This document shows positions 1 to 64,000 of a DNA stretch of 64,000 nt, one piece after another. Origin of the DNA: a virus (taxonomy: Duplodnaviria; Heunggongvirae; Uroviricota; Caudoviricetes); IMG/VR virus record IMGVR_UViG_3300032167_007519. One strand, written 5' to 3'. How positions within the stretch are numbered: position 1 is the stretch's first letter; every line of letters starts with the position of its first letter. Below the pieces are notes generated by a model. It did not search any database, was not told where the DNA came from, and was given only the letters and a program-made list of their open reading frames with translations. The translations under genes were made by a program, and so were the position numbers.

Positions 1-794
1 ATGGTGTCGGTTAAGGCAATTCCGTTCTTAGTACCATATTCTTTAATCCAAGCCTTCATAGCATAGTGGTTAGAATAAGCTGGATTGTGCTTTGGATTTC
101 CCTGACCTACGCACATAATCCATTCGTGTGCCATGGTGCCAACAGGGGTTAATCCAAATTTCTTAGCAAGATACACATTACTCGTTCCAATAAAAGTGGA
201 GCAAGCATACTGAGTTTCAGCTAAAGCCTTAACAACCATCTCCTGTGCTTCAGCAGACAACCTTCTACGCAAACCAAATTCACTGAAATTGGAAAGGCAA
301 TACTTACCACCTCGGCCAACCCAAGATAACTTTTCATCAAGTTTTTCCTTAGCACTATGTAACAACATAGTATAATCATGAGCCATACGGAAGTATACCT
401 CATTTACGATTGCTAACACTGGGACTTCATACATAGAAGTATTAAGCCATGTACCATAAGTCTCAATGCTAAGTCCCTTATCTCCTTCATTTGTAATAGT
501 GAAGTCTTCATAACGAGGATGCCATAATCTTAAAAAGTTTATATAAGAACGCTTCATCCACTTGAATCTCGCAAGGAACTCCAATTCATCTTCCTTGAAT
601 CTGAGCTCACAGTAAGCCTTAATCTGTTCTTTAATTTCCTCCACCATTTCGGCAGTAAAAAAGACATTTTCATTCCGGCATTTGAAGGTCCAACCAGTTT
701 CATATGTAGGAAACTGATGATAAATTGCCTGCCCCATACTAAATTTATAGAGGTCATTTTCTAATAAACTTGTGATAATTGGATGTAATTTCAT
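1..794 (-). CDS. pncB: Nicotinate phosphoribosyltransferase. The C-terminus is cut off by the window start; ATG at 792-794 gives MKLHPIITSLLENDLYKF...
   Basis: Hand translation of the minus strand aligns along its length with E. coli PncB, e.g. [20 protein letters not shown] vs SLLENDLYKFSMGQAIYHQF and [23 protein letters not shown] vs GTSNVYLAKKFGLTPVGTMAHEW. The ORF track shows only short alternative frames here. Confidence 0.85.
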   Translation of the reverse strand, partial: MKLHPIITSLLENDLYKFSMGQAIYHQFPTYETGWTFKCRNENVFFTAEMVEEIKEQIKAYCELRFKEDELEFLARFKWMKRSYINFLRLWHPRYEDFTITNEGDKGLSIETYGTWLNTSMYEVPVLAIVNEVYFRMAHDYTMLLHSAKEKLDEKLSWVGRGGKYCLSNFSEFGLRRRLSAEAQEMVVKALAETQYACSTFIGTSNVYLAKKFGLTPVGTMAHEWIMCVGQGNPKHNPAYSNHYAMKAWIKEYGTKNGIALTDT

Positions 795-836
795 AAGAAC
801 TCTCCTTTATAATTCATTTGTAAAATTTTGCTGTGT

Positions 837-1727
837 TTAAAAGATAAGAGAAGCTTTTGTATCCCATTTGCTATATAAATGACCATCCGGTCTTAAAATA
901 AGATATTTAACTTCTTCTTTATGTGCTTCCTGTGCCATGGAATCTTCATCAATCACTGTAGAAAAGCCTTCGAAATCGTATCTACAAGCACCATATTCTA
1001 AAGTATCTAAATATTTACCATGTTCTTTTACCTGTAATTTAAAATACTGGATAAAATCATGAGTCAGATTGGTAACATTATTTGCAATCCATTCTGCCTG
1101 AGGTGTACCATCTTCGGAAGTCCATAAAGCTCTGCAAGTAAGCTGGTCAGCGCCAAGTTTTCTACAAATGCCTATAATATCTGCTAAGGCATGTTCTTTA
1201 TCACGAAGAGTACAAACCATATGGTCATTCATATTGAGACAAATCCGAAGATTCATATTTCTTTTTTTAATATTCTGGCATAGTGGTAATAAGTATAAAT
1301 TGTAGTCCGGAGTCTTAATAAGGTCTTGGTTAGTTTTTGGATTGTCTAGACTGGCAACCGAAATAGCAATTGTAGTAACACCAATCGCTTTTAAGAAATC
1401 TAACATGTCTTCATCAATAAAAGCTCCAGATGTTTGGATTTCAATATTGAGAAATGGGTCCTGTAAAGACTGATTAACAACTCCTAATGTTCTTAAAAAT
1501 GCCTTATTTTGCTGAGGTTCATTATTTCCGGTAAGCATTAAAGTATTACAACCATTATCTCTGGCATACTGGAGTCTTTTCTTCATGTCTTTAATATAAC
1601 TCATAGTTGTAGAAAGCGGTGTAAATCTATCTTTATAATCTCCACCATGCATTTTGCTACAACAAAATTCACAATCATTGATACAACGACTTGCCGGAAC
1701 ACATATGCTTAAACTCTGGATATTCAT
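837..1727 (-). CDS. Radical SAM enzyme
   Basis: CINDCEFC is a CxxxCxxC cluster motif near the N-terminus and TLMLTGNNEP is GGEP-like. A promoter motif lies at 1777-1800 and RBS AGGAGG precedes the start. Confidence 0.7.
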   Translation of the reverse strand: MNIQSLSICVPASRCINDCEFCCSKMHGGDYKDRFTPLSTTMSYIKDMKKRLQYARDNGCNTLMLTGNNEPQQNKAFLRTLGVVNQSLQDPFLNIEIQTSGAFIDEDMLDFLKAIGVTTIAISVASLDNPKTNQDLIKTPDYNLYLLPLCQNIKKRNMNLRICLNMNDHMVCTLRDKEHALADIIGICRKLGADQLTCRALWTSEDGTPQAEWIANNVTNLTHDFIQYFKLQVKEHGKYLDTLEYGACRYDFEGFSTVIDEDSMAQEAHKEEVKYLILRPDGHLYSKWDTKASLIF

Positions 1728-1776
1728 ATGAGGGAGCCTCCTTTAGAAAATTATAATTATTTATAGTTGTTTACAC

Positions 1777-1800
1777 TTATTAGCTACTTTTTGGTTTAAG
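1777..1800 (-). promoter_or_regulatory. Conserved intergenic motif copy 1 (promoter-like), upstream of radical SAM gene
   Basis: ttattagctactttttggtttaag + atgtcgg, 50 nt upstream of the ATG. Confidence 0.6.
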
Positions 1801-1813
1801 ATGTCGGAGAGTT

Positions 1814-1842
1814 TAGAAAAAGTCTCTGTTAAAACAGAGACT
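1814..1842 (-). terminator. Intrinsic terminator (minus strand) after gene 1882..3072
   Basis: Hairpin AGTCTCTGTT-AA-AACAGAGACT followed on the minus strand by UUUUUC. Confidence 0.6.
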
Positions 1843-1881
1843 AATTCTAAAAAAATATATTTAGGGTTTAAATTAGATAGA

Positions 1882-3072
1882 TTACCAAAGATTTGCATAC
1901 GGAGTAACAGCTCTGATAGAATCTCTTACTTCTTCATCATATGGTAAAATAGTTCTAATATCATAGAAATCTTTACGTTTGGAAATAACCATGACTAATT
2001 CTGGAGTCTGATTGATATCTACATTGACATGTAGTGGCAGAACCCAATGTAATTCATCTTCTTTTGCTTTATAAATTGCTTTTGCATAAGAACCACCACA
2101 ACGATGAATACTAAGACCTGTATCTAATTCCTGAGAAATCTTTCTGGCTAATTCGAAATCAGAAATTTCTGCAATATTTTCCGGAAATCTTTCTCTTCTG
2201 GAATCAACACAATGACTTAAACTCTGATAGCTTGCATCATACAATTTTGGATTTGTGGAGAATGATGCAAAACGGTTATCTAATAAAGAAATTGGTTTCA
2301 ATTCTTTTGCTGCATCTTCCATAGTAAAACCATGTTCTGTGTAAGTTGTTTTACTTAAAATGATTTTGAACGGATAATAACAGTTATCTGTAACATGATA
2401 ACGATACATAACATGGAGATATCCGCCAAATCGATTTAATAAACCAATGTTAATTACTACCGATTTAATATTATTGACAACATAGTAATCTGTCATCTTG
2501 TTGTTGACATAGTACTTAATTTGATTGCTTAAGATTAACAAATATCTACGAAGACCGTTTGGAGATTCCCAATTATTTAATAATAACAACTCTTTTAACT
2601 GTTCGGCTATATCTCCAGCATCACGAACTTGTACAGATTCGTTCGAAGTATTTTCACTTACTGGCAACTCATCTAAACAGTTATCTTTATATTTTCTTAA
2701 AAAATTAAAACCATTTAACTGGAATTCTTCCTTATTTGCTTCGAAATCCGAGTTTCTTAAGATAAGATAACTGCCTTCTGCGACAAAATGACCTTCAAAT
2801 ACGCCAAAATGTTTCATCAAACATAAGAAAACAGGCTTTCCGTTGCTATTATTACACTTTAAATCAATCCACGCATATTTTGCGTCTTTTTTAGTTACTC
2901 GTTTGCACTTATTATCAAAATAATAAATATCTGTTTCGTTATTTTTTATTTTTTCTGCTAATTGAGCAAGGTCACACTCCATTCCAGTAAACTGGGAATA
3001 AAATTTTTCAAACTGTTCGACTCCGGTTAGTAATAAATCATCGCTTAATTGGAAATCAGATTCATATGCCAT
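1882..3072 (-). CDS. Hypothetical protein (396 aa)
   Basis: Long minus-strand ORF with an RBS. Promoter motif upstream at 3189-3212 and a terminator hairpin downstream at 1814-1842. Confidence 0.55.
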   Translation of the reverse strand: MAYESDFQLSDDLLLTGVEQFEKFYSQFTGMECDLAQLAEKIKNNETDIYYFDNKCKRVTKKDAKYAWIDLKCNNSNGKPVFLCLMKHFGVFEGHFVAEGSYLILRNSDFEANKEEFQLNGFNFLRKYKDNCLDELPVSENTSNESVQVRDAGDIAEQLKELLLLNNWESPNGLRRYLLILSNQIKYYVNNKMTDYYVVNNIKSVVINIGLLNRFGGYLHVMYRYHVTDNCYYPFKIILSKTTYTEHGFTMEDAAKELKPISLLDNRFASFSTNPKLYDASYQSLSHCVDSRRERFPENIAEISDFELARKISQELDTGLSIHRCGGSYAKAIYKAKEDELHWVLPLHVNVDINQTPELVMVISKRKDFYDIRTILPYDEEVRDSIRAVTPYANLW

Positions 3073-3188
3073 ATTTTATTTTTCCTTTCTTATCAACAAA
3101 CAACAATTTTTTTGACTTATAAAAAACTATCTTAATCCAATGGAATCCCCTCCTTTTTTTTGTTTAGAACAACAAATATAAGGTACGT

Positions 3189-3212
3189 CTATTAGCTATT
3201 TTTTGGTTTAAG
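3189..3212 (-). promoter_or_regulatory. Motif copy 2
   Basis: ctattagctattttttggtttaag + atggcgg. Confidence 0.6.
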
Positions 3213-3225
3213 ATGGCGGGAATCC

Positions 3226-4275
3226 TTAACGAACGAGGTGTATAGATTTATCAACGGTTTCTTTTTTACGACGAAGCTCTGCTTTTCCAACTTCTCGGAT
3301 TAAAATATATCTCATAATACGGTCATCACAATTTGCAATTTCTTTTAAACAAGGACGAATTGTTTGATATAACATACGCTTCATTTCTCTACAACCAAAT
3401 TCAGATTTGGCTAAAATCGCAAATTGAACACAGGCTTCCTTTGTAGATTTTAAAAGTATATCTTGTTCTTTTCCCAGTTCTTCTAAAGTTTTTAAATACA
3501 ATCCTTGAAAAGCTTTGTCATCAATGACATGAAAGTTATAAAGAGAATCAAAACGACCAACTAGTTCTACAGCTCCTCCAACAGATACGAGGTCTCTCAT
3601 AGACATATCATAAAATTCTAAGGATTGAGATGTTGTAGCAGAAAATCCAAGAGTTTTTTCTGGAGTCATTTTCTGTTTGCGAAAATCGGTAAATGCTCCC
3701 ATACCTATAAATAATGTTTTATTGGTATCTACCATTTTTGCTAAATTTGGCTTTGTGGATGATTGACATTCTTTACCTTCTAAAAGAGAAAGCATTTCGT
3801 GCTGAAGAGCGCTATGAAAATTCTCATTGCCACTACTGGATAATGGCAATAAAATCTTGTCAAATTCATCAAGAAAAACAATTGCATAGCCAAGAGAACC
3901 TTGTGCAGCAATACGCTCTGGAATAGAAGATAGTCCAGTTCCTACAAACCCAGCAGGTGAAAATCCGGAAATATCAACATGTAATACAGGAATTGGACAA
4001 TTATATTGTTTTAATATTTTTTTTACAGTACGATATAATTCTGTTTTTCCGGAAGCCGATGGTCCAGAAATCATAATGTTGTGTTTAATACATTTTCCAG
4101 AAAAACTTCCAGAAATATATTGATAAATATCATAAGCAATATCAGAGATTGCTTCATCTTGTCCATAAACAGAATTTTGAATATCCCAAACAAATTGTTC
4201 ATAAGAAATTGGGAAATCATAAGGTTCATTTTCATCAAAAAGGTCGTCATTAAAAAAGTCATGGATATATGTCAT
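3226..4275 (-). CDS. ClpX/HslU-like AAA+ ATPase (unfoldase-like). No N-terminal zinc-binding domain seen.
   Basis: VYGQDEAISDIAYDIY resembles the ClpX VIGQEQAKK..AVYNHY region. Walker A is ISGPSASGKTEL and Walker B is IVFLDEFDKI. SGFSPAGFVGTGLSSI resembles ClpX TEAGYVGEDVENI. Confidence 0.7.
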   Translation of the reverse strand: MTYIHDFFNDDLFDENEPYDFPISYEQFVWDIQNSVYGQDEAISDIAYDIYQYISGSFSGKCIKHNIMISGPSASGKTELYRTVKKILKQYNCPIPVLHVDISGFSPAGFVGTGLSSIPERIAAQGSLGYAIVFLDEFDKILLPLSSSGNENFHSALQHEMLSLLEGKECQSSTKPNLAKMVDTNKTLFIGMGAFTDFRKQKMTPEKTLGFSATTSQSLEFYDMSMRDLVSVGGAVELVGRFDSLYNFHVIDDKAFQGLYLKTLEELGKEQDILLKSTKEACVQFAILAKSEFGCREMKRMLYQTIRPCLKEIANCDDRIMRYILIREVGKAELRRKKETVDKSIHLVR

Positions 4276-4347
4276 ACTACTACCTCCTGAAATGATTCAG
4301 ACAGGATTTGTTATAACATAAATATATAATTTTTCTAAATTGTAGCC

Positions 4348-4530
4348 TTATGTTATAACAACATCTTCGTCGTCAAAAAACATAGTATCAGTGTCGTCAC
4401 TTGGATAATATTTTTCTTCTCCTACATGACAACATTCCAGAGTTCCATCTTTTTCAATATTTACAACAGAAACTTTTACAAAAATAATATCTCCAACCTT
4501 AATATTCGCTGTGTTCTGCATGGGAACCAA
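4348..4530 (-). CDS. Hypothetical small protein (60 aa)
   Basis: ORF with RBS GGAGG and promoter motif 4607-4631 upstream. Confidence 0.4.
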   Translation of the reverse strand: MVPMQNTANIKVGDIIFVKVSVVNIEKDGTLECCHVGEEKYYPSDDTDTMFFDDEDVVIT

Positions 4531-4606
4531 CCTCCTTTTTCGTATGTAACATAGAATTTTTATAAAATTCTTTATAATTATTTATAACTCTTTATAGTTC
4601 TTTCTA

Positions 4607-4631
4607 CTTATTAGCTAATGTTTGGTTTAAG
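4607..4631 (-). promoter_or_regulatory. Motif copy 3
   Basis: cttattagctaatgtttggtttaag + ttgtcgg. Followed in the transcript by TATAAATAATTATAA. Confidence 0.6.
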
Positions 4632-4640
4632 TTGTCGGAA

Positions 4641-4676
4641 ACACACAAGAAAAGAGCCTCGGGAACTCCGGGGCTC
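4641..4676 (-). terminator. Intrinsic terminator (minus strand) after gene 4686..5195
   Basis: GC-rich hairpin GAGCCTCGG-GAAC-TCCGGGGCTC, then UUUUCUUGUGUGUUU on the minus strand. Confidence 0.6.
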
Positions 4677-4685
4677 GTGTACTTC

Positions 4686-5195
4686 TTAATGAAAACTAAA
4701 TAAAAGTGGCTTTTTCTTAAAGCTTGCTAAGACTTTTTCTCTTTCTGATTCTATTGTATTAGGAACAATTGGACCATAATTGTTATGACGTTTTTTCTTA
4801 TCCCAACCACACAAAAATGAAATGTCAGAGTTGTCTTCTTTACTAATTTCTCCAAAAAGATTAGCAGATTTTTCTATGGTAAAATATTTTACTTTGGAAA
4901 ATTTTTTATCAAAAAGAATGTAAAGCCGTCTACATAACGGGCCTTGTTCTGGTTCTGGCAAGTTAATAACTGCAATCAAAACATCTTCATAAGAAAAACG
5001 TTCGATTTTAAAGTCTTCTACCTTATATGGATTTTTCATTCCATTTTCTTCATATAGGGCATCTAATAAATCATAATAATAATTTAGAGTAGGATGAGAT
5101 AAACAAATTATGGTTCTCTTCGGGTTGTCAAAAAGTAATTCAGGGAAAATGCTATGTTCCATAGCGTAACGTATATTATAATTTTTATCTTGCAT
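4686..5195 (-). CDS. Hypothetical protein (169 aa)
   Basis: ORF with RBS. Promoter motif 5234-5258 upstream and a GC hairpin terminator downstream. Confidence 0.5.
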   Translation of the reverse strand: MQDKNYNIRYAMEHSIFPELLFDNPKRTIICLSHPTLNYYYDLLDALYEENGMKNPYKVEDFKIERFSYEDVLIAVINLPEPEQGPLCRRLYILFDKKFSKVKYFTIEKSANLFGEISKEDNSDISFLCGWDKKKRHNNYGPIVPNTIESEREKVLASFKKKPLLFSFH

Positions 5196-5233
5196 ATAAA
5201 TCTCCTTTCAGAAATAAAAAAATGTTAGTAACA

Positions 5234-5258
5234 ATTATTAGCTGTGTTTTGGTTTAAG
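5234..5258 (-). promoter_or_regulatory. Motif copy 4 (variant AGCTGT)
   Basis: attattagctgtgttttggtttaag + aaaacgg. Confidence 0.55.
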
Positions 5259-5271
5259 AAAACGGAGATAT

Positions 5272-5299
5272 TAAAAAAAGAGCTATAGAATTAGCTCTT
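5272..5299 (-). terminator. Intrinsic terminator (bidirectional hairpin) at the end of the long gene block
   Basis: AAGAGCTA-TAGAAT-TAGCTCTT, flanked by an A-run and a T-run. Confidence 0.6.
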
Positions 5300-5304
5300 T
5301 TCTT

Positions 5305-6072
5305 TTAACTCCATGTTTTTAATGTTTTATATTCATCTTCCACATTCATAATCTGAGCCCATCTGGTAGTAATTAGTTTCGCATAATCAGACTGATATAA
5401 ACCATAGCTACCTAAAGCGTAAGCATCATTTTGTTCTAAAAATACAGTTTGTTCTCTTCCACCAATAATGGCTACTGCAAAATCTAAACTACAAGCCATT
5501 GGTCGGTCATGCCATGTACAAAATTCTTCTAGGGCTTTATCAATAATTGCAGGATTATAAGTAAAATGCCAATCGCCTTTATAAGGACGAATATCAATTA
5601 CAGCATCATAACGGACAAAAACTCGCCATTCTCTCTTTATATCTATCACATCAGTACAAAGAATCTCAAAATTTTCGTCCTGATTTCCACAGCCGATTAA
5701 GTCTTTCGGTTCTCTGACAATTCGTCCGGTGAAAGCTTTATGGCTTACGGGTTTTACAAAACAGTTCCAAAGTTCTGGATGCGTATTAAAATGGTCAATG
5801 GTATCTGTCCAAATTTTACGCCCCATAAATGGTCTAAGAACTTCCGGATAATCACAAAGTTCTGGATGTTTCGTGAATTTGTCAAAAATATAATTGCATT
5901 GGTCAATACCATCTAAAACGATATCTTCTTTTTCGACCTTGTCGTAAATCTCATTTACCAGACGATATGGAATAATTTCAGCTCCTAAATCTTTAAATCC
6001 AGTCGCTGCATTAAAAATGTTGACATTATAATATTCCGTTGAATTTTGTTTTGTTCTTGTGTATACTTTCAT
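5305..6072 (-). CDS. Hypothetical protein (255 aa)
   Basis: Last gene of a long polycistronic block. A terminator hairpin at 5272-5299 follows it. Confidence 0.55.
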   Translation of the reverse strand: MKVYTRTKQNSTEYYNVNIFNAATGFKDLGAEIIPYRLVNEIYDKVEKEDIVLDGIDQCNYIFDKFTKHPELCDYPEVLRPFMGRKIWTDTIDHFNTHPELWNCFVKPVSHKAFTGRIVREPKDLIGCGNQDENFEILCTDVIDIKREWRVFVRYDAVIDIRPYKGDWHFTYNPAIIDKALEEFCTWHDRPMACSLDFAVAIIGGREQTVFLEQNDAYALGSYGLYQSDYAKLITTRWAQIMNVEDEYKTLKTWS

Positions 6073-6089
6073 ATCATTTCCTCAAAAAA

Positions 6090-6758
6090 TTATCTTTGTA
6101 TAATTGGTATTTGTGCATTCTTTTCTAAAAGAGCTTCTTCAGCTTCTTCCGGAGTATAAAAGATAGTTTCTCCAAAGTCTTTGATAGGTAATTTTAAACT
6201 ACTATGTTTTGCTTTTAAAAATGTAGAGTTTTCTTCAATTACAATTTCAGAAACTGTAAACGGAATGACTTGGTAAGATTCATCAAAAGTTCCTTTATAT
6301 ACGCAATAAAGAGTGTCTCCTATATGGCAAGGCACAATGTAAGTCATAGGTTTTTTCCGGTCTCTGAGATATTCTAATCGTTCTAAAGCAGATTCGTGTG
6401 TAGAAAATAATTTATCCTTGCTAAAACGAAGAGGGATATCTTCCACACCATCTAAAGCAATCATCCATTCATTACCTTGTTTATAATATCTATCTATTGT
6501 ACATTCACGAATTTGCTCGTTATGCAAACAGTAAACTGTTTCGTGCATATGAAATGGAAATTTTGGAAGAAGTTCTTGTTTTTGCAAATCTCTTAAAAGA
6601 GCAGCTTCTGGTTTTATCGCTTGAAGATGATAAGTATTACTTCTCATATTTTTTGCAAAAGCTCTTAATTGCTGTTCGTTATCAAAATTTGTCTGGAACA
6701 TTGTTTCAGAATCCCAAACTTCATTCCAAATTCGAGTCATTTCTTCTACTGTAAGCAT
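6090..6758 (-). CDS. Hypothetical protein (222 aa)
   Basis: Tiling minus-strand ORF, tightly spaced. Confidence 0.5.
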   Translation of the reverse strand: MLTVEEMTRIWNEVWDSETMFQTNFDNEQQLRAFAKNMRSNTYHLQAIKPEAALLRDLQKQELLPKFPFHMHETVYCLHNEQIRECTIDRYYKQGNEWMIALDGVEDIPLRFSKDKLFSTHESALERLEYLRDRKKPMTYIVPCHIGDTLYCVYKGTFDESYQVIPFTVSEIVIEENSTFLKAKHSSLKLPIKDFGETIFYTPEEAEEALLEKNAQIPIIQR

Positions 6759-7561
6759 AGTTTATCCTCCTGTTTTTCGGTTGAAAATTCTTCTATAAAA
6801 TCGTCAGAACCTTGCCATGCAACATAGCGGTCATATAAGGTATCGTCAGAGAATAAAAGTTCTTTTATTTTTTCTTCACAAGCTTCACTCTCTTCTGATT
6901 TTATCTTAGAAGCACTGATAAAGTCTCCTAAGGTAATACAATCTTCAAAAGAAGAGGTATCAACAAACCAACATTGATTTTCTGAATCTAAAGCATCTAA
7001 TTCGGCTTTAATACGAGACTCTTCAGTTTCCATAAGTTGATGAATTTCTTCAATTTTTTTGTTACGAAAATTGCGTTCTTCGGAATCTTTATCAAGCAAA
7101 GCGATGCCATTGAAATATTTCATTTGCTCTTTAAATAATTCATTCCAATGAGACCGAACAGATTCTCTTTTTTCGAAATATGCTAATTGTGCCGAAATAA
7201 AATCTAAAACATCTTGATTGCTATGGATATTTAATAACTCTCCATAATATCCTACAACAACCGGATAATTTGACCAATCTAAAGATTTTATCAATTTATC
7301 TTTTATAGTTTTCTTTACTTTACCATCTTCAATAATATGAAGATAGTATTGATAATCGGCATATTTACTTTCCGGGAAACGATTATAATCTAAAATGATA
7401 AAATTTTTACCATAGTTATAATGAGGTTTTCGAAAAGGAACTTCAGAGCCTTTTTCATAATATTTTAAATCTCCTCCATGATAAGTAATTTCTCCATGAT
7501 ATAGAGAAACCCATGGGAAGCATTTTACCTGCTCCCCATTGATGGTATCATACATTCCCAT
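6746..7561 (-). CDS. Hypothetical protein (271 aa)
   Basis: Tiling ORF that overlaps its neighbour by a few codons. Confidence 0.5.
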   Translation of the reverse strand: MGMYDTINGEQVKCFPWVSLYHGEITYHGGDLKYYEKGSEVPFRKPHYNYGKNFIILDYNRFPESKYADYQYYLHIIEDGKVKKTIKDKLIKSLDWSNYPVVVGYYGELLNIHSNQDVLDFISAQLAYFEKRESVRSHWNELFKEQMKYFNGIALLDKDSEERNFRNKKIEEIHQLMETEESRIKAELDALDSENQCWFVDTSSFEDCITLGDFISASKIKSEESEACEEKIKELLFSDDTLYDRYVAWQGSDDFIEEFSTEKQEDKLCLQ

Positions 7562-7586
7562 AAATGAATTCCTTTCTTAAAATGAT

Positions 7587-8063
7587 TTAGCGGTAAAAAT
7601 TAGGGCTTTGTTTGAATTTTTCTTCTATAGATTCTTCTGCTTTTTCTTCAGAAAAAAATATAGACTCTCCAATTTGAGCTATAGAATATTTGACCTTGTT
7701 GTCATCTACTAAATAAATTTGGCCATTTTCTTTCGTAATTTTGCTAATTGTAATTGGCATTATAGTCGGAATTATTCCAGAACCAAAAGGTTTATATCCA
7801 TATAATTTAGTTCCAATTTTACAAGGGAGTTTACATTCTTTTGTTAATTGTTTAAAGGCTTCATATTGCGAATCAAATAATTCTTTTCCAAAAGCATCTC
7901 CACGAAAGAGTTTTTGCTGAACGTTATCAATATAGGCAACTCCATTTTTGTCGATTATGATTTTATGGATTGTAACGGGTTCTATTTCTTTATCTCCGTT
8001 TCTATGAGTGATTACTTGATATAATGTGTCTTCGGGATTAAACGGGAAATGATAAGTCATCAT
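7587..8063 (-). CDS. Hypothetical protein (158 aa)
   Basis: Tiling ORF. Confidence 0.5.
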   Translation of the reverse strand: MMTYHFPFNPEDTLYQVITHRNGDKEIEPVTIHKIIIDKNGVAYIDNVQQKLFRGDAFGKELFDSQYEAFKQLTKECKLPCKIGTKLYGYKPFGSGIIPTIMPITISKITKENGQIYLVDDNKVKYSIAQIGESIFFSEEKAEESIEEKFKQSPNFYR

Positions 8064-8136
8064 AATAAAAAATCCTCCATTGATATAACGGACGCCTTTT
8101 TCCTGCTTTGCAGGAACTAATCTCCGTTATCTAGAA

Positions 8137-8547
8137 TTACATTGTCATTGTTTTCTTTTGAAACTCATATTCGGAACACTCTAAACCATGTTCTCGTATC
8201 CAATCAGCAACTAATTGTCTATGACAAAAATCTGTGGGTTTTTCGTAACAAATAAGAGCAATGTCTTTTCCGCCAGAAAGGTTCATTAACTCTTCTATTG
8301 TTTGATTAAAATCTAAAACACCTAAAACCTGTTCCTGAAAACATTTGTCATAGTGCTCTGCATCGCCATCTTCTTTATATTTTGCAAAAAAGCTATATTT
8401 TGGAGCTAGTTTTTTATATTGGATACCCGTATACCAAGCCGGAGCTTTGCCACAAATAGAAATAGGGACAATATCTTCCGGTAAGTCTTTTAATTTTGCA
8501 AAATAACTTGTATAAAATGACACGTTTTTTGTAGAATCTTTTATCAT
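8137..8547 (-). CDS. Hypothetical protein (136 aa). It has an FCHR motif; a DUF488-like assignment is possible but uncertain.
   Basis: ORF. The motif is ICYEKPTDFCHRQLVADWI. Confidence 0.45.
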   Translation of the reverse strand: MIKDSTKNVSFYTSYFAKLKDLPEDIVPISICGKAPAWYTGIQYKKLAPKYSFFAKYKEDGDAEHYDKCFQEQVLGVLDFNQTIEELMNLSGGKDIALICYEKPTDFCHRQLVADWIREHGLECSEYEFQKKTMTM

Positions 8548-8564
8548 GATTCAAGTCCTTTCTG

Positions 8565-9350
8565 TTACCTCATAATAAGTGGATTTCCACTATATTCTAT
8601 AGATTCTTGTTCTGAAATATATGCTATAGCATCTTGTTCCTCAATAAAGACTTTACCATCTTTTATCTTTTGAATATCTTCCAGTTTCAAATAATGATGG
8701 TCGATTTCCCAAGCTCCGTCTCCACAGAACTTATAAGGTTCATGAACCATGGTTCCAATTGGACACGGCAAAACAGGACTTAAATCTCCTGTTAATTCTG
8801 CTTGTTTATATCGGTCAAATTCTAAAGCAACCGGAATTACTTCATAAGGAGAAATATAATACATTCCCGGTTTATAGTCGGCATAAGTAACTGTTTTTTG
8901 CTGAAAATACACCTTACAATCTGAATTATCTTTTGCTGTATACCAATGATACTTTACATGAAGGCTATATTTTTCGTCGTTGATACGAAATTCCTGACCT
9001 TCTTTTACCTTAAGGTTATTAGTTACCATATGTTCTGGAGAAATTTCAATAAATGCACCATAATCACCAATAACAATACGTTCAATGTCAGTACAAAGTA
9101 AGGTCCCATCTAAAGAAATCAATGGATACTGTTTTTGTTTAGAAGCAGTTTTGCACCATTCCGGGAGTTCTGCTCTGTATTTTTCTATAAAACTGTCATC
9201 ATGAATTAGCTTTGGATTTTCTGGACTAATGAGATTATTTGAATTATATTGAGGATTCTTTTTTAATATTAGTTTATAGCCGTGCTTGGTTGCTAAATCA
9301 GCTTGGAATTGTAACATTTCTTTTCCTTTTTCGGATATTGGATATTTCAT
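8565..9350 (-). CDS. Hypothetical protein (261 aa)
   Basis: Tiling ORF. Confidence 0.5.
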   Translation of the reverse strand: MKYPISEKGKEMLQFQADLATKHGYKLILKKNPQYNSNNLISPENPKLIHDDSFIEKYRAELPEWCKTASKQKQYPLISLDGTLLCTDIERIVIGDYGAFIEISPEHMVTNNLKVKEGQEFRINDEKYSLHVKYHWYTAKDNSDCKVYFQQKTVTYADYKPGMYYISPYEVIPVALEFDRYKQAELTGDLSPVLPCPIGTMVHEPYKFCGDGAWEIDHHYLKLEDIQKIKDGKVFIEEQDAIAYISEQESIEYSGNPLIMR

Positions 9351-9362
9351 AAAATAATCTCC

Positions 9363-9668
9363 TTATCTTGAAAATGCGTGTGTACTTTCTGCAATATATT
9401 CGATAAATTCTTCTTCACATTCTTTAAAGATTTCTTTTCCTGAAATCACAGAATAAACAGCAAGAGAATATAAATATTTAGCATGGTCGTTACAGCCCCA
9501 GTCAAAGGTCGATTCGAGCATTTTTGAATATTTTTCCAACTTCTCCTGCTTTTCTAAGGCATCAACTGCCATAGCATAGGCAATATCAACACTTGGAGTA
9601 TTATTCTGTTTCCGTTCACATTCCAGTTTATTGATTGCACTTTGGCTTGTCATATCATGCTCATGCAT
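9363..9668 (-). CDS. Hypothetical protein (101 aa)
   Basis: Tiling ORF ending in an FSR tail. Confidence 0.5.
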   Translation of the reverse strand: MHEHDMTSQSAINKLECERKQNNTPSVDIAYAMAVDALEKQEKLEKYSKMLESTFDWGCNDHAKYLYSLAVYSVISGKEIFKECEEEFIEYIAESTHAFSR

Positions 9669-9672
9669 AACT

Positions 9673-10065
9673 TTACCTCCGTAAAATATCTGGATTCTCT
9701 CCTAAAAGGCCTTGTTCTGCAACGAATTCATCATAAGCAGATGCTTTGTCTAATGCTTCACGAAATTCTTCTACGGTTCCAAGACAGGCGTATTTTCCAA
9801 GTTCAACATCTAATCCACCTATTTTTTCAAGAATTTGTATAGGAGTTCCTAAGAATTCATATTGTTCTAGTATTTGTTTCGAACTCTGTAACTCTTTGAG
9901 AGCTTTGATGCCTAGCTTGAGAGCCATATCATAATCACTATCATGATTGTCTTCTACCATTCCGATAAGATTATCCAGTAATTCAATAGCTTCAGGGATT
10001 TGCATACTATTTATTTTATCGGTCATAGAGTCTTTTGTATTTTTAATATCTAGAATAAGCTGCAT
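9673..10065 (-). CDS. Hypothetical protein (130 aa)
   Basis: Tiling ORF. Its C-terminal CGG AGG TAA doubles as the SD for the next gene. Confidence 0.5.
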   Translation of the reverse strand: MQLILDIKNTKDSMTDKINSMQIPEAIELLDNLIGMVEDNHDSDYDMALKLGIKALKELQSSKQILEQYEFLGTPIQILEKIGGLDVELGKYACLGTVEEFREALDKASAYDEFVAEQGLLGENPDILRR

Positions 10066-10080
10066 AAATACCTCTAATAG

Positions 10081-10377
10081 TCATCTTGTAAATTCTTTGT
10101 AATAATCTTTTGAACGCAATTCTGTAATATACGATATAGCTTCTGGAAGATATTTGAGAATATATTCTTCTGTCATATCTTCTAAAAAAGAGGATATCCA
10201 TTGAAGATTTTTAATATGTAGCTCTTCTGCTGTGTCAATATTTTTAGCAACAATTGTATTATGAAAAGAATTATCGGCATGAATCGGATTGTTATCATTA
10301 AAAGTCATATAACAAGTAATCCAAAAATTGCTCTCTCGTTCATACTCTTTATCTTCTGAATGGTACATATTTATCAT
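10081..10377 (-). CDS. Hypothetical protein (98 aa)
   Basis: Tiling ORF. Confidence 0.5.
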   Translation of the reverse strand: MINMYHSEDKEYERESNFWITCYMTFNDNNPIHADNSFHNTIVAKNIDTAEELHIKNLQWISSFLEDMTEEYILKYLPEAISYITELRSKDYYKEFTR

Positions 10378-10428
10378 AATGGTTTTTCCTTTCTTATAAA
10401 GTTATCTATGCCGGGTTTATTCATAAAA

Positions 10429-10704
10429 TCACCTCCGTAGATTAGATTTCTGTTTTAAAAAAGCTTCGTAAGCATCATGTGCTTTTTCAGGGGTTGTAAA
10501 AAACCTTCCATCTTCTTTGTCAATACTGTATTCATGCATCGGATAATAGCCTGAACTTTGAGAAAAACTATCTGAATGAACCGTATATAAAATTCCATCC
10601 GGATAAAATTCATGATTTTTAACAAATTGCATTGCAATTATAGTATATGAAGCCTCAGATTCTTCATAGTCTATGTAATAAATTTTTGAACCTTTATTAA
10701 GCAT
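10429..10704 (-). CDS. Hypothetical protein (91 aa)
   Basis: Tiling ORF. Confidence 0.5.
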   Translation of the reverse strand: MLNKGSKIYYIDYEESEASYTIIAMQFVKNHEFYPDGILYTVHSDSFSQSSGYYPMHEYSIDKEDGRFFTTPEKAHDAYEAFLKQKSNLRR

Positions 10705-10710
10705 AATACG

Positions 10711-11040
10711 TTACCGTCCTTGTTGTTCTGCATAATAATCTTTTGATAACTGCAGTTCGTCCATATACTCCTGATAAGCATCTCGAATATTAAATTCTAT
10801 ATCTTCTGGATAAGCACAATCTTGTTCTAATGCATTTTTAACTTCTTTAATGAATTCCAATGCCGCACGTAATTCAGAAGGAGAACCAAGTTCTTTATAT
10901 TGGTCTACTAGATTTACACAGTCAATGGCGATATCTAATGCTTTAGTTTCTGCATTAGGACTCCAGCCATCTCCTTGTTCAGGGAGACCGCAATTTCTTT
11001 TTGTGTATTCCAAAGTTTTTATAATGTTTTCTTTTGTCAT
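10711..11040 (-). CDS. Hypothetical protein (109 aa)
   Basis: Tiling ORF. Confidence 0.5.
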   Translation of the reverse strand: MTKENIIKTLEYTKRNCGLPEQGDGWSPNAETKALDIAIDCVNLVDQYKELGSPSELRAALEFIKEVKNALEQDCAYPEDIEFNIRDAYQEYMDELQLSKDYYAEQQGR

Positions 11041-11753
11041 TTTTGTATTCCTTCTAATGTTTTATTGAATTCTTCTGTATACTCCAAAGCTTCCGGAATG
11101 TATTGTTTTACGATAGCTTCAAACTCCTCTAATGAACCATGCCAAGTAATAATCGGATACTCTGCAGAACTGTCATCATAAATTGCAACAGCACGATAAA
11201 TATCATTGTTGTTCTTTCTTGTTAAATATGTAGATATAGTTACCGGAAGAATACCGTCTTGCTGACGATGCTTAAAGTTGGACCAAATTTGTCTATCACT
11301 CAGCCCATCAAGAAAATAAAGCATTTTATAAGTATATTCTGGCATTGTATACATAGTTTCCAAAGTGTCTATAAGCTCGTTAAAACGATTCTGTAGCTTT
11401 TTCATTTCTTCAAGTTCTATTTGGTCTGCCTTATCTTGAATTTTGAGTTCTTCTTGTTCTAGAAATTCAAACATTTTTTGTAATGGATACATTTTCTTTC
11501 GGATTGTCGTCTGCAAGAGGGAAATAGCTTTTAAAGGATTATCTTCCAATAAACATACTGACAGATATCGATTATCAACTTTTTCAATTTCTTTAGTCTT
11601 TATGCCATATGTGTACGGTTCTGGCATAGGACTCCATCCAACTTTTTCGTATACATCTCCGTTAAAATTATCATGACGGAAGGTAACCTCATATTCTTTT
11701 TGAATTAAACCTTCATTTGGAGAAATGCAATAATAATATAATTTTTGTTCCAT
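11037..11753 (-). CDS. Hypothetical protein (238 aa)
   Basis: Tiling ORF. Confidence 0.5.
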   Translation of the reverse strand: MEQKLYYYCISPNEGLIQKEYEVTFRHDNFNGDVYEKVGWSPMPEPYTYGIKTKEIEKVDNRYLSVCLLEDNPLKAISLLQTTIRKKMYPLQKMFEFLEQEELKIQDKADQIELEEMKKLQNRFNELIDTLETMYTMPEYTYKMLYFLDGLSDRQIWSNFKHRQQDGILPVTISTYLTRKNNNDIYRAVAIYDDSSAEYPIITWHGSLEEFEAIVKQYIPEALEYTEEFNKTLEGIQK

Positions 11754-11768
11754 AAATCATAAAGCTCC

Positions 11769-12026
11769 TTACCTGTAAAAAGAATCGTTAAAAGAATTGT
11801 GTTCCGTTTCTGTTTGTGAATTTTCTTCTTGAAAAACTATTTTGGAAATATCTCCAATCAATCTTTCTGCAGTAGAAATTTCTTCTGCCAGATGTGCATC
11901 GGTACAAAAATCCCATTGTTCATCTTCATTTACTTTTTTGATAATCATTAAAGATTGTCCAAGCAAACTGTTTATGGAGCGTAAAGCTTTTAGTGTATTG
12001 TCTTTGTCTATAATGTGTCCTGCCAT
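11769..12026 (-). CDS. Hypothetical protein (85 aa)
   Basis: Tiling ORF. Confidence 0.45.
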   Translation of the reverse strand: MAGHIIDKDNTLKALRSINSLLGQSLMIIKKVNEDEQWDFCTDAHLAEEISTAERLIGDISKIVFQEENSQTETEHNSFNDSFYR

Positions 12027-12037
12027 ATATAAACTCC

Positions 12038-12787
12038 TTATCTTGAAAATATTGGTGGATTCATTTTTTGTTGGTTTCTTTTTTCTAACATTTTTTGTGC
12101 ATCTGATTCATTTAGGAAGACTACTTTATCAAAGTCATCAGTTTCGAATTCATACTCTTCAACGGGGTCTCCATAAGAATCATAAAGGCAACAATTATAT
12201 TGATATATTGGACCTTTCACACCTTTTGAAATTATTATTCCGGTAACATCTAATAGAAAGACTTGATTATAAAATTCGTCCATAAAATGAACATGGTCTC
12301 CAATATTACATTTTGGAAGAAACGAGGAAGACTCTTTCATTGAAGTTGTTATTTGTTCTACTTTGCAGATGGCATAATCTAAGCCTTCTACTTTGCCTTC
12401 ATAACGATAATATTCTGCATCGCTATCGGTTCCAATAGGGTTTGCATATATAGTTCTTTCGCTCTTTAAGTTCTCTAATAAATCCTGAAAAACTTGTAAA
12501 TCAACAGGCGTGGTTGCCTGAGACATGGAGACATAATCTTCTTCAAACTGTTTTTTAGGAACAGCTTTAAGAAAAGAACCAGTTTCGGAAAAAATAAGAT
12601 AATTGTTTTCGTATATTCTCTGAATTCCATGACCCGGAACGGCAAGAGAAAAATAACAAGCTCCATCCGGTCTTCTTTCAATGGTAAAATCAAAAGCATT
12701 TCCTTTTGTCATCTTCCGAATTTCATCAAAATTATCTCTCGTAAATAAAATGGCGTTTGTTTTAGAATCTTTGCGAAAATATTCCAT
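12038..12787 (-). CDS. Hypothetical protein (249 aa)
   Basis: Tiling ORF. Confidence 0.5.
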   Translation of the reverse strand: MEYFRKDSKTNAILFTRDNFDEIRKMTKGNAFDFTIERRPDGACYFSLAVPGHGIQRIYENNYLIFSETGSFLKAVPKKQFEEDYVSMSQATTPVDLQVFQDLLENLKSERTIYANPIGTDSDAEYYRYEGKVEGLDYAICKVEQITTSMKESSSFLPKCNIGDHVHFMDEFYNQVFLLDVTGIIISKGVKGPIYQYNCCLYDSYGDPVEEYEFETDDFDKVVFLNESDAQKMLEKRNQQKMNPPIFSR

Positions 12788-12821
12788 AAAAACCTCTTTC
12801 TAAAGCACTTGAAAATACGTT

Positions 12822-13931
12822 TTATAAAGGCATTGTTGAAAAATTAGAAACAGAAGCTAAAGAAGCATTTTTATAAGAATTATCTTCTGTTACCTCTTTA
12901 ATAATTTTGATTTGTTCTGGAAATGAAATACTTTGATTTTCATCACTTAATTCAATTTCCATAATTGCTTTCTTTTTCCAGAAAGGATAGGTATCAATTT
13001 CAAAATATTGATTTTCATGAGTTAAACAATATCTCGTTTTTCTAATTGGTCTTTTTTCTGGGTCTGCGTCCATTAGTAGTTCTAAATATTCTTCTTTAGA
13101 AATTCTACGTTCTGTTTCAATCCGTTTTATATCAGAAATTTTTTTCTTTGTAGTTTGAGAATAGGTATAATGCCCGTTAATACCTCTCTGTCGAATGCGA
13201 GATTCTTCTCCTTCTGGAGCATTTAAATATGTTTGTATTATTTCTACTCGTTGACAATTTGGATTTTGTTCTAACCAGTCTAAATCAGGGTATTCAATCA
13301 AAAACTTACGTTCAATTTCCAATGGTTCTGGTTCTCCTAAAAAGGAGGAAATTTCAGCAATTGTTCTTCTCATTTTCTCAGAAAAATCTGTTGAGTTATC
13401 AATAACTCTTAAATGAGGATGTCCAGTCCATGCAGAAACTAATTTTGCATCAGCCTCAATAGCTTCTTCCGTGGTTTCTCTTCTTGCGGCATTATTTTCT
13501 AAGGTATAAAACTCTTCCGCACCTTTGGCAGCAGTCACTAAATGAAATACCGCATCATATTCATCACGAAGTTCTACTTCATTTTTATTAAGATTTTTTA
13601 AGACTTGCTTAAATTGTTCTTCTGTAACAAAAGCCTTTCCATCTAAAGCACCTCTATCACAAATAATAAGGACTTTATCACAATCCATTTTTTTAGCAGC
13701 TTCTTCAAAGATATGCTCTTTTTCTAACTGAAGACGCATAATATAGGTCTGAAAGTCTACAATATCTTGACAAGTAGTTCCGGAAATACCTCCTAGAATT
13801 AGCTCAGTTGCTGTTTCAGGAACAAATAAAACTCGATATCCTTTATTTTCAAATTCGGTTTGAACTAAACTCATTGAGGTTGATTTCCCGGCACATGGGC
13901 CACCTGTTAATACGATTTTTGATATTTTCAT
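12822..13931 (-). CDS. P-loop NTPase/kinase (AAA_28, NadR-kinase-like) fused to a C-terminal CYTH (triphosphate tunnel metalloenzyme) domain
   Basis: N-terminal Walker A LTGGPCAGKSTS. The C-terminal domain opens with EIERKF, the ExExK CYTH signature, followed by basic/acidic residues typical of CYTH. Confidence 0.6.
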   Translation of the reverse strand: MKISKIVLTGGPCAGKSTSMSLVQTEFENKGYRVLFVPETATELILGGISGTTCQDIVDFQTYIMRLQLEKEHIFEEAAKKMDCDKVLIICDRGALDGKAFVTEEQFKQVLKNLNKNEVELRDEYDAVFHLVTAAKGAEEFYTLENNAARRETTEEAIEADAKLVSAWTGHPHLRVIDNSTDFSEKMRRTIAEISSFLGEPEPLEIERKFLIEYPDLDWLEQNPNCQRVEIIQTYLNAPEGEESRIRQRGINGHYTYSQTTKKKISDIKRIETERRISKEEYLELLMDADPEKRPIRKTRYCLTHENQYFEIDTYPFWKKKAIMEIELSDENQSISFPEQIKIIKEVTEDNSYKNASLASVSNFSTMPL

Positions 13932-13941
13932 AGTGAAAACC

Positions 13942-14325
13942 TTATCTTGAAATTTCTTTTGGGGAAGAATTAGTTAGTTCTTCCTGTTTTCTAAGATATT
14001 CTAAATAAGCATCTATAGCTGCCTCATCTCTATCCTGAGAATGAGAATGTTGTAAAGCTTGCTGTAAATTTTTTGCCAATTCTAAAGCATTTTGAAGTTC
14101 TTCTACAGTTCCTAATTTTTGATATTCTTCTAATAGCAATTGGTCATCATTTGATAAAGAAGGGATATAAGAAACTATTTCCTGCTTCAATTGCTTGAAT
14201 AAATTTTGCACTGCTTTTTTACTTATTGCAGGTTTTTCATCTACCCATGCCAAATGCACGGATAAATTATTTAATTTTTGTTCGTATTTAGCTATAATAT
14301 TTAAAATTGGATGATTAGAATTCAT
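13942..14325 (-). CDS. Hypothetical protein (127 aa)
   Basis: Tiling ORF. Confidence 0.5.
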   Translation of the reverse strand: MNSNHPILNIIAKYEQKLNNLSVHLAWVDEKPAISKKAVQNLFKQLKQEIVSYIPSLSNDDQLLLEEYQKLGTVEELQNALELAKNLQQALQHSHSQDRDEAAIDAYLEYLRKQEELTNSSPKEISR

Positions 14326-14338
14326 AAGGTATTCCTCC

Positions 14339-14626
14339 TTATCTTGTTAGGGATAAACTATTAGAGGTTAAGTCTAAAATATCTTCGCCTTCTGCTTCTA
14401 AAAGTTTTCTATCAAGGGTTGTGAGTTGATAGATTTGACCAATATCTTCACAATCATAAGTGTCTAGAGCTTCTTGGACTAGATAATGTTCTTTAATTTT
14501 CCAAGAAGATACTTGTGTTAAATCTTCATCACTTAATGCAAAAACAGTGTTTCCACGTTCCGGAACATTATCTTCGTTATAATAAATAAGTGGAATTCCA
14601 TAAAGTTGTAAGCTATCTTTGGGCAT
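14339..14626 (-). CDS. Hypothetical protein (95 aa)
   Basis: Tiling ORF. Confidence 0.5.
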   Translation of the reverse strand: MPKDSLQLYGIPLIYYNEDNVPERGNTVFALSDEDLTQVSSWKIKEHYLVQEALDTYDCEDIGQIYQLTTLDRKLLEAEGEDILDLTSNSLSLTR

Positions 14627-14683
14627 ATTTAATTCCTTTTGTTTTGAAAATACTGGATATAAATAATTAACCTTGATTTTTGA

Positions 14684-14959
14684 TTAGATGGAAAAATTAT
14701 AGACAGAGTTAGAAAAATCATCTTCTTCCTCTTCTTCTTTTTTCGCTTCTTTTAATTCCGGATGTAAATCAATGATTTTTCCATATTCTGTGTGAAGACT
14801 GCCTAAACTTCTTGCTTGAAGGTCTGTTTTAATTATTGACATTGGAAAATCTTCAGCGGTTATTTTTTCCCAAAGAGTCTGAATGGCATCTTTAGCATCT
14901 TTAGCAGATACAATAAAGGAATAGTCGGTATTTTTAATAGTAAGTAAATAATCTTTCAT
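14684..14959 (-). CDS. Hypothetical acidic protein (91 aa)
   Basis: Tiling ORF. Confidence 0.5.
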   Translation of the reverse strand: MKDYLLTIKNTDYSFIVSAKDAKDAIQTLWEKITAEDFPMSIIKTDLQARSLGSLHTEYGKIIDLHPELKEAKKEEEEEDDFSNSVYNFSI

Positions 14960-14972
14960 ATAGCCTCCTTTA

Positions 14973-15431
14973 TTATCTGGAAAGTGATTGTGTTTTGTAT
15001 TGATTTAAAGACTCTTGATTTAATTCGTCTCTTTTGGCAAAAGCTTCTTCAGAGGAGAAAAATACAAGTTCGTGGAATCTGTCAGTTCCTACCACACAGC
15101 TTCTTGGTGTTGCTTCTTTTGTTCTCATCCAAACTTCATCTTTTTTGTTACGAGAAATAAGGGATTCTACTCTAGATTCTACAACATCCCATGTTTGGAA
15201 TTTACCGTCGGGATAATCAATGGTTTGTGTTACTATTAGATTCCAAACAGTATCTCCTGCTTTACAAGGGAAAATTTTTAAATGGCCGGATTCTTCTAAC
15301 TCTTTATATCGATTTAATTCTTCTTGTATTTTTTCAATATAACGTTGTTCGGATATGTCTAATTTATTTGCAAATGTAAAAATAGAACGTTTACTCATAA
15401 AGGATTCCTTATCTTGAAAATACTGTTTCAT
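14973..15431 (-). CDS. Hypothetical protein (152 aa), paralog of 15409..15840
   Basis: Shares IFTFANKLD...E..L..Y..LEE......P.C.GD with its neighbour. Confidence 0.55.
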   Translation of the reverse strand: MKQYFQDKESFMSKRSIFTFANKLDISEQRYIEKIQEELNRYKELEESGHLKIFPCKAGDTVWNLIVTQTIDYPDGKFQTWDVVESRVESLISRNKKDEVWMRTKEATPRSCVVGTDRFHELVFFSSEEAFAKRDELNQESLNQYKTQSLSR

Positions 15432-15840
15432 TTTGTTGATTCTCTTCTTCTAAACCATTCATCGCATTTAGTGTGTTTTTACGAGCTGTAGCTGCTTCTA
15501 AAGTAAGGAAAACAGTGTTACCAAATTCTTTAAAATTGATACGATTATCCTCTGTATCTATTACGTAATTTTGATAACGACTTAATTCAATGCTTTGAAC
15601 AATAATTTCTTTTATGTCATAATGAACGTTATTTCCTTTTTTAGCTCTTACGGAAACAATTTCATATAACTTATCACCACAAGCACATGGTAAAGTGGCT
15701 AATCTATTTTGTTCTTCTAATGATTCATACTTTTTTAAACGTTCTTGGACTTTCGTTACATAAGCTTGTTCGGTTTTATCTAACTTGTTTGCGAACGTAA
15801 ATATTGTATTAACTAATTTTTTCATAGAATTAACTTTCAA
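15409..15840 (-). CDS. Hypothetical protein (143 aa), paralog of 14973..15431
   Basis: Tandem duplicate with a conserved N-terminal half. Confidence 0.55.
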   Translation of the reverse strand: MKVNSMKKLVNTIFTFANKLDKTEQAYVTKVQERLKKYESLEEQNRLATLPCACGDKLYEIVSVRAKKGNNVHYDIKEIIVQSIELSRYQNYVIDTEDNRINFKEFGNTVFLTLEAATARKNTLNAMNGLEEENQQNETVFSR

Positions 15841-15923
15841 ATTGAAAACACTATAACTTCATAGTTCCAGAAGACACCCTGACGCCAATCAGAGTGCTCT
15901 GGAATAGAAGTGTTTAATAATTA

Positions 15924-16439
15924 TTACATCGTTAATGCTGGAGCTTGTTCCTGCTCCTCTTCAGATTTTTCTCTTTCTTCCGCCTCTTCCATAATCCGGT
16001 AATATTCGCTGGCTTTCATCGGAATACAAAAATCCGGCAATGAGATTTCAGAATTTGTTTCTATTTTTCCGTACAAAGTATCGTCAATGTGGAATAATTG
16101 CTCGGACCAACGACCATATACACTGACATGATAACCAACCATAGGTTTATGGATAAGGTTTACGTCAGTCATTCTGTCTCGCCAAGCTTTACTTACTTCA
16201 GAGTTCTTTTTGAAAGCACCATAATCACTTTTCATTAACTGGTCCTTAAAATTTAGTTTATCTTGTTGCGTAGGAACTATCTGTAATGTGTCTTTTCTTG
16301 GGTAGTATTCCTTGGTTTCTATGCCAAAATCTTCTCTTATAATGCCAAAAGCTCTGTTTATTCTTTTTCTGTCTTCTATCCATGAAAAATAAGTCTGGTA
16401 AAAAGGACTGTCTTTTTGAATTTCGAAGTATTTCTCCAT
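15924..16439 (-). CDS. Hypothetical protein (171 aa)
   Basis: Tiling ORF. Confidence 0.5.
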   Translation of the reverse strand: MEKYFEIQKDSPFYQTYFSWIEDRKRINRAFGIIREDFGIETKEYYPRKDTLQIVPTQQDKLNFKDQLMKSDYGAFKKNSEVSKAWRDRMTDVNLIHKPMVGYHVSVYGRWSEQLFHIDDTLYGKIETNSEISLPDFCIPMKASEYYRIMEEAEEREKSEEEQEQAPALTM

Positions 16440-16456
16440 AAAAATAATCTCCTGTT

Positions 16457-16828
16457 TTATCTTGAAAGTGCTTGATTTTTTTGTAATCCAACTGAGCTAA
16501 AAAGGTTGTGTTTTATATGTATGTCATACATATTTGCCCAATCAGGATGTAATTGTTTCCCCAAAAAAGAGTCTAAGGAAACACCATTGATAATTTTTTG
16601 TAAAGAGCTTCTATTGATATTCTCACAATTCATTGAGATTGCCGGATATTCGTCTTCTAACGTATAAAAGGCAAACCCAAAAACATCTTCATCATAAACT
16701 ATCATACCTTCTAATGTTTTAGTGTCTTCGTTCCAATCATCAGGACAGAGTTCAAATTGGACTACATCTCCACTATATAGCGGAACTTGCTCTTTATCAT
16801 ATCCAACAAGAAAGTTTGGAATAATCAT
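16457..16828 (-). CDS. Hypothetical protein (123 aa)
   Basis: Tiling ORF. Confidence 0.5.
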   Translation of the reverse strand: MIIPNFLVGYDKEQVPLYSGDVVQFELCPDDWNEDTKTLEGMIVYDEDVFGFAFYTLEDEYPAISMNCENINRSSLQKIINGVSLDSFLGKQLHPDWANMYDIHIKHNLFSSVGLQKNQALSR

Positions 16829-16847
16829 TTGTGTTTTCCTCCTTTTT

Positions 16848-17792
16848 CTATTTAGTAAGTTTCAGGTTATAAGCGTCATCAATAGCTGCATATAATTCCT
16901 GTTGTTTACCAAGAACACAAGCAATACTTATTGCATTTCTGGCAATCTGTTCATCAAAAGAACTATTCTCCATATAACTATTCTCTGTATGAGAATATTC
17001 AGATGGCCATTCTGTGCCATTTGGAAAGAATAATGTATGTTGTTCCTCGTAGCCTTGATTGTCGGTGCAATCTTCAAACTGAGTTGTGACAGTATTGTTA
17101 GAAAGTAAATCATACAAGGCATCCACATAAGATTCATCCGGTACCGGAGTTTTTTGTGGTTTTGATGTAGATGCAGAGGTTTGTGATTGAGCGTCTTTGA
17201 TAGCCTTCATTTCTTCTATAGAGAAATCAGAATTGGCATAACTGGTAACATCTTCCCCTTGAGAAACTTGTTTCAAAAGGAACAACTTCTGTTCGTCAGT
17301 AAAAAAATCCCATCCATGGTTAATACATGGAGAAACATCATATCCACATACCAGACATCTACGAATAGCAGCTAATACTTGTTCATTTTCAGAGTCATTT
17401 AAATATGGAGATAAGTCTACTCCTTGATAACAACCTCTGAAATATTCTTTCATAATTCCTTCTGAATAATAAGGTCTTGCTACTGGTTCAATATTGTATC
17501 CATTTTTAAGAGCTTGAGATAAACGCTCTAATTGAGCAACGGTATATTTTGGATTACAGAGAAGAGAAATATCGGTAATGCCAAAACGTTGAACATCTGA
17601 AATTAACTGCATATGTTTTGCTGAAAAATATGGTTGTAAATATGGAATAATGTCACAACCATCTTTATAAGCATCTGCAAGTACTTTTAATTGCATAGAA
17701 TTGAATCTTGAGTTTACTAAATGAGAAATGCCATATCCATTTTCTTTTGCTTGATTTAAAACAGCTAATTGCTGTTCTGTATAAGTATTCAT
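16848..17792 (-). CDS. Tandem ~36-aa repeat protein. Repeat unit G-x-D-[IV]-[ST]-P-[YW]-x-N-P-x-[FY]-x(5)-[ML]-x(2)-[IL]; first of three paralogs.
   Basis: At least six consecutive repeats, e.g. GVDLSPYLNDSENEQVLAAIRRCL and GYDVSPCINHGWDFFTDEQKLFLLKQV. Confidence 0.55.
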   Translation of the reverse strand: MNTYTEQQLAVLNQAKENGYGISHLVNSRFNSMQLKVLADAYKDGCDIIPYLQPYFSAKHMQLISDVQRFGITDISLLCNPKYTVAQLERLSQALKNGYNIEPVARPYYSEGIMKEYFRGCYQGVDLSPYLNDSENEQVLAAIRRCLVCGYDVSPCINHGWDFFTDEQKLFLLKQVSQGEDVTSYANSDFSIEEMKAIKDAQSQTSASTSKPQKTPVPDESYVDALYDLLSNNTVTTQFEDCTDNQGYEEQHTLFFPNGTEWPSEYSHTENSYMENSSFDEQIARNAISIACVLGKQQELYAAIDDAYNLKLTK

Positions 17793-17814
17793 TTTATTGG
17801 TCCTTTCTTTATGC

Positions 17815-18177
17815 TTAGCTCATAAATCGTGGTAAACTATTTGCTCTTGCATATTCATCAACTGCAGCATGAATAACATCAAATCCGTCTGAACAATCTT
17901 CCAGTTGAGAAATGGAAAGATGGTTTAATACTTCAGTCACTGTCTCTTCATCCGTTGGGAAACCTCTATCTTCAAGAACAGATTTAATATCCTCTTCTTG
18001 CCATAGAACAGTTGCAATATAGGAATCACGGTCAATTAAATTGAGACCATCTCGATTATCGTGTTCCATGGCCTTTAACATTTGTTCTAATGCTTCTCGT
18101 AATGGTCTATGCACAGGATTGCCCAGATAATCCATATCTTTTAGACCTGCTTTAATAGCTTCTTTAGAAATAAACAT
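17815..18177 (-). CDS. Hypothetical protein (120 aa)
   Basis: Tiling ORF. Confidence 0.5.
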   Translation of the reverse strand: MFISKEAIKAGLKDMDYLGNPVHRPLREALEQMLKAMEHDNRDGLNLIDRDSYIATVLWQEEDIKSVLEDRGFPTDEETVTEVLNHLSISQLEDCSDGFDVIHAAVDEYARANSLPRFMS

Positions 18178-18203
18178 AATATATTTTACCTTTCTTCGAA
18201 AAA

Positions 18204-18401
18204 TTACATTGTCATAGCTGGAGTTTTAGTTTGGTATTCTGACAAAATTTGCTGAGCAATCTTATCCATTTCTTTTGGATACATTACTTCGTATCCACCT
18301 AGAAAATCAGCATCATATACGTTCCCTTTTACTTTCTTTGCAAAATCGTTTGCTTCTTTTTCTGTAGGGAACCACTCTTTTAAATAACTTTCTTTGTCCA
18401 T
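18204..18401 (-). CDS. Hypothetical protein (65 aa)
   Basis: Tiling ORF ending MTM then ATGTAATTT. Confidence 0.45.
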   Translation of the reverse strand: MDKESYLKEWFPTEKEANDFAKKVKGNVYDADFLGGYEVMYPKEMDKIAQQILSEYQTKTPAMTM

Positions 18402-18424
18402 AGAGAATACCTCTTTATTTGTAA

Positions 18425-18937
18425 TTACATGGTCATTGGAGTTTGAGATTGTTTTTCTTTAGAATCTTTTTCCAGATTTTGTTCGTATTCTTCATTGATG
18501 CCTGTGAAAAATTTATGAGTGTAATCTTCATTTTCTTCATCAGCCCATACTAAAGTTTCAATACCGTCTTGTCTAACAGCAAGTCCATTTAACCACTTAT
18601 ATGGAGCACGAACCATACAGACGTCTTGAACAACAACATTTTCTTGAGTGTCTTTGACAACTACGGATAGTTCTTCTATATCTCCAGAATCACAAACTTC
18701 AGCTTCTAACGCATAGCGTTCATCCTTTAATGGCGTCTGGATTATTTTATAATTATCACTGCCAAACGTTCTGTGATGATTCTCAATCGAAGGCAAACGT
18801 TCTTCGTCTGTAAATTCGGTATAATGTCTTAAATATAAGCCGGAATCTTCTAACCACCCAAAAGCACTTTGAGGGTCTCCGTTTTCTATTTCTTTAAGCT
18901 TAGCTTCATCGACATCAAATGCTGCTATAATTTTCAT
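18425..18937 (-). CDS. Hypothetical protein (170 aa)
   Basis: Tiling ORF. Confidence 0.5.
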   Translation of the reverse strand: MKIIAAFDVDEAKLKEIENGDPQSAFGWLEDSGLYLRHYTEFTDEERLPSIENHHRTFGSDNYKIIQTPLKDERYALEAEVCDSGDIEELSVVVKDTQENVVVQDVCMVRAPYKWLNGLAVRQDGIETLVWADEENEDYTHKFFTGINEEYEQNLEKDSKEKQSQTPMTM

Positions 18938-18966
18938 AAAATACTCCTATCTGGTTGTAAATACAT

Positions 18967-19161
18967 TTAAAATATTGAGATATCACAAATTTGCTCAATT
19001 TTTTGTTCATGTTCCTCTATAAGGAATTTGAGCATACTTGGTTCAATATGGATTTTTACTTTTTTCCAATCTCCCATAGCAAAAGAATCAGAGATTAGAA
19101 CTTCTCCATTATTCATAATAAAACCATCTAACTCAATGGTTTCTTCTTCATTGATTATCAT
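18967..19161 (-). CDS. Hypothetical protein (64 aa)
   Basis: Tiling ORF. Confidence 0.4.
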   Translation of the reverse strand: MIINEEETIELDGFIMNNGEVLISDSFAMGDWKKVKIHIEPSMLKFLIEEHEQKIEQICDISIF

Positions 19162-19295
19162 AAAGTACCTCTATTTTGTAATTACTTGTGATTGAACAAG
19201 TTCATCAAAAAGTATTAGTTGTTCAATATATTCTCTGCCTTCTCCTTTAAATGTTGGAATGTCTAAATCTATTTTCCAACCATTCTAAAGAAAAA

Positions 19296-19655
19296 TTACA
19301 TGGTGAGAGGATAATGAGTATCTTCTTTTAAAGAATCCTCTTTCTGGAGATTAAGAAGTTTTTCATAAGCAGCAGACAGTTCTTCTTTGTAGGTGGTTGC
19401 CACTTCGTCAATTTTTCTGGTACCTATCACTTTGCAATGAGATTTTTCTTTGAGCCAAGGTTTCGTATGGTCAGGTGTGTATTCAAAACTTCCTCTTATA
19501 GAAGATTTCTTTAATCGTTCTGTGAATTCATCAATGGTCTGTTCACGAACATATTGTTTGTACTTTATAATACTCTCATAAAGAAATCGAAGTGATTCTT
19601 TATCTAGATGTTCCAGTTCTTTAATTTTAGCTAAATCATCAATAAGTGGTTGCAT
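19296..19655 (-). CDS. Hypothetical protein (119 aa)
   Basis: Tiling ORF. Confidence 0.5.
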   Translation of the reverse strand: MQPLIDDLAKIKELEHLDKESLRFLYESIIKYKQYVREQTIDEFTERLKKSSIRGSFEYTPDHTKPWLKEKSHCKVIGTRKIDEVATTYKEELSAAYEKLLNLQKEDSLKEDTHYPLTM

Positions 19656-19676
19656 AATAACTCCTTTTTGTTAATA

Positions 19677-20471
19677 TCACAGTTTCATATTGTGATTAGA
19701 ATTTAAATTCTGTTCTTGACTGTCAAGAAATTCTTCTGCAAGTTCAGACATAGTGGTAAATGGTCTTTCCAACAACTTAGAAGTATCTTGTTCGTCAATG
19801 TATTCTGCAATAAAACAAGCAAAATCTTCTATTTGACATCTATCAGATTCTTTATTCTGAGTAGAATTTGTCTTTTCTTTCGACTTGAGCTGTTCTGTTG
19901 CCAGTGTAAAGGCCAGCATATAAAGGTCTAAGATACCAGTATCTTTCTTTCCAAGGTCATATGCCCATTCCCACGCATCTTCATCAATTTTAGAAAGATG
20001 TTGGAAACCGCTAGTACCAATGCCATTATTTTCATAATCCCTAAGAATACAACGGATGCCTTCTTCAATTATAGATTCTTCATCATCTTCGTATCTTGTA
20101 TAACCTAAGTCATAAAACTCCGGATTATCTAACCAACGCTCTTCTATAATACGTTCTCTTAATTCCTGTTCAGCAAGGTTATAGTCATAGACATCTAGTG
20201 GACGGCTATGACAGTTAATTTTTTCTCTGAAATATCCAGTGTTTCTGGTAAAGTCCGTAAATTTTTCAAATCGCATATTATTGTAATTTGTTGCGACTAA
20301 TTCTCCCAAATCACCGGAGATATGTAATCGACAATAGTCTTCTTCAAATAAAAACCGAATACGATAATGAGAAGAATTTGGGTCTGCAAAATCTAGGATT
20401 TTAATATTGCCAAGGTCTGTTAATGTTGCGATATGATTTTTAAAATTTTGTTTTTGATGTTCAAGGTTCAT
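19677..20471 (-). CDS. Hypothetical protein (264 aa)
   Basis: Tiling ORF. Confidence 0.5.
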   Translation of the reverse strand: MNLEHQKQNFKNHIATLTDLGNIKILDFADPNSSHYRIRFLFEEDYCRLHISGDLGELVATNYNNMRFEKFTDFTRNTGYFREKINCHSRPLDVYDYNLAEQELRERIIEERWLDNPEFYDLGYTRYEDDEESIIEEGIRCILRDYENNGIGTSGFQHLSKIDEDAWEWAYDLGKKDTGILDLYMLAFTLATEQLKSKEKTNSTQNKESDRCQIEDFACFIAEYIDEQDTSKLLERPFTTMSELAEEFLDSQEQNLNSNHNMKL

Positions 20472-20492
20472 AACAAAATACCTTTTTTGAAA

Positions 20493-21008
20493 TTACATAG
20501 TGATTGCTTGAGTTTGTTCCTGTTCTTCTTGATTTTCTTGATATTGTTTTGTAAAATCTTCCAGCAAATCCGCCCAAATACCATTTGGGTTCACATAAAC
20601 AGGACAATTGGTGACTACACTGGTACTAATGGTATTATGACTACAAAAGTCCTTTAATTCTTCTACATACTCTTTAAGAATCTCTGCCTGAAGATATTGT
20701 TTCATCTCCGGAGAAATCATTGTAAGAATGTTTGGTTTTTCATTACTATAACTATGATTCCAAAGAAAATTTTTCCATTTAAAGCACTCAAATTTGGTCG
20801 CATCAAAATCGTAAGAGTAGAGATTTGTTTGATTTAAATTCACAATGTATCCAATGAGAGGACCATTTTTTGTATAAATGCGGCAAGTAATTTCGTTATA
20901 TTGTTTATACCGCATAATATTTTCCACTCTTGTAATATCTGTGAACACCTCTTTTAGTGCTTCTATAATTTCTTTATCAGAAATATTCATAAATTCTTTA
21001 CAAATCAT
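20493..21008 (-). CDS. Hypothetical protein (171 aa)
   Basis: Tiling ORF. Confidence 0.5.
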   Translation of the reverse strand: MICKEFMNISDKEIIEALKEVFTDITRVENIMRYKQYNEITCRIYTKNGPLIGYIVNLNQTNLYSYDFDATKFECFKWKNFLWNHSYSNEKPNILTMISPEMKQYLQAEILKEYVEELKDFCSHNTISTSVVTNCPVYVNPNGIWADLLEDFTKQYQENQEEQEQTQAITM

Positions 21009-21032
21009 GTGAATTAACCTCTTTTGTTGAAA

Positions 21033-21362
21033 TTACATACTCATTACCGTTTGTCGGAGATTTTGAACAGTTTCTCTTTCTAAATCTTCTTTTAATTGCT
21101 CTATCATTCTGAGGTCTTCGATATAAGCGAGCTCTTTATGATAGGCGCTTCCGGTTAAATGTTTTGTGTCTCCACTTAATTTTTGGGAAATTATCTGGCA
21201 TACTTCTTTGAGAATTTCTGATTGAGCTTTTTGTTTTATTGATTCTTCTGAAATAGCAATTTCTTTTAATTCCCGTTCAATGTTTACAGCTTTACGTCCT
21301 TCGACACAGGCCTCATTAAACAGAATATCCCAAAATCTTTCGTCATTAGTGTCAATTAACAT
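21033..21362 (-). CDS. Hypothetical protein (109 aa)
   Basis: Tiling ORF. Confidence 0.5.
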   Translation of the reverse strand: MLIDTNDERFWDILFNEACVEGRKAVNIERELKEIAISEESIKQKAQSEILKEVCQIISQKLSGDTKHLTGSAYHKELAYIEDLRMIEQLKEDLERETVQNLRQTVMSM

Positions 21363-21376
21363 AAGAAATTTCCTTT

Positions 21377-21622
21377 TTATCTTGTAAATACTGGTTTGAT
21401 TGTCTCTTCTACTTCATCTTCATCAACGATTTCATATGACAAAATATGCCCCTGTTGTCTGTCGCTCTCCATATTTGAAAGTTCAAACTCGTCAAACTCT
21501 TCTTGAGACATTTTGATAAAAGAATTTTTCTTTAACGCAACTTTTGTATCATATATTTGAGTTTTATTTGGTTCTGAAAAATGTACATACTTTATTTTCA
21601 TATTATTTGTTCTCCAAATCAA
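21377..21622 (-). CDS. Hypothetical protein (81 aa)
   Basis: Tiling ORF. Confidence 0.45.
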   Translation of the reverse strand: MIWRTNNMKIKYVHFSEPNKTQIYDTKVALKKNSFIKMSQEEFDEFELSNMESDRQQGHILSYEIVDEDEVEETIKPVFTR

Positions 21623-21685
21623 ATAAGATTAGATATAGATAATATTCTTTTTGATTTTTAAAAGGCTTCTTTTTTTTTATTGAAA

Positions 21686-22309
21686 TCACATTCGCATTTG
21701 AGGAGTGGTTACAACCTCTTCTACCTCGTCTTCATCTAATAACTGAAGACTGCCTTCATAATCTCCAGCTTTATCTAACGCTTCTTCCGGAGAAGAGGCC
21801 TTGACTGTTACTGTAGACTGGTAATAACGTTTTACAATGTATTCTTTTTCTTCCAAAAGAGATTGATTGCGTTCATCAAGAGGACGCTTAATCTCTTCAA
21901 AAGAAAGTGATTTGTGCTCAGGAAAAATTATATAATTATTTTCCCGAATGCATCTGGCAATAATTTCAGTTTCGAATGCTGCAAATGTTTCTCCGTCAGC
22001 AAACTTAATCATCCACATAGGATAGTTTACTATCTCAGAATCAAAACTTTCATTTCTATATTGTAATGATGAATATAGTGTTGACGGAATTTTAACTCTT
22101 TCAAGTAGTTGATATGGTTGACCATGATATTTATCTGCTCTTCCATGAACACTATAATAAATGGGACAGAAATCATCCTCAGCTTCGTAACAATCATACA
22201 TGTCGTTTATAAAATGAATCTCTTCGAGGGGAGTCATATCTTTTCGAAATTTATCTGGAGTAATTTTCTGCCACATTTGTCTTGCTTTTTCATTCATAAA
22301 TTTAGGCAC
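21686..22309 (-). CDS. Hypothetical protein (207 aa)
   Basis: Tiling ORF. Confidence 0.5.
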   Translation of the reverse strand: MPKFMNEKARQMWQKITPDKFRKDMTPLEEIHFINDMYDCYEAEDDFCPIYYSVHGRADKYHGQPYQLLERVKIPSTLYSSLQYRNESFDSEIVNYPMWMIKFADGETFAAFETEIIARCIRENNYIIFPEHKSLSFEEIKRPLDERNQSLLEEKEYIVKRYYQSTVTVKASSPEEALDKAGDYEGSLQLLDEDEVEEVVTTPQMRM

Positions 22310-22339
22310 CTTTTTTTATTGAAGTTTCTTATTTTTAAA

Positions 22340-22741
22340 CTATCTTGTAATTGCTGGTGAAGGCTGAAGTAACTGCTCGATTCGTCTTTTGGCTGCATCT
22401 TCCGAATAAAAGATACGTGTTCCAATGTCAGAAGGATAAATATTTGTACTATCAATACACCAAAGAGGAACGTCATCTTCAAAACTTAATAGAGTGATTT
22501 CTTTGCAATGAAGCTCTATAATTTCCGGAGACTCTCTATCGTCTAAAAAGTCAGAAATATCATAAAGTGTATCTCCAATTTTACATGGAGGTTGAAAATA
22601 ATATTTCGTTAAGGGCAAATATCTTTGAACAATTTTTTTTGCATCTTTTAACCAAATTTTATCATGTCCACCAGTACCGCTTGGACAATGGTTAGCAGCT
22701 TCTTGTAAATCCGTTACTATAGAATTGAATATATTTTTCAT
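22340..22741 (-). CDS. Hypothetical protein (133 aa)
   Basis: Tiling ORF. Confidence 0.5.
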   Translation of the reverse strand: MKNIFNSIVTDLQEAANHCPSGTGGHDKIWLKDAKKIVQRYLPLTKYYFQPPCKIGDTLYDISDFLDDRESPEIIELHCKEITLLSFEDDVPLWCIDSTNIYPSDIGTRIFYSEDAAKRRIEQLLQPSPAITR

Positions 22742-22774
22742 ATTTATTCTCCTGTTTTTTCTTGTGATTACTAT

Positions 22775-23074
22775 TTATATTTTAGGAGTGGGAGTAATTG
22801 TCACAGGGGCATACTCCTCTTCCGGCATAATTGGAGAAATCTCAATTACGGGAGATATTGTAGGGATTATTTCTATCGTAGGCGTTGGTCTACTGGTAGG
22901 TGAAGGTTCTGGAGTCGATGTGGCAGAATAAAGCAAATCACCATTCTCTATAGTCAAGACATTTTTTGTCTCATCTATTTTGGGAAGTGTTTTTTGTTTG
23001 TCAAAGAAAATAACAGCAATGACTAGTATTAAAAAAACTATTCCTAAGCTTCTTAAAACTCTTTTCTTAGTCAT
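22775..23074 (-). CDS. Small membrane-anchored Pro/Thr-rich protein (99 aa)
   Basis: N-terminal hydrophobic helix LGIVFLILVIAVIFF, then a PT-rich tract. Confidence 0.5.
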   Translation of the reverse strand: MTKKRVLRSLGIVFLILVIAVIFFDKQKTLPKIDETKNVLTIENGDLLYSATSTPEPSPTSRPTPTIEIIPTISPVIEISPIMPEEEYAPVTITPTPKI

Positions 23075-23097
23075 AGAACCTCCTTATCCTTTTCTAT

Positions 23098-24402
23098 TTA
23101 TAATTGAAGATACCAAGGATTTTCTTTATCATCATCTTCATCATTTTCTTCGTTGTCTTCCTTCCATGGGAAATATTCAGCTCTTTCTTTGTTTTTCTGC
23201 CATTCTTCATAACGATGTAGCCAATCGGACATATTCGCTTCATCTGCTAATTTTCCATAGTCTTTGATATGTTTTTCTTCCAGCTCTTTACGAATCTGTT
23301 TCGATTCTTGAGCAGAAATATGAGCTGCTAAATAAGAGGAAACACGGATACCATGTTTCATTCCTTGACGAATCTGTTTCATTTTGTCAGCGGGTATGGA
23401 AGAACAAGCATATGTAGCAACATCAATTAAAACTCCGTCAAATGGAATTTCCATTTCTGTTGCCATATCTGCAATTTCTCTTACTTTTTGATTATGTTCT
23501 AATCCAAGATAAATTTGTTTCATTTGCTCTTCTGAAAATTCTAATCCATTATAGAGAGTAACATCGAATCCACGAGCAATTCCGTCAAAAATAATTTCCA
23601 TTTGCTCTGCAGAAAAATCAGGATGGTTATATAGCAGGACATTATAACCTTTTTCTAATCCGATTCGAATCCAAGTCATTTGTTCTACATCATAACAAGG
23701 TTTCGCATAGAGTAGAACATCTACGCCTCTTTCTAAACCAAAAATTATTTGACGCATCTCTTGATTATTAAATACCGGATTCGCAACAATAGAAATATCA
23801 AGACCTTTTTCTAAAGCAGACAATAATGTATGAATCTGTTTTGTATTAAAATCAGGATTTAATAACCACGAAATGTCTAATCCCTGAGCTAAAGCAGAGT
23901 GGAATAGTCTCATACTTTCTACCGGATAAATTGGGTTTGTATAAGCAGAAACATCAAATCCTGACAATTTGCTTGTAATTAACGCATTCATTTGTGCCGG
24001 AGTAAATTCAAAATTAGCAAACGGAGTTACGTCAATACCTAAACGAATACCTCTAACCAATTCCAGAAGTTGCTTATTATTAAGGCGAGAATCTAAAAGA
24101 GGGGTAATGTCTAAGCCTTCTTCTAGTGCTTCACGGAATAATTCCATTTTAGAAGAAGAAAATTGTGGATTTTCTATCAGAGAAACATCTACTCCATGTT
24201 CTTTTGCTAAATCTAACTGCTTTAATTGTTCTGCGTTATAAATAGTTTCTAATTGTTCTTTTCTAGTTTTTAATTGAAATTCAATTTCTTCTGCCAGAAT
24301 CTCTTTATTTAACTCATCTAAAGCAGGTAAATTATTTCTTACTAAAAAATCATTAAAAACTTCGATTATATTTGAGGTGTTGGAAAGTTGAGAATAAGTC
24401 AT
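23098..24402 (-). CDS. Tandem ~36-aa repeat protein, paralog 2, with about ten repeats
   Basis: Repeats include GLDITPLLDSRLNNKQLLELVRGIRL, GLDISWLLNPDFNTKQIHTLLSALEK and GVDVLLYAKPCYDVEQMTWIRIGLEK. Confidence 0.6.
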   Translation of the reverse strand: MTYSQLSNTSNIIEVFNDFLVRNNLPALDELNKEILAEEIEFQLKTRKEQLETIYNAEQLKQLDLAKEHGVDVSLIENPQFSSSKMELFREALEEGLDITPLLDSRLNNKQLLELVRGIRLGIDVTPFANFEFTPAQMNALITSKLSGFDVSAYTNPIYPVESMRLFHSALAQGLDISWLLNPDFNTKQIHTLLSALEKGLDISIVANPVFNNQEMRQIIFGLERGVDVLLYAKPCYDVEQMTWIRIGLEKGYNVLLYNHPDFSAEQMEIIFDGIARGFDVTLYNGLEFSEEQMKQIYLGLEHNQKVREIADMATEMEIPFDGVLIDVATYACSSIPADKMKQIRQGMKHGIRVSSYLAAHISAQESKQIRKELEEKHIKDYGKLADEANMSDWLHRYEEWQKNKERAEYFPWKEDNEENDEDDDKENPWYLQL

Positions 24403-24482
24403 ATTTTGCCTCAGTTATTTTGAAAATACATTACTGGTTGATATAATCAAGAGCTTCTTACTTTGTCATAATTATCTACTTT

Positions 24483-24791
24483 TTAATAAAATCCTCGTAC
24501 CATTCCGCCAAACAACGTATTAAACTTTTCTCTTACCTCTGCAGAATGTTTTTCAGTTTCTAATAAGGTTCTCATTTCATCTTCCGGCATGTCCATGTAT
24601 TCTAAAAGACGATTTATCCATTCTTGTTGTTCTTCTATTTGACGTTTTAGTTCACGATTTTCTTCTTTTAAAAGATAACTTTCTCTCTTCGCTGCAAGAG
24701 TTTCAGACTCTTTTTCTCTTATTGCCTGTCGGAACTTAGCTCGCTCTTTTTCAAAGGCAATATCTTTTGCAGATTTTTGATTTTGTGCCAT
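24483..24791 (-). CDS. Coiled-coil protein (102 aa)
   Basis: ORF with E/K/R-rich heptad-like sequence. Confidence 0.5.
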   Translation of the reverse strand: MAQNQKSAKDIAFEKERAKFRQAIREKESETLAAKRESYLLKEENRELKRQIEEQQEWINRLLEYMDMPEDEMRTLLETEKHSAEVREKFNTLFGGMVRGFY

Positions 24792-24977
24792 AGTTATCGT
24801 CCTTCCTCTGAGTTAATATCTGGATTATGTATACTTGATTCATTTTTATAAATGGATTTAATGATTTCTAACAACCCCTTTAAAACCATAGCATCCATGG
24901 CTATTACAGCTAGGCCAAGGATTAAAGCAAATAAAATAAAAACGATAATGATAATGTTGTCTCCCATGAGATAGACC

Positions 24978-25376
24978 TCAACTTTCTATGAGATTTGGGT
25001 TGTCAAATTTATTTCCAAGTAATTTGATGCTTACTATTTCATATCTTAAATCACAGCCATCACAGTCATATTCCCATGACCAAGGAGTAATGCCATGTGC
25101 GGCGAAAAGAATTTCTACAATATTGGTATCTTCTTCTTGACCATTAGTGTCTGTAACTTCAACAATGTCGTGTTCCCACAAAGCATTACCTTCGTCATCA
25201 GAATCGTAAACATACTTGCAAAGTGTCTCTGGGTCTATTTCATACCAGTCTGGATAGTAGTCACCACAATCTTTTTCTGCATGGCCAGTATAAATACGGT
25301 GATGTTTTTCATTGAGACATACATAATAGCCTTCTATCCATTCGTTATTATCTTTTCTTTTTGCTCTATATAACAT
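24978..25376 (-). CDS. YopX-family phage protein. Start is probably the internal Met: MLYRAKRKDNNEWIEGYYV.
   Basis: The M-x-[FY]-R-A-x(2-4)-N-x-W-[IV]-x-G-x-[YV] pattern is typical of YopX N-termini. The track ORF begins 14 codons earlier. Confidence 0.55.
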   Translation of the reverse strand: MLYRAKRKDNNEWIEGYYVCLNEKHHRIYTGHAEKDCGDYYPDWYEIDPETLCKYVYDSDDEGNALWEHDIVEVTDTNGQEEDTNIVEILFAAHGITPWSWEYDCDGCDLRYEIVSIKLLGNKFDNPNLIES

Positions 25377-25389
25377 AATAATTATCTCC

Positions 25390-26430
25390 TTATTGATTAA
25401 GATTTCCGTCAAATACAATTACAGTTCCTCGTTCTGGCAAGTTTGTATCGTCAAAAACATAATAATTTGGTTTTGCTGTATAATACTCTGTATATTCTTG
25501 TATTTGCGCATCTGTTTGCATGAAACATAAGTACGTATGTCCGGCTTTTCTAGGACTGGAATCGCAATGATACCAACCATCACCTACATTGACTAAATTC
25601 CACCAGTGATTGGAAGTACCCCCAATCCGTCTTACTTCCAGATTATCAATACCACACTCTGTTAACAATACAGCAAAGGTTGCATAAAAAGTATAACAAT
25701 CTCCTTTGTGGTCAAAGAAACCTTCGTAAGCACCTGTATAAATAGAAGTTCTGTCACCTGTAGTATTTGTATATTTAATATTTCGTCGACACCAATTCCA
25801 TAAAGAGTAACAAGCATCCCACTTTGACATATTTTCTGTAATAGTCGTCGAAATAACTTCAGTAGCCATTCGTTTTACCTTAGATGCTTTATCATCAATG
25901 GCAGTAACCGTTACTGTAATTTGAAGACTCGTTGTGTTACCAGAGCTATCTGTCGCTATATAAGTAACCGGATATACCCCCGGAGTATTTAAATCTACTT
26001 CGGAAGAATCAACAGTAAACGTAGGGGATTCATCTATATCGTCAGAAATTACAATGCCTTTTTTATAAGAAACGGTTTCTCCAACAAAAACCACTTTATC
26101 CTCTGCGCCTTCAATAATTGGTGCTAAGACATCCAAAATAGGGGTGGGTGTAGGAGTACAAGTAGGGGTTGGAGTAGCGGTTACAATTATTACTGGAGTA
26201 GGCACTGGAGTATTGGTAGGTACTGGAGTGCTAGTTATTGTAGGAATGACCACGACAGATTCTGTAATATAAGGAGAAATTTGTTGTGATATTACTTCGT
26301 TTTCTTCATTAATCAACGGAATAGACTGTGTCAAAGAATTAGAGGGAATTATGTTACAACCGCTGCAGGATAAAATAAAAAGAATTGCAAAAGTTCCTAT
26401 CTTATATAACCTAGTTCTATGTAGCATCAT
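25390..26430 (-). CDS. Secreted lipoprotein with a PT-rich linker and a transglutaminase-like cysteine protease domain
   Basis: Signal peptide with lipobox LSCSGC. TPVPTNTPVPTP linker. Core GDCYTFYATFAVLLTECG...NHWWNLVNVGDGWYHCDSSP matches the Cys-His-Asp transglutaminase-like fold. Confidence 0.6.
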   Translation of the reverse strand: MMLHRTRLYKIGTFAILFILSCSGCNIIPSNSLTQSIPLINEENEVISQQISPYITESVVVIPTITSTPVPTNTPVPTPVIIVTATPTPTCTPTPTPILDVLAPIIEGAEDKVVFVGETVSYKKGIVISDDIDESPTFTVDSSEVDLNTPGVYPVTYIATDSSGNTTSLQITVTVTAIDDKASKVKRMATEVISTTITENMSKWDACYSLWNWCRRNIKYTNTTGDRTSIYTGAYEGFFDHKGDCYTFYATFAVLLTECGIDNLEVRRIGGTSNHWWNLVNVGDGWYHCDSSPRKAGHTYLCFMQTDAQIQEYTEYYTAKPNYYVFDDTNLPERGTVIVFDGNLNQ

Positions 26431-26443
26431 GTAATTCTCCTTA

Positions 26444-27071
26444 TTAAATCGTTCTAATAATTTCTTCTACCGGAAGAATTTCATAATTCTCGTTTTCTGC
26501 ATTAAACCAACTGCTAATAAAAGAAGATTTTGCTTTCTTTTCAGAAAGATAGGTTTTAATAGCAGTATCTCCAATATCATCTATTGGCTTAAACTGATAA
26601 TGTCTTGCTAAGCCACAAAAAATTTCAGTACGATTATTTCTTACAACAATATATCTAACTCTACAGATTTCCATAAAAAAATGTTCCTTTCTGTGGGGAT
26701 ACATGTTCCAAAGACCAAAGATTGATAGCTTCTGAAACATCATTTGTTTTTTCTTTATTTTCTTTAATTATTTTTCCTTGCCAGCGGAATTTATCATTCC
26801 ATGTTGGTTTAATAACTAACAGATATTCAGCAATTGTTTCTTTATTTTGTGTATCAGAAACTAATAAGCCTAACATAAAAGACTTTTTTAATTCGGAATA
26901 ATAAAAACAACCGTATAAAGATAAAGATTCGTTAATATCCAATATGTCTTCTTGAATGGGAGGAGCAAAAATCTGATTTGAGAAATCAAAATCAATGTTT
27001 TTGCTTTGAGACACAAAAGCTTGTCCTAATTGACAAATCTGAATTTTTTCTGAAGATGGATGAAATAACAT
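26444..27071 (-). pseudogene. Two overlapping ORFs (26661..27071 and 26444..26743) joined at an A7/T7 homopolymer. This could be a frameshifted gene, a slippage site or a sequencing error.
   Basis: Removing one T from the T7 run (plus-strand A7 at 26675-26681) fuses the 127-aa N-terminal ORF to the downstream MEICRV... frame. Confidence 0.4.
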
Positions 27072-27109
27072 ATACTTTTCCTTTATCGGTTGTAAATACT
27101 AGTATTATA

Positions 27110-27364
27110 TTAGATAAAATCTTCTATTGGTTTTGTTAAAAAGCTGAGTAATGAGTCTTTTGTCAACCTTCCTAATTTTTCTGTTGTTTCATCATGATTC
27201 CAAAGCCACTCTGCTTTTTCTTCTGGTGTCATTTGATTGATTTTATCGTTAAGTGTAATTGGTGGTTCTTTTTCATACATTTTACAAACCAACTGTCGAT
27301 TTTCAACGACCTCTTGGGTTTCACAAACAGCTCTGTGAATACATTCTGGGCAGTTATTTAACAT
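27110..27364 (-). CDS. Small Cys-rich protein (84 aa)
   Basis: ORF with CPECIHRAVC motif. Confidence 0.45.
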   Translation of the reverse strand: MLNNCPECIHRAVCETQEVVENRQLVCKMYEKEPPITLNDKINQMTPEEKAEWLWNHDETTEKLGRLTKDSLLSFLTKPIEDFI

Positions 27365-27612
27365 AGTTTCTCCTCTATCATAATTTCTACTAATCTAGCA
27401 GTTAGTTCGGAAGCTTCTTCTAAAACAGACTCTCTTTGATAAATATCTTCTGGGCAGGTAATGTCATGTTGATAAAGAAAAGAAGAAATTTCTTCTATAA
27501 TCCTGTTGCTTTTTGCATAATTACAAGTGGAATAAATCTGTTTATTAGTACAGTTATGGTCCTGACAATAAATACAAGTCTTAATGTTACAACATGGCAG
27601 GTCGATTCTCAT
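27358..27612 (-). CDS. Small Cys-rich protein (84 aa)
   Basis: ORF with CCNIKTCIYCQDHNC. Confidence 0.45.
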   Translation of the reverse strand: MRIDLPCCNIKTCIYCQDHNCTNKQIYSTCNYAKSNRIIEEISSFLYQHDITCPEDIYQRESVLEEASELTARLVEIMIEEKLC

Positions 27613-28156
27613 AATTAGTTTTTTCTTCCTCTTCTTTTTCTATTTGATAAGCATCATTGATGTGTTGACGCCATGCAGTTACTTCTACTCGTAGTGCCTC
27701 TCCGTCTAAAGACCAGTACCAACGGTCATGGTCATGATAGGCAAGATGACCAGTTTCCGGAGCTTCTGTACTATAGTTAAGAAATGTAATTTCAACATCT
27801 TTAAAGTCTTTTGGATAAGTTCCAGAGCTACAAGGTATCCATGGTCGTGAATTTTCTGCTTGAAATACTTTAGACTCTTTCGTCCATTCATCAATCACTC
27901 GGACTTTTTTGATAGAGTTGAAATAATCACTTGGAACTTCACAATCCAGACTATCCGAATGCACAGTTTCGATTACAGTAGAACTACCTCTGGTAGCATT
28001 CTCATACATATGAAGTAACACAGTATAATAATCTTCTGAGATATGTAACAACTGAATTAACTTTTCTTTACTCATATTTTTTAATACAGAGTCCTTTGGG
28101 AGTTTCTTTCCAATAACTCCGTTTGTTGCGCCTGCCGTATCAATAATCATTAGCAA
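27587..28156 (-). CDS. Hypothetical protein (189 aa)
   Basis: Tiling ORF. Confidence 0.5.
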   Translation of the reverse strand: MLMIIDTAGATNGVIGKKLPKDSVLKNMSKEKLIQLLHISEDYYTVLLHMYENATRGSSTVIETVHSDSLDCEVPSDYFNSIKKVRVIDEWTKESKVFQAENSRPWIPCSSGTYPKDFKDVEITFLNYSTEAPETGHLAYHDHDRWYWSLDGEALRVEVTAWRQHINDAYQIEKEEEEKTNYENRPAML

Positions 28157-28168
28157 TGTCCTTTCTGG

Positions 28169-28372
28169 TTATAAAGTTCTATTCTTTCTTCTTGATTCTT
28201 CTCGCAAATGAGTCAACATACTTCTTAATTCACTTTGATTATCCCAATATAATTCTTCAGTTAGATAAGTTTGGTGACAAGAAACACATTGTCGTTTGCG
28301 AATTCCAGAGGTTTTAGAAGAGGCACATTCTATCACTTTAGTTTGTGGATGATTACAATAAATACAATTCAT
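28169..28372 (-). CDS. NrdR-like zinc-ribbon protein (67 aa, no ATP-cone)
   Basis: MNCIYCNHPQTKVIECASSKTSGIRKRQCVSCHQTY parallels the NrdR N-terminus M.CP.C....V.DSR.......RRR.C..C..F. Confidence 0.55.
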   Translation of the reverse strand: MNCIYCNHPQTKVIECASSKTSGIRKRQCVSCHQTYLTEELYWDNQSELRSMLTHLREESRRKNRTL

Positions 28373-28388
28373 AATTATCTCATTTCTA

Positions 28389-28793
28389 TCAATTTAAATT
28401 CGTCAATAAGGACTGAATATCAAAATGTCTGCCTGTCTTAGAAAGCTTGTCGACAGACTCTCTAAGAGACATTCCAGAATGTAACAGGATTTCTGCAGTA
28501 TTGTCTTCATAAAGAAATGTGATAATTCCTTTTTTACCCCGTACAAGAATTTCGTCATTGACTTCTAAACTAATTCTGGCATCATATGCCTGTGTTTTTT
28601 CTAAAACTTCTTCCGGAGAACAAGATTTTAATACTTCAAAACTTGTTTTATCTCCAAACATTGCATTTATTTCTTCATGAAGATATCCACCATCCAAAGG
28701 AGATAATACCAATCTTTTTGCTAAAGTCCATGCTTCAGCTCTTCCTTCAATTAAACCATCTTCATATGTTTTGTTTTCATTATCATCCACCAT
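28389..28793 (-). CDS. Hypothetical protein (134 aa), first gene after the promoter motif at 28849
   Basis: ORF with a promoter motif 56 nt upstream. Confidence 0.5.
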   Translation of the reverse strand: MVDDNENKTYEDGLIEGRAEAWTLAKRLVLSPLDGGYLHEEINAMFGDKTSFEVLKSCSPEEVLEKTQAYDARISLEVNDEILVRGKKGIITFLYEDNTAEILLHSGMSLRESVDKLSKTGRHFDIQSLLTNLN

Positions 28794-28848
28794 AGGGATA
28801 CCTCCATATCAATCTATACATCGTAATCATAAAAAATATACTCTACAA

Positions 28849-28872
28849 GTATTAGCTATAAATTGGTTTAAG
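28849..28872 (-). promoter_or_regulatory. Motif copy 5. Heads the ~23.5-kb gene block 28793-5305.
   Basis: gtattagctataaattggtttaag + ttgtcgg. Confidence 0.6.
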
Positions 28873-28879
28873 TTGTCGG

Positions 28880-28914
28880 CATAAAAATAGCCTTAGTCTT
28901 ACGACTAAAGCTAT
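28880..28914 (-). terminator. Intrinsic terminator (minus strand) after guanylate-kinase-like gene
   Basis: ATAGCCTTAGTC-TTAC-GACTAAAGCTAT, then UUUUUAU on the minus strand. Confidence 0.55.
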
Positions 28915-28919
28915 TCGTT

Positions 28920-29486
28920 CTATAAAGTCATTTTTTGGTTGCGTGAAGCTTCGTCAAATTCTGCAATCTTGTTGGCTAAATCATATAAGCTAGAATCTCT
29001 ATGATTATATAGAATTAAGTCAACATTTTCAGAAATTCCATCAAAATCAATTTCATCCTGTTGGATACGTCTATCAATTTCTTTTGGATTGTCTCCTCGT
29101 TTTGCTAAACGTTCTCTGGCAGTTAATTCATCCGAATCTAATAATACAGTAATTGCATGTTCCGGAAGCAGTTTTTGAATATCTCTAAACCCAGCAGGAG
29201 TTAAAATAATAATGTCATTTTCTTTCGCTTCTAAAATAGATTCCATAGAACATCCATATCTCCAAACGCCATGAACGGTATCGTAAGCTTTATGTTCTGC
29301 AAAAAATCCTTCGTTTACTTTTTTACAAAAATCATCTTCTGAGGTATAATGATATGTTTTTCCGGCAATTTCTCCCGGACGCATTGGTCTGGTAGTGTAA
29401 GTAGGGATTTTTTCATATCCCATAGTAAGTAAAATATTTTGGACCGTATCTTTTCCTCTTGCTGTTTTCCCAAGCAAAATAATCAT
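28920..29486 (-). CDS. Guanylate kinase-like protein
   Basis: TYTTRPMRPGEIAGKTYHYTSEDDF matches the GMP-kinase signature TTR.PR.GE.DG.DY.FV. The N-terminal P-loop is LLGKTARGKDT. Confidence 0.6.
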   Translation of the reverse strand: MIILLGKTARGKDTVQNILLTMGYEKIPTYTTRPMRPGEIAGKTYHYTSEDDFCKKVNEGFFAEHKAYDTVHGVWRYGCSMESILEAKENDIIILTPAGFRDIQKLLPEHAITVLLDSDELTARERLAKRGDNPKEIDRRIQQDEIDFDGISENVDLILYNHRDSSLYDLANKIAEFDEASRNQKMTL

Positions 29487-29527
29487 AATTACCTCTTAAT
29501 ATATTGAAAGTTCTTTTTATTCTCTTA

Positions 29528-29552
29528 CTTATTAGACAACTTTTGGTTTAAG
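29528..29552 (-). promoter_or_regulatory. Motif copy 6 (variant TAGACA)
   Basis: cttattagacaacttttggtttaag + aagtcgg. Confidence 0.55.
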
Positions 29553-29724
29553 AAGTCGGGAGGCAGGATATATCACATTTTTCACAAATAAATTCATCCA
29601 ATATCTCATCATAGCGATAGTTTTTATTATCATTCGTCCTCTTATAACCTGTTTCAGTATCTGTCTCGGTAAATAAATAGGTTCCACATTTCGTACAATG
29701 GATATGATTGATGTCTCCAAGCAT
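29548..29724 (-). CDS. Small C4 zinc-ribbon protein (58 aa). Re-called with an ATG start in place of track ORF 29532..29720.
   Basis: AGGAGAATACAAC ATG, then MLGDINHIHCTKCGTYLF...ICEKCDISC. The stop falls inside the promoter motif. The track ORF uses a TTG start in another frame. Confidence 0.45.
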   Translation of the reverse strand: MLGDINHIHCTKCGTYLFTETDTETGYKRTNDNKNYRYDEILDEFICEKCDISCLPTS

Positions 29725-29751
29725 GTTGTATTCTCCTATTAAGCAATATTT

Positions 29752-29955
29752 TTAGTCATGTTTCAAAGCTTCTAAGACTAACTCATAAGCTTTAATTAAA
29801 CGTGGTCTTGGTAAATTCACTCTTTCTGCATTTGTTTTTGCTTCGTGATATTTCTTTATTGGTTCAGATAAAATAAAAATGGCATCTTCCAATGTCATAT
29901 CTTTCATATCTTCATAGGTGGCATGTAAGCATTCTTCTCCATTTCGGTAATTCAT
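29752..29955 (-). CDS. Hypothetical protein (67 aa)
   Basis: ORF. Confidence 0.4.
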   Translation of the reverse strand: MNYRNGEECLHATYEDMKDMTLEDAIFILSEPIKKYHEAKTNAERVNLPRPRLIKAYELVLEALKHD

Positions 29956-30045
29956 AGATAAAAATCTCCTTTTTGCATAATTTTAAAGCTATGTATAAAG
30001 CAATCATATCTAACACCTAGTTTCTTATCAGTTATAATTCTAGCA

Positions 30046-30267
30046 TCATTCAACTTTATATGGGTTTCCAACAGGAATTCCACATAAAGTGTCTTGTCTC
30101 ATAGTAACTTCCACAACTTTCATTTCTGATACAAGAGGAACAGATACATCACAGCATTCGCAATCGTCTCCCCATCTCTCACAAGTTTCACATGGATTAT
30201 CATAACCTTCCATTACACGAGTAGTACCTTCGACTGGCACAACTCTTACCTCTTTCCATTCAAACAT
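30046..30267 (-). CDS. Small Cys-rich protein (73 aa)
   Basis: CETCERWGDDCECCD. Confidence 0.45.
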   Translation of the reverse strand: MFEWKEVRVVPVEGTTRVMEGYDNPCETCERWGDDCECCDVSVPLVSEMKVVEVTMRQDTLCGIPVGNPYKVE

Positions 30268-30301
30268 GATACGACACCTCCATAAAATCCTGCATCTATC
30301 A

Positions 30302-30457
30302 CTATTCTTTCGTCAACTCATCATGAACTGGAATATCTTCAACCATGCTGAGGATTCTTGCTTTATCATAAGAATCAGAAAATCCATTAGGGGAATTAGG
30401 TAAATCATTTATGGCTTTTATTAAATCTTCAAGATAAATTACTTTCTTCTTTTTCAT
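30302..30457 (-). CDS. Small protein (51 aa) below the ORF-track cutoff
   Basis: Strong RBS GGAGGAATTGAA ATG, then MKKKKVIYLEDLIKAINDLPNSPNGF... Confidence 0.4.
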   Translation of the reverse strand: MKKKKVIYLEDLIKAINDLPNSPNGFSDSYDKARILSMVEDIPVHDELTKE

Positions 30458-30492
30458 TTCAATTCCTCCTTTGAAATCACTCTTTAATTGCC

Positions 30493-31023
30493 TTATGCTA
30501 CGATTTTAATATATCCATCTTTAATTAAGGAAATCATATCCATCGTGTAATAGTCGTCACTACTTGCAACAGTATCGTCTGCTTCTATCGGGACAAGAGT
30601 CAACTTGTAATTGTTTTTGACTTCTCTATTATATCTTTCTTCAATTCTACATACGGTATCTTTGGTCTTTTTTCCGTCTAATAAAGAAATTCCAAAGCCT
30701 CTTACCGATACAATATTGAGTGGAACAAGAAACTTTACATTTTCAATGCCGTCAGAAAGAATTGCCTGACATAAATCATCAGATGTTACCCATTCGTTTC
30801 TTTCGATTTTTTCTTTTAGTTCCTTCATGGAAGTTCTAATCCAATCCTTAAGATAAATTTTATTCTTATTCCATGTAAAGAACTTTCCATGTTCATCTTC
30901 ACGAATAGTTCTGTCATAAGTTTTCTTTGTCTTATTGTCAGTTACGGTTACTTCCGGATGGAAATCATCGTTCCATACCCATACTCTGATTACTTCATTT
31001 CCACAAGCATAGTTATAATTCAT
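30493..31023 (-). CDS. Hypothetical protein (176 aa)
   Basis: ORF with promoter motif 31091-31113 upstream. Confidence 0.5.
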   Translation of the reverse strand: MNYNYACGNEVIRVWVWNDDFHPEVTVTDNKTKKTYDRTIREDEHGKFFTWNKNKIYLKDWIRTSMKELKEKIERNEWVTSDDLCQAILSDGIENVKFLVPLNIVSVRGFGISLLDGKKTKDTVCRIEERYNREVKNNYKLTLVPIEADDTVASSDDYYTMDMISLIKDGYIKIVA

Positions 31024-31090
31024 ATTTTTCTCCTTAATAGTATCTTTTAAAAATAATAGCTATTTATATTGGCTTATCTTTCCTCTTATA

Positions 31091-31113
31091 TATTAGCTAT
31101 TATTTGGTTTAAG
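31091..31113 (-). promoter_or_regulatory. Motif copy 7
   Basis: tattagctattatttggtttaag + ttttagg. Confidence 0.55.
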
Positions 31114-31131
31114 TTTTAGGCAAAACACAAC

Positions 31132-31168
31132 TATAAAAAGAGCACCGTCATTGTTTTGACAGTGCTCC
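31132..31168 (-). terminator. Intrinsic terminator (minus strand) after flotillin gene
   Basis: GAGCACCGTCA-TTGTTT-TGACAGTGCTC, then UUUUUAU on the minus strand. Confidence 0.6.
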
Positions 31169-31199
31169 TTTAAAATCACATCTTAACTTATGTATTTCA

Positions 31200-32786
31200 C
31201 TACTTTGTAGCTTCAGAAGAGTTGTCGGCTAACTTACCACCGATAAATCCGGCAAGTAAAGACTTTAAGTCGATGCCTAAAGACTCGTTTAAACCTTCGG
31301 AAATCTGTGTGGTAGTAGACATAATGTTGCCAGCTAACTGACTGGAATCATTACCAAGCATTACAATCTTATCTACACCCTTATAACCTTCACCAACAGC
31401 TCTTGCAATTTCCGGTAACTGTTCGAAGTAAAGCTTTAAGGCTTCAATCTGCATGTCCATCTTCGCCGCATCTTCATACTGCTTCATGGCTTCTGCCTTC
31501 TTTAAGAGACCTTCTGCTTCCGCCTCTGCCTTTGCCTGAATAGCTGCGGCTTCTGCCTCACCCTTTGCTTTTGCGGCTTCTGCTTCTGCAATACCCTGAG
31601 CCTTAATCGCATCGGCAAGTGCTTTCTGTGCGGCAGCCTGCTGTTCTGCTTCAAACTTTTCTGCTTCTGCTTTCTTCATTCTTTCAAAAAGTTCTGCTTC
31701 AGATGCCTTCTGAGTTGCATAAAGCTCGGTATCTGCCTTCTGCTGTGCAGCATACTTCTCAGCATCTGCCTTCTTCTTGATTTCAGCTTCGAGAGCACGT
31801 TCAGTCAGTTCAACTTCCTTCTGCTTTAAGAGAATTGCCTTTTCCTGACGGGCAAGGTTTGCTTCTGCAGTAGCAATTTCGATGGTCTTACGTTCTGTTT
31901 CCTGCTGAATCTGATAGGAAGCATCAGCGATAGCCTGCTTGGTGTCAGCATCCTTCTGGAGCTCTGCCTTCTTGATGGCAAGTTCATTTTCCTTCTGGGC
32001 AATCTGAGTGTTTGCTTCAATTTCAGCTTCCTTAGCGGCCTGCTGTGCATTTGCTCGAATAATTGCCTTTTCCTTTTCTGCGTTTGCCTTTGCATTTTCA
32101 ATCGCAAGAGCAGCCTGAATCTGTGCATCATTGGATTCCTTTGCGGCATTTGCCTGTGCTACGGCAATTTCCTTTTCACTGACTGCACGGGAAATAGCTG
32201 CAGACTTCTGAATCTTTACAATGTTATCTACACCAAGGTTTTCAATAACACCATTTTCATCTACAAAGTTCTGCACATTAAAACTTACTAAGGCAAGACC
32301 CATCGCTCTAAGGTCTGGTTCTGCATTTTCCTTTACCTTTTCTGCAAAGGCCTGACGGTCACTAACCATCTGTTCCAGTCGCATCTGACCTACAATTTCA
32401 CGAATATTACCTTCCAATAACTGCTGGGCAATATGAGAAATATAATCGGTATTCTGATTTAAGAAGTTCTGTGCGGCAACCTTTAATAATTCTGCGTCAT
32501 CACTAATCTTTACATTGACTACTGCATCAACCATAATATTGATGTAGTCGGCAGTTGGTACAGAACTGGAAGTCTTAACGTCAATCGGGATAATCTGAAG
32601 ATTTAATTCATCCTTCTTTTCTAAGAACGGAATCTTAATACCAGCCTTACCGATTAAAACCTTCGGTTCCTTCTTTAAACCAGAAATGATGTACGCTGTA
32701 TCCGGAGATGCCTTTACATAGCCAGATGCAAATAAAAGTACGGTTAACACAACAATAATTCCAAGAATAACTAAAGTCATTGGCAT
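31200..32786 (-). CDS. Flotillin-like SPFH (band 7) protein with a long A/E/K coiled-coil region
   Basis: N-terminal membrane helix, SPFH core, then an ~200-aa AEAK-rich coiled coil and a C-terminal tail, the layout typical of FloT/YqiK. Confidence 0.7.
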   Translation of the reverse strand: MPMTLVILGIIVVLTVLLFASGYVKASPDTAYIISGLKKEPKVLIGKAGIKIPFLEKKDELNLQIIPIDVKTSSSVPTADYINIMVDAVVNVKISDDAELLKVAAQNFLNQNTDYISHIAQQLLEGNIREIVGQMRLEQMVSDRQAFAEKVKENAEPDLRAMGLALVSFNVQNFVDENGVIENLGVDNIVKIQKSAAISRAVSEKEIAVAQANAAKESNDAQIQAALAIENAKANAEKEKAIIRANAQQAAKEAEIEANTQIAQKENELAIKKAELQKDADTKQAIADASYQIQQETERKTIEIATAEANLARQEKAILLKQKEVELTERALEAEIKKKADAEKYAAQQKADTELYATQKASEAELFERMKKAEAEKFEAEQQAAAQKALADAIKAQGIAEAEAAKAKGEAEAAAIQAKAEAEAEGLLKKAEAMKQYEDAAKMDMQIEALKLYFEQLPEIARAVGEGYKGVDKIVMLGNDSSQLAGNIMSTTTQISEGLNESLGIDLKSLLAGFIGGKLADNSSEATK

Positions 32787-32824
32787 AATTTTTTCCTCCT
32801 AATGGGTGTTTTAAAAGTGTAGGG

Positions 32825-33064
32825 TTACTTAATTGCAAACCGGGAAAGTTCACTGAATAATTTTGCGACTTCAGGTCCCGACTCTTTTGTGGTGATAATT
32901 ACTGGCTTACTTAACTTTAAAGAGAAGATACCCATAATAGACTTTGCATCAATGACATAATGGTCATCAAAACTGCGAATATCAATGTCAAAATCATACT
33001 TGGATGTAATTTTTACAAACTCTTCTACTTCTTCATACGGTAACTTGATACGTAACGTATTCAT
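32825..33064 (-). CDS. Hypothetical protein (79 aa) upstream of flotillin. An NfeD-like beta-domain is a possibility.
   Basis: Positioned like the NfeD partner of flotillin. No family signature seen. Confidence 0.4.
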   Translation of the reverse strand: MNTLRIKLPYEEVEEFVKITSKYDFDIDIRSFDDHYVIDAKSIMGIFSLKLSKPVIITTKESGPEVAKLFSELSRFAIK

Positions 33065-33081
33065 AATTTTATCCTCCTTTG

Positions 33082-33516
33082 CTAATTGATATATTCTTTC
33101 ACAGTTTCCTGTGCAAGTTTTCCATCACATAGAGCTCCAAAATGACCCTTTAAGGTCTTCATGCAAATGCCCATATTCTTTTCTACAGAAAGAGCCGTAA
33201 GATACTCTAACATATCTTCTTTTGATGCCATTGCCGGAAGTAATGCCTTTGCATAGGCAATCGCAGACATGGTATCTTCATAGCGATATCCACCAGTTTC
33301 CTTATTCAGATATTCCAAAACATCTTCTAACTGCTTTAGCTCTTTCTTTACGGCATCATAAATAAGTTCATCTGATAATACGTCAATTCGCTTATCTTTT
33401 GCTGTCTTCTGTGCCTTTTCTAAAATGTTCTTATAAGTCTGGTAACGAGTACTATTACCAGTTTCTTTTCGCTCAATCATTGCTTCCTTAATGAGCGCAC
33501 GTAACTTCTTCTCCAT
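33082..33516 (-). CDS. GatB/YqeY-domain protein
   Basis: The C-terminal KNMGICMKTLKGHFGALCDGKLAQETVKEYI parallels YqeY [29 protein letters not shown]. Confidence 0.6.
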   Translation of the reverse strand: MEKKLRALIKEAMIERKETGNSTRYQTYKNILEKAQKTAKDKRIDVLSDELIYDAVKKELKQLEDVLEYLNKETGGYRYEDTMSAIAYAKALLPAMASKEDMLEYLTALSVEKNMGICMKTLKGHFGALCDGKLAQETVKEYIN

Positions 33517-33542
33517 AAGAGAAAAACCTCCTTTTCTTTCGG

Positions 33543-34340
33543 TTATTCCATATCTATATTGATTTCATTTGATATGGATGGGATATAAATATCATAACTG
33601 TAATATTCATCTGAATAGGTATTATAATCAGTTTTATATTCTTTAAAATGTCGTATGATTACAAGCCTTGGGATACAATCCGGACCTTTTTCAAAAATGT
33701 TTACCAAATCTTTATTATAGATTAAACTATCAATTACGGTTTCTCCATTACTACCTTCATAGGCATAATACAGATTGTAATTATCAGAAATGTTTCCTTG
33801 AATATATCCGGAACCGAATGTCATTTTTCCATTTACAGAACCTGTGGTGGTATGACCATCGCCTAATGCTTTTAAATAAATTGTATTTTCCTCTACGGTA
33901 TATTCCATGGCTTTGAATTGAGTCTTATCAATTTCTTCATGTAACAGAGGAACTGTAATACAACAAAATACAACAAAAAGCGCTGTTAAAACGAGACTAT
34001 GTATTGCTGGAAAATGGTCAATGCATAAATCGTTGATAGAGACAAATGTCACTAAAACACAGGGGACAATATATATGATTGCACAGATTTTAAAAGCTTC
34101 ATAAGTTCCATAGCTCTCAATTGTTTCAAAGTCTTTTTCAAAAATCCAGACTCCCAGTATGTTTTTTATGATTACCAGATAAATGGTTTCAATTGCATAG
34201 TCTAAAAGCAATAAGATGGAAAACAATCCAATTTCTTTTTTGAGGTTTCCACTTCCCCAACCACCACCAGCTTCGTTTAATCCTAACATAATGCCTTCGA
34301 AGATAAGAGGCATAAGGATGAAAAATAAAAGTCTACTCAT
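33543..34340 (-). CDS. Polytopic membrane protein (265 aa)
   Basis: Several hydrophobic segments. Confidence 0.5.
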   Translation of the reverse strand: MSRLLFFILMPLIFEGIMLGLNEAGGGWGSGNLKKEIGLFSILLLLDYAIETIYLVIIKNILGVWIFEKDFETIESYGTYEAFKICAIIYIVPCVLVTFVSINDLCIDHFPAIHSLVLTALFVVFCCITVPLLHEEIDKTQFKAMEYTVEENTIYLKALGDGHTTTGSVNGKMTFGSGYIQGNISDNYNLYYAYEGSNGETVIDSLIYNKDLVNIFEKGPDCIPRLVIIRHFKEYKTDYNTYSDEYYSYDIYIPSISNEINIDME

Positions 34341-34342
34341 TT

Positions 34343-34591
34343 TTATTCTCCTTCTTCTTTATAGGCTCGATACTCAGGTAAATATACTTTGCCTGTCGTG
34401 AAAAGCTCTTTAAAAGCAGTTATAGCTTCTGACTGTGTTTTTAAAGAGATACGCAAAGATACATATCGACGTTCTCCGTGTGTCCAAGTCTTTGCAGGAG
34501 CATAAAAAACTAAGTCTGAATTATCTTGACTGATTCGGTCAATTTCGTAAATGGTAGGAATTCCGTTTTCGTTGTTTGTAAGAATAAGCAT
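34343..34591 (-). CDS. Hypothetical protein (82 aa)
   Basis: ORF. Confidence 0.45.
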   Translation of the reverse strand: MLILTNNENGIPTIYEIDRISQDNSDLVFYAPAKTWTHGERRYVSLRISLKTQSEAITAFKELFTTGKVYLPEYRAYKEEGE

Positions 34592-34629
34592 AGTGTTTTC
34601 TCCTTATACAAGGCCTTGAAATTATTTTA

Positions 34630-35157
34630 TTACTGAGAGTCAAGAGCATATTCCATAGAGATACTTCCTTCCGGAATATAGAAAATATAGTAATCAGTAC
34701 TAATAGCTTCTTCGAGAGAAGGAGCAAAAATGTTCCACCAACCATGACGCTGATAATTACAATATTGCTCTACTCGTGGAGATTCTTCTGTAAACTGAAA
34801 ATAAGCATCGTCAGAATAGAATTTCTTTGTCTCTTTATATAAGCCTTTTTCTGATTCAACCCAGTAAGTATAAGTACAACTGGAAGAAGAATTTGTTTTG
34901 CAGGATAGGTAGTAATTATCCGTTAAACTATGTAATGGATAAGTTTCAGATAATCGGCTTTCTGTAGGAATCACTAACAATCCAAAAATAAAATAGATAC
35001 AAACGAACAACAATATTGTGATTACAACACTTCCACCAGCTAAAAGTGCAATGCCTTCGATTTTTTCTTTTTTATCATAGGTTTTAAATTCTTTTCTCAA
35101 CCATAATGTAAAGATTGTAAAAATAAGAATAGCTATAATAGCATAGGTGATAAACAT
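34630..35157 (-). CDS. Membrane protein (175 aa)
   Basis: Two N-terminal TM helices. Confidence 0.5.
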   Translation of the reverse strand: MFITYAIIAILIFTIFTLWLRKEFKTYDKKEKIEGIALLAGGSVVITILLFVCIYFIFGLLVIPTESRLSETYPLHSLTDNYYLSCKTNSSSSCTYTYWVESEKGLYKETKKFYSDDAYFQFTEESPRVEQYCNYQRHGWWNIFAPSLEEAISTDYYIFYIPEGSISMEYALDSQ

Positions 35158-35190
35158 GATTTAATTCCTCATTCTTTCTGGGAGGGGAGA

Positions 35191-36219
35191 TTATTCCTCT
35201 CCCCTTGTGTATTCAGGTGTTTCTGTTACTAATTTTGTAATATCCATAAAAGTATTGCCAGCTTCGCCCATGACAATTGGTAAATCTCCACTCCACTTTT
35301 CGTACATCAACATCTGAATCAGTTCCGGAGTAAGAGATTCTGCAATCTTTCGATTAGCCTCTGCTTCGGCTTCTGCCTGAATCTTTAATACTTCCGCTTC
35401 TGCTTCTGCAGCAATCTTGATAGATTTAGCAGCAGCTTCCGCCTTTGCAATCTCTACTTCATTTAAGTTCTGCTGTGTTGTTAATAACTGCTCGGAACTA
35501 AACTTTTCATCAATTGCCTTCTGAATAGCATCATTTTCATAAGAAATACCTTCCTTCATACCAAGGACAGTAATGGTAACGCCATATTCTTCAAAATGAG
35601 CTTTTACATTAGTGACAACTTCATTCATGATAGAACTCTTATTCGCCTGTAAGTCAGCAATATTATACTTGCCAACGGCTTTATTGAATTCATCTTCTAC
35701 CATGGCTCTAATATCTTTATCGATAACAGTCTCTAAGGAGGTATTGTTATATCGATATAAGAACTTTGTAGCATTTGCTTCTTCAATCTGAGCACTACAA
35801 TTCATACCGACGAAAATTCCAATACCATCTAAAGATTCTCCAAAAATGGCATTATTGGCTGTAGAAGTTGCATCAGTTGTCGATACCCATTCTCTGGTAA
35901 CTGGCTTACGTTCTACTACAATTAACTTAGCTGATGGTCTCCAGTCACCAGTACTTGCCATTCGACCAGTCTGTACCCAACGGTGAGGAATCTGAATTTC
36001 TTTTGTCGCTACTTTTGCCTGTTCTAACAGTTCTTCAGAAGCAAAGCTTGCCTGTCCTTCGGTATCTCCTACCAATGGTACTAAAAACGCTGTCTGACTA
36101 GCTTCAATTGTTACAAATTCCGGGGTGTCGTAAGGCTTAATACAGCCACCCAATCCCATTAAACTCATTACTACAATCGCTAATAATAAAATTCTCTTAC
36201 TTACTCGCATGTTCTTCAT
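35191..36219 (-). CDS. SPFH/band-7 domain lipoprotein. Start is probably MKNMRVSK..., not the upstream track start.
   Basis: GGAGAATAAAAATC ATG. Lipobox LMGLGGC. SPFH core and a C-terminal AEAEA coiled coil. Confidence 0.6.
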   Translation of the reverse strand: MKNMRVSKRILLLAIVVMSLMGLGGCIKPYDTPEFVTIEASQTAFLVPLVGDTEGQASFASEELLEQAKVATKEIQIPHRWVQTGRMASTGDWRPSAKLIVVERKPVTREWVSTTDATSTANNAIFGESLDGIGIFVGMNCSAQIEEANATKFLYRYNNTSLETVIDKDIRAMVEDEFNKAVGKYNIADLQANKSSIMNEVVTNVKAHFEEYGVTITVLGMKEGISYENDAIQKAIDEKFSSEQLLTTQQNLNEVEIAKAEAAAKSIKIAAEAEAEVLKIQAEAEAEANRKIAESLTPELIQMLMYEKWSGDLPIVMGEAGNTFMDITKLVTETPEYTRGEE

Positions 36220-36538
36220 GATTTTTATTCTCCTTTTCTTCAAAAGACCTCTGGTCCTTTTTTGTGAGCTTTTTTGTAATATACGCAATTTCTTTATGGA
36301 AAAAGGCTAATGCTGCAAACACATAGGCAAGCCAAATACCATTTCTAAAATAGGTATATATGGAAATCCAACTGCTACTTAAATCATCATTACCCATCTG
36401 TTGCATGGCTAAATTATTCATATAGATAGGTTCGACATAAGCTAATAACCCATTTCCTAAGAAAATTAGCACAATTAACAATAGGACTTTGACAATTGTC
36501 CATGTCTTATTCATTTGTTTCTCCTTCCTTATAAGCAT
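36197..36538 (-). CDS. Small membrane protein (113 aa)
   Basis: First ORF after promoter motif 36564-36587. Confidence 0.5.
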   Translation of the reverse strand: MLIRKEKQMNKTWTIVKVLLLIVLIFLGNGLLAYVEPIYMNNLAMQQMGNDDLSSSWISIYTYFRNGIWLAYVFAALAFFHKEIAYITKKLTKKDQRSFEEKENKNHEEHASK

Positions 36539-36563
36539 TTATAGTTTGTTATAATACTTACAC

Positions 36564-36587
36564 CTATTAGCTATAATTTGGTTTAAG
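36564..36587 (-). promoter_or_regulatory. Motif copy 8, heads the flotillin/SPFH operon
   Basis: ctattagctataatttggtttaag + ttttcgg. Confidence 0.6.
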
Positions 36588-36608
36588 TTTTCGGCAAATC
36601 GTCATAAT

Positions 36609-37061
36609 TTATCTAGCCATGGTTTCGTCAAGATAGTCGTTTAATTCTTCAAAATAGTTTTCATTTGGTGATTCTTGATGCTGGAATGTTTGAGTTGTTA
36701 ACATTTTTTTATTTTGAGTAGAAAATAGATTTGGTCGACTTAAAAAGTCTTCTACTATTTCTCCATCAATTTTAGCCACAGAATAAACCACATCTTCTGT
36801 TTGATAGGTTTCATCTTCTACATAACCGTCTTCAAAATCGAAATTGTCCGGAAGCCAAGTAATAGAAACAATAGCATAGGTTCGTTCAACACCAGCTTCT
36901 ACATATTTTCTGGCATTTGCAATTGCAACAAGCTTATTTGTTTCGTAATATTGTCCTTCATCATAAAAGCCGTATAAATTATTATAAACTTGAGAATAAG
37001 CTTCAAATTCTTCGTCTTCTGGAGATAATAAAACTCCTTCGTCAATTAAATACGCATTCAT
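36609..37061 (-). CDS. Hypothetical acidic protein (150 aa)
   Basis: ORF. Confidence 0.5.
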   Translation of the reverse strand: MNAYLIDEGVLLSPEDEEFEAYSQVYNNLYGFYDEGQYYETNKLVAIANARKYVEAGVERTYAIVSITWLPDNFDFEDGYVEDETYQTEDVVYSVAKIDGEIVEDFLSRPNLFSTQNKKMLTTQTFQHQESPNENYFEELNDYLDETMAR

Positions 37062-37075
37062 AGATGGCCTCCTTT

Positions 37076-37285
37076 TTATAATTTCACCTTTTTAATATGA
37101 CAAACATAAAGAGTAATACCAACAATCTTTCCGTTTTTCTTTACAAATTCGGAATTTGTATACTGACAGCCTGTTTTCTTCATCATTTTTGCAACGGCTG
37201 CTTTATCTTTTCCTTTTGCCAAATCATGTTCGGTATAGGTACCTACAAAATATCCTTTTCCTTCTACATACTTCATCATTGCCAC
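37076..37285 (-). CDS. Hypothetical small basic protein (69 aa)
   Basis: ORF. Confidence 0.4.
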   Translation of the reverse strand: MAMMKYVEGKGYFVGTYTEHDLAKGKDKAAVAKMMKKTGCQYTNSEFVKKNGKIVGITLYVCHIKKVKL

Positions 37286-37417
37286 CTCTTACCAACTTTA
37301 GTTTTATATTCTGCAAAATAAATTTCTTCTTTTTCTCCACAAAACGGACAAGGTAAAGCAAGTGGATTATTTTGAAATTCATTATTTTTAATAATTCTCA
37401 TATAACTGTCTCCTATA

Positions 37418-37879
37418 TTAAGAGATTTCCCATTTTCCGAAAGACCAGTTTTTATTACATAATGTATTTTCTCTAACCCATGTTTCTTTTTTGATTAGGT
37501 CTCCATTTTTATAAGTGTTTACAGTTGCCATATCGTTTTCTTTTGGATACAAATTTGCATATTTAGACATTTTTTTACGAAGTTCCTTGTAATCCGCAGC
37601 ATACACCGGTTCATATATATCATCAACAAACCCCTCATATACAATTTCAGAACGAGCAAACAAGGCAACTCTTTGCTTTTCTCTATTATTTTGTCTCACT
37701 GCCTCCTGTTTGTCTAAGTGTTTTGAATGAGCATGATGTATATCAGTTCTTACGGATAAGGAACGCATAAGTAATCGTTCCTCTTCTTTAGTTAATTCTC
37801 TTTCTTTTTTTAATTCACGAAAATAATCCATAACATCTCTTATGTATTTATCAAGTTTTTCATAAGCTTCTTGTTTCAT
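37418..37879 (-). CDS. Hypothetical protein (153 aa)
   Basis: ORF. Confidence 0.5.
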   Translation of the reverse strand: MKQEAYEKLDKYIRDVMDYFRELKKERELTKEEERLLMRSLSVRTDIHHAHSKHLDKQEAVRQNNREKQRVALFARSEIVYEGFVDDIYEPVYAADYKELRKKMSKYANLYPKENDMATVNTYKNGDLIKKETWVRENTLCNKNWSFGKWEIS

Positions 37880-37913
37880 AATTCGTTTTCCTTTTCAAAA
37901 CCAAATACAAATT

Positions 37914-38084
37914 TTATTCGTCGTCCGTATATAACACACAACAATAATGCCATACATTGTATACCTCGTTTCCACTCACAGCATACGAAATATTTTCAAT
38001 ATGGTGTGTTTTTGCAAAGTCGTTTATTCTATTCTGCAATACGATTATATTTTCACCCTGAATAAATTCGACCTTCTGTCTCAT
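37914..38084 (-). CDS. Small protein (56 aa) not in the ORF track
   Basis: GGAGGTTGAA ATG, then MRQKVEFIQGENIIVLQNRINDF... Coordinates within about 1 nt. Confidence 0.4.
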   Translation of the reverse strand: MRQKVEFIQGENIIVLQNRINDFAKTHHIENISYAVSGNEVYNVWHYCCVLYTDDE

Positions 38085-38093
38085 TTCAACCTC

Positions 38094-38264
38094 CTAATAG
38101 CCACAGTGTCCACAGTGACCTCCATGCCAAAACTCACTGTCTCCACACTCAGGGCAAGTATCTAAGTAATTACCTTCATCCAACTCTTCGAATTGAACAT
38201 TATTTGTCTTTGCCCATTCTTCGAAAGCAACAGCTTGTTCCCAATTGTCAATCTTATATAACAT
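38094..38264 (-). CDS. Small zinc-ribbon protein (56 aa) not in the ORF track
   Basis: GGAGGAGATAT ATG, then MLYKIDNWEQ...CPECGDSEFWHGGHCGHCGY. Confidence 0.45.
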   Translation of the reverse strand: MLYKIDNWEQAVAFEEWAKTNNVQFEELDEGNYLDTCPECGDSEFWHGGHCGHCGY

Positions 38265-38299
38265 ATATCTCCTCCTTATATAATAAAATGTTGGTTTGG

Positions 38300-38509
38300 T
38301 TACTCAATGCTCCAACTATAATCGTCCCAAGTTACTTTATATGTTTTTCCTAGTAACATGCATTCTGTCTGATAAGTTGTAGTAAATCCATTAGTTCCCT
38401 CAAACATTTCACCAACAAGGCAATGCCAATATTCGATAGTTTGATTAAATCTAACTAAAATTTCATTTTTCATTTCTGTATAACTCATATTTCTTTCCTC
38501 CAATCTCAA
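38300..38509 (-). CDS. Hypothetical protein (69 aa)
   Basis: ORF after promoter motif 38566-38589. Confidence 0.45.
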   Translation of the reverse strand: MRLEERNMSYTEMKNEILVRFNQTIEYWHCLVGEMFEGTNGFTTTYQTECMLLGKTYKVTWDDYSWSIE

Positions 38510-38565
38510 GTAAATAAGGGTTTATAGTTATTTATATTGTTTTATATTCTTCCATCTATTAGCTA

Positions 38566-38589
38566 ACTTTTGGTTTAAGACGTCGGCAA
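38566..38589 (-). promoter_or_regulatory. Motif copy 9
   Basis: ctattagctaacttttggtttaag + acgtcgg. Confidence 0.6.
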
Positions 38590-38610
38590 AATTACTGACG
38601 GAAATAAGAA

Positions 38611-38655
38611 ACAGACAGCCTTAAGAAACTTAAAACTGTCTGTGTGCTATCTTTT
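38611..38655 (-). terminator. Intrinsic terminator (minus strand) after gene 38654..39022
   Basis: CAGACAG..CTGTCTG stem with a long loop, then UUUCUUAUUU. Confidence 0.45.
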
Positions 38656-39022
38656 ATCTGGCAAGATGTGGAGAATCCGAATAATTTGCAGACGGATTTG
38701 TTAAATTATATCCATGATATTCAATTTCTTCGTCTTCTAATTCCGGAAACTCACGAAGTAGTGCAGTGACTAATTCATTTACTGTTTCTGTCATAGATGC
38801 AAAAGTTTCTTTTATAGCAGATAGCTTCTGTTCTGCAAGAGCTTGTCGTTCCGGAGAAGCATTCGGCAATAGATTACTGGAATATGGGCCATCGTTCGGT
38901 TCACATAATTCCGGAACCGTTCGCTTTAAATCTTCCTGTTCCTCTTGAATTTGTTCTTCATATAGGTTGATGCAATTTTTTATTGTCGTAAGTCTGGCTT
39001 CAATTTCTATAGAATATGTCAT
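38654..39022 (-). CDS. Hypothetical acidic protein (122 aa)
   Basis: ORF followed by terminator hairpin 38611-38655. Confidence 0.5.
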   Translation of the reverse strand: MTYSIEIEARLTTIKNCINLYEEQIQEEQEDLKRTVPELCEPNDGPYSSNLLPNASPERQALAEQKLSAIKETFASMTETVNELVTALLREFPELEDEEIEYHGYNLTNPSANYSDSPHLAR

Positions 39023-39037
39023 ATATTTTTTTACCTC

Positions 39038-40498
39038 CTAGCATAATTTCCATGGTGTTGACGCATGTAATAAATTCTCTTTGATAGTGGCTTCGTCTAA
39101 GTCCTGTTTCGCTTCTGATTTTTGTGCTAATTGACGAAGGGTCTGTCTTTTTTGAACAAGCTTATCATATTTTGAAAGTTCTTGAGTTTGAGCATTATTT
39201 ACTTTTTGTCGGTCATGTCTTTTAAAATGAGGTTTCCATGCTAAAACAGTACCATCTACGTCAAATGCCGGAGGGCTATCTTTTTTATTACGGAATTCTA
39301 CTAATCGTTCTGCCAATCTTCCGGTATCAGGTTCTCTGATAACTACTTGGTAATACCCAAAAGTTTTTGGATATTGTTCAGAGCAACTAATCCAGTCTTC
39401 TGTTTTGGGACCAGTTTGTTTTGGCTCTTCTTCCTGACGTAATGCACTATATGTAATATAGTTGCCGTTTTTGGGTTTGTTTTGGTCAGAAATGACTGTC
39501 TTTTCTACTGGATTGCAAGTGAAATAGACACCAGAAAGTTTACCAGAACTACTTTTTCGTCTAAGGTCTTGTGTATATTGCAAGGAAGATAATGTATTTA
39601 ATAGTTCATAAGCTTCTGATTCGTGTCTTGCATGAATAACAAAAGGTTCTTGTTTTTCGTGTAAATCAAGTAAAGAATCATCTAGTTTTTCTATTTTTTC
39701 GTTTTTAGTTTCATAAATATTACGAAACTTTTCATAAAGCGCTTGATAACGTTTCTTCATTTCTTCTGCTGTTAAATTTGGATTTTTAAAAGTAGTGATA
39801 TCTACACCAGCAGATAAGGCTAATCTTAAAACCTTTAGTTGTTCACGGTTATAGGCTGGATTCATAATTTCCCAAACAGGAAGATGGTCTTGTAAAGCAA
39901 GTCGGAATTGTTCCATTTGGACTCCATCATATAAAGGATTTGCATAATATTGAACAGGAAGACCAGCTTCAATCCCTAAACGGATTTGTCTCATGGCTTC
40001 ACAAGAAAACATAGGATTTCTATACCACGAAGTATCTAAGCCTTTTGTAAGACCCACTCGAATTTCAGCCATTTGACGGTCATTATATTCTGGGTTAGAA
40101 TAATATTCTATTTTTATTCCAGCATTAAGACCCATAGCTATTTGCTTCATTTGGAGAAGTGTATACTTTGGATTTAATAAGTAAGAAATATCTAAACCTT
40201 GTTTGTAAAGTTTTTCTAGATAGGTTTTTTGCTCATTACTATATTGATTGTCTTTTGTTAATTCTGCAATAATATCTTTTCTTGCTAAAGATTCTTTTTT
40301 TTCTCTAATACAACGTTCTTTAATATGTTTCTGTTCTTCTAGAGATAAATAATTTAATTCTCTAACTAAAATAGAATGTCGAGTATTACAAGCATCAACA
40401 GAACGTCCTAATACTTTTGCAATTTCTTTTCTTGGAGCGTCAGAATTTAATAAAATCTCGTCTTCTGATTTTGTCCAAGGTTTTGTTCCTTTAGGCAT
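39038..40498 (-). CDS. Tandem ~36-aa repeat protein, paralog 3, with an N-terminal Myb/SANT-like motif
   Basis: KPWTKSEDEILL is SANT-like. Repeats include GLDISYLLNPKYTLLQMKQIAMGL and GLDTSWYRNPMFSCEAMRQIRLGI. Confidence 0.55.
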   Translation of the reverse strand: MPKGTKPWTKSEDEILLNSDAPRKEIAKVLGRSVDACNTRHSILVRELNYLSLEEQKHIKERCIREKKESLARKDIIAELTKDNQYSNEQKTYLEKLYKQGLDISYLLNPKYTLLQMKQIAMGLNAGIKIEYYSNPEYNDRQMAEIRVGLTKGLDTSWYRNPMFSCEAMRQIRLGIEAGLPVQYYANPLYDGVQMEQFRLALQDHLPVWEIMNPAYNREQLKVLRLALSAGVDITTFKNPNLTAEEMKKRYQALYEKFRNIYETKNEKIEKLDDSLLDLHEKQEPFVIHARHESEAYELLNTLSSLQYTQDLRRKSSSGKLSGVYFTCNPVEKTVISDQNKPKNGNYITYSALRQEEEPKQTGPKTEDWISCSEQYPKTFGYYQVVIREPDTGRLAERLVEFRNKKDSPPAFDVDGTVLAWKPHFKRHDRQKVNNAQTQELSKYDKLVQKRQTLRQLAQKSEAKQDLDEATIKENLLHASTPWKLC

Positions 40499-40509
40499 CG
40501 TTTTATACC

Positions 40510-40944
40510 TTATATTGTAAGTACATTTTTATTCTTTTTTGATTCTGCATAAGCGTATAAGATGTTCATATCAAAACCATTTTCTACAAACTCTTCTGAT
40601 AATTTTCGATGACAACCATTTCCAAGATAGGTATAAATAAATTCCACCTCTTCTTCGGAAAAATCTGTTTCTAAAAAACGATTGATGCCATCTAACATGA
40701 ATTTGTGAAATTTATCGTTATTCGCATCTGTTTTATAGACTAATGTCTTAAATGCACCACGGGTTAAATATTCTAATACTTTACAATTGACCTCTGTCCA
40801 TGAAGTACATTCATATAAATTAAAATATTGGTTTCCTTTTGTATGAACAAGAACTTCTCCATTGGCTAATAATCTCGTTTCTGGGAAACTTTTTTGAAGT
40901 CTTGAAAGGACTTGTTCTATAAAATTGTTTGGTAAATCTGGCAT
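40510..40944 (-). CDS. Hypothetical protein (144 aa)
   Basis: ORF. Confidence 0.5.
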   Translation of the reverse strand: MPDLPNNFIEQVLSRLQKSFPETRLLANGEVLVHTKGNQYFNLYECTSWTEVNCKVLEYLTRGAFKTLVYKTDANNDKFHKFMLDGINRFLETDFSEEEVEFIYTYLGNGCHRKLSEEFVENGFDMNILYAYAESKKNKNVLTI

Positions 40945-40956
40945 ATAAATTCCTTT

Positions 40957-41445
40957 CTATCTTAAGTTCGCAATTTGGAAGGCATGTTGTAATTCGTTTG
41001 CAGATTCTCTTGCTGAAGCAAAATAATTGTCTATATTTGTGACTAAGGTATTTATATTTGTTAAGATTCCTTTTGCAGATAATCCATAAGGAATAAATGC
41101 AAAAAAATTGTCAGTGCCAAATCCTTCTGAGTTGTGGCCATAAGCATAAATGGTTTTACCGGAAGAATATTTATGAGTGGCAGCTTCTGCTAATCGAATT
41201 ACATGAGAATGTCTTGCATTGTCTGAATCACAATATTCTTGGTCATAAGAATATACGGCAAGAAGTCCATAAGTATCTTTATACTGTACAAGATAAGTTT
41301 TTTGTGAGGATTTAAGGGCTTCTTGATACCAAGAAATAACCTCTTTCGGTACTGTAGATTCCTTATTGAGAACATTGCCGTCTTTTGCTAAAAAAGTAAT
41401 TTGTGGATATAGTTCTTTAAAATTTATTGCAGTTTTGGCTTGCAT
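40957..41445 (-). CDS. Hypothetical protein (162 aa)
   Basis: ORF. Confidence 0.5.
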   Translation of the reverse strand: MQAKTAINFKELYPQITFLAKDGNVLNKESTVPKEVISWYQEALKSSQKTYLVQYKDTYGLLAVYSYDQEYCDSDNARHSHVIRLAEAATHKYSSGKTIYAYGHNSEGFGTDNFFAFIPYGLSAKGILTNINTLVTNIDNYFASARESANELQHAFQIANLR

Positions 41446-41490
41446 AAAATTATTCCTCTTTTTCTTTTGAAAATACTGAGTTTTTTAAAA

Positions 41491-41733
41491 TTATATAGTT
41501 AAAAATTGTTCTGCTCTTTTTGGAGATAGTCCTTTGAGATAATCAGCTTGAATTCTTGTAGTAACAATACATCGTAGTTCAAACTCAATCATATTATTAT
41601 GAATGAGTTGTTTTACTTCATCTTCTGTGATTATTTGTGGATTATATAAAACACTCATTTCTTCTTCTGTTCCAACAATCGGATTATTGTCTGAATCACA
41701 AGTAAGTTTAGAAAAATCTATTCGTAAAACCAT
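41491..41733 (-). CDS. Hypothetical protein (80 aa)
   Basis: ORF after the promoter motif near 41758. Confidence 0.45.
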   Translation of the reverse strand: MVLRIDFSKLTCDSDNNPIVGTEEEMSVLYNPQIITEDEVKQLIHNNMIEFELRCIVTTRIQADYLKGLSPKRAEQFLTI

Positions 41734-41757
41734 TATTACTTATTCCTTTCGCTATTT

Positions 41758-41783
41758 ACTTATTAGCTAATTTTTGGTTTAAG
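41758..41783 (-). promoter_or_regulatory. Motif copy 10
   Basis: acttattagctaatttttggtttaag + ctttcgg. Confidence 0.6.
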
Positions 41784-42002
41784 CTTTCGGGATAAAAAGC
41801 TCTCGGAATTTAAAGAGGAAATCATTTAGAAAAACTTTTAGAAACTTGTTTAGAATTTTTATGTGCATTTAAAAATATATTGTATATATTAGTATATGTG
41901 AAAGTTTGACATATTTTTAATCTTTCACAAAAGAAAAAAAAGAAAAACACCCATTGCTGAGCGTTTCTCTTTGTAGGAAGGACACTATATGAAAAAAGAA
42001 AT

Positions 42003-42794
42003 TTATTTGTTAATCTGATAGGTGAAGCCTTGGTCTTTCATATACTGCTCTAAGTTACCACCTGCTGGGATATAGAAGATACAGTCATCTGCAACACCAC
42101 GAATGGCGTATTCATCAATAGTTGTGAAATCTTCTAAAAAGATAACTTCTTTTAAATTTGGACATCTATCAATGGTAAAACCAGCTAAATATCCATTATT
42201 CATTTTTGCAGATTCAAATATTAAAGATTCTAATGCCGAACAACCGTGAAATGTATATTTTTCTGTTTCAGCAGCAAGAACAGTAAACTTCTTTAGAGAT
42301 GCACTGGAAATCATACAAACATTGTCTCGGTCACCTGTACTTTTATGAGCTTCAACTAATGTAGAAGAATATACAACTTCTTCTAATTTTAACAATCTGT
42401 TAACACTTGGAATAAGATTCACTTGAGTTTTTCCTTCAGGAACTATTAAACGAACTGCGTTCTCAAATACATATTTAACTTCTTCTGTAACTTCTCCAGC
42501 TTCTACAGCTTCAGGAATAATAAGTTTTCCAAAATAGCTCTGAAGATTTCCTTCGGTATCATAATACTGATATTCAAATAGATTTGCATTTGTCGGCTCT
42601 TTGTTTTCTGAAGAATTTCCTTCAGGGTTGGTTGTTACTTCTTCCTGATTATTTGTTTCCGGGAAGTTTTCCTGTGGAGTTTCAGATGGATTCTCAATTG
42701 TTGGAGTAGTTACTGGAGTTTCGTCTGTGGTCTTACAGCCACCAAGCATTACTAAACTGATTACTAACATCATACTTAACATACGTCTTTTCAT
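42003..42794 (-). CDS. Lipoprotein with BspA-type leucine-rich repeats (LRR_5)
   Basis: Lipobox LGGC. FHGCSALESLIFESAK...DRCPNLKEVIF...IDEYAIRG matches the LRR_5 pattern. Confidence 0.6.
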   Translation of the reverse strand: MKRRMLSMMLVISLVMLGGCKTTDETPVTTPTIENPSETPQENFPETNNQEEVTTNPEGNSSENKEPTNANLFEYQYYDTEGNLQSYFGKLIIPEAVEAGEVTEEVKYVFENAVRLIVPEGKTQVNLIPSVNRLLKLEEVVYSSTLVEAHKSTGDRDNVCMISSASLKKFTVLAAETEKYTFHGCSALESLIFESAKMNNGYLAGFTIDRCPNLKEVIFLEDFTTIDEYAIRGVADDCIFYIPAGGNLEQYMKDQGFTYQINK

Positions 42795-42906
42795 AATTTT
42801 TTCCTCATTTCTTTAATTTGACTGCTGAAAATCAGCATTGGGTTTATTGTATCAAAAATTGATTTTTGTTTCAACTATTTTCCATAGTTTATTTGTTGCC
42901 TCCTAT

Positions 42907-42931
42907 ATATTAGCTACAAAATGGTTTAAGA
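42907..42931 (-). promoter_or_regulatory. Motif copy 11
   Basis: tatattagctacaaaatggtttaag + atggcgg. Confidence 0.55.
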
Positions 42932-42991
42932 TGGCGGTAAATATTGCGATATTTTTAAAAAAGATTTTGAATAAAAAAACTCTGCAAAAGC

Positions 42992-43246
42992 CTAAACCTT
43001 CGCAGAGATTTTATTGTCAACTATAACTAGTTTTCCTTCATCAATATATCGTAAGATTTCTGAGATGGGAACGTTTGTATCTCGGAAAATATCTAAAGCA
43101 CAACTTAATGGGTGTTTGATTAAATAATTCTCAATAACCGTAAATTGCTCATTATCAATATGTCTACAATTTTGACAGTAGGCTAAAGGAATTATCGATT
43201 GAAAAATAGCTTTACAATGTCTGCAAGTATTTACTTTTTGCTTCAT
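42992..43246 (-). CDS. Small protein with a zinc-ribbon-like CxxC...CxxC (84 aa)
   Basis: CRHC...CQNC. Confidence 0.45.
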   Translation of the reverse strand: MKQKVNTCRHCKAIFQSIIPLAYCQNCRHIDNEQFTVIENYLIKHPLSCALDIFRDTNVPISEILRYIDEGKLVIVDNKISAKV

Positions 43247-43267
43247 AAATGCTTTTCACCCACTTCA

Positions 43268-44401
43268 TTATCGTGTTATTAAATAATCGGCTTCAGAAAT
43301 ATAAGAAAGATACATTTTCCATAAATCATCTACAGTTTTTTCTTTAAAAAGGTTATGCTTTTTACATAAGTCATTCGTATAGTCTTTTAAATAATAAACA
43401 CAATAATTTCCTTTTTCTAAATGAGTAATTGTAGGGATTAACTCATAATTAGAGATAAAGGTTGTAGAATGGTCTCCAATCGATACTTTACGAATTGTAA
43501 TATCAGCCATACCACCTATCATTCTTGGGTCTTTATTCTGCGTGGAAATAAAATTGCCAAGACTATAGTAAACAACGGCAGTATTTCCTGCATCTGTAGT
43601 ACGTTTGCCATAGGTTTCTAAGACATGTGGATGCGCACATAAAACTAAATCTGCTCCAAGGTCAATAAATTTATCAACATGTTTTCTGGCATAACTGGTG
43701 GGAGTATATACATATTCATCTCCAACATGCAAAATAGCAATCTGAAAATCACTATTTTCACTCGCTTCTTTCATGGTGTTGTCAATGTTTTCATCAGATA
43801 ACATATCAACAACATAGTCTTTGCCCTTCTTTAAAGAATCTAATCCGTTTAAACCATAGGTATAATTTACAAAAGAAAAAACAATATTATTATTTATAAT
43901 ATAACAAATGTCGGAATCTTCTTCTGAATCATGAATTCCTAAAACATTGATTTCTGGATATTTGCTCCAAAAATTTAATGTCTGTTCAATACCAGATAAA
44001 CCTTGGTCTAATGTATGATTCGTAGCATGGGCAATAACATCAAATCCGGCCTCAACTAAAGAGTCTCCAATTGCCATAGTGGTTCCAAATCGTGGATAAC
44101 CAGAATAGTCGGATTCATCTTCTACAAACATGGTCTCTTGGTTAATAATGGCAATATCAGCAGATTGAATTTCTTCTTTGACATGCTCGTACATAATGGT
44201 TTCTTTGTAAGAACCGTCAGCTTGCTTACACTGATTATTAAGAGAGCCATGAATTAAATTATCTCCAACCATCTTAATATTGGATTCTGTTACTTTAATA
44301 AGCTTTTGAGTAATTGGACGAGCAATTGTTTCTTCGGTGAATGGAACTTCAGAAATAATTGTAAGACCAACTAACATTGTTGCTATTACTTCTTTAATCA
44401 T
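43268..44401 (-). CDS. CapA/PGA_cap-family metallophosphatase-like protein with signal peptide
   Basis: VLCAHPHV and VYYSLGNFIS are typical CapA motifs. N-terminal hydrophobic signal. Confidence 0.6.
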   Translation of the reverse strand: MIKEVIATMLVGLTIISEVPFTEETIARPITQKLIKVTESNIKMVGDNLIHGSLNNQCKQADGSYKETIMYEHVKEEIQSADIAIINQETMFVEDESDYSGYPRFGTTMAIGDSLVEAGFDVIAHATNHTLDQGLSGIEQTLNFWSKYPEINVLGIHDSEEDSDICYIINNNIVFSFVNYTYGLNGLDSLKKGKDYVVDMLSDENIDNTMKEASENSDFQIAILHVGDEYVYTPTSYARKHVDKFIDLGADLVLCAHPHVLETYGKRTTDAGNTAVVYYSLGNFISTQNKDPRMIGGMADITIRKVSIGDHSTTFISNYELIPTITHLEKGNYCVYYLKDYTNDLCKKHNLFKEKTVDDLWKMYLSYISEADYLITR

Positions 44402-44435
44402 AAATCATATTCCTTTCTTTAAACAAAAAATGCTA

Positions 44436-44460
44436 CTTATTAGCTACTTTTTGGTTTAAG
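44436..44460 (-). promoter_or_regulatory. Motif copy 12
   Basis: cttattagctactttttggtttaag + attttgg. Confidence 0.6.
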
Positions 44461-44470
44461 ATTTTGGAAT

Positions 44471-44508
44471 AAAATAAAAAAAACCGAAGACTGTATGAGG
44501 TCTTTAGG
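44471..44508 (-). terminator. Intrinsic terminator (minus strand)
   Basis: Imperfect hairpin CCGAAGAC..GTCTTTAGG, then U8-13 on the minus strand. Confidence 0.5.
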
Positions 44509-44705
44509 TTTTCATAATTTATTGGGAATATTTATTTTTAAGAGGAACTCCCCAATCGTCATAAAGTGCATTGTCTGCGGGCTCTCCTAACCGGGGACCT
44601 TTGTGAATATACAGGAGATTATGACTTTCCAAAATAATCTCAATTGAGATTATTGCTAGATATCTAGCGCCTCACAAAGGAAATCATGAAATACATCAGA
44701 TTGCA

Positions 44706-44737
44706 AATAGCTAACCAAAAGATTAGCTACAACAACC
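44706..44737 (+). promoter_or_regulatory. Degenerate copy of the motif in the opposite orientation (would direct plus-strand transcription)
   Basis: aatagctaaccaaaagattagctacaacaac, compared with minus-orientation consensus CTTAAACCAAAAAGTAGCTAATAA. Confidence 0.3.
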
Positions 44738-44932
44738 AGACGCAGAGATGGGATTTGAACCCATGCTATGAAAAAGGAGAATGGATAGTAAAAATGACAA
44801 AATTTACTTAAGGAGTTTATCAAAATGGTTAATTGCTAAATATATGTAATTCGGAGGTTTTAACAAATATGCAAAAAAAACTGCCCAAACACCTTTTTCC
44901 TAATATAGCTTCCTTTATTCTCTGCGATATTT

Positions 44933-44959
44933 AGAGGGGTAGAATCCCCTCTTATTTTT
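44933..44959 (+). terminator. Plus-strand intrinsic terminator (perfect 7-bp GC hairpin with T-run on the plus side)
   Basis: AGAGGGG-TAGAAT-CCCCTCT TATTTTT. Confidence 0.5.
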
Positions 44960-44961
44960 AA

Positions 44962-45402
44962 TTATTCAAAATCTTCGCTATCATCGTCTTCTTCATCGTC
45001 GACTTCAACAGCTACTATAAAGCCTAAGGATGGACCTTCATACTCGTCAAAGCCCCAGAGCTCGCTGAATTCTGCTAATTCTGCTCTTAAATCCTTGTGA
45101 GATTTTGCCGCAAAGTTAATCTGATTTCTGAGGACTTCTCGATTGACAACATCTTCTGGAATTTCAGAAGAAAGGTCTAATTCCTTAAACTGTTTTAGAG
45201 CTTCTGCATGAACCTTTTCTAACTGCTCTAACTTCTGACAAAGGTCATCATACTCTTTTACAGCTTCATAATAATCGTTTTCCATTTCTTTCTCATAACG
45301 ACGATTGCGAATTGCTGTACAAATCTTTGGAATAGCAATAACTCCTGCTACAAGGCTGGCAACACCTGCACCAATTCCAATACATAATTTCTTATTATTC
45401 AT
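44962..45402 (-). CDS. Membrane-anchored coiled-coil protein with an acidic C-terminus (146 aa)
   Basis: N-terminal TM helix, then a coiled coil, then DDEEDDDSEDFE. Confidence 0.5.
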   Translation of the reverse strand: MNNKKLCIGIGAGVASLVAGVIAIPKICTAIRNRRYEKEMENDYYEAVKEYDDLCQKLEQLEKVHAEALKQFKELDLSSEIPEDVVNREVLRNQINFAAKSHKDLRAELAEFSELWGFDEYEGPSLGFIVAVEVDDEEDDDSEDFE

Positions 45403-45489
45403 TGGATTTTTATCCTCCTTAAAGATTATTTTTTTATGGGAAGTAGGCAGGTCTAATAGACCTACCTAATCCATTTTTTTATGTACTTA

Positions 45490-46407
45490 TTACTTCTTGA
45501 ACTGCTTTAAAATGGTTAAAGCAACGGAAATTCCTTCGTCAGAAGCATTCTGAGCTGCCTCTAATAAGTCTACATATCTTGGGTCAATTTTTGCGGCTTC
45601 TGCAGCAGTTTCAAAAGAATTTGTTAAAGTCTTTGTTAATTCTTCACAGAATGCAAAAGATTCTAAAATGGAAGCCTTAATGGTATCAAGACTCTTTTCT
45701 ACGGTCAAACCATCTACCGGGTCAGTCTTCTTTAAGCCCATTACTTTACGAAGCTTTGCTTCCATTTCTGGGGTTAATGCCTTTAATTCGGCCTGCTTCT
45801 TTGCTCTGGTAGCCTTTGGCTTGGTTTCGGCGGTAACGGACTGGTCCATGGTCTTAATCTCCTTCTTCTTCTCTTCGGTTTTTTCTACTGGCTTCTTCTT
45901 TGGGGAAGAAACATTGGGCTTCTTAGGTTCTACAGTTTTGGTTTCCTGTTTTTCAGTCTTTGTTGGGGTAACTTCTACAGGTTTTGGCATTGGAAAATCT
46001 TCTTTTTCTGTCTTTTCCGCTACAGACTTTTTTACAGGCTCTTTCTTATCAGGAGTCTCCGCCTTCTTATCAGGGGTCTCCGCCTTTTCCGCCTTCTTTT
46101 CAGGAGCGGAAGATTCCTTTTCTGTAGGGGTAACTGTTTTTGTAGTCTTTCCGGCAGAAGGAATTTCTGCAAGATTTCCACCGTTTTTTTTAATTTCTTC
46201 ATAAAATTCAGAAATTGGATAATCTAAGTTTTTGCAAATCAATTCAATTTCTTCTTTCGTTGGAATAGTAACACCTTTTAACCAGTCGTTATACTGTGCT
46301 TCAGAAATGTTTACCTGAGAACAAACACTTTTTAATGTGGTCTGATTACATTTCTTTACTGTAGCTGCTAAATTCATTACTAACAGCTTTCCTAATGCGT
46401 ATGCCAT
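45490..46407 (-). CDS. HTH (XRE-like) protein with a long Lys/Glu/Pro-rich low-complexity middle region
   Basis: N-terminal helix-turn-helix-like segment, then repeats ETPDKKAETPDKKEP. Confidence 0.5.
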   Translation of the reverse strand: MAYALGKLLVMNLAATVKKCNQTTLKSVCSQVNISEAQYNDWLKGVTIPTKEEIELICKNLDYPISEFYEEIKKNGGNLAEIPSAGKTTKTVTPTEKESSAPEKKAEKAETPDKKAETPDKKEPVKKSVAEKTEKEDFPMPKPVEVTPTKTEKQETKTVEPKKPNVSSPKKKPVEKTEEKKKEIKTMDQSVTAETKPKATRAKKQAELKALTPEMEAKLRKVMGLKKTDPVDGLTVEKSLDTIKASILESFAFCEELTKTLTNSFETAAEAAKIDPRYVDLLEAAQNASDEGISVALTILKQFKK

Positions 46408-46451
46408 GATTCATTTCCTCCTGTTCATGGAATATAAAATTAGTAGGTACA

Positions 46452-46476
46452 ATTATTAACTACTTTTTGGTTTAAT
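46452..46476 (-). promoter_or_regulatory. Motif copy 13 (variant TTAACTA / TTTAAT)
   Basis: attattaactactttttggtttaat + ttgtcgg. Confidence 0.5.
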
Positions 46477-46493
46477 TTGTCGGTAAGTGTTTT

Positions 46494-46537
46494 CAAACAA
46501 AAAGAAAAAGCTATGTAAGATATTCTCTCACATAGCT
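46494..46537 (-). terminator. Intrinsic terminator (minus strand) after the Big_2 gene
   Basis: AGCTATGT..ACATAGCT 8-bp stem, then UUUUUCUUUUUGUUU. Confidence 0.55.
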
Positions 46538-46554
46538 TAATCCTTTTAACTTGT

Positions 46555-49461
46555 TTAATTATAATTAGTCTTCATGCGAATTGCTTTATTCACATTGGAT
46601 AAAGTAATCAGATAGCTTGGACCATCTGTAGAATGTCCATCATATGGAACTCGTAATACTAAATCCTTAATGGTAACATAATTATTCTTTACAGAATAGG
46701 TTACATCTTCAATCATATTCGCTGAGAAATCTAACCATTCACTGCCTTGATAGCTGAAACGGAAGGTTTCGGCTACAACTGCCTTAGCATCAGATACACT
46801 ACTTACAATAATTTCTGTTAAAGAGCTCTTTACTCCTTGGAACATTACATCAGTAGATGCATTCTGGATAGTAAATGTGGTTGTCTTCTTTGCGGTATTT
46901 ACTGTAATTCCATCGTTCTTGGTGATGTAGGTAGCCTTTACAGTATATGTACCGTTACTTAATACGTTCATAGCTCCAGATTCATCCATTGTAGAAGCAA
47001 GTACCTGAATTCTACCATTGAAAATGGTTAAACTGGAACCACTTGCGGTAGCACTGGAAAGAACTTTTCCGTTTGGTCCGGTGATAGTTACATATACATC
47101 ACCTTCGGAACAGTTATTTACAGTGTACTTCTGGTTGGAATTGTTGGAAAGATATACATTAGAATCCTGTACACCAACCTTAACATTTCCACTTGTTCTA
47201 AATACGTCTACAAAGAAACTCTGTGGACCACTTGTGTAACTTAAGGTTAAATCATGAACCTTGGATTCTCCTAAAGACCAACCATCAACAACAATTAAAT
47301 TGTCTCTTACTATTGGATTCTTTACAGTTACATTTACTCTTGCTGTCTTACCGGAAATCAATTCGGTAATTAAGAACTGAACACTGCTTCTGTTTGTGTA
47401 AGAACGGATGGCAGCACCATTTACAACAAGAGTGTTTCCAATCATGTATGCTGGAGAACCAGAACCTCCACGTAAACCTTCTTGAACTTCCTGTGTAGTA
47501 CAACTGATTTCGTATTCACAATCTCCGGTCCAAAGCTTACCATACTGGTCTAATGGGAAAACTTTAACCGTATCAACACATACAATGCTTTCCATATTGT
47601 TGATAGCTGTACTGGAAACATAAAGATTGTTGGAAGAAGTAGTAAGCTGATTTACCTGAGATGGAGTTAATACTTTAATGGAAATGGTGCCAATATTCTT
47701 TTCAGCACCTTCAATATCTAAGTACTGTACTCTGGTTGGGATAGAGCCTGCTCTATCAAAAGCATAAACTTCTCCATAAGCACCAACATAATAATTGGAA
47801 TTTGTAGAAGCAACATAGTTAATCTGACCACCATAATATGCATATGGAGCCTTATAATCATTTAAACTATAAATTTCTCTTGCAGTATTGATACCACGGT
47901 CATCACTTGTGTATGTATAACCATAGTTATCTGTAATCAATACAACTAACTGATATGCTTTTTCTGTACCAGCAACAACTTCATGAACTGGTTTATCCCA
48001 GTTAATCGTTGCGGTAGAATCAGTCTTAACTAATGTCCATTCCTTAATGCCTGTTACTCGGTATGGTGCATGTTCAATAGAACGAATTACAGTGACTGGA
48101 CTTACTAATTCCTTTGTTTCTCCGGCAGTATTCCAATAGGTAAAGGTTGCTTTTACAGTCGCTACCTTATTGGCTTCGTAGAATAATAAGGAATTTTCAT
48201 TAAATACTACATCAGGAGAACTATCGCCAACTAGTTCATAGGAAATGTAGCCATACATACAATAGGTATTTGTTACATCAACACCATCTGCATATAAACG
48301 ATAGTCTAACTCAGTTTCAGAATCTTCTGTGTAATAACTATAGTTCATTGCATAAGCTTTACCCTGTTCTCCTAAAGAAGAATATACTACTTCTAAGCGG
48401 TCTGGTGTCGCAAAATCTGCTGTGATTTCTTCAAGATATTCATCTACAGTTACTTCATAAGTTCCACCAGTTACAAAAGTTTCAGTAGTAGTTAGGATAA
48501 CAGTCTGCGCATTTTTCTGTTCCATAGACTCTACAGTGTAAAAAACACCATCTTTGGATACTTTATATGCATTCTTATCATAATTTACAGCTTCCGGAAA
48601 CATAAGCTGTACCTTATTGTCGGCCACAAATACTAAATTCATTTCTGGCTTAGGGATTTCTGTTGGTTCTGGGTCTTCTACAGGTTCCTCTGGAAGGTTA
48701 GGATTTTCTACATCTTCTGGAGTTTCTGGGAGAACACTTACATAGCTGCCAACAGTAACTGTAGTTGGGAATACATTTAATTCCTTACCAGTTAATTTGT
48801 TTACAATGGAAAGATAAATGGTAGCAATACCTTCTTCTTTTGCAAAGAATAAACCATTATTTGCTACATAAAGAATATCTTCATTGTCTGTGAACCATGT
48901 ACACTTAAAGTTCTTTGCTTTGTAATTCTTAACGCCGTAGAAATTAAGGTCAACCATGTCTCCAACTTCTACTGTCATTTCTTCATACAAGTTATCTCTG
49001 GATGTACCAAGGTATACTGCAGTGGTATCTTCTTCTTCAAGTGTAGGTTCTTCTTTTGTCTCTACAATGACTGGTGCCTCATCTGTTACAGTTAAGGTAA
49101 CACCAGTAGAAGTATAAGCGCTGCCATTTCCGACATATACTTTAATGGTAGTCGTTCCAGTTTTCTTTGCTGTGATTACACCATCAGAATCTACTGTAGC
49201 AACTTTTTCATTACTACTAGTCCATAAAATAAGACTACTGTTCTTTGGCGTACCCTTTGTGTCCATGTCTTTGGTTTCACCTACGGTCATGGATAAATTA
49301 GTTACTTCTTTTCCATCAATTTCATAGGTGAATACGGTTCTGTTGTCTGCATAAACGGATGTCATTGGCATAGAAGTACATACCGTAACTGCAGCAACAA
49401 GTGCGGCAAATAATCTCGTAATCCGACTCATTGGATTATCCTCCTTTTTCTCGTTGTTCAT
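46555..49461 (-). CDS. Large secreted protein with Big_2 (bacterial Ig-like) domains. Start is possibly at the internal MSRITRLFAALVAAV signal peptide (~49431).
   Basis: VATVDSDGVITAKKTGTTTIKV is a Big_2 signature. Signal peptide present. 968 aa. Confidence 0.6.
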   Translation of the reverse strand: MNNEKKEDNPMSRITRLFAALVAAVTVCTSMPMTSVYADNRTVFTYEIDGKEVTNLSMTVGETKDMDTKGTPKNSSLILWTSSNEKVATVDSDGVITAKKTGTTTIKVYVGNGSAYTSTGVTLTVTDEAPVIVETKEEPTLEEEDTTAVYLGTSRDNLYEEMTVEVGDMVDLNFYGVKNYKAKNFKCTWFTDNEDILYVANNGLFFAKEEGIATIYLSIVNKLTGKELNVFPTTVTVGSYVSVLPETPEDVENPNLPEEPVEDPEPTEIPKPEMNLVFVADNKVQLMFPEAVNYDKNAYKVSKDGVFYTVESMEQKNAQTVILTTTETFVTGGTYEVTVDEYLEEITADFATPDRLEVVYSSLGEQGKAYAMNYSYYTEDSETELDYRLYADGVDVTNTYCMYGYISYELVGDSSPDVVFNENSLLFYEANKVATVKATFTYWNTAGETKELVSPVTVIRSIEHAPYRVTGIKEWTLVKTDSTATINWDKPVHEVVAGTEKAYQLVVLITDNYGYTYTSDDRGINTAREIYSLNDYKAPYAYYGGQINYVASTNSNYYVGAYGEVYAFDRAGSIPTRVQYLDIEGAEKNIGTISIKVLTPSQVNQLTTSSNNLYVSSTAINNMESIVCVDTVKVFPLDQYGKLWTGDCEYEISCTTQEVQEGLRGGSGSPAYMIGNTLVVNGAAIRSYTNRSSVQFLITELISGKTARVNVTVKNPIVRDNLIVVDGWSLGESKVHDLTLSYTSGPQSFFVDVFRTSGNVKVGVQDSNVYLSNNSNQKYTVNNCSEGDVYVTITGPNGKVLSSATASGSSLTIFNGRIQVLASTMDESGAMNVLSNGTYTVKATYITKNDGITVNTAKKTTTFTIQNASTDVMFQGVKSSLTEIIVSSVSDAKAVVAETFRFSYQGSEWLDFSANMIEDVTYSVKNNYVTIKDLVLRVPYDGHSTDGPSYLITLSNVNKAIRMKTNYN

Positions 49462-49540
49462 TTTTCAAGGTGCATTTTTTGTTTTTCTCATTCTTATTCG
49501 GAGTTTTTTAGGATGTGACATAATAAAAATGATAAAACAA

Positions 49541-49630
49541 CGACAATGGTAGGATTCGAACCTACGGACCTCTTTCGAGAGTCAACGGTTTTCAAGACCG
49601 CCGCAATAAACCAGACTCTGCCACATTGCC
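49541..49630 (-). tRNA. tRNA-Ser (anticodon TGA), class II with long variable arm
   Basis: Reverse complement folds as GGCAATG/CATTGTC acceptor, 3-bp D-stem, anticodon loop CTTGAAA, variable arm, T-arm GTAGG-TTCGAAT-CCTAC. Very similar to E. coli tRNA-Ser. Confidence 0.85.
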
Positions 49631-49727
49631 ACATATACTTTTCCTATAGCCTTTCTAAAAGGCTAAGAAATTTAACCCTTTAGAAAAAACTACAGGATGA
49701 GGAAGAATGATAAAGTTTTTATTCACA

Positions 49728-49751
49728 CTTATTAGCTACTAATTGGTTTAA
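49728..49751 (-). promoter_or_regulatory. Motif copy 14, upstream of tRNA-Ser
   Basis: cttattagctactaattggtttaat + ctttcgg. Confidence 0.55.
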
Positions 49752-49840
49752 TCTTTCGGTAATAAATGACATTTAGGCTTATTTTGCCAGATAATCAAAA
49801 CTTTTTTAGTTGCTTTAATAAACATTCTTTTTTTTAAGTT

Positions 49841-49885
49841 AAAAAAACTCAGAGACATAGGAATAAATATATTTTCATCTCTGAG
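49841..49885 (-). terminator. Hairpin with U7 tract (minus strand) between the tRNA-like elements and the tRNA-Ser promoter
   Basis: CTCAGAGA..TCTCTGAG 8-bp stem with a 22-nt loop, then UUUUUUU. Confidence 0.4.
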
Positions 49886-50002
49886 ACATGGAGGTTAGAA
49901 AACCTAAAAAATGTTTAGTTTTATAATAGAGCTTCTAATTCTTTTATTTCAGCTCTTAATTCTCTCACTTCTTTTAAAAGAAGTTTTTTTTGCTTTAAAG
50001 AT

Positions 50003-50116
50003 TACGGGAGAGAGGATTCGAACCTCTCATATAATGAATCCTGACCATATGATTATTTCTAATCACAGATTCCCATGGAGAATGAGTCCATGCACTTACC
50101 AACCGTGAACTCCCAT
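50003..50116 (-). ncRNA. tRNA-like RNA with CAT anticodon-like loop and a ~47-nt structured extra arm (GAAA-tetraloop hairpin)
   Basis: Acceptor ATGGGAG/CTCCCGT, D-arm CAC..GTG, anticodon stem ATGGA/TCCAT with loop CTCATTC, T-arm AGAGG-TTCGAAT-CCTCT. The extra arm is GAATC..TGATTA-GAAA-TAATCA..GATTC. Confidence 0.45.
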
Positions 50117-50189
50117 AACTAACTTTTTGGTCGAAAGAACAAGAAAATCAAAATAACTACCAACGCTTTTGGAAGGAAACGTTGAGAAC

Positions 50190-50245
50190 CCAAATGCTTC
50201 CTAAGGGAATCGAACCCTTTTTTATGCCAATTAGGAAGCAGATAG
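50190..50245 (-). ncRNA. tRNA minihelix-like element (acceptor stem plus T-arm only)
   Basis: GCTTCCT ... AAGGG-TTCGATT-CCCTT AGGAAGC: a 7-bp terminal stem directly flanking a T-arm. Confidence 0.35.
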
Positions 50246-50329
50246 ATAGGACCATTTTCGTAGCCCTATCTTTAGAAAGGAAGATAACATTTTGTAGAGA
50301 AAAGCAAATTTGAGAATAACCCTACAAAA

Positions 50330-50503
50330 GAGAGGTGGCGGATTTGAACCGCCAATTAGTTCCTATCAGATGTAACAAACTGTTTACCTAAGGAGAAAAA
50401 TTTATGTCTACCCTGCCCAAAGAGTATACATGATAAGTCAAATACACAACACACTGGAGAAAAATAGATAGGACTAATTACCGTTTTCGTTATAAAAACG
50501 AAA
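50330..50503 (-). ncRNA. Structured RNA candidate with a tRNA-like T-arm, a long internal helix and a terminal stem (Y-RNA-like?)
   Basis: 3' end GGCGG-TTCAAAT-CCGCC then ACCTCTC pairs with GAGAGGA at the 5' end. Internal 13-bp helix AATTAGTCCTATC/GATAGGAACTAATT. Hairpin CGTTTTTATAACGAAAACG. Confidence 0.3.
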
Positions 50504-50830
50504 TTCCTCTCAAATAGTAAAGATGAGGAATGAGAAGTTTAAAAATGGATGAAGAGACTCCTCACTCCTTACCTTTTACTTACTTCGATTGGCATATCGG
50601 ACCAGTTTCGAAGAGTGCTTGCATTGCCGAAGCCCACAAGCGATGAAACTCTTACGTTGACGATATTTTAATAAGAGAATCATCTCATCCAATCTAATAG
50701 ACAAATTGCTGTTTGTTTCCCTATTGCGGATTGGTGTGTGAGATGGAGGCCGCTTTGTACAGGAAACATTAGGGGGCTCTGTTATGGACTTATTGCATAT
50801 TGATTTATGACTAATTGCCATATCCCTAGT

Positions 50831-50956
50831 AGAGAAGGTCGGGCTCGAACCGACGACAACCAGCTTGGACTTAATTTTTTCCTTGCTGTTAGTTTCACAC
50901 GTACATATGAAACATTTTTATAAGGGCTGATGCTCTCCCATCTGAGCTACTTCTCT
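50831..50956 (-). ncRNA. tRNA-like gene with a ~53-nt insertion in the anticodon loop (intron-like, contains hairpin GTTTCA..TGAAAC)
   Basis: Acceptor AGAGAAG/CTTCTCT, canonical D-arm TAGCTCAGATGGGAGAGC, T-arm GTCGG-TTCGAGC-CCGAC. Anticodon stem TCAGC/GCTGG encloses 60 nt in place of 7. Confidence 0.5.
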
Positions 50957-51021
50957 ATTTTTTATTAGAACATAGTGAGGAAGAAGGCCTACCTATTGGT
51001 TAGATAGGCCTTTTGTTCCTA

Positions 51022-52497
51022 TTATGCTACTACCTTTTCGTAACGCTCACTGTTGACTACTGCCATCATGAGCTCGTAAGGTGTGGTTCCAATGTTCTCC
51101 ATTACCTGCTTAAAGATGTTTGGACTATATCCACTTACCATAGATACGCCTCTTGCACTCTTAGCAGCATGGAAGGTTGGATTCTTTGCGTTGACATTCC
51201 AGAATACTACCTGTGGAAGATGATATCCTGCTTCGTTATAACGCTTTTTCATAACATCGTAAAATGTCATGTTCTGCTCACGGTCAACACCCTCTACACA
51301 GTTAATCTGCATATCAGATACAATGACAATAGCATCTGGCATTTCTTCTGGAGTTACCTTACCCTTAATACAGGTCTTAAGTAATAACTCAAAAGCCGCT
51401 TCAAGGTCGGTAGAACCATCCCAATCAGCTTCCTTTACGATATTAAGATTATCCTTTAATGTAGCACCGTTAAGCTCTACATATTCCGGATGAGTGCTGA
51501 AAGTCATGAATACATCCTTTAAGTCACCCTTGTTTCTCTGAGCAAAATAAATTGCTAGAGCTGTAGCGACTTCAATTGGATACATACCTCCAGACTTATC
51601 CCAGCTCATAGAACCGGAAGTGTCACACATGACTAAAGCATTTCCCTTACATACATCCGGAAGAGACTTCCACATGGTTTCAAGGTCTCTGGTATAGTTG
51701 GTATTTACCTGATGAATAATGTCACATGGAGTAACAGTACCCATGTTCATCTTCTCTTCACCAGTTTCTACCTTCTGATTGAATTCTGTCCAACGAGCTT
51801 CATCATGCTTTACAAAAGCCTTACGGTTCTTAAGTAAAAACTTAGATGCACACTTGCTGTACTCAATCTCGTCCCACTTACCAGCACACATCTTTGCTTC
51901 CGGTAAATCTAAATACTTACGAAGAGAACGGAGCTTCTTTTTATAGTCAGACATGGTCTTGAAGGAATAACCTAACTTCTTGGCAGTTAACTTACCAAGC
52001 TTCTTTGTTTCTTCAGAACCAGAGTCCGGTGTAGCAATCCACTTAGCCAATAAAGAAATACTATTTCCCTTTGCTAAGTTCTCTAAGTCTAACTCAAACT
52101 GAGCCTTCATAAACTGCCACATTGCAGATTCTGCAGGAGTTCCAATCAAACAATATAAGTCCTTGGCACGACCAAATTCTAATACTGCCCAAAGGTTCTT
52201 CTCTACAGATGCTGGATTGATTTCAGCTAAATGACGGAACATATCCATAAAGGTATCTCTTTCTCCATATCCGCCACGAATGTCTCGGGTATAGAATAAT
52301 AACTTTACGGCAATATCCTTGTTTTCCTGAAAAGCTCTGCTAAATAACAGGTTCTTTTCTTCTGTAGTAGCCTGTCTCATTGCTCCGGCTCTACCAAATA
52401 AGTCTAGACAGGTGGAATCTGTGGTCTTTAAGGTATCACAACCATTCCATGTTTCTGTCCACTTTGCTTCGTTGTGAATAGCTTCACGTAAACTCAT
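51022..52497 (-). CDS. DUF2828-family protein: N-terminal TROVE/Ro60-like region plus C-terminal vWA domain
   Basis: vWA MIDAS VMCDTSGSMSW...DGSTD. Domain order and size (491 aa) match the phage DUF2828 family. The TROVE relationship is from memory, not a search. Confidence 0.55.
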   Translation of the reverse strand: MSLREAIHNEAKWTETWNGCDTLKTTDSTCLDLFGRAGAMRQATTEEKNLLFSRAFQENKDIAVKLLFYTRDIRGGYGERDTFMDMFRHLAEINPASVEKNLWAVLEFGRAKDLYCLIGTPAESAMWQFMKAQFELDLENLAKGNSISLLAKWIATPDSGSEETKKLGKLTAKKLGYSFKTMSDYKKKLRSLRKYLDLPEAKMCAGKWDEIEYSKCASKFLLKNRKAFVKHDEARWTEFNQKVETGEEKMNMGTVTPCDIIHQVNTNYTRDLETMWKSLPDVCKGNALVMCDTSGSMSWDKSGGMYPIEVATALAIYFAQRNKGDLKDVFMTFSTHPEYVELNGATLKDNLNIVKEADWDGSTDLEAAFELLLKTCIKGKVTPEEMPDAIVIVSDMQINCVEGVDREQNMTFYDVMKKRYNEAGYHLPQVVFWNVNAKNPTFHAAKSARGVSMVSGYSPNIFKQVMENIGTTPYELMMAVVNSERYEKVVA

Positions 52498-52597
52498 AAT
52501 AAAATCCTCCTTACATGATTCGTAAAATAATTTTGTAAAATTTGCGATTTACAGTTCTGTTTTAAGATTTGCTGTAAGAATCACAAGATGGATTAGT

Positions 52598-52620
52598 CCC
52601 TACATAAGTAGGGGTTTTTT
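52598..52620 (+). terminator. Plus-strand terminator-like hairpin upstream of the TROVE-like gene
   Basis: CCCTAC-ATAA-GTAGGG GTTTTTT. Confidence 0.4.
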
Positions 52621-53014
52621 ATTAACTTATTGCTTGTTCTGTTATAGAACAAATGCTGAATTATAGTGATGAGCTATCGGCATTGAAACTAACTTTAAAT
52701 TTGTAGTATTCTAGTCATCGTCATGACCTGCCGTCTATGTCAAATTACTTTCTAAAGCTTATGCACACTTAGCTAAAGATTTTATTTTATAGAAATTCAG
52801 CAAAATATTTGTTTGTTCTGTTCAGAGGAGCCTCTTCCTTCCTTACTCCCTAGCTGCACCTCTCCGGGATAGGATACCTTTTCGCAGACTCCTCTGCCAG
52901 TGCAACATGCTTGATGTGCAGTCAAAGACTATTGTTGCAATATGTACTGGTTTCTAACCAATAGCCCACCACTCTGTTCCTAAATAATTTGTTTACAGAG
53001 AACCATAAAAATTA

Positions 53015-53242
53015 TTATAAAACTTCAAAAATATCAAAAAGTATTTCTGAAGATATAATACTGTTTGGCGCAATTTCTTTTCTAGTTCCTAAATTACGTA
53101 GTTTGTTTAGATATCCTGAACATTGCTGGCAACAAAAGAAAGTATTCTTACCTTTTCTTTTTTTTCTATTATATTCGGATATTGATTTCTCAAACTTTTT
53201 GTTACATTCTGGATTAAAACAAGTTAATGTTATTGTATTCAT
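53015..53242 (-). CDS. Small zinc-ribbon protein (75 aa)
   Basis: CFNPEC...CCQQCSGY. The only credible ORF in this part of the ncRNA-rich region. Confidence 0.4.
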   Translation of the reverse strand: MNTITLTCFNPECNKKFEKSISEYNRKKRKGKNTFFCCQQCSGYLNKLRNLGTRKEIAPNSIISSEILFDIFEVL

Positions 53243-53677
53243 AAATACCTTAATTCAAAATAATATAGGATGAGATAATGAGTGGACCTGAGGAGAGTCG
53301 AACTCCTGTCTGGAACACCGCCATAAAACTTTCTACACGTTTATCTTATTTTTGGTACCAGCCGATGTTTAAATAAGCAAACCCATCGACATCGCACAGC
53401 CAGATTTTATTTTGATATGGCTTTCTGGGTGAACTTTTACCGTATCTCAACCGCTATTTTTGAACCCTCCGGAGTATAGCGGTGTTATCCGGAGAGCTTA
53501 TCCCTTACCATTTCAGATAAGGGTGTAGTCTACTTACCTATTAGGCAGCCTGAGCTACTGGTCTGTATGCGTTAGCATTTATTCTTTGGTGTCGGATTTA
53601 AGAGGTGTCCACCATCCTCTACGTGCTTATTTTCCTTTGTATGCCCCATCGAAACCGGGACAGGCCCAAATGTTTTT

Positions 53678-54145
53678 TTATTTGCGTTTTACGCGCGATT
53701 TTTTTAAATATTGACCCGTAAGTTTTCCATTCTTTACGAGTACTTTATGTATGTCACTTTCTACAATTTTACGCTCTTCGTCTAACAAATGAAAAGAATA
53801 TATGCCACACCTGTTTTTTAAATATTGATAAACTTCTTCTTGGGACCAGCAAAGTTTACGTAAAAAATCAATATTTTCGGGTGCTCGTTGTTGAGCTTCT
53901 CTTGATGCGAGGCCTATATTATTATTATATCTTGGTTTAAGCTTTAACCTAATTGCTATATCAAGGTCATGTATTTTTTCATTATCTGTGTTTATATATG
54001 AACCAAAAGCAACCATTTCGTCTACAAAACACGTAAACTCCGGATGTGATATTTCTTCATTAAGCTGCGAGATTCTTTCCAATAGTTCATTCAATTTTTT
54101 TTCTACTGTTTTTCTTTTGTATAACTTAGATTTACTCTCTGCCAT
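53678..54145 (-). CDS. Minimal nucleotidyltransferase (Pol-beta superfamily)
   Basis: AFGSYINTDNEKIHDLDIAI fits the GS-x(9-13)-DhD nucleotidyltransferase motif. Confidence 0.55.
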   Translation of the reverse strand: MAESKSKLYKRKTVEKKLNELLERISQLNEEISHPEFTCFVDEMVAFGSYINTDNEKIHDLDIAIRLKLKPRYNNNIGLASREAQQRAPENIDFLRKLCWSQEEVYQYLKNRCGIYSFHLLDEERKIVESDIHKVLVKNGKLTGQYLKKSRVKRK

Positions 54146-55214
54146 TGTAATTTCCTTTTTTTATGTTTTGTAAAACGTGAATTTAGATTAAAGTAGGGCT
54201 ATTTATTGTCATCTAGGTTGCCACCCTAAAATGTTTCTTACTCTCGGTCTTTCGTTCATATCTTTGATGCCCATCGGTTTCCTCTCAGATACACACATTT
54301 CAAACCTCATTGTGGATTCCTTATTTTCCGTAAGTTTTTTAGCGATACCGAACTTACAACACAAATACCAGTCACTAACGCTCTTTTAATTACCCTTTTG
54401 GGATAATTACCGTCTTTTCTTCGACGGACCTCGAATGGTTTATGCAAGAACCAATAAGCCTCTGTGTTTTGACATATCACAGAAGAAATATTCTCCTTTC
54501 GGATAGGTGGCTATAGGGGAATCGAACCCCATCATTGATATATTTAGCTCTCCACTTTTACACTACCGTCGTGTGGTCAGACTCGAACTGATTCCGGTGG
54601 TAAATATATCCCCGCTGGCAACCATCACTTCATAAGCAATTTTTAGGAATTACTATCAGTACAAGACTGTCAAACATCTGTCGCTGAACGAGCTCTTTTT
54701 TCAGAAATCTAAGCAGGTGGAATTTCCCCACAATGCATACTTAAATGATGTTCTTTACGTGGCCAGTTAGCCATATTTTGTTTTTTTACATAAAAATAAA
54801 ATCCTTAACTTACATGAAACGCTTTTTTTTTGAAGATTTTTCATAAAATTTTTCTTTTTCAAGTAGCAGAATTGCTGTATGTTTTACATTAAGAATTTTT
54901 TGACAATAGCTCAAATTTGGCTTTGTACATGTACGCTGCCAATAAAAAACTCTATCGGTTTTTGTTCGGTTGTTATCTTTATACAGGAAACTTTTTTTCT
55001 TCAACCCATTTGAATATGTAGTAGATTTGCTGTATGTTTCCCTAAAGATTGTTAGTTTACTTTTTACATGATGCTTTTTTGTTTGATTGCAAGAAGCAGG
55101 ACGCCTCTAATTGAATAATATGTTTTAGAATAGTTAATTCAAATTTTGCATTTTAGTTTTGCTGTAAGCATCACAAGTAACTATGTTAAATTATATTGGC
55201 TTTGACAGCCAAAG

Positions 55215-55286
55215 AGCACGTAACGAGAATCGAACTCGCATCTTCTGCTTGGAAGGCAGACATCTTAACCATTGGACCATACATGC
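55215..55286 (-). tRNA. tRNA-Gly (anticodon TCC)
   Basis: Acceptor GCATGTA/TACGTGC, anticodon stem TCTGC/GCAGA with loop CTTCCAA, T-arm GCGAG-TTCGATT-CTCGT. Confidence 0.85.
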
Positions 55287-62925: not shown

Positions 62926-63253
62926 GACATACTCCTTTCTTTATTCCTTTGTACTCAAAGATAACGCAAAAATATGGATTAAAATCTAATGGCCCTATGG
63001 TAGTACTTGCAGAAATAATGTCTACTAATTCCATTCTGTCGTTATAACAATAGAATTCCATGGTTTTGTCTGGTAATAATGGTACGTCGATTTGTTTGTA
63101 CGTTTGAAGCTCCCATGCGAAATGGTCAGCTTCGTATTCTAATGCATTCTGCATTATAAATTCTGTTCGGCTTTGTTTCATTTGTAATGGAGTAATAATA
63201 CATAATAGTAAAATTACAACAATTAGAAAAAAGGATTCGATTTTGGTCGACAT
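62915..63253 (-). CDS. Membrane-anchored protein (112 aa)
   Basis: N-terminal TM helix. Confidence 0.5.
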   Translation of the reverse strand: MSTKIESFFLIVVILLLCIITPLQMKQSRTEFIMQNALEYEADHFAWELQTYKQIDVPLLPDKTMEFYCYNDRMELVDIISASTTIGPLDFNPYFCVIFEYKGIKKGVCLEQ

Positions 63254-63488
63254 AAATTAGAAACCTCCTGAAGTTAATTGCTGGAAGGTTGCCATCATAA
63301 GATGCATAACACTGATACTTTTTAATAAAAAGATTAGTCCTAGCCCAAATAAAGCAAAGTCAAATAGAAAATGAAATAAATCTTCAATATAATCGACCAT
63401 GTAAATATTCCCTCCTTGTGTAGTTCTTTTCTTTAAGGAGATAGGAGGGGTACCCCCTCCTATACCTTTTTAGAAAAACTTTTCTAAA

Positions 63489-64000
63489 CTACTTTTGTGT
63501 AATAGTTACAAATGCTAATGCATTGTTAGAGGTGTAGTGACACTTAACAGCATATGTAGAAATTGGATTGATATAAGTTTTATCAGTCTTAATTCTGTAG
63601 TTTGCAGAAGTTGGAGTTGCAGATGCCGCAGCGCCTGTAAGCTGATATTCTGTAGCAGCTAAGTCGTATGGGTTTCCAGACAAACTGAACATTTTATCTG
63701 GGTCTGTTTCGTCCTCTTTCCATGTTGTTGGTCCCGTCTGGGTATATTCTGCAACAACACTACCACCATTGGTATATACTAATACATTTACATTGGCAGT
63801 AGAATTAGTTAAACTTTCTACCATGGAAATTACTGCACTACCTTGAATATCTTCTCCATCGTAGGAAGTTAAATCAATAGCGTTGATATTTACACCTTCT
63901 ACTGCGTTTAACACGCCATCAATGTGTTTTACTGTTACATCTTTACCACGATTAAAATAGAAAACCGTTAATGTGATAATTACTGCGAGTAACAGAAAGC
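63489..64000 (-). CDS. Membrane-anchored beta-rich protein. The N-terminus lies beyond the window end.
   Basis: The frame continues past 63914 to 64000 (..LLLAVIITLTVFYFNRGKDVTVKHIDG..). The Ser/Thr-rich sequence is reminiscent of pilin or pseudopilin-like proteins. Confidence 0.45.
   Translation of the reverse strand, partial: FLLLAVIITLTVFYFNRGKDVTVKHIDGVLNAVEGVNINAIDLTSYDGEDIQGSAVISMVESLTNSTANVNVLVYTNGGSVVAEYTQTGPTTWKEDETDPDKMFSLSGNPYDLAATEYQLTGAAASATPTSANYRIKTDKTYINPISTYAVKCHYTSNNALAFVTITQK

Follow-up and report, generated by a model that had tools for sequence, protein, structure and literature searches.

The tRNA-like element at the locus

The window, i.e. the whole 64-kb stretch of phage DNA that was analysed, carries on its minus strand a gene for a 491-aa Ro-like protein, which is followed after 66 nt by a tRNA-like element on the same strand (Table 1). 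The initial annotation had placed a tRNA-like gene with canonical acceptor, D and T arms at 50831-50956. Both statements are borne out, on the minus strand, by the sequence and by Rfam model RF00005, under which the element reaches 47 bits (gathering score 29), with E 6.5e-7 calculated over the whole window. The arms follow one another in native tRNA order, the 7-bp acceptor stem is open and carries a discriminator base, and U8, A14, G15:C48, G18G19 and the UUCGA T-loop can all be read from the sequence. The element combines the cloverleaf arms of a tRNA with its tertiary nucleotides. Covariation is seen in all five helices among 18 diverse homologs, whose mode of selection partly enforced the pairing. 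The tRNA-like architecture is far beyond chance because it recurs in many related loci.

Table 1. Positions of the features at and around the tRNA-like element
Feature	Position	Strand	Sequence or remark	Basis
Ro-like gene, 491 aa	51022..52497	minus	directly upstream of the tRNA-like RNA	Pfam, PHROGs, AF2, Foldseek
ACAGCAA in the Ro-like gene leader	52569..52575	minus	~70 nt ahead of the ATG	
Hairpin	50986..51010	minus	GGCCUAUCUAACCAAUAGGUAGGCC; between the Ro-like gene and the tRNA-like RNA	sequence
tRNA-like RNA, 127 nt	50956..50830	minus	end 50830 is the discriminator A	sequence, Rfam RF00005, aragorn -i
Acceptor stem	50956-50950 with 50837-50831	minus	AGAGAAG pairs with CTTCTCT	
D arm	50947-50932	minus	GCTC-AGATGGGA-GAGC	
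Anticodon stem	50930-50926 with 50864-50860	minus	TCAGC pairs with GCTGG	
Insert, 61 nt	50865..50925	minus	instead of a 7-nt anticodon loop, between TCAGC and GCTGG	
Conserved module	50883..50913	minus	hairpin, spacer UA, ACAGCAA	
Module hairpin	50913-50892	minus	GUUUCAUAU-GUAC-GUGUGAAAC; 9 bp including two U.G wobbles	
Module ACAGCAA	50889-50883	minus		
Variable loop		minus	TTGTC	
T arm	50854-50838	minus	GTCGG-TTCGAGC-CCGAC	
Second, non-tRNA RNA, ~240 nt	50580..50826	minus	same module; 3' boundary approximate	
Aberrant tRNA-like pieces without the module	~50511..50330, 50239..50195, 50116..50003		gene-free stretch	
Further aberrant tRNA-like piece without the module	60941..60817			
Normal tRNA-Gly(TCC)	55214-55286			ARAGORN

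The anticodon-stem strands are separated by 61 nt, an excess of 54 nt over a 7-nt loop. The enlarged gap had been recognized before, with a count of 60 nt that is to be corrected by one, and 60 nt fall in the 6-position loop segment of the RF00005 alignment. Default ARAGORN does not call the element, which is detected by aragorn -i solely through a 56-nt “intron”. When the two “exons” were set against the distinct canonical tRNAs of all the fetched loci, 337 in number, there was no close relative that could represent an ancestral isoacceptor, and megablast of 48000-54000 against the INPHARED phages returned zero matches.

The hairpin-ACAGCAA module in place of the anticodon loop

The insert contains a conserved module, in which a hairpin is followed by a short spacer and ACAGCAA. 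A hairpin of 6 bp had been described here; the hairpin is present, with a longer stem. An inner CCUU/AAGG pairing is also predicted in the insert, whose MFE fold has a z score of -3.47. The module consensus comprises a UCAUGU/UGUGA-type upper stem, covarying lower pairs and, after 2-4 nt, ACAGCAA, which is near-invariant among the copies. Tandem G.U pairs are frequent in the UCAU(G)/(U)GUGA upper stem. The covariance model of the module, R1, matches 50917..50879 in the tRNA-like element with 28.1 bits (E 1.2e-4). Across 58 distinct matches the hairpin is 97% paired, with 87 double-sided changes against 23 in shuffles. The heptamer ACAGCAA by itself occurs 24 times in the whole window against 8.75 expected; since this excess lies mostly on the coding strand, it is not counted as evidence.

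More than 150 distinct tRNA-like elements with the module were collected, and arrays of 2-5 are common. One sub-family (L007:5198-5335, gut types B and C, and the AGTGAGG type) has a short anticodon stem directly beside the module and a conserved variable arm, UCC-A-N4-AA-GGA. The Rfam anticodon-stem register is wrong for this sub-family, and degenerate stems were rejected as an explanation.

The module is also found in RNAs without a tRNA scaffold. The second RNA of the locus has its hairpin, GUUUCC...GGGAAAC, from 50767 and ACAGCAA at 50712-50706, and is matched by R1 at 50771..50702 with 27.7 bits. It is homologous to intergenic RNAs of the loci L007, L330, L331, L343 and L350, with which it shares the 5' block GGCAGTTAGTCATCAACAATGATGCAGTTAGACC. 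An 81-aa ORF, 50821..50576, overlaps this RNA, belongs to no family in Pfam or PHROG, and is probably spurious. From the Ro-like gene to a tRNA-Ser runs a gene-free stretch of 1.4 kb, which is densely occupied by several aberrant tRNA-like pieces that lack the module. The hairpin that precedes the tRNA-like element may be a terminator, an attenuator or a processing site; a simple terminator scan makes no call there because the U-tail is weak. We also note that the leader of the Ro-like gene contains an ACAGCAA, which is weak sequence evidence for a speculative autoregulatory site; in L336 and L338, similar leader copies are located downstream of promoter-like hexamers.

Two anticodons had been proposed for the element, depending on where the insert is excised. 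The ochre-suppressor-like loop CCTTATA has no support, as it would have C at position 33 and as translation table 11 leaves ORFs of up to 968 aa open; an ochre or any other suppressor tRNA was rejected, the window ORFs giving no sign of stop-codon recoding. The TCC anticodon fares no better, because the possible joins, CC-UCCAA and C-GUCCAA, never provide U33.

A real tRNA gene with a new small intron of ~54-56 nt is a reading that we regard as quite unlikely. The hairpin and ACAGCAA would then be recognized by an enzyme of splicing or processing, the Ro-like protein would be a possible chaperone, and a ligase would rejoin the halves into a decoding tRNA. Such a gene is consistent with the fully tRNA-like scaffold, including the open acceptor stem and the discriminator base, with the ability of aragorn -i to model an intron, and with the 3' end of the insert, which often resembles the 3' half of an anticodon loop (NNC-AA). 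The arrays hold scaffolds that resemble different isoacceptor classes, including class II-like variable arms. Removal of about 50-56 nt would produce UUCCCAA (Gly CCC, with a U73 discriminator) from gut-phage type A and UUGGGGC (Pro GGG, with G37) from type D, and these textbook loops in two subtypes make splicing conceivable in some members. In the window element and its closest relatives, however, no junction yields U33; in the window element, joining k nucleotides of the 5' side to 7-k of the 3' side always places C or G at position 33. The intron prediction that had been suggested as a check does not help the case either, since the ARAGORN model omits nucleotide 26 and shifts the stem, and the anticodons and junctions given by aragorn -i are incoherent among the homologs (Trp, Glu, His, Gly, Phe, Cys, Ile, Lys, Asn and others).

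As initially argued, the insert of 54-61 nt is too short for a group I intron, whose core takes ~200 nt or more (P3-P9 and the G-binding site), and neither group I nor any other intron or ribozyme family in Rfam matches 50700-51100 at E <= 10. Around the anticodon of the window element, our own scan detected no hBHBh motif of the archaeal/eukaryal intron type, in which a 4-bp helix lies between two 3-nt bulges; in the family the motif occurs in 33 of 159 members against 41 of 300 shuffled-insert controls. RtcB is encoded ~1.3 kb from the Ro-like gene in Listeria phages, a point in favor of splicing; no RtcB was found by tblastn, and a Pfam scan of 26 ORFs in the window, which is 64 kb of a larger genome, detected no ligase or endonuclease domain. 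The window also has a normal tRNA-Gly(UCC) already, the gene that had been noted at 55215 and that proves to be real. The occurrence of the module in RNAs without a tRNA scaffold further leaves the idea of a novel small tRNA intron unsupported. Self-cleaving ribozymes (hammerhead, twister, pistol, hatchet and HDV-like) were rejected as candidates for the insert, which gives no Rfam match at E <= 10 and has no recognisable core motifs.

A decaying, functionless tRNA disrupted by an insertion had been considered as well, in agreement with the non-standard anticodon loop and the missing default ARAGORN call. The pattern of conservation effectively refutes this reading, which we consider extremely improbable. 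The insert is the most conserved part outside the scaffold and is retained in every related locus, and its compensatory changes keep the module across loci whose proteins are just 42-82% identical. Three further independent metagenome contigs carry an identical tRNA-like element, and genomes have multiple paralogs. A comparison of homologous loci had been proposed as the means to recognize decay; an intact tRNA was found at this position in no relative examined.

The neighbouring Ro60-like protein and its linkage to the module

Pfam assigns only DUF2828, DUF7788 and VWA_2 to the 491-aa protein, and PHROG 850, into which it falls, is labelled “RNA-binding protein”. Neither Pfam TROVE nor the sequence of a solved Ro60 is matched (Pfam; phmmer against PDB sequences), and the one match returned by phmmer is spurious, so that a fold search was needed. 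The AF2 model has a pLDDT of 92. All of the top 12 PDB matches in Foldseek are Ro60/TROVE structures, with E from 5.5e-9 to 2.8e-6 over about 500-570 columns; they include Ro60 (1yvr, 2i91, 1yvp), Rsr of D. radiodurans (2nvo) and Ro60 of Thermus phage phiLo (9kop/9l5y), and the TM score for Ro60 matches is 0.63 over ~540 columns. According to the model, the protein has a full-length Ro60 fold, consisting of a HEAT-repeat ring and a C-terminal vWA domain, and it is a distant structural homolog of Ro60 with 12-16% identity. Homologs occur in 693 phage records of the searched collection, and those of mycobacteriophages are annotated as “Ro-like RNA binding protein”. In mycobacteriophage Enceladus, the DUF2828 protein adjoins a permuted YrlA-type RNA; the protein family thus pairs with tRNA mimics in two topologies.

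The module is closely linked to this gene. R1 has exactly two matches in the 64-kb window, both on the strand of the gene and <=1.8 kb downstream of it, and copies elsewhere are nearly always on the same strand as a DUF2828+vWA gene and within about 2 kb of it. Among 80 metagenomic Ro-like loci, 60 have an R1 match at E <= 1e-3, and all 110 matches at this threshold lie on the strand of the gene. Many of the 20 loci without such a match are truncated upstream; L344, L345, L347 and L349 are not obviously so. With R1, the module was not found at the Ro-like loci of Bacillus, Enterococcus and Listeria phages. In close relatives of the window, the gap that follows the gene is free of other genes and holds arrays of 1-4 tRNA-like elements together with a free-standing module RNA.

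Searches that start from the RNA lead to the same gene. A scan of IMG/VR with an RNA-only pattern identified 98 loci in which the module has a tRNA-like setting, and in 89 of them a Ro-like gene lies 230-720 nt downstream. Since many of the associated loci are close relatives, the counts of linked loci given here overstate the independent events. An RNA-only pattern of the gut type was applied to 185,579 species genomes and found 16 loci, all in Lachnospiraceae or other Clostridia and including the cultured carriers Roseburia hominis An869 and Diplocloster hominis CSJ-3. Fifteen of these loci have a downstream Ro-like gene on the same strand, with proteins 58-96% identical to those of L001/L002, and the sixteenth reaches its end before the gene could appear. 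The window-lineage pattern has zero matches in the species-representative genomes. Loci taken from IMG/VR with the pattern GTTTC..GAAACNNACAGCMA, whose specificity is low (about 100 or more chance matches by our own estimate), served as a harsh negative control for R1. In 886 kb of control phage contigs R1 has one match below E 0.01, and no Ro gene is near it. Some nearness of Ro-like genes to tRNA-like sequences is to be expected in any case, as these genes sit within tRNA gene clusters.

It is known that phages use tRNA clusters against defences that target tRNAs, which favors a role of the element as a tRNA-like decoy or processing element that is independent of the Ro-like protein. The mimic could absorb host anticodon nucleases or tRNA-modifying enzymes, or act as RNase P/Z “punctuation” that matures neighbouring transcripts, and the module would bind a host factor. 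The other aberrant pieces without the module, which fill the gene-free stretch, and the free-standing module copies, for which the tRNA-like scaffold is dispensable, point in the same direction. We nevertheless consider this unlikely, since in the RNA-first searches the module stays on the strand of the Ro-like gene and less than 2 kb away from it, and the control phage DNA is almost devoid of it. The decoy is partly compatible with the reading that we prefer, because the tRNA-like end could recruit factors while the module binds the Ro-like protein.

A candidate Y-like RNA and its known counterparts

Among the options of the initial annotation, a tRNA-derived non-coding RNA is favored, and the adjacent gene for a Ro60 homolog is the decisive context. 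Known Ro60 orthologs have Y RNAs encoded alongside, and at least one Y RNA per species is a tRNA mimic whose anticodon stem is extended by the Ro-binding module (PMC4201824; bioRxiv 10.1101/312249). One phage Ro60 has been found to bind two adjacent Yrl RNAs (PMC12135203). The element described here likewise adjoins the gene of a Ro60 homolog, and a conserved, covarying module is common to the tRNA-like and the non-tRNA RNAs of the locus. We therefore think it likely that the element is the Y-RNA-like partner of the phage Ro60 homolog, with a YrlA-like build that is not permuted and has a different motif. The hairpin-ACAGCAA module is different from the motifs through which Ro is known to be bound (GGUCCGA, GNCGAA, CGAA), and a literature search of incomplete coverage returned no description of an unpermuted tRNA mimic with this module; the tRNA-shaped RNA looks like a previously undescribed, non-permuted variant of the bacterial Y RNAs.

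The following mechanism is proposed for such a partner RNA. The locus would be transcribed together with, or just after, the Ro-like gene, and host RNase P and 3'-end enzymes would act on the tRNA-like ends to free a stable ~127-nt RNA. Its acceptor, D and T arms would adopt the L-shape of a tRNA, while the hairpin and the single-stranded ACAGCAA, in place of the anticodon loop, would form the protein-binding module that docks on the Ro-like ring. The tRNA-like domain may be the effector end, a tether to a tRNA-recognising factor of host or phage; alternatively, it may gate the ring, in the manner of the Y RNAs of Ro60/Rsr and PNPase. The second RNA (50826..~50580) would be a YrlB-like companion.

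If this reading is true, the Ro60/Y RNA system extends to a large and abundant group of Lachnospiraceae phages and prophages of the human and animal gut. The combination of an unpermuted tRNA mimic, a new motif and arrays would be neither recognized nor classed correctly by the Rfam YrlA model and tRNA finders, and a “tRNA with intron” that is annotated beside a gene of this kind is probably a Y-like RNA. The uncharacterised DUF2828 family (PHROG 850) would gain a concrete RNA-protein pair. Ro60 orthologs of gut commensals have been discussed as triggers of anti-Ro autoimmunity, so abundant Ro60-like RNPs of gut phages may deserve attention in that context as well.

A broader proposal, which we regard as possible though rather doubtful, is that these phages encode a new class of modular RNPs in which a Ro60-like ring is loaded, via the module, with a panel of non-permuted tRNA mimics. 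The free, processable acceptor ends could receive CCA and possibly be aminoacylated, and the mimics, class II scaffolds included, would imitate different isoacceptors. The ring might thereby be delivered to specific machines that handle tRNA, for example aminoacyl-tRNA synthetases, EF-Tu/ribosome, anticodon nucleases or repair enzymes. If so, gut Lachnospiraceae phages would sense, protect or remodel the tRNA pool in infection.

Among known systems, YrlA (RF02553) is similar in several respects. Both RNAs are encoded beside a Ro60 homolog, both have tRNA-like D and T arms, an acceptor helix and tertiary-pair nucleotides, and both lack an anticodon loop and have a presumed protein-binding module off the anticodon stem. 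The second, non-tRNA-like RNA with the same putative binding motif corresponds to YrlB. In contrast to the phage element, with its native tRNA order, open acceptor, discriminator and closed inserted module, YrlA is circularly permuted (5'-Ro motif-V-T-acceptor hairpin-D-3'), so that the acceptor stem is closed and the RNA ends in the Ro-binding stem. The YrlA motif GNCGAAN0-1G is absent from the phage insert, which has the hairpin and ACAGCAA instead; the partner protein belongs to Pfam DUF2828 rather than TROVE; and the phage elements often form arrays of 2-5 with differing scaffolds. The RF02553 model gives no match at E <= 10 on 50700-51100, and in a positive control it detects the YrlA-type RNA beside the Enceladus DUF2828 gene with 39.8 bits, below its gathering score of 69.

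Yrn1 of Deinococcus radiodurans has partial tRNA-like features in the native D-anticodon-T order (PMC4201824), an order shared with the phage element. Ro60 of Thermus phage phiLo binds two small RNAs encoded beside its gene, Yrl1 and Yrl2, and can recruit host PNPase (PMC12135203); the Deinococcus and phiLo systems are both of the RYPER (Ro60-Y RNA-PNPase) kind. The present locus resembles that of phiLo in having a phage Ro60 homolog with two adjacent RNAs. Yrn1, Yrl1 and Yrl2 resemble tRNA partially or not at all and have their Ro-binding site, with a CGAA-type motif, in the stem formed by the 5' and 3' ends, whereas the element described here ends in a genuine acceptor stem and has its conserved motif at the anticodon position. 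Intron-containing tRNA genes also have extra sequence exactly at the anticodon loop of an otherwise canonical tRNA gene. Against the bacterial group I introns and the archaeal/eukaryal BHB introns of such genes, the insert of 54-61 nt is far below group I size and lacks a group I core; a BHB motif, a coherent exon junction and U33 are missing as well. It differs from both intron types in being a conserved functional part that exists outside tRNA scaffolds too.

Anatomy of the element and conservation of its insert

The tRNA-like element with an interrupted anticodon loop, recognized in the initial annotation, is confirmed on the minus strand, where it reaches 47 bits with the Rfam tRNA model (gathering score 29). 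This fit requires 60 nt to be put into a 6-position loop segment. The wide separation of the anticodon-stem strands is real, although it amounts to 61 nt (a normal loop plus 54 nt) instead of the 60 nt counted initially, and the hairpin within the insert, described as 6 bp, extends to 9 bp (GUUUCAUAU/GUGUGAAAC, 50913-50892). The coordinates of the element and of other features of the window are collected in the table.

Features of the window discussed in the text
Feature	Coordinates	Strand	Description
tRNA-like element, 5'->3'	50956 to 50830	minus	AGAGAAG-UA-GCUC-AGAUGGGA-GAGC-A-UCAGC-[61 nt]-GCUGG-UUGUC-GUCGG-UUCGAGC-CCGAC-CUUCUCU-A
Second, non-tRNA RNA	about 50826..50580	minus	directly 3' of the element; homologous to inter-element RNAs of loci L007, L330, L331, L343, L350
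Ro-like ORF, 491 aa	52497..51022	minus	ends 66 nt upstream of the element, same strand
ACAGCAA in leader of Ro-like gene	52569-52575		downstream of sigma-70-like promoter hexamers
GC-rich patch	52830-53000	minus	apparently structured, gene-free, between tmRNA gene and Ro-like gene; genome otherwise AT-rich
tmRNA	53282-53667	minus	132.8 bits; tag ANAYRPVAQAA; 0.8 kb upstream of Ro-like gene
Nucleotidyltransferase ORF, 155 aa	54145..53678		Pol-beta type; precedes tmRNA gene
tRNA-like RNA	50003-50116	minus	7-bp acceptor AUGGGAG/CUCCCGU; T arm; anticodon arm CAUGGA-CUCAUUC-UCCAUG (CAU anticodon); variable region ~48 nt; not called by ARAGORN; tRNA-Sec model match only weak (22 bits)
45-nt acceptor-stem + T-arm 'minihelix'	50195-50239	minus	GCUUCC...AAGGG-UUCGAUU-CCCUU-AGGAAGC-A; without D and anticodon arms; Rfam tRNA 25 bits, under gathering score
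tRNA-like piece	about 50330-50511	minus	acceptor-like stem GAGAGG/CCUCUC; perfect T arm GGCGG-UUCAAAU-CCGCC, then U-tract; ~120 nt enclosed at anticodon-arm position; UCAUGU present, no R1 match
Second long tRNA-like element	60817-60941	minus	Rfam tRNA 30.9 bits (permissive local scan); 10-bp 'anticodon' stem AUCUUAAUUC/GAAUUAAGAU around ~50-nt loop; no R1 match, yet contains AUCAGCAAU

The insert is the conserved part of the element. The nearest phage records are two human-faecal scaffolds (L001 and L002), whose Ro-like proteins are about 45% identical to that of the window and whose Ro-like genes directly follow long 'tRNA' matches of 121-127 nt; aligned with the window element, these share a hairpin and then ACAGCAA within the insert. 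L007, a 268-kb IMG/VR contig encoding a Ro-like protein 78% identical to that of the window, has two insert-bearing elements in the gap 3' of the gene, together with a third copy of hairpin and ACAGC(C)A that has no tRNA scaffold. This pattern is repeated in the flanks of five more homologs (59-82% identity; contigs up to 672 kb), where the Ro-like gene is followed by a gene-free gap of 0.4-1.5 kb containing between one and four insert-bearing tRNA-like elements, usually with a free-standing module RNA. A disrupted pseudo-tRNA, as considered initially, finds no support.

A scaffold scan over all fetched loci gave 204 distinct tRNA-like elements measuring 100 nt or more, 164 of them with CRGCMA in the insert. 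A parse of 159 of the latter gave the module consensus: a lower stem of variable sequence with compensating changes, an upper stem of the form UCAU(G)...(U)GUGA in which tandem U.G/G.U pairs are frequent, an apical loop varying from 3 to 50 nt, and a spacer of 2-4 nt before ACAGCAA. Exceptions to the arrangement occur. At the L336 locus all copies of ACAGCAA are free-standing, and no tRNA-like element was found at the L338 locus. The L331 array includes one tRNA-like element (4590-4733) with a different, U-rich insert of 73 nt that lacks the module; the anticodon position of such scaffolds can therefore host other cargo.

That splicing occurs in at least some members of the family is improbable, and the novel small tRNA intron proposed initially is not supported. 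Default ARAGORN, which calls seven tRNAs and one tmRNA in the window, does not call the element; with introns allowed, tRNA-Trp(CCA) with a 56-nt intron is returned, by moving the anticodon stem by one and leaving out nucleotide 26. U33 is a universal position of the tRNA anticodon loop. No choice of junction yields U33 in the window element, and the 'anticodons' of its relatives are incoherent under ARAGORN -i. Two gut subtypes would give textbook loops if spliced (UUCCCAA with U73, and UUGGGGC). The 3' end of many inserts resembles the 3' half of an ancestral anticodon loop (NNC-AA), which we take as a remnant marking the site where the module was grafted. The window element has no hBHBh' motif around its anticodon position, and in the family this motif is no commoner (33/159) than in shuffled-insert controls (41/300). 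As noted initially, the insert is several-fold under the size of a group I intron, and Rfam finds nothing but tRNA in the region at E <= 10. RtcB was not found by tblastn, nor was any ligase or endonuclease domain in a non-exhaustive scan of 26 window ORFs. Most telling is the presence of the module without any tRNA scaffold.

Covariation of the module and its linkage to the Ro-like gene

A covariance model of the module (R1), built from 20 diverse 35-nt seeds, matches the 64 kb of the window at two places and no others, each time on the minus strand, namely at 50917..50879 (28.1 bits) and 50771..50702 (27.7 bits). Across 33 sources (the window and 32 Ro-like loci), nearly all strong matches lie near the gene and on its strand, with no credible match in the loci of Bacillus, Enterococcus, Listeria and Mycobacterium phages. 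Both strands of 80 metagenomic Ro-like loci (378 kb) gave 110 matches at E <= 1e-3, without exception on the strand of the gene; 60 loci have such a match, and many of the remaining 20 are truncated less than 300 nt upstream of it. As a control, unrelated IMG/VR contigs totalling 886 kb, chosen with a loose pattern so as to be rich in look-alikes, gave one match below E 0.01, and the best control matches have no Ro-like gene nearby.

In the model-fitted alignment the seven pairs of the module hairpin are 97% paired and have 87 double-sided changes; shuffles gave 23 +/- 3.5, and slid controls never more than 19. When 18 diverse class-I elements are aligned over their whole length with N padding, 29 of 31 pairs, in all five helices, have changed on both sides. 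Since seeds and whole-element sequences were chosen for paired stems, the percentage paired is partly by construction; the informative part is the diversity of pair types.

The linkage also holds when the search starts from the RNA. Among the 120 IMG/VR matches listed for a gut-type module pattern, 98 have a tRNA-like context, and in 89 of these the same strand carries a Ro-like gene 230-720 nt downstream, as against 1 of the 22 listed matches without such context, which are apparently chance occurrences, several visibly inside ORFs. A pattern of D-arm word plus module, run on 185,579 species-representative genomes, identified 16 loci, all in Lachnospiraceae or other Clostridia and including the isolates Roseburia hominis An869 and Diplocloster hominis CSJ-3. 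In 15 of them a Ro-like gene lies about 0.1-1.7 kb downstream on the same strand, encoding a protein 58-96% identical to those of L001/L002; the sixteenth runs off the fetched stretch. The window-lineage pattern has no match in cellular genomes.

The Ro-like protein and its surroundings

The window has a low GC content (about 33%), all its genes are on the minus strand, and its PHROGs include HNH-endonuclease, Ig-like structural-protein and other phage families. The Ro-like protein belongs to phrog_850 'RNA-binding protein' (E 5e-122) and matches DUF2828, DUF7788 and VWA_2 in Pfam. Homologs were found by tblastn in 693 phage records, those of mycobacteriophages being annotated 'Ro-like RNA binding protein'. 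An AlphaFold2 model from 30 homologs (pLDDT 92.2) retrieved, as the best twelve Foldseek matches in the PDB, only Ro60/TROVE structures aligned over approximately the whole chain, including Xenopus Ro60 (1yvr; E 5.5e-9, TM 0.63), 2i91, 1yvp, D. radiodurans Rsr (2nvo) and Ro60 of Thermus phage phiLo (9kop/9l5y), with isolated vWA domains ranking below. The predicted fold is that of Ro60 but the likeness is invisible in sequence (no match to Pfam TROVE or in a PDB sequence search); therefore the model identifies the protein as a distant structural homolog of Ro60.

The second RNA and its homologs share a 5' block, GGCA(A/G)UUAGUCAU...AUGCA(A/G)U(A/U)AG(A/U)CC, as well as the module and, further 3', UUCG-capped hairpins; the module of the window copy reads GUUUCC-46 nt-GGGAAAC-AA-ACAGCAA. 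An 81-aa ORF predicted within this RNA has no family match and is probably not a gene.

The tmRNA, the nucleotidyltransferase ORF and seven tRNA genes make the region an RNA-gene island. The GC-rich patch, in which no Rfam family reaches gathering score, may be a further non-coding RNA. We also note that ACAGCAA occurs, downstream of sigma-70-like promoter hexamers, in the Ro-like gene leaders of L336 (about 2296-2392) and L338 (about 2338-2344) as in the window; these copies may serve in autoregulation as sites of binding. Two relatives of the window phage have genes of the CCA-adding enzyme/poly(A) polymerase family (PolyA_pol + tRNA_NucTran2_2; L331 6147-7488, L337 6478-6488 onward) some 2 kb downstream of the Ro-like gene and its RNA array, and an MCM/AAA ATPase gene is directly 3' of the array in L330, L333, L334 and L337. 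In Listeria phage LMSP-25 (L005; NC_024360), a near-threshold ROOL RNA match (949-1500; 88.5 bits, gathering 99.1) is found about 1 kb upstream of the DUF2828/Ro-like gene, and an RtcB 'tRNA splicing ligase' gene about 1.3 kb downstream.

Comparison with known Y RNAs

Of the readings offered initially, a tRNA-derived regulatory RNA is closest to the evidence. The element is likely to be a Y-RNA-like, tRNA-shaped partner of the phage Ro60 homolog, in which the hairpin-ACAGCAA module would bind the Ro60-like protein and the tRNA-like body would act as effector end or processing handle. Cultured Lachnospiraceae carriers allow direct tests of these proposed roles.

No description of this architecture was found in the searchable literature and no Rfam 15 family covers it, which, within incomplete literature coverage, supports its being previously undescribed. 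The tRNA-like domain of YrlA comprises T, D and acceptor helices with tRNA tertiary pairs, and the acceptor stem is closed into a hairpin, which makes YrlA resemble a circularly permuted tRNA (bioRxiv 10.1101/312249; PMC4201824). The spatial logic of the element is the same. In contrast to YrlA, it is unpermuted, with a different arm order, ends in a normal acceptor stem and carries the module as a closed insertion; it does not match the YrlA covariance model and lacks the YrlA-type GNCGAA motif. The window likewise pairs a tRNA-like and a non-tRNA RNA with one common motif beside a Ro-like gene, as in the yrlA/yrlB arrangement adjoining a Ro gene (PMC4201824). In Thermus phage phiLo, Ro60 binds adjacent small RNAs and recruits host PNPase (PMC12135203), which provides a phage precedent. 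In mycobacteriophage Enceladus, a YrlA-type permuted RNA, which scores 39.8 bits in an alignment that takes in the T, acceptor and D arms, is located right after the DUF2828 gene. The same protein family thus stands beside tRNA mimics of both topologies, and DUF2828 proteins are putative partners of tRNA mimics in permuted and native order.
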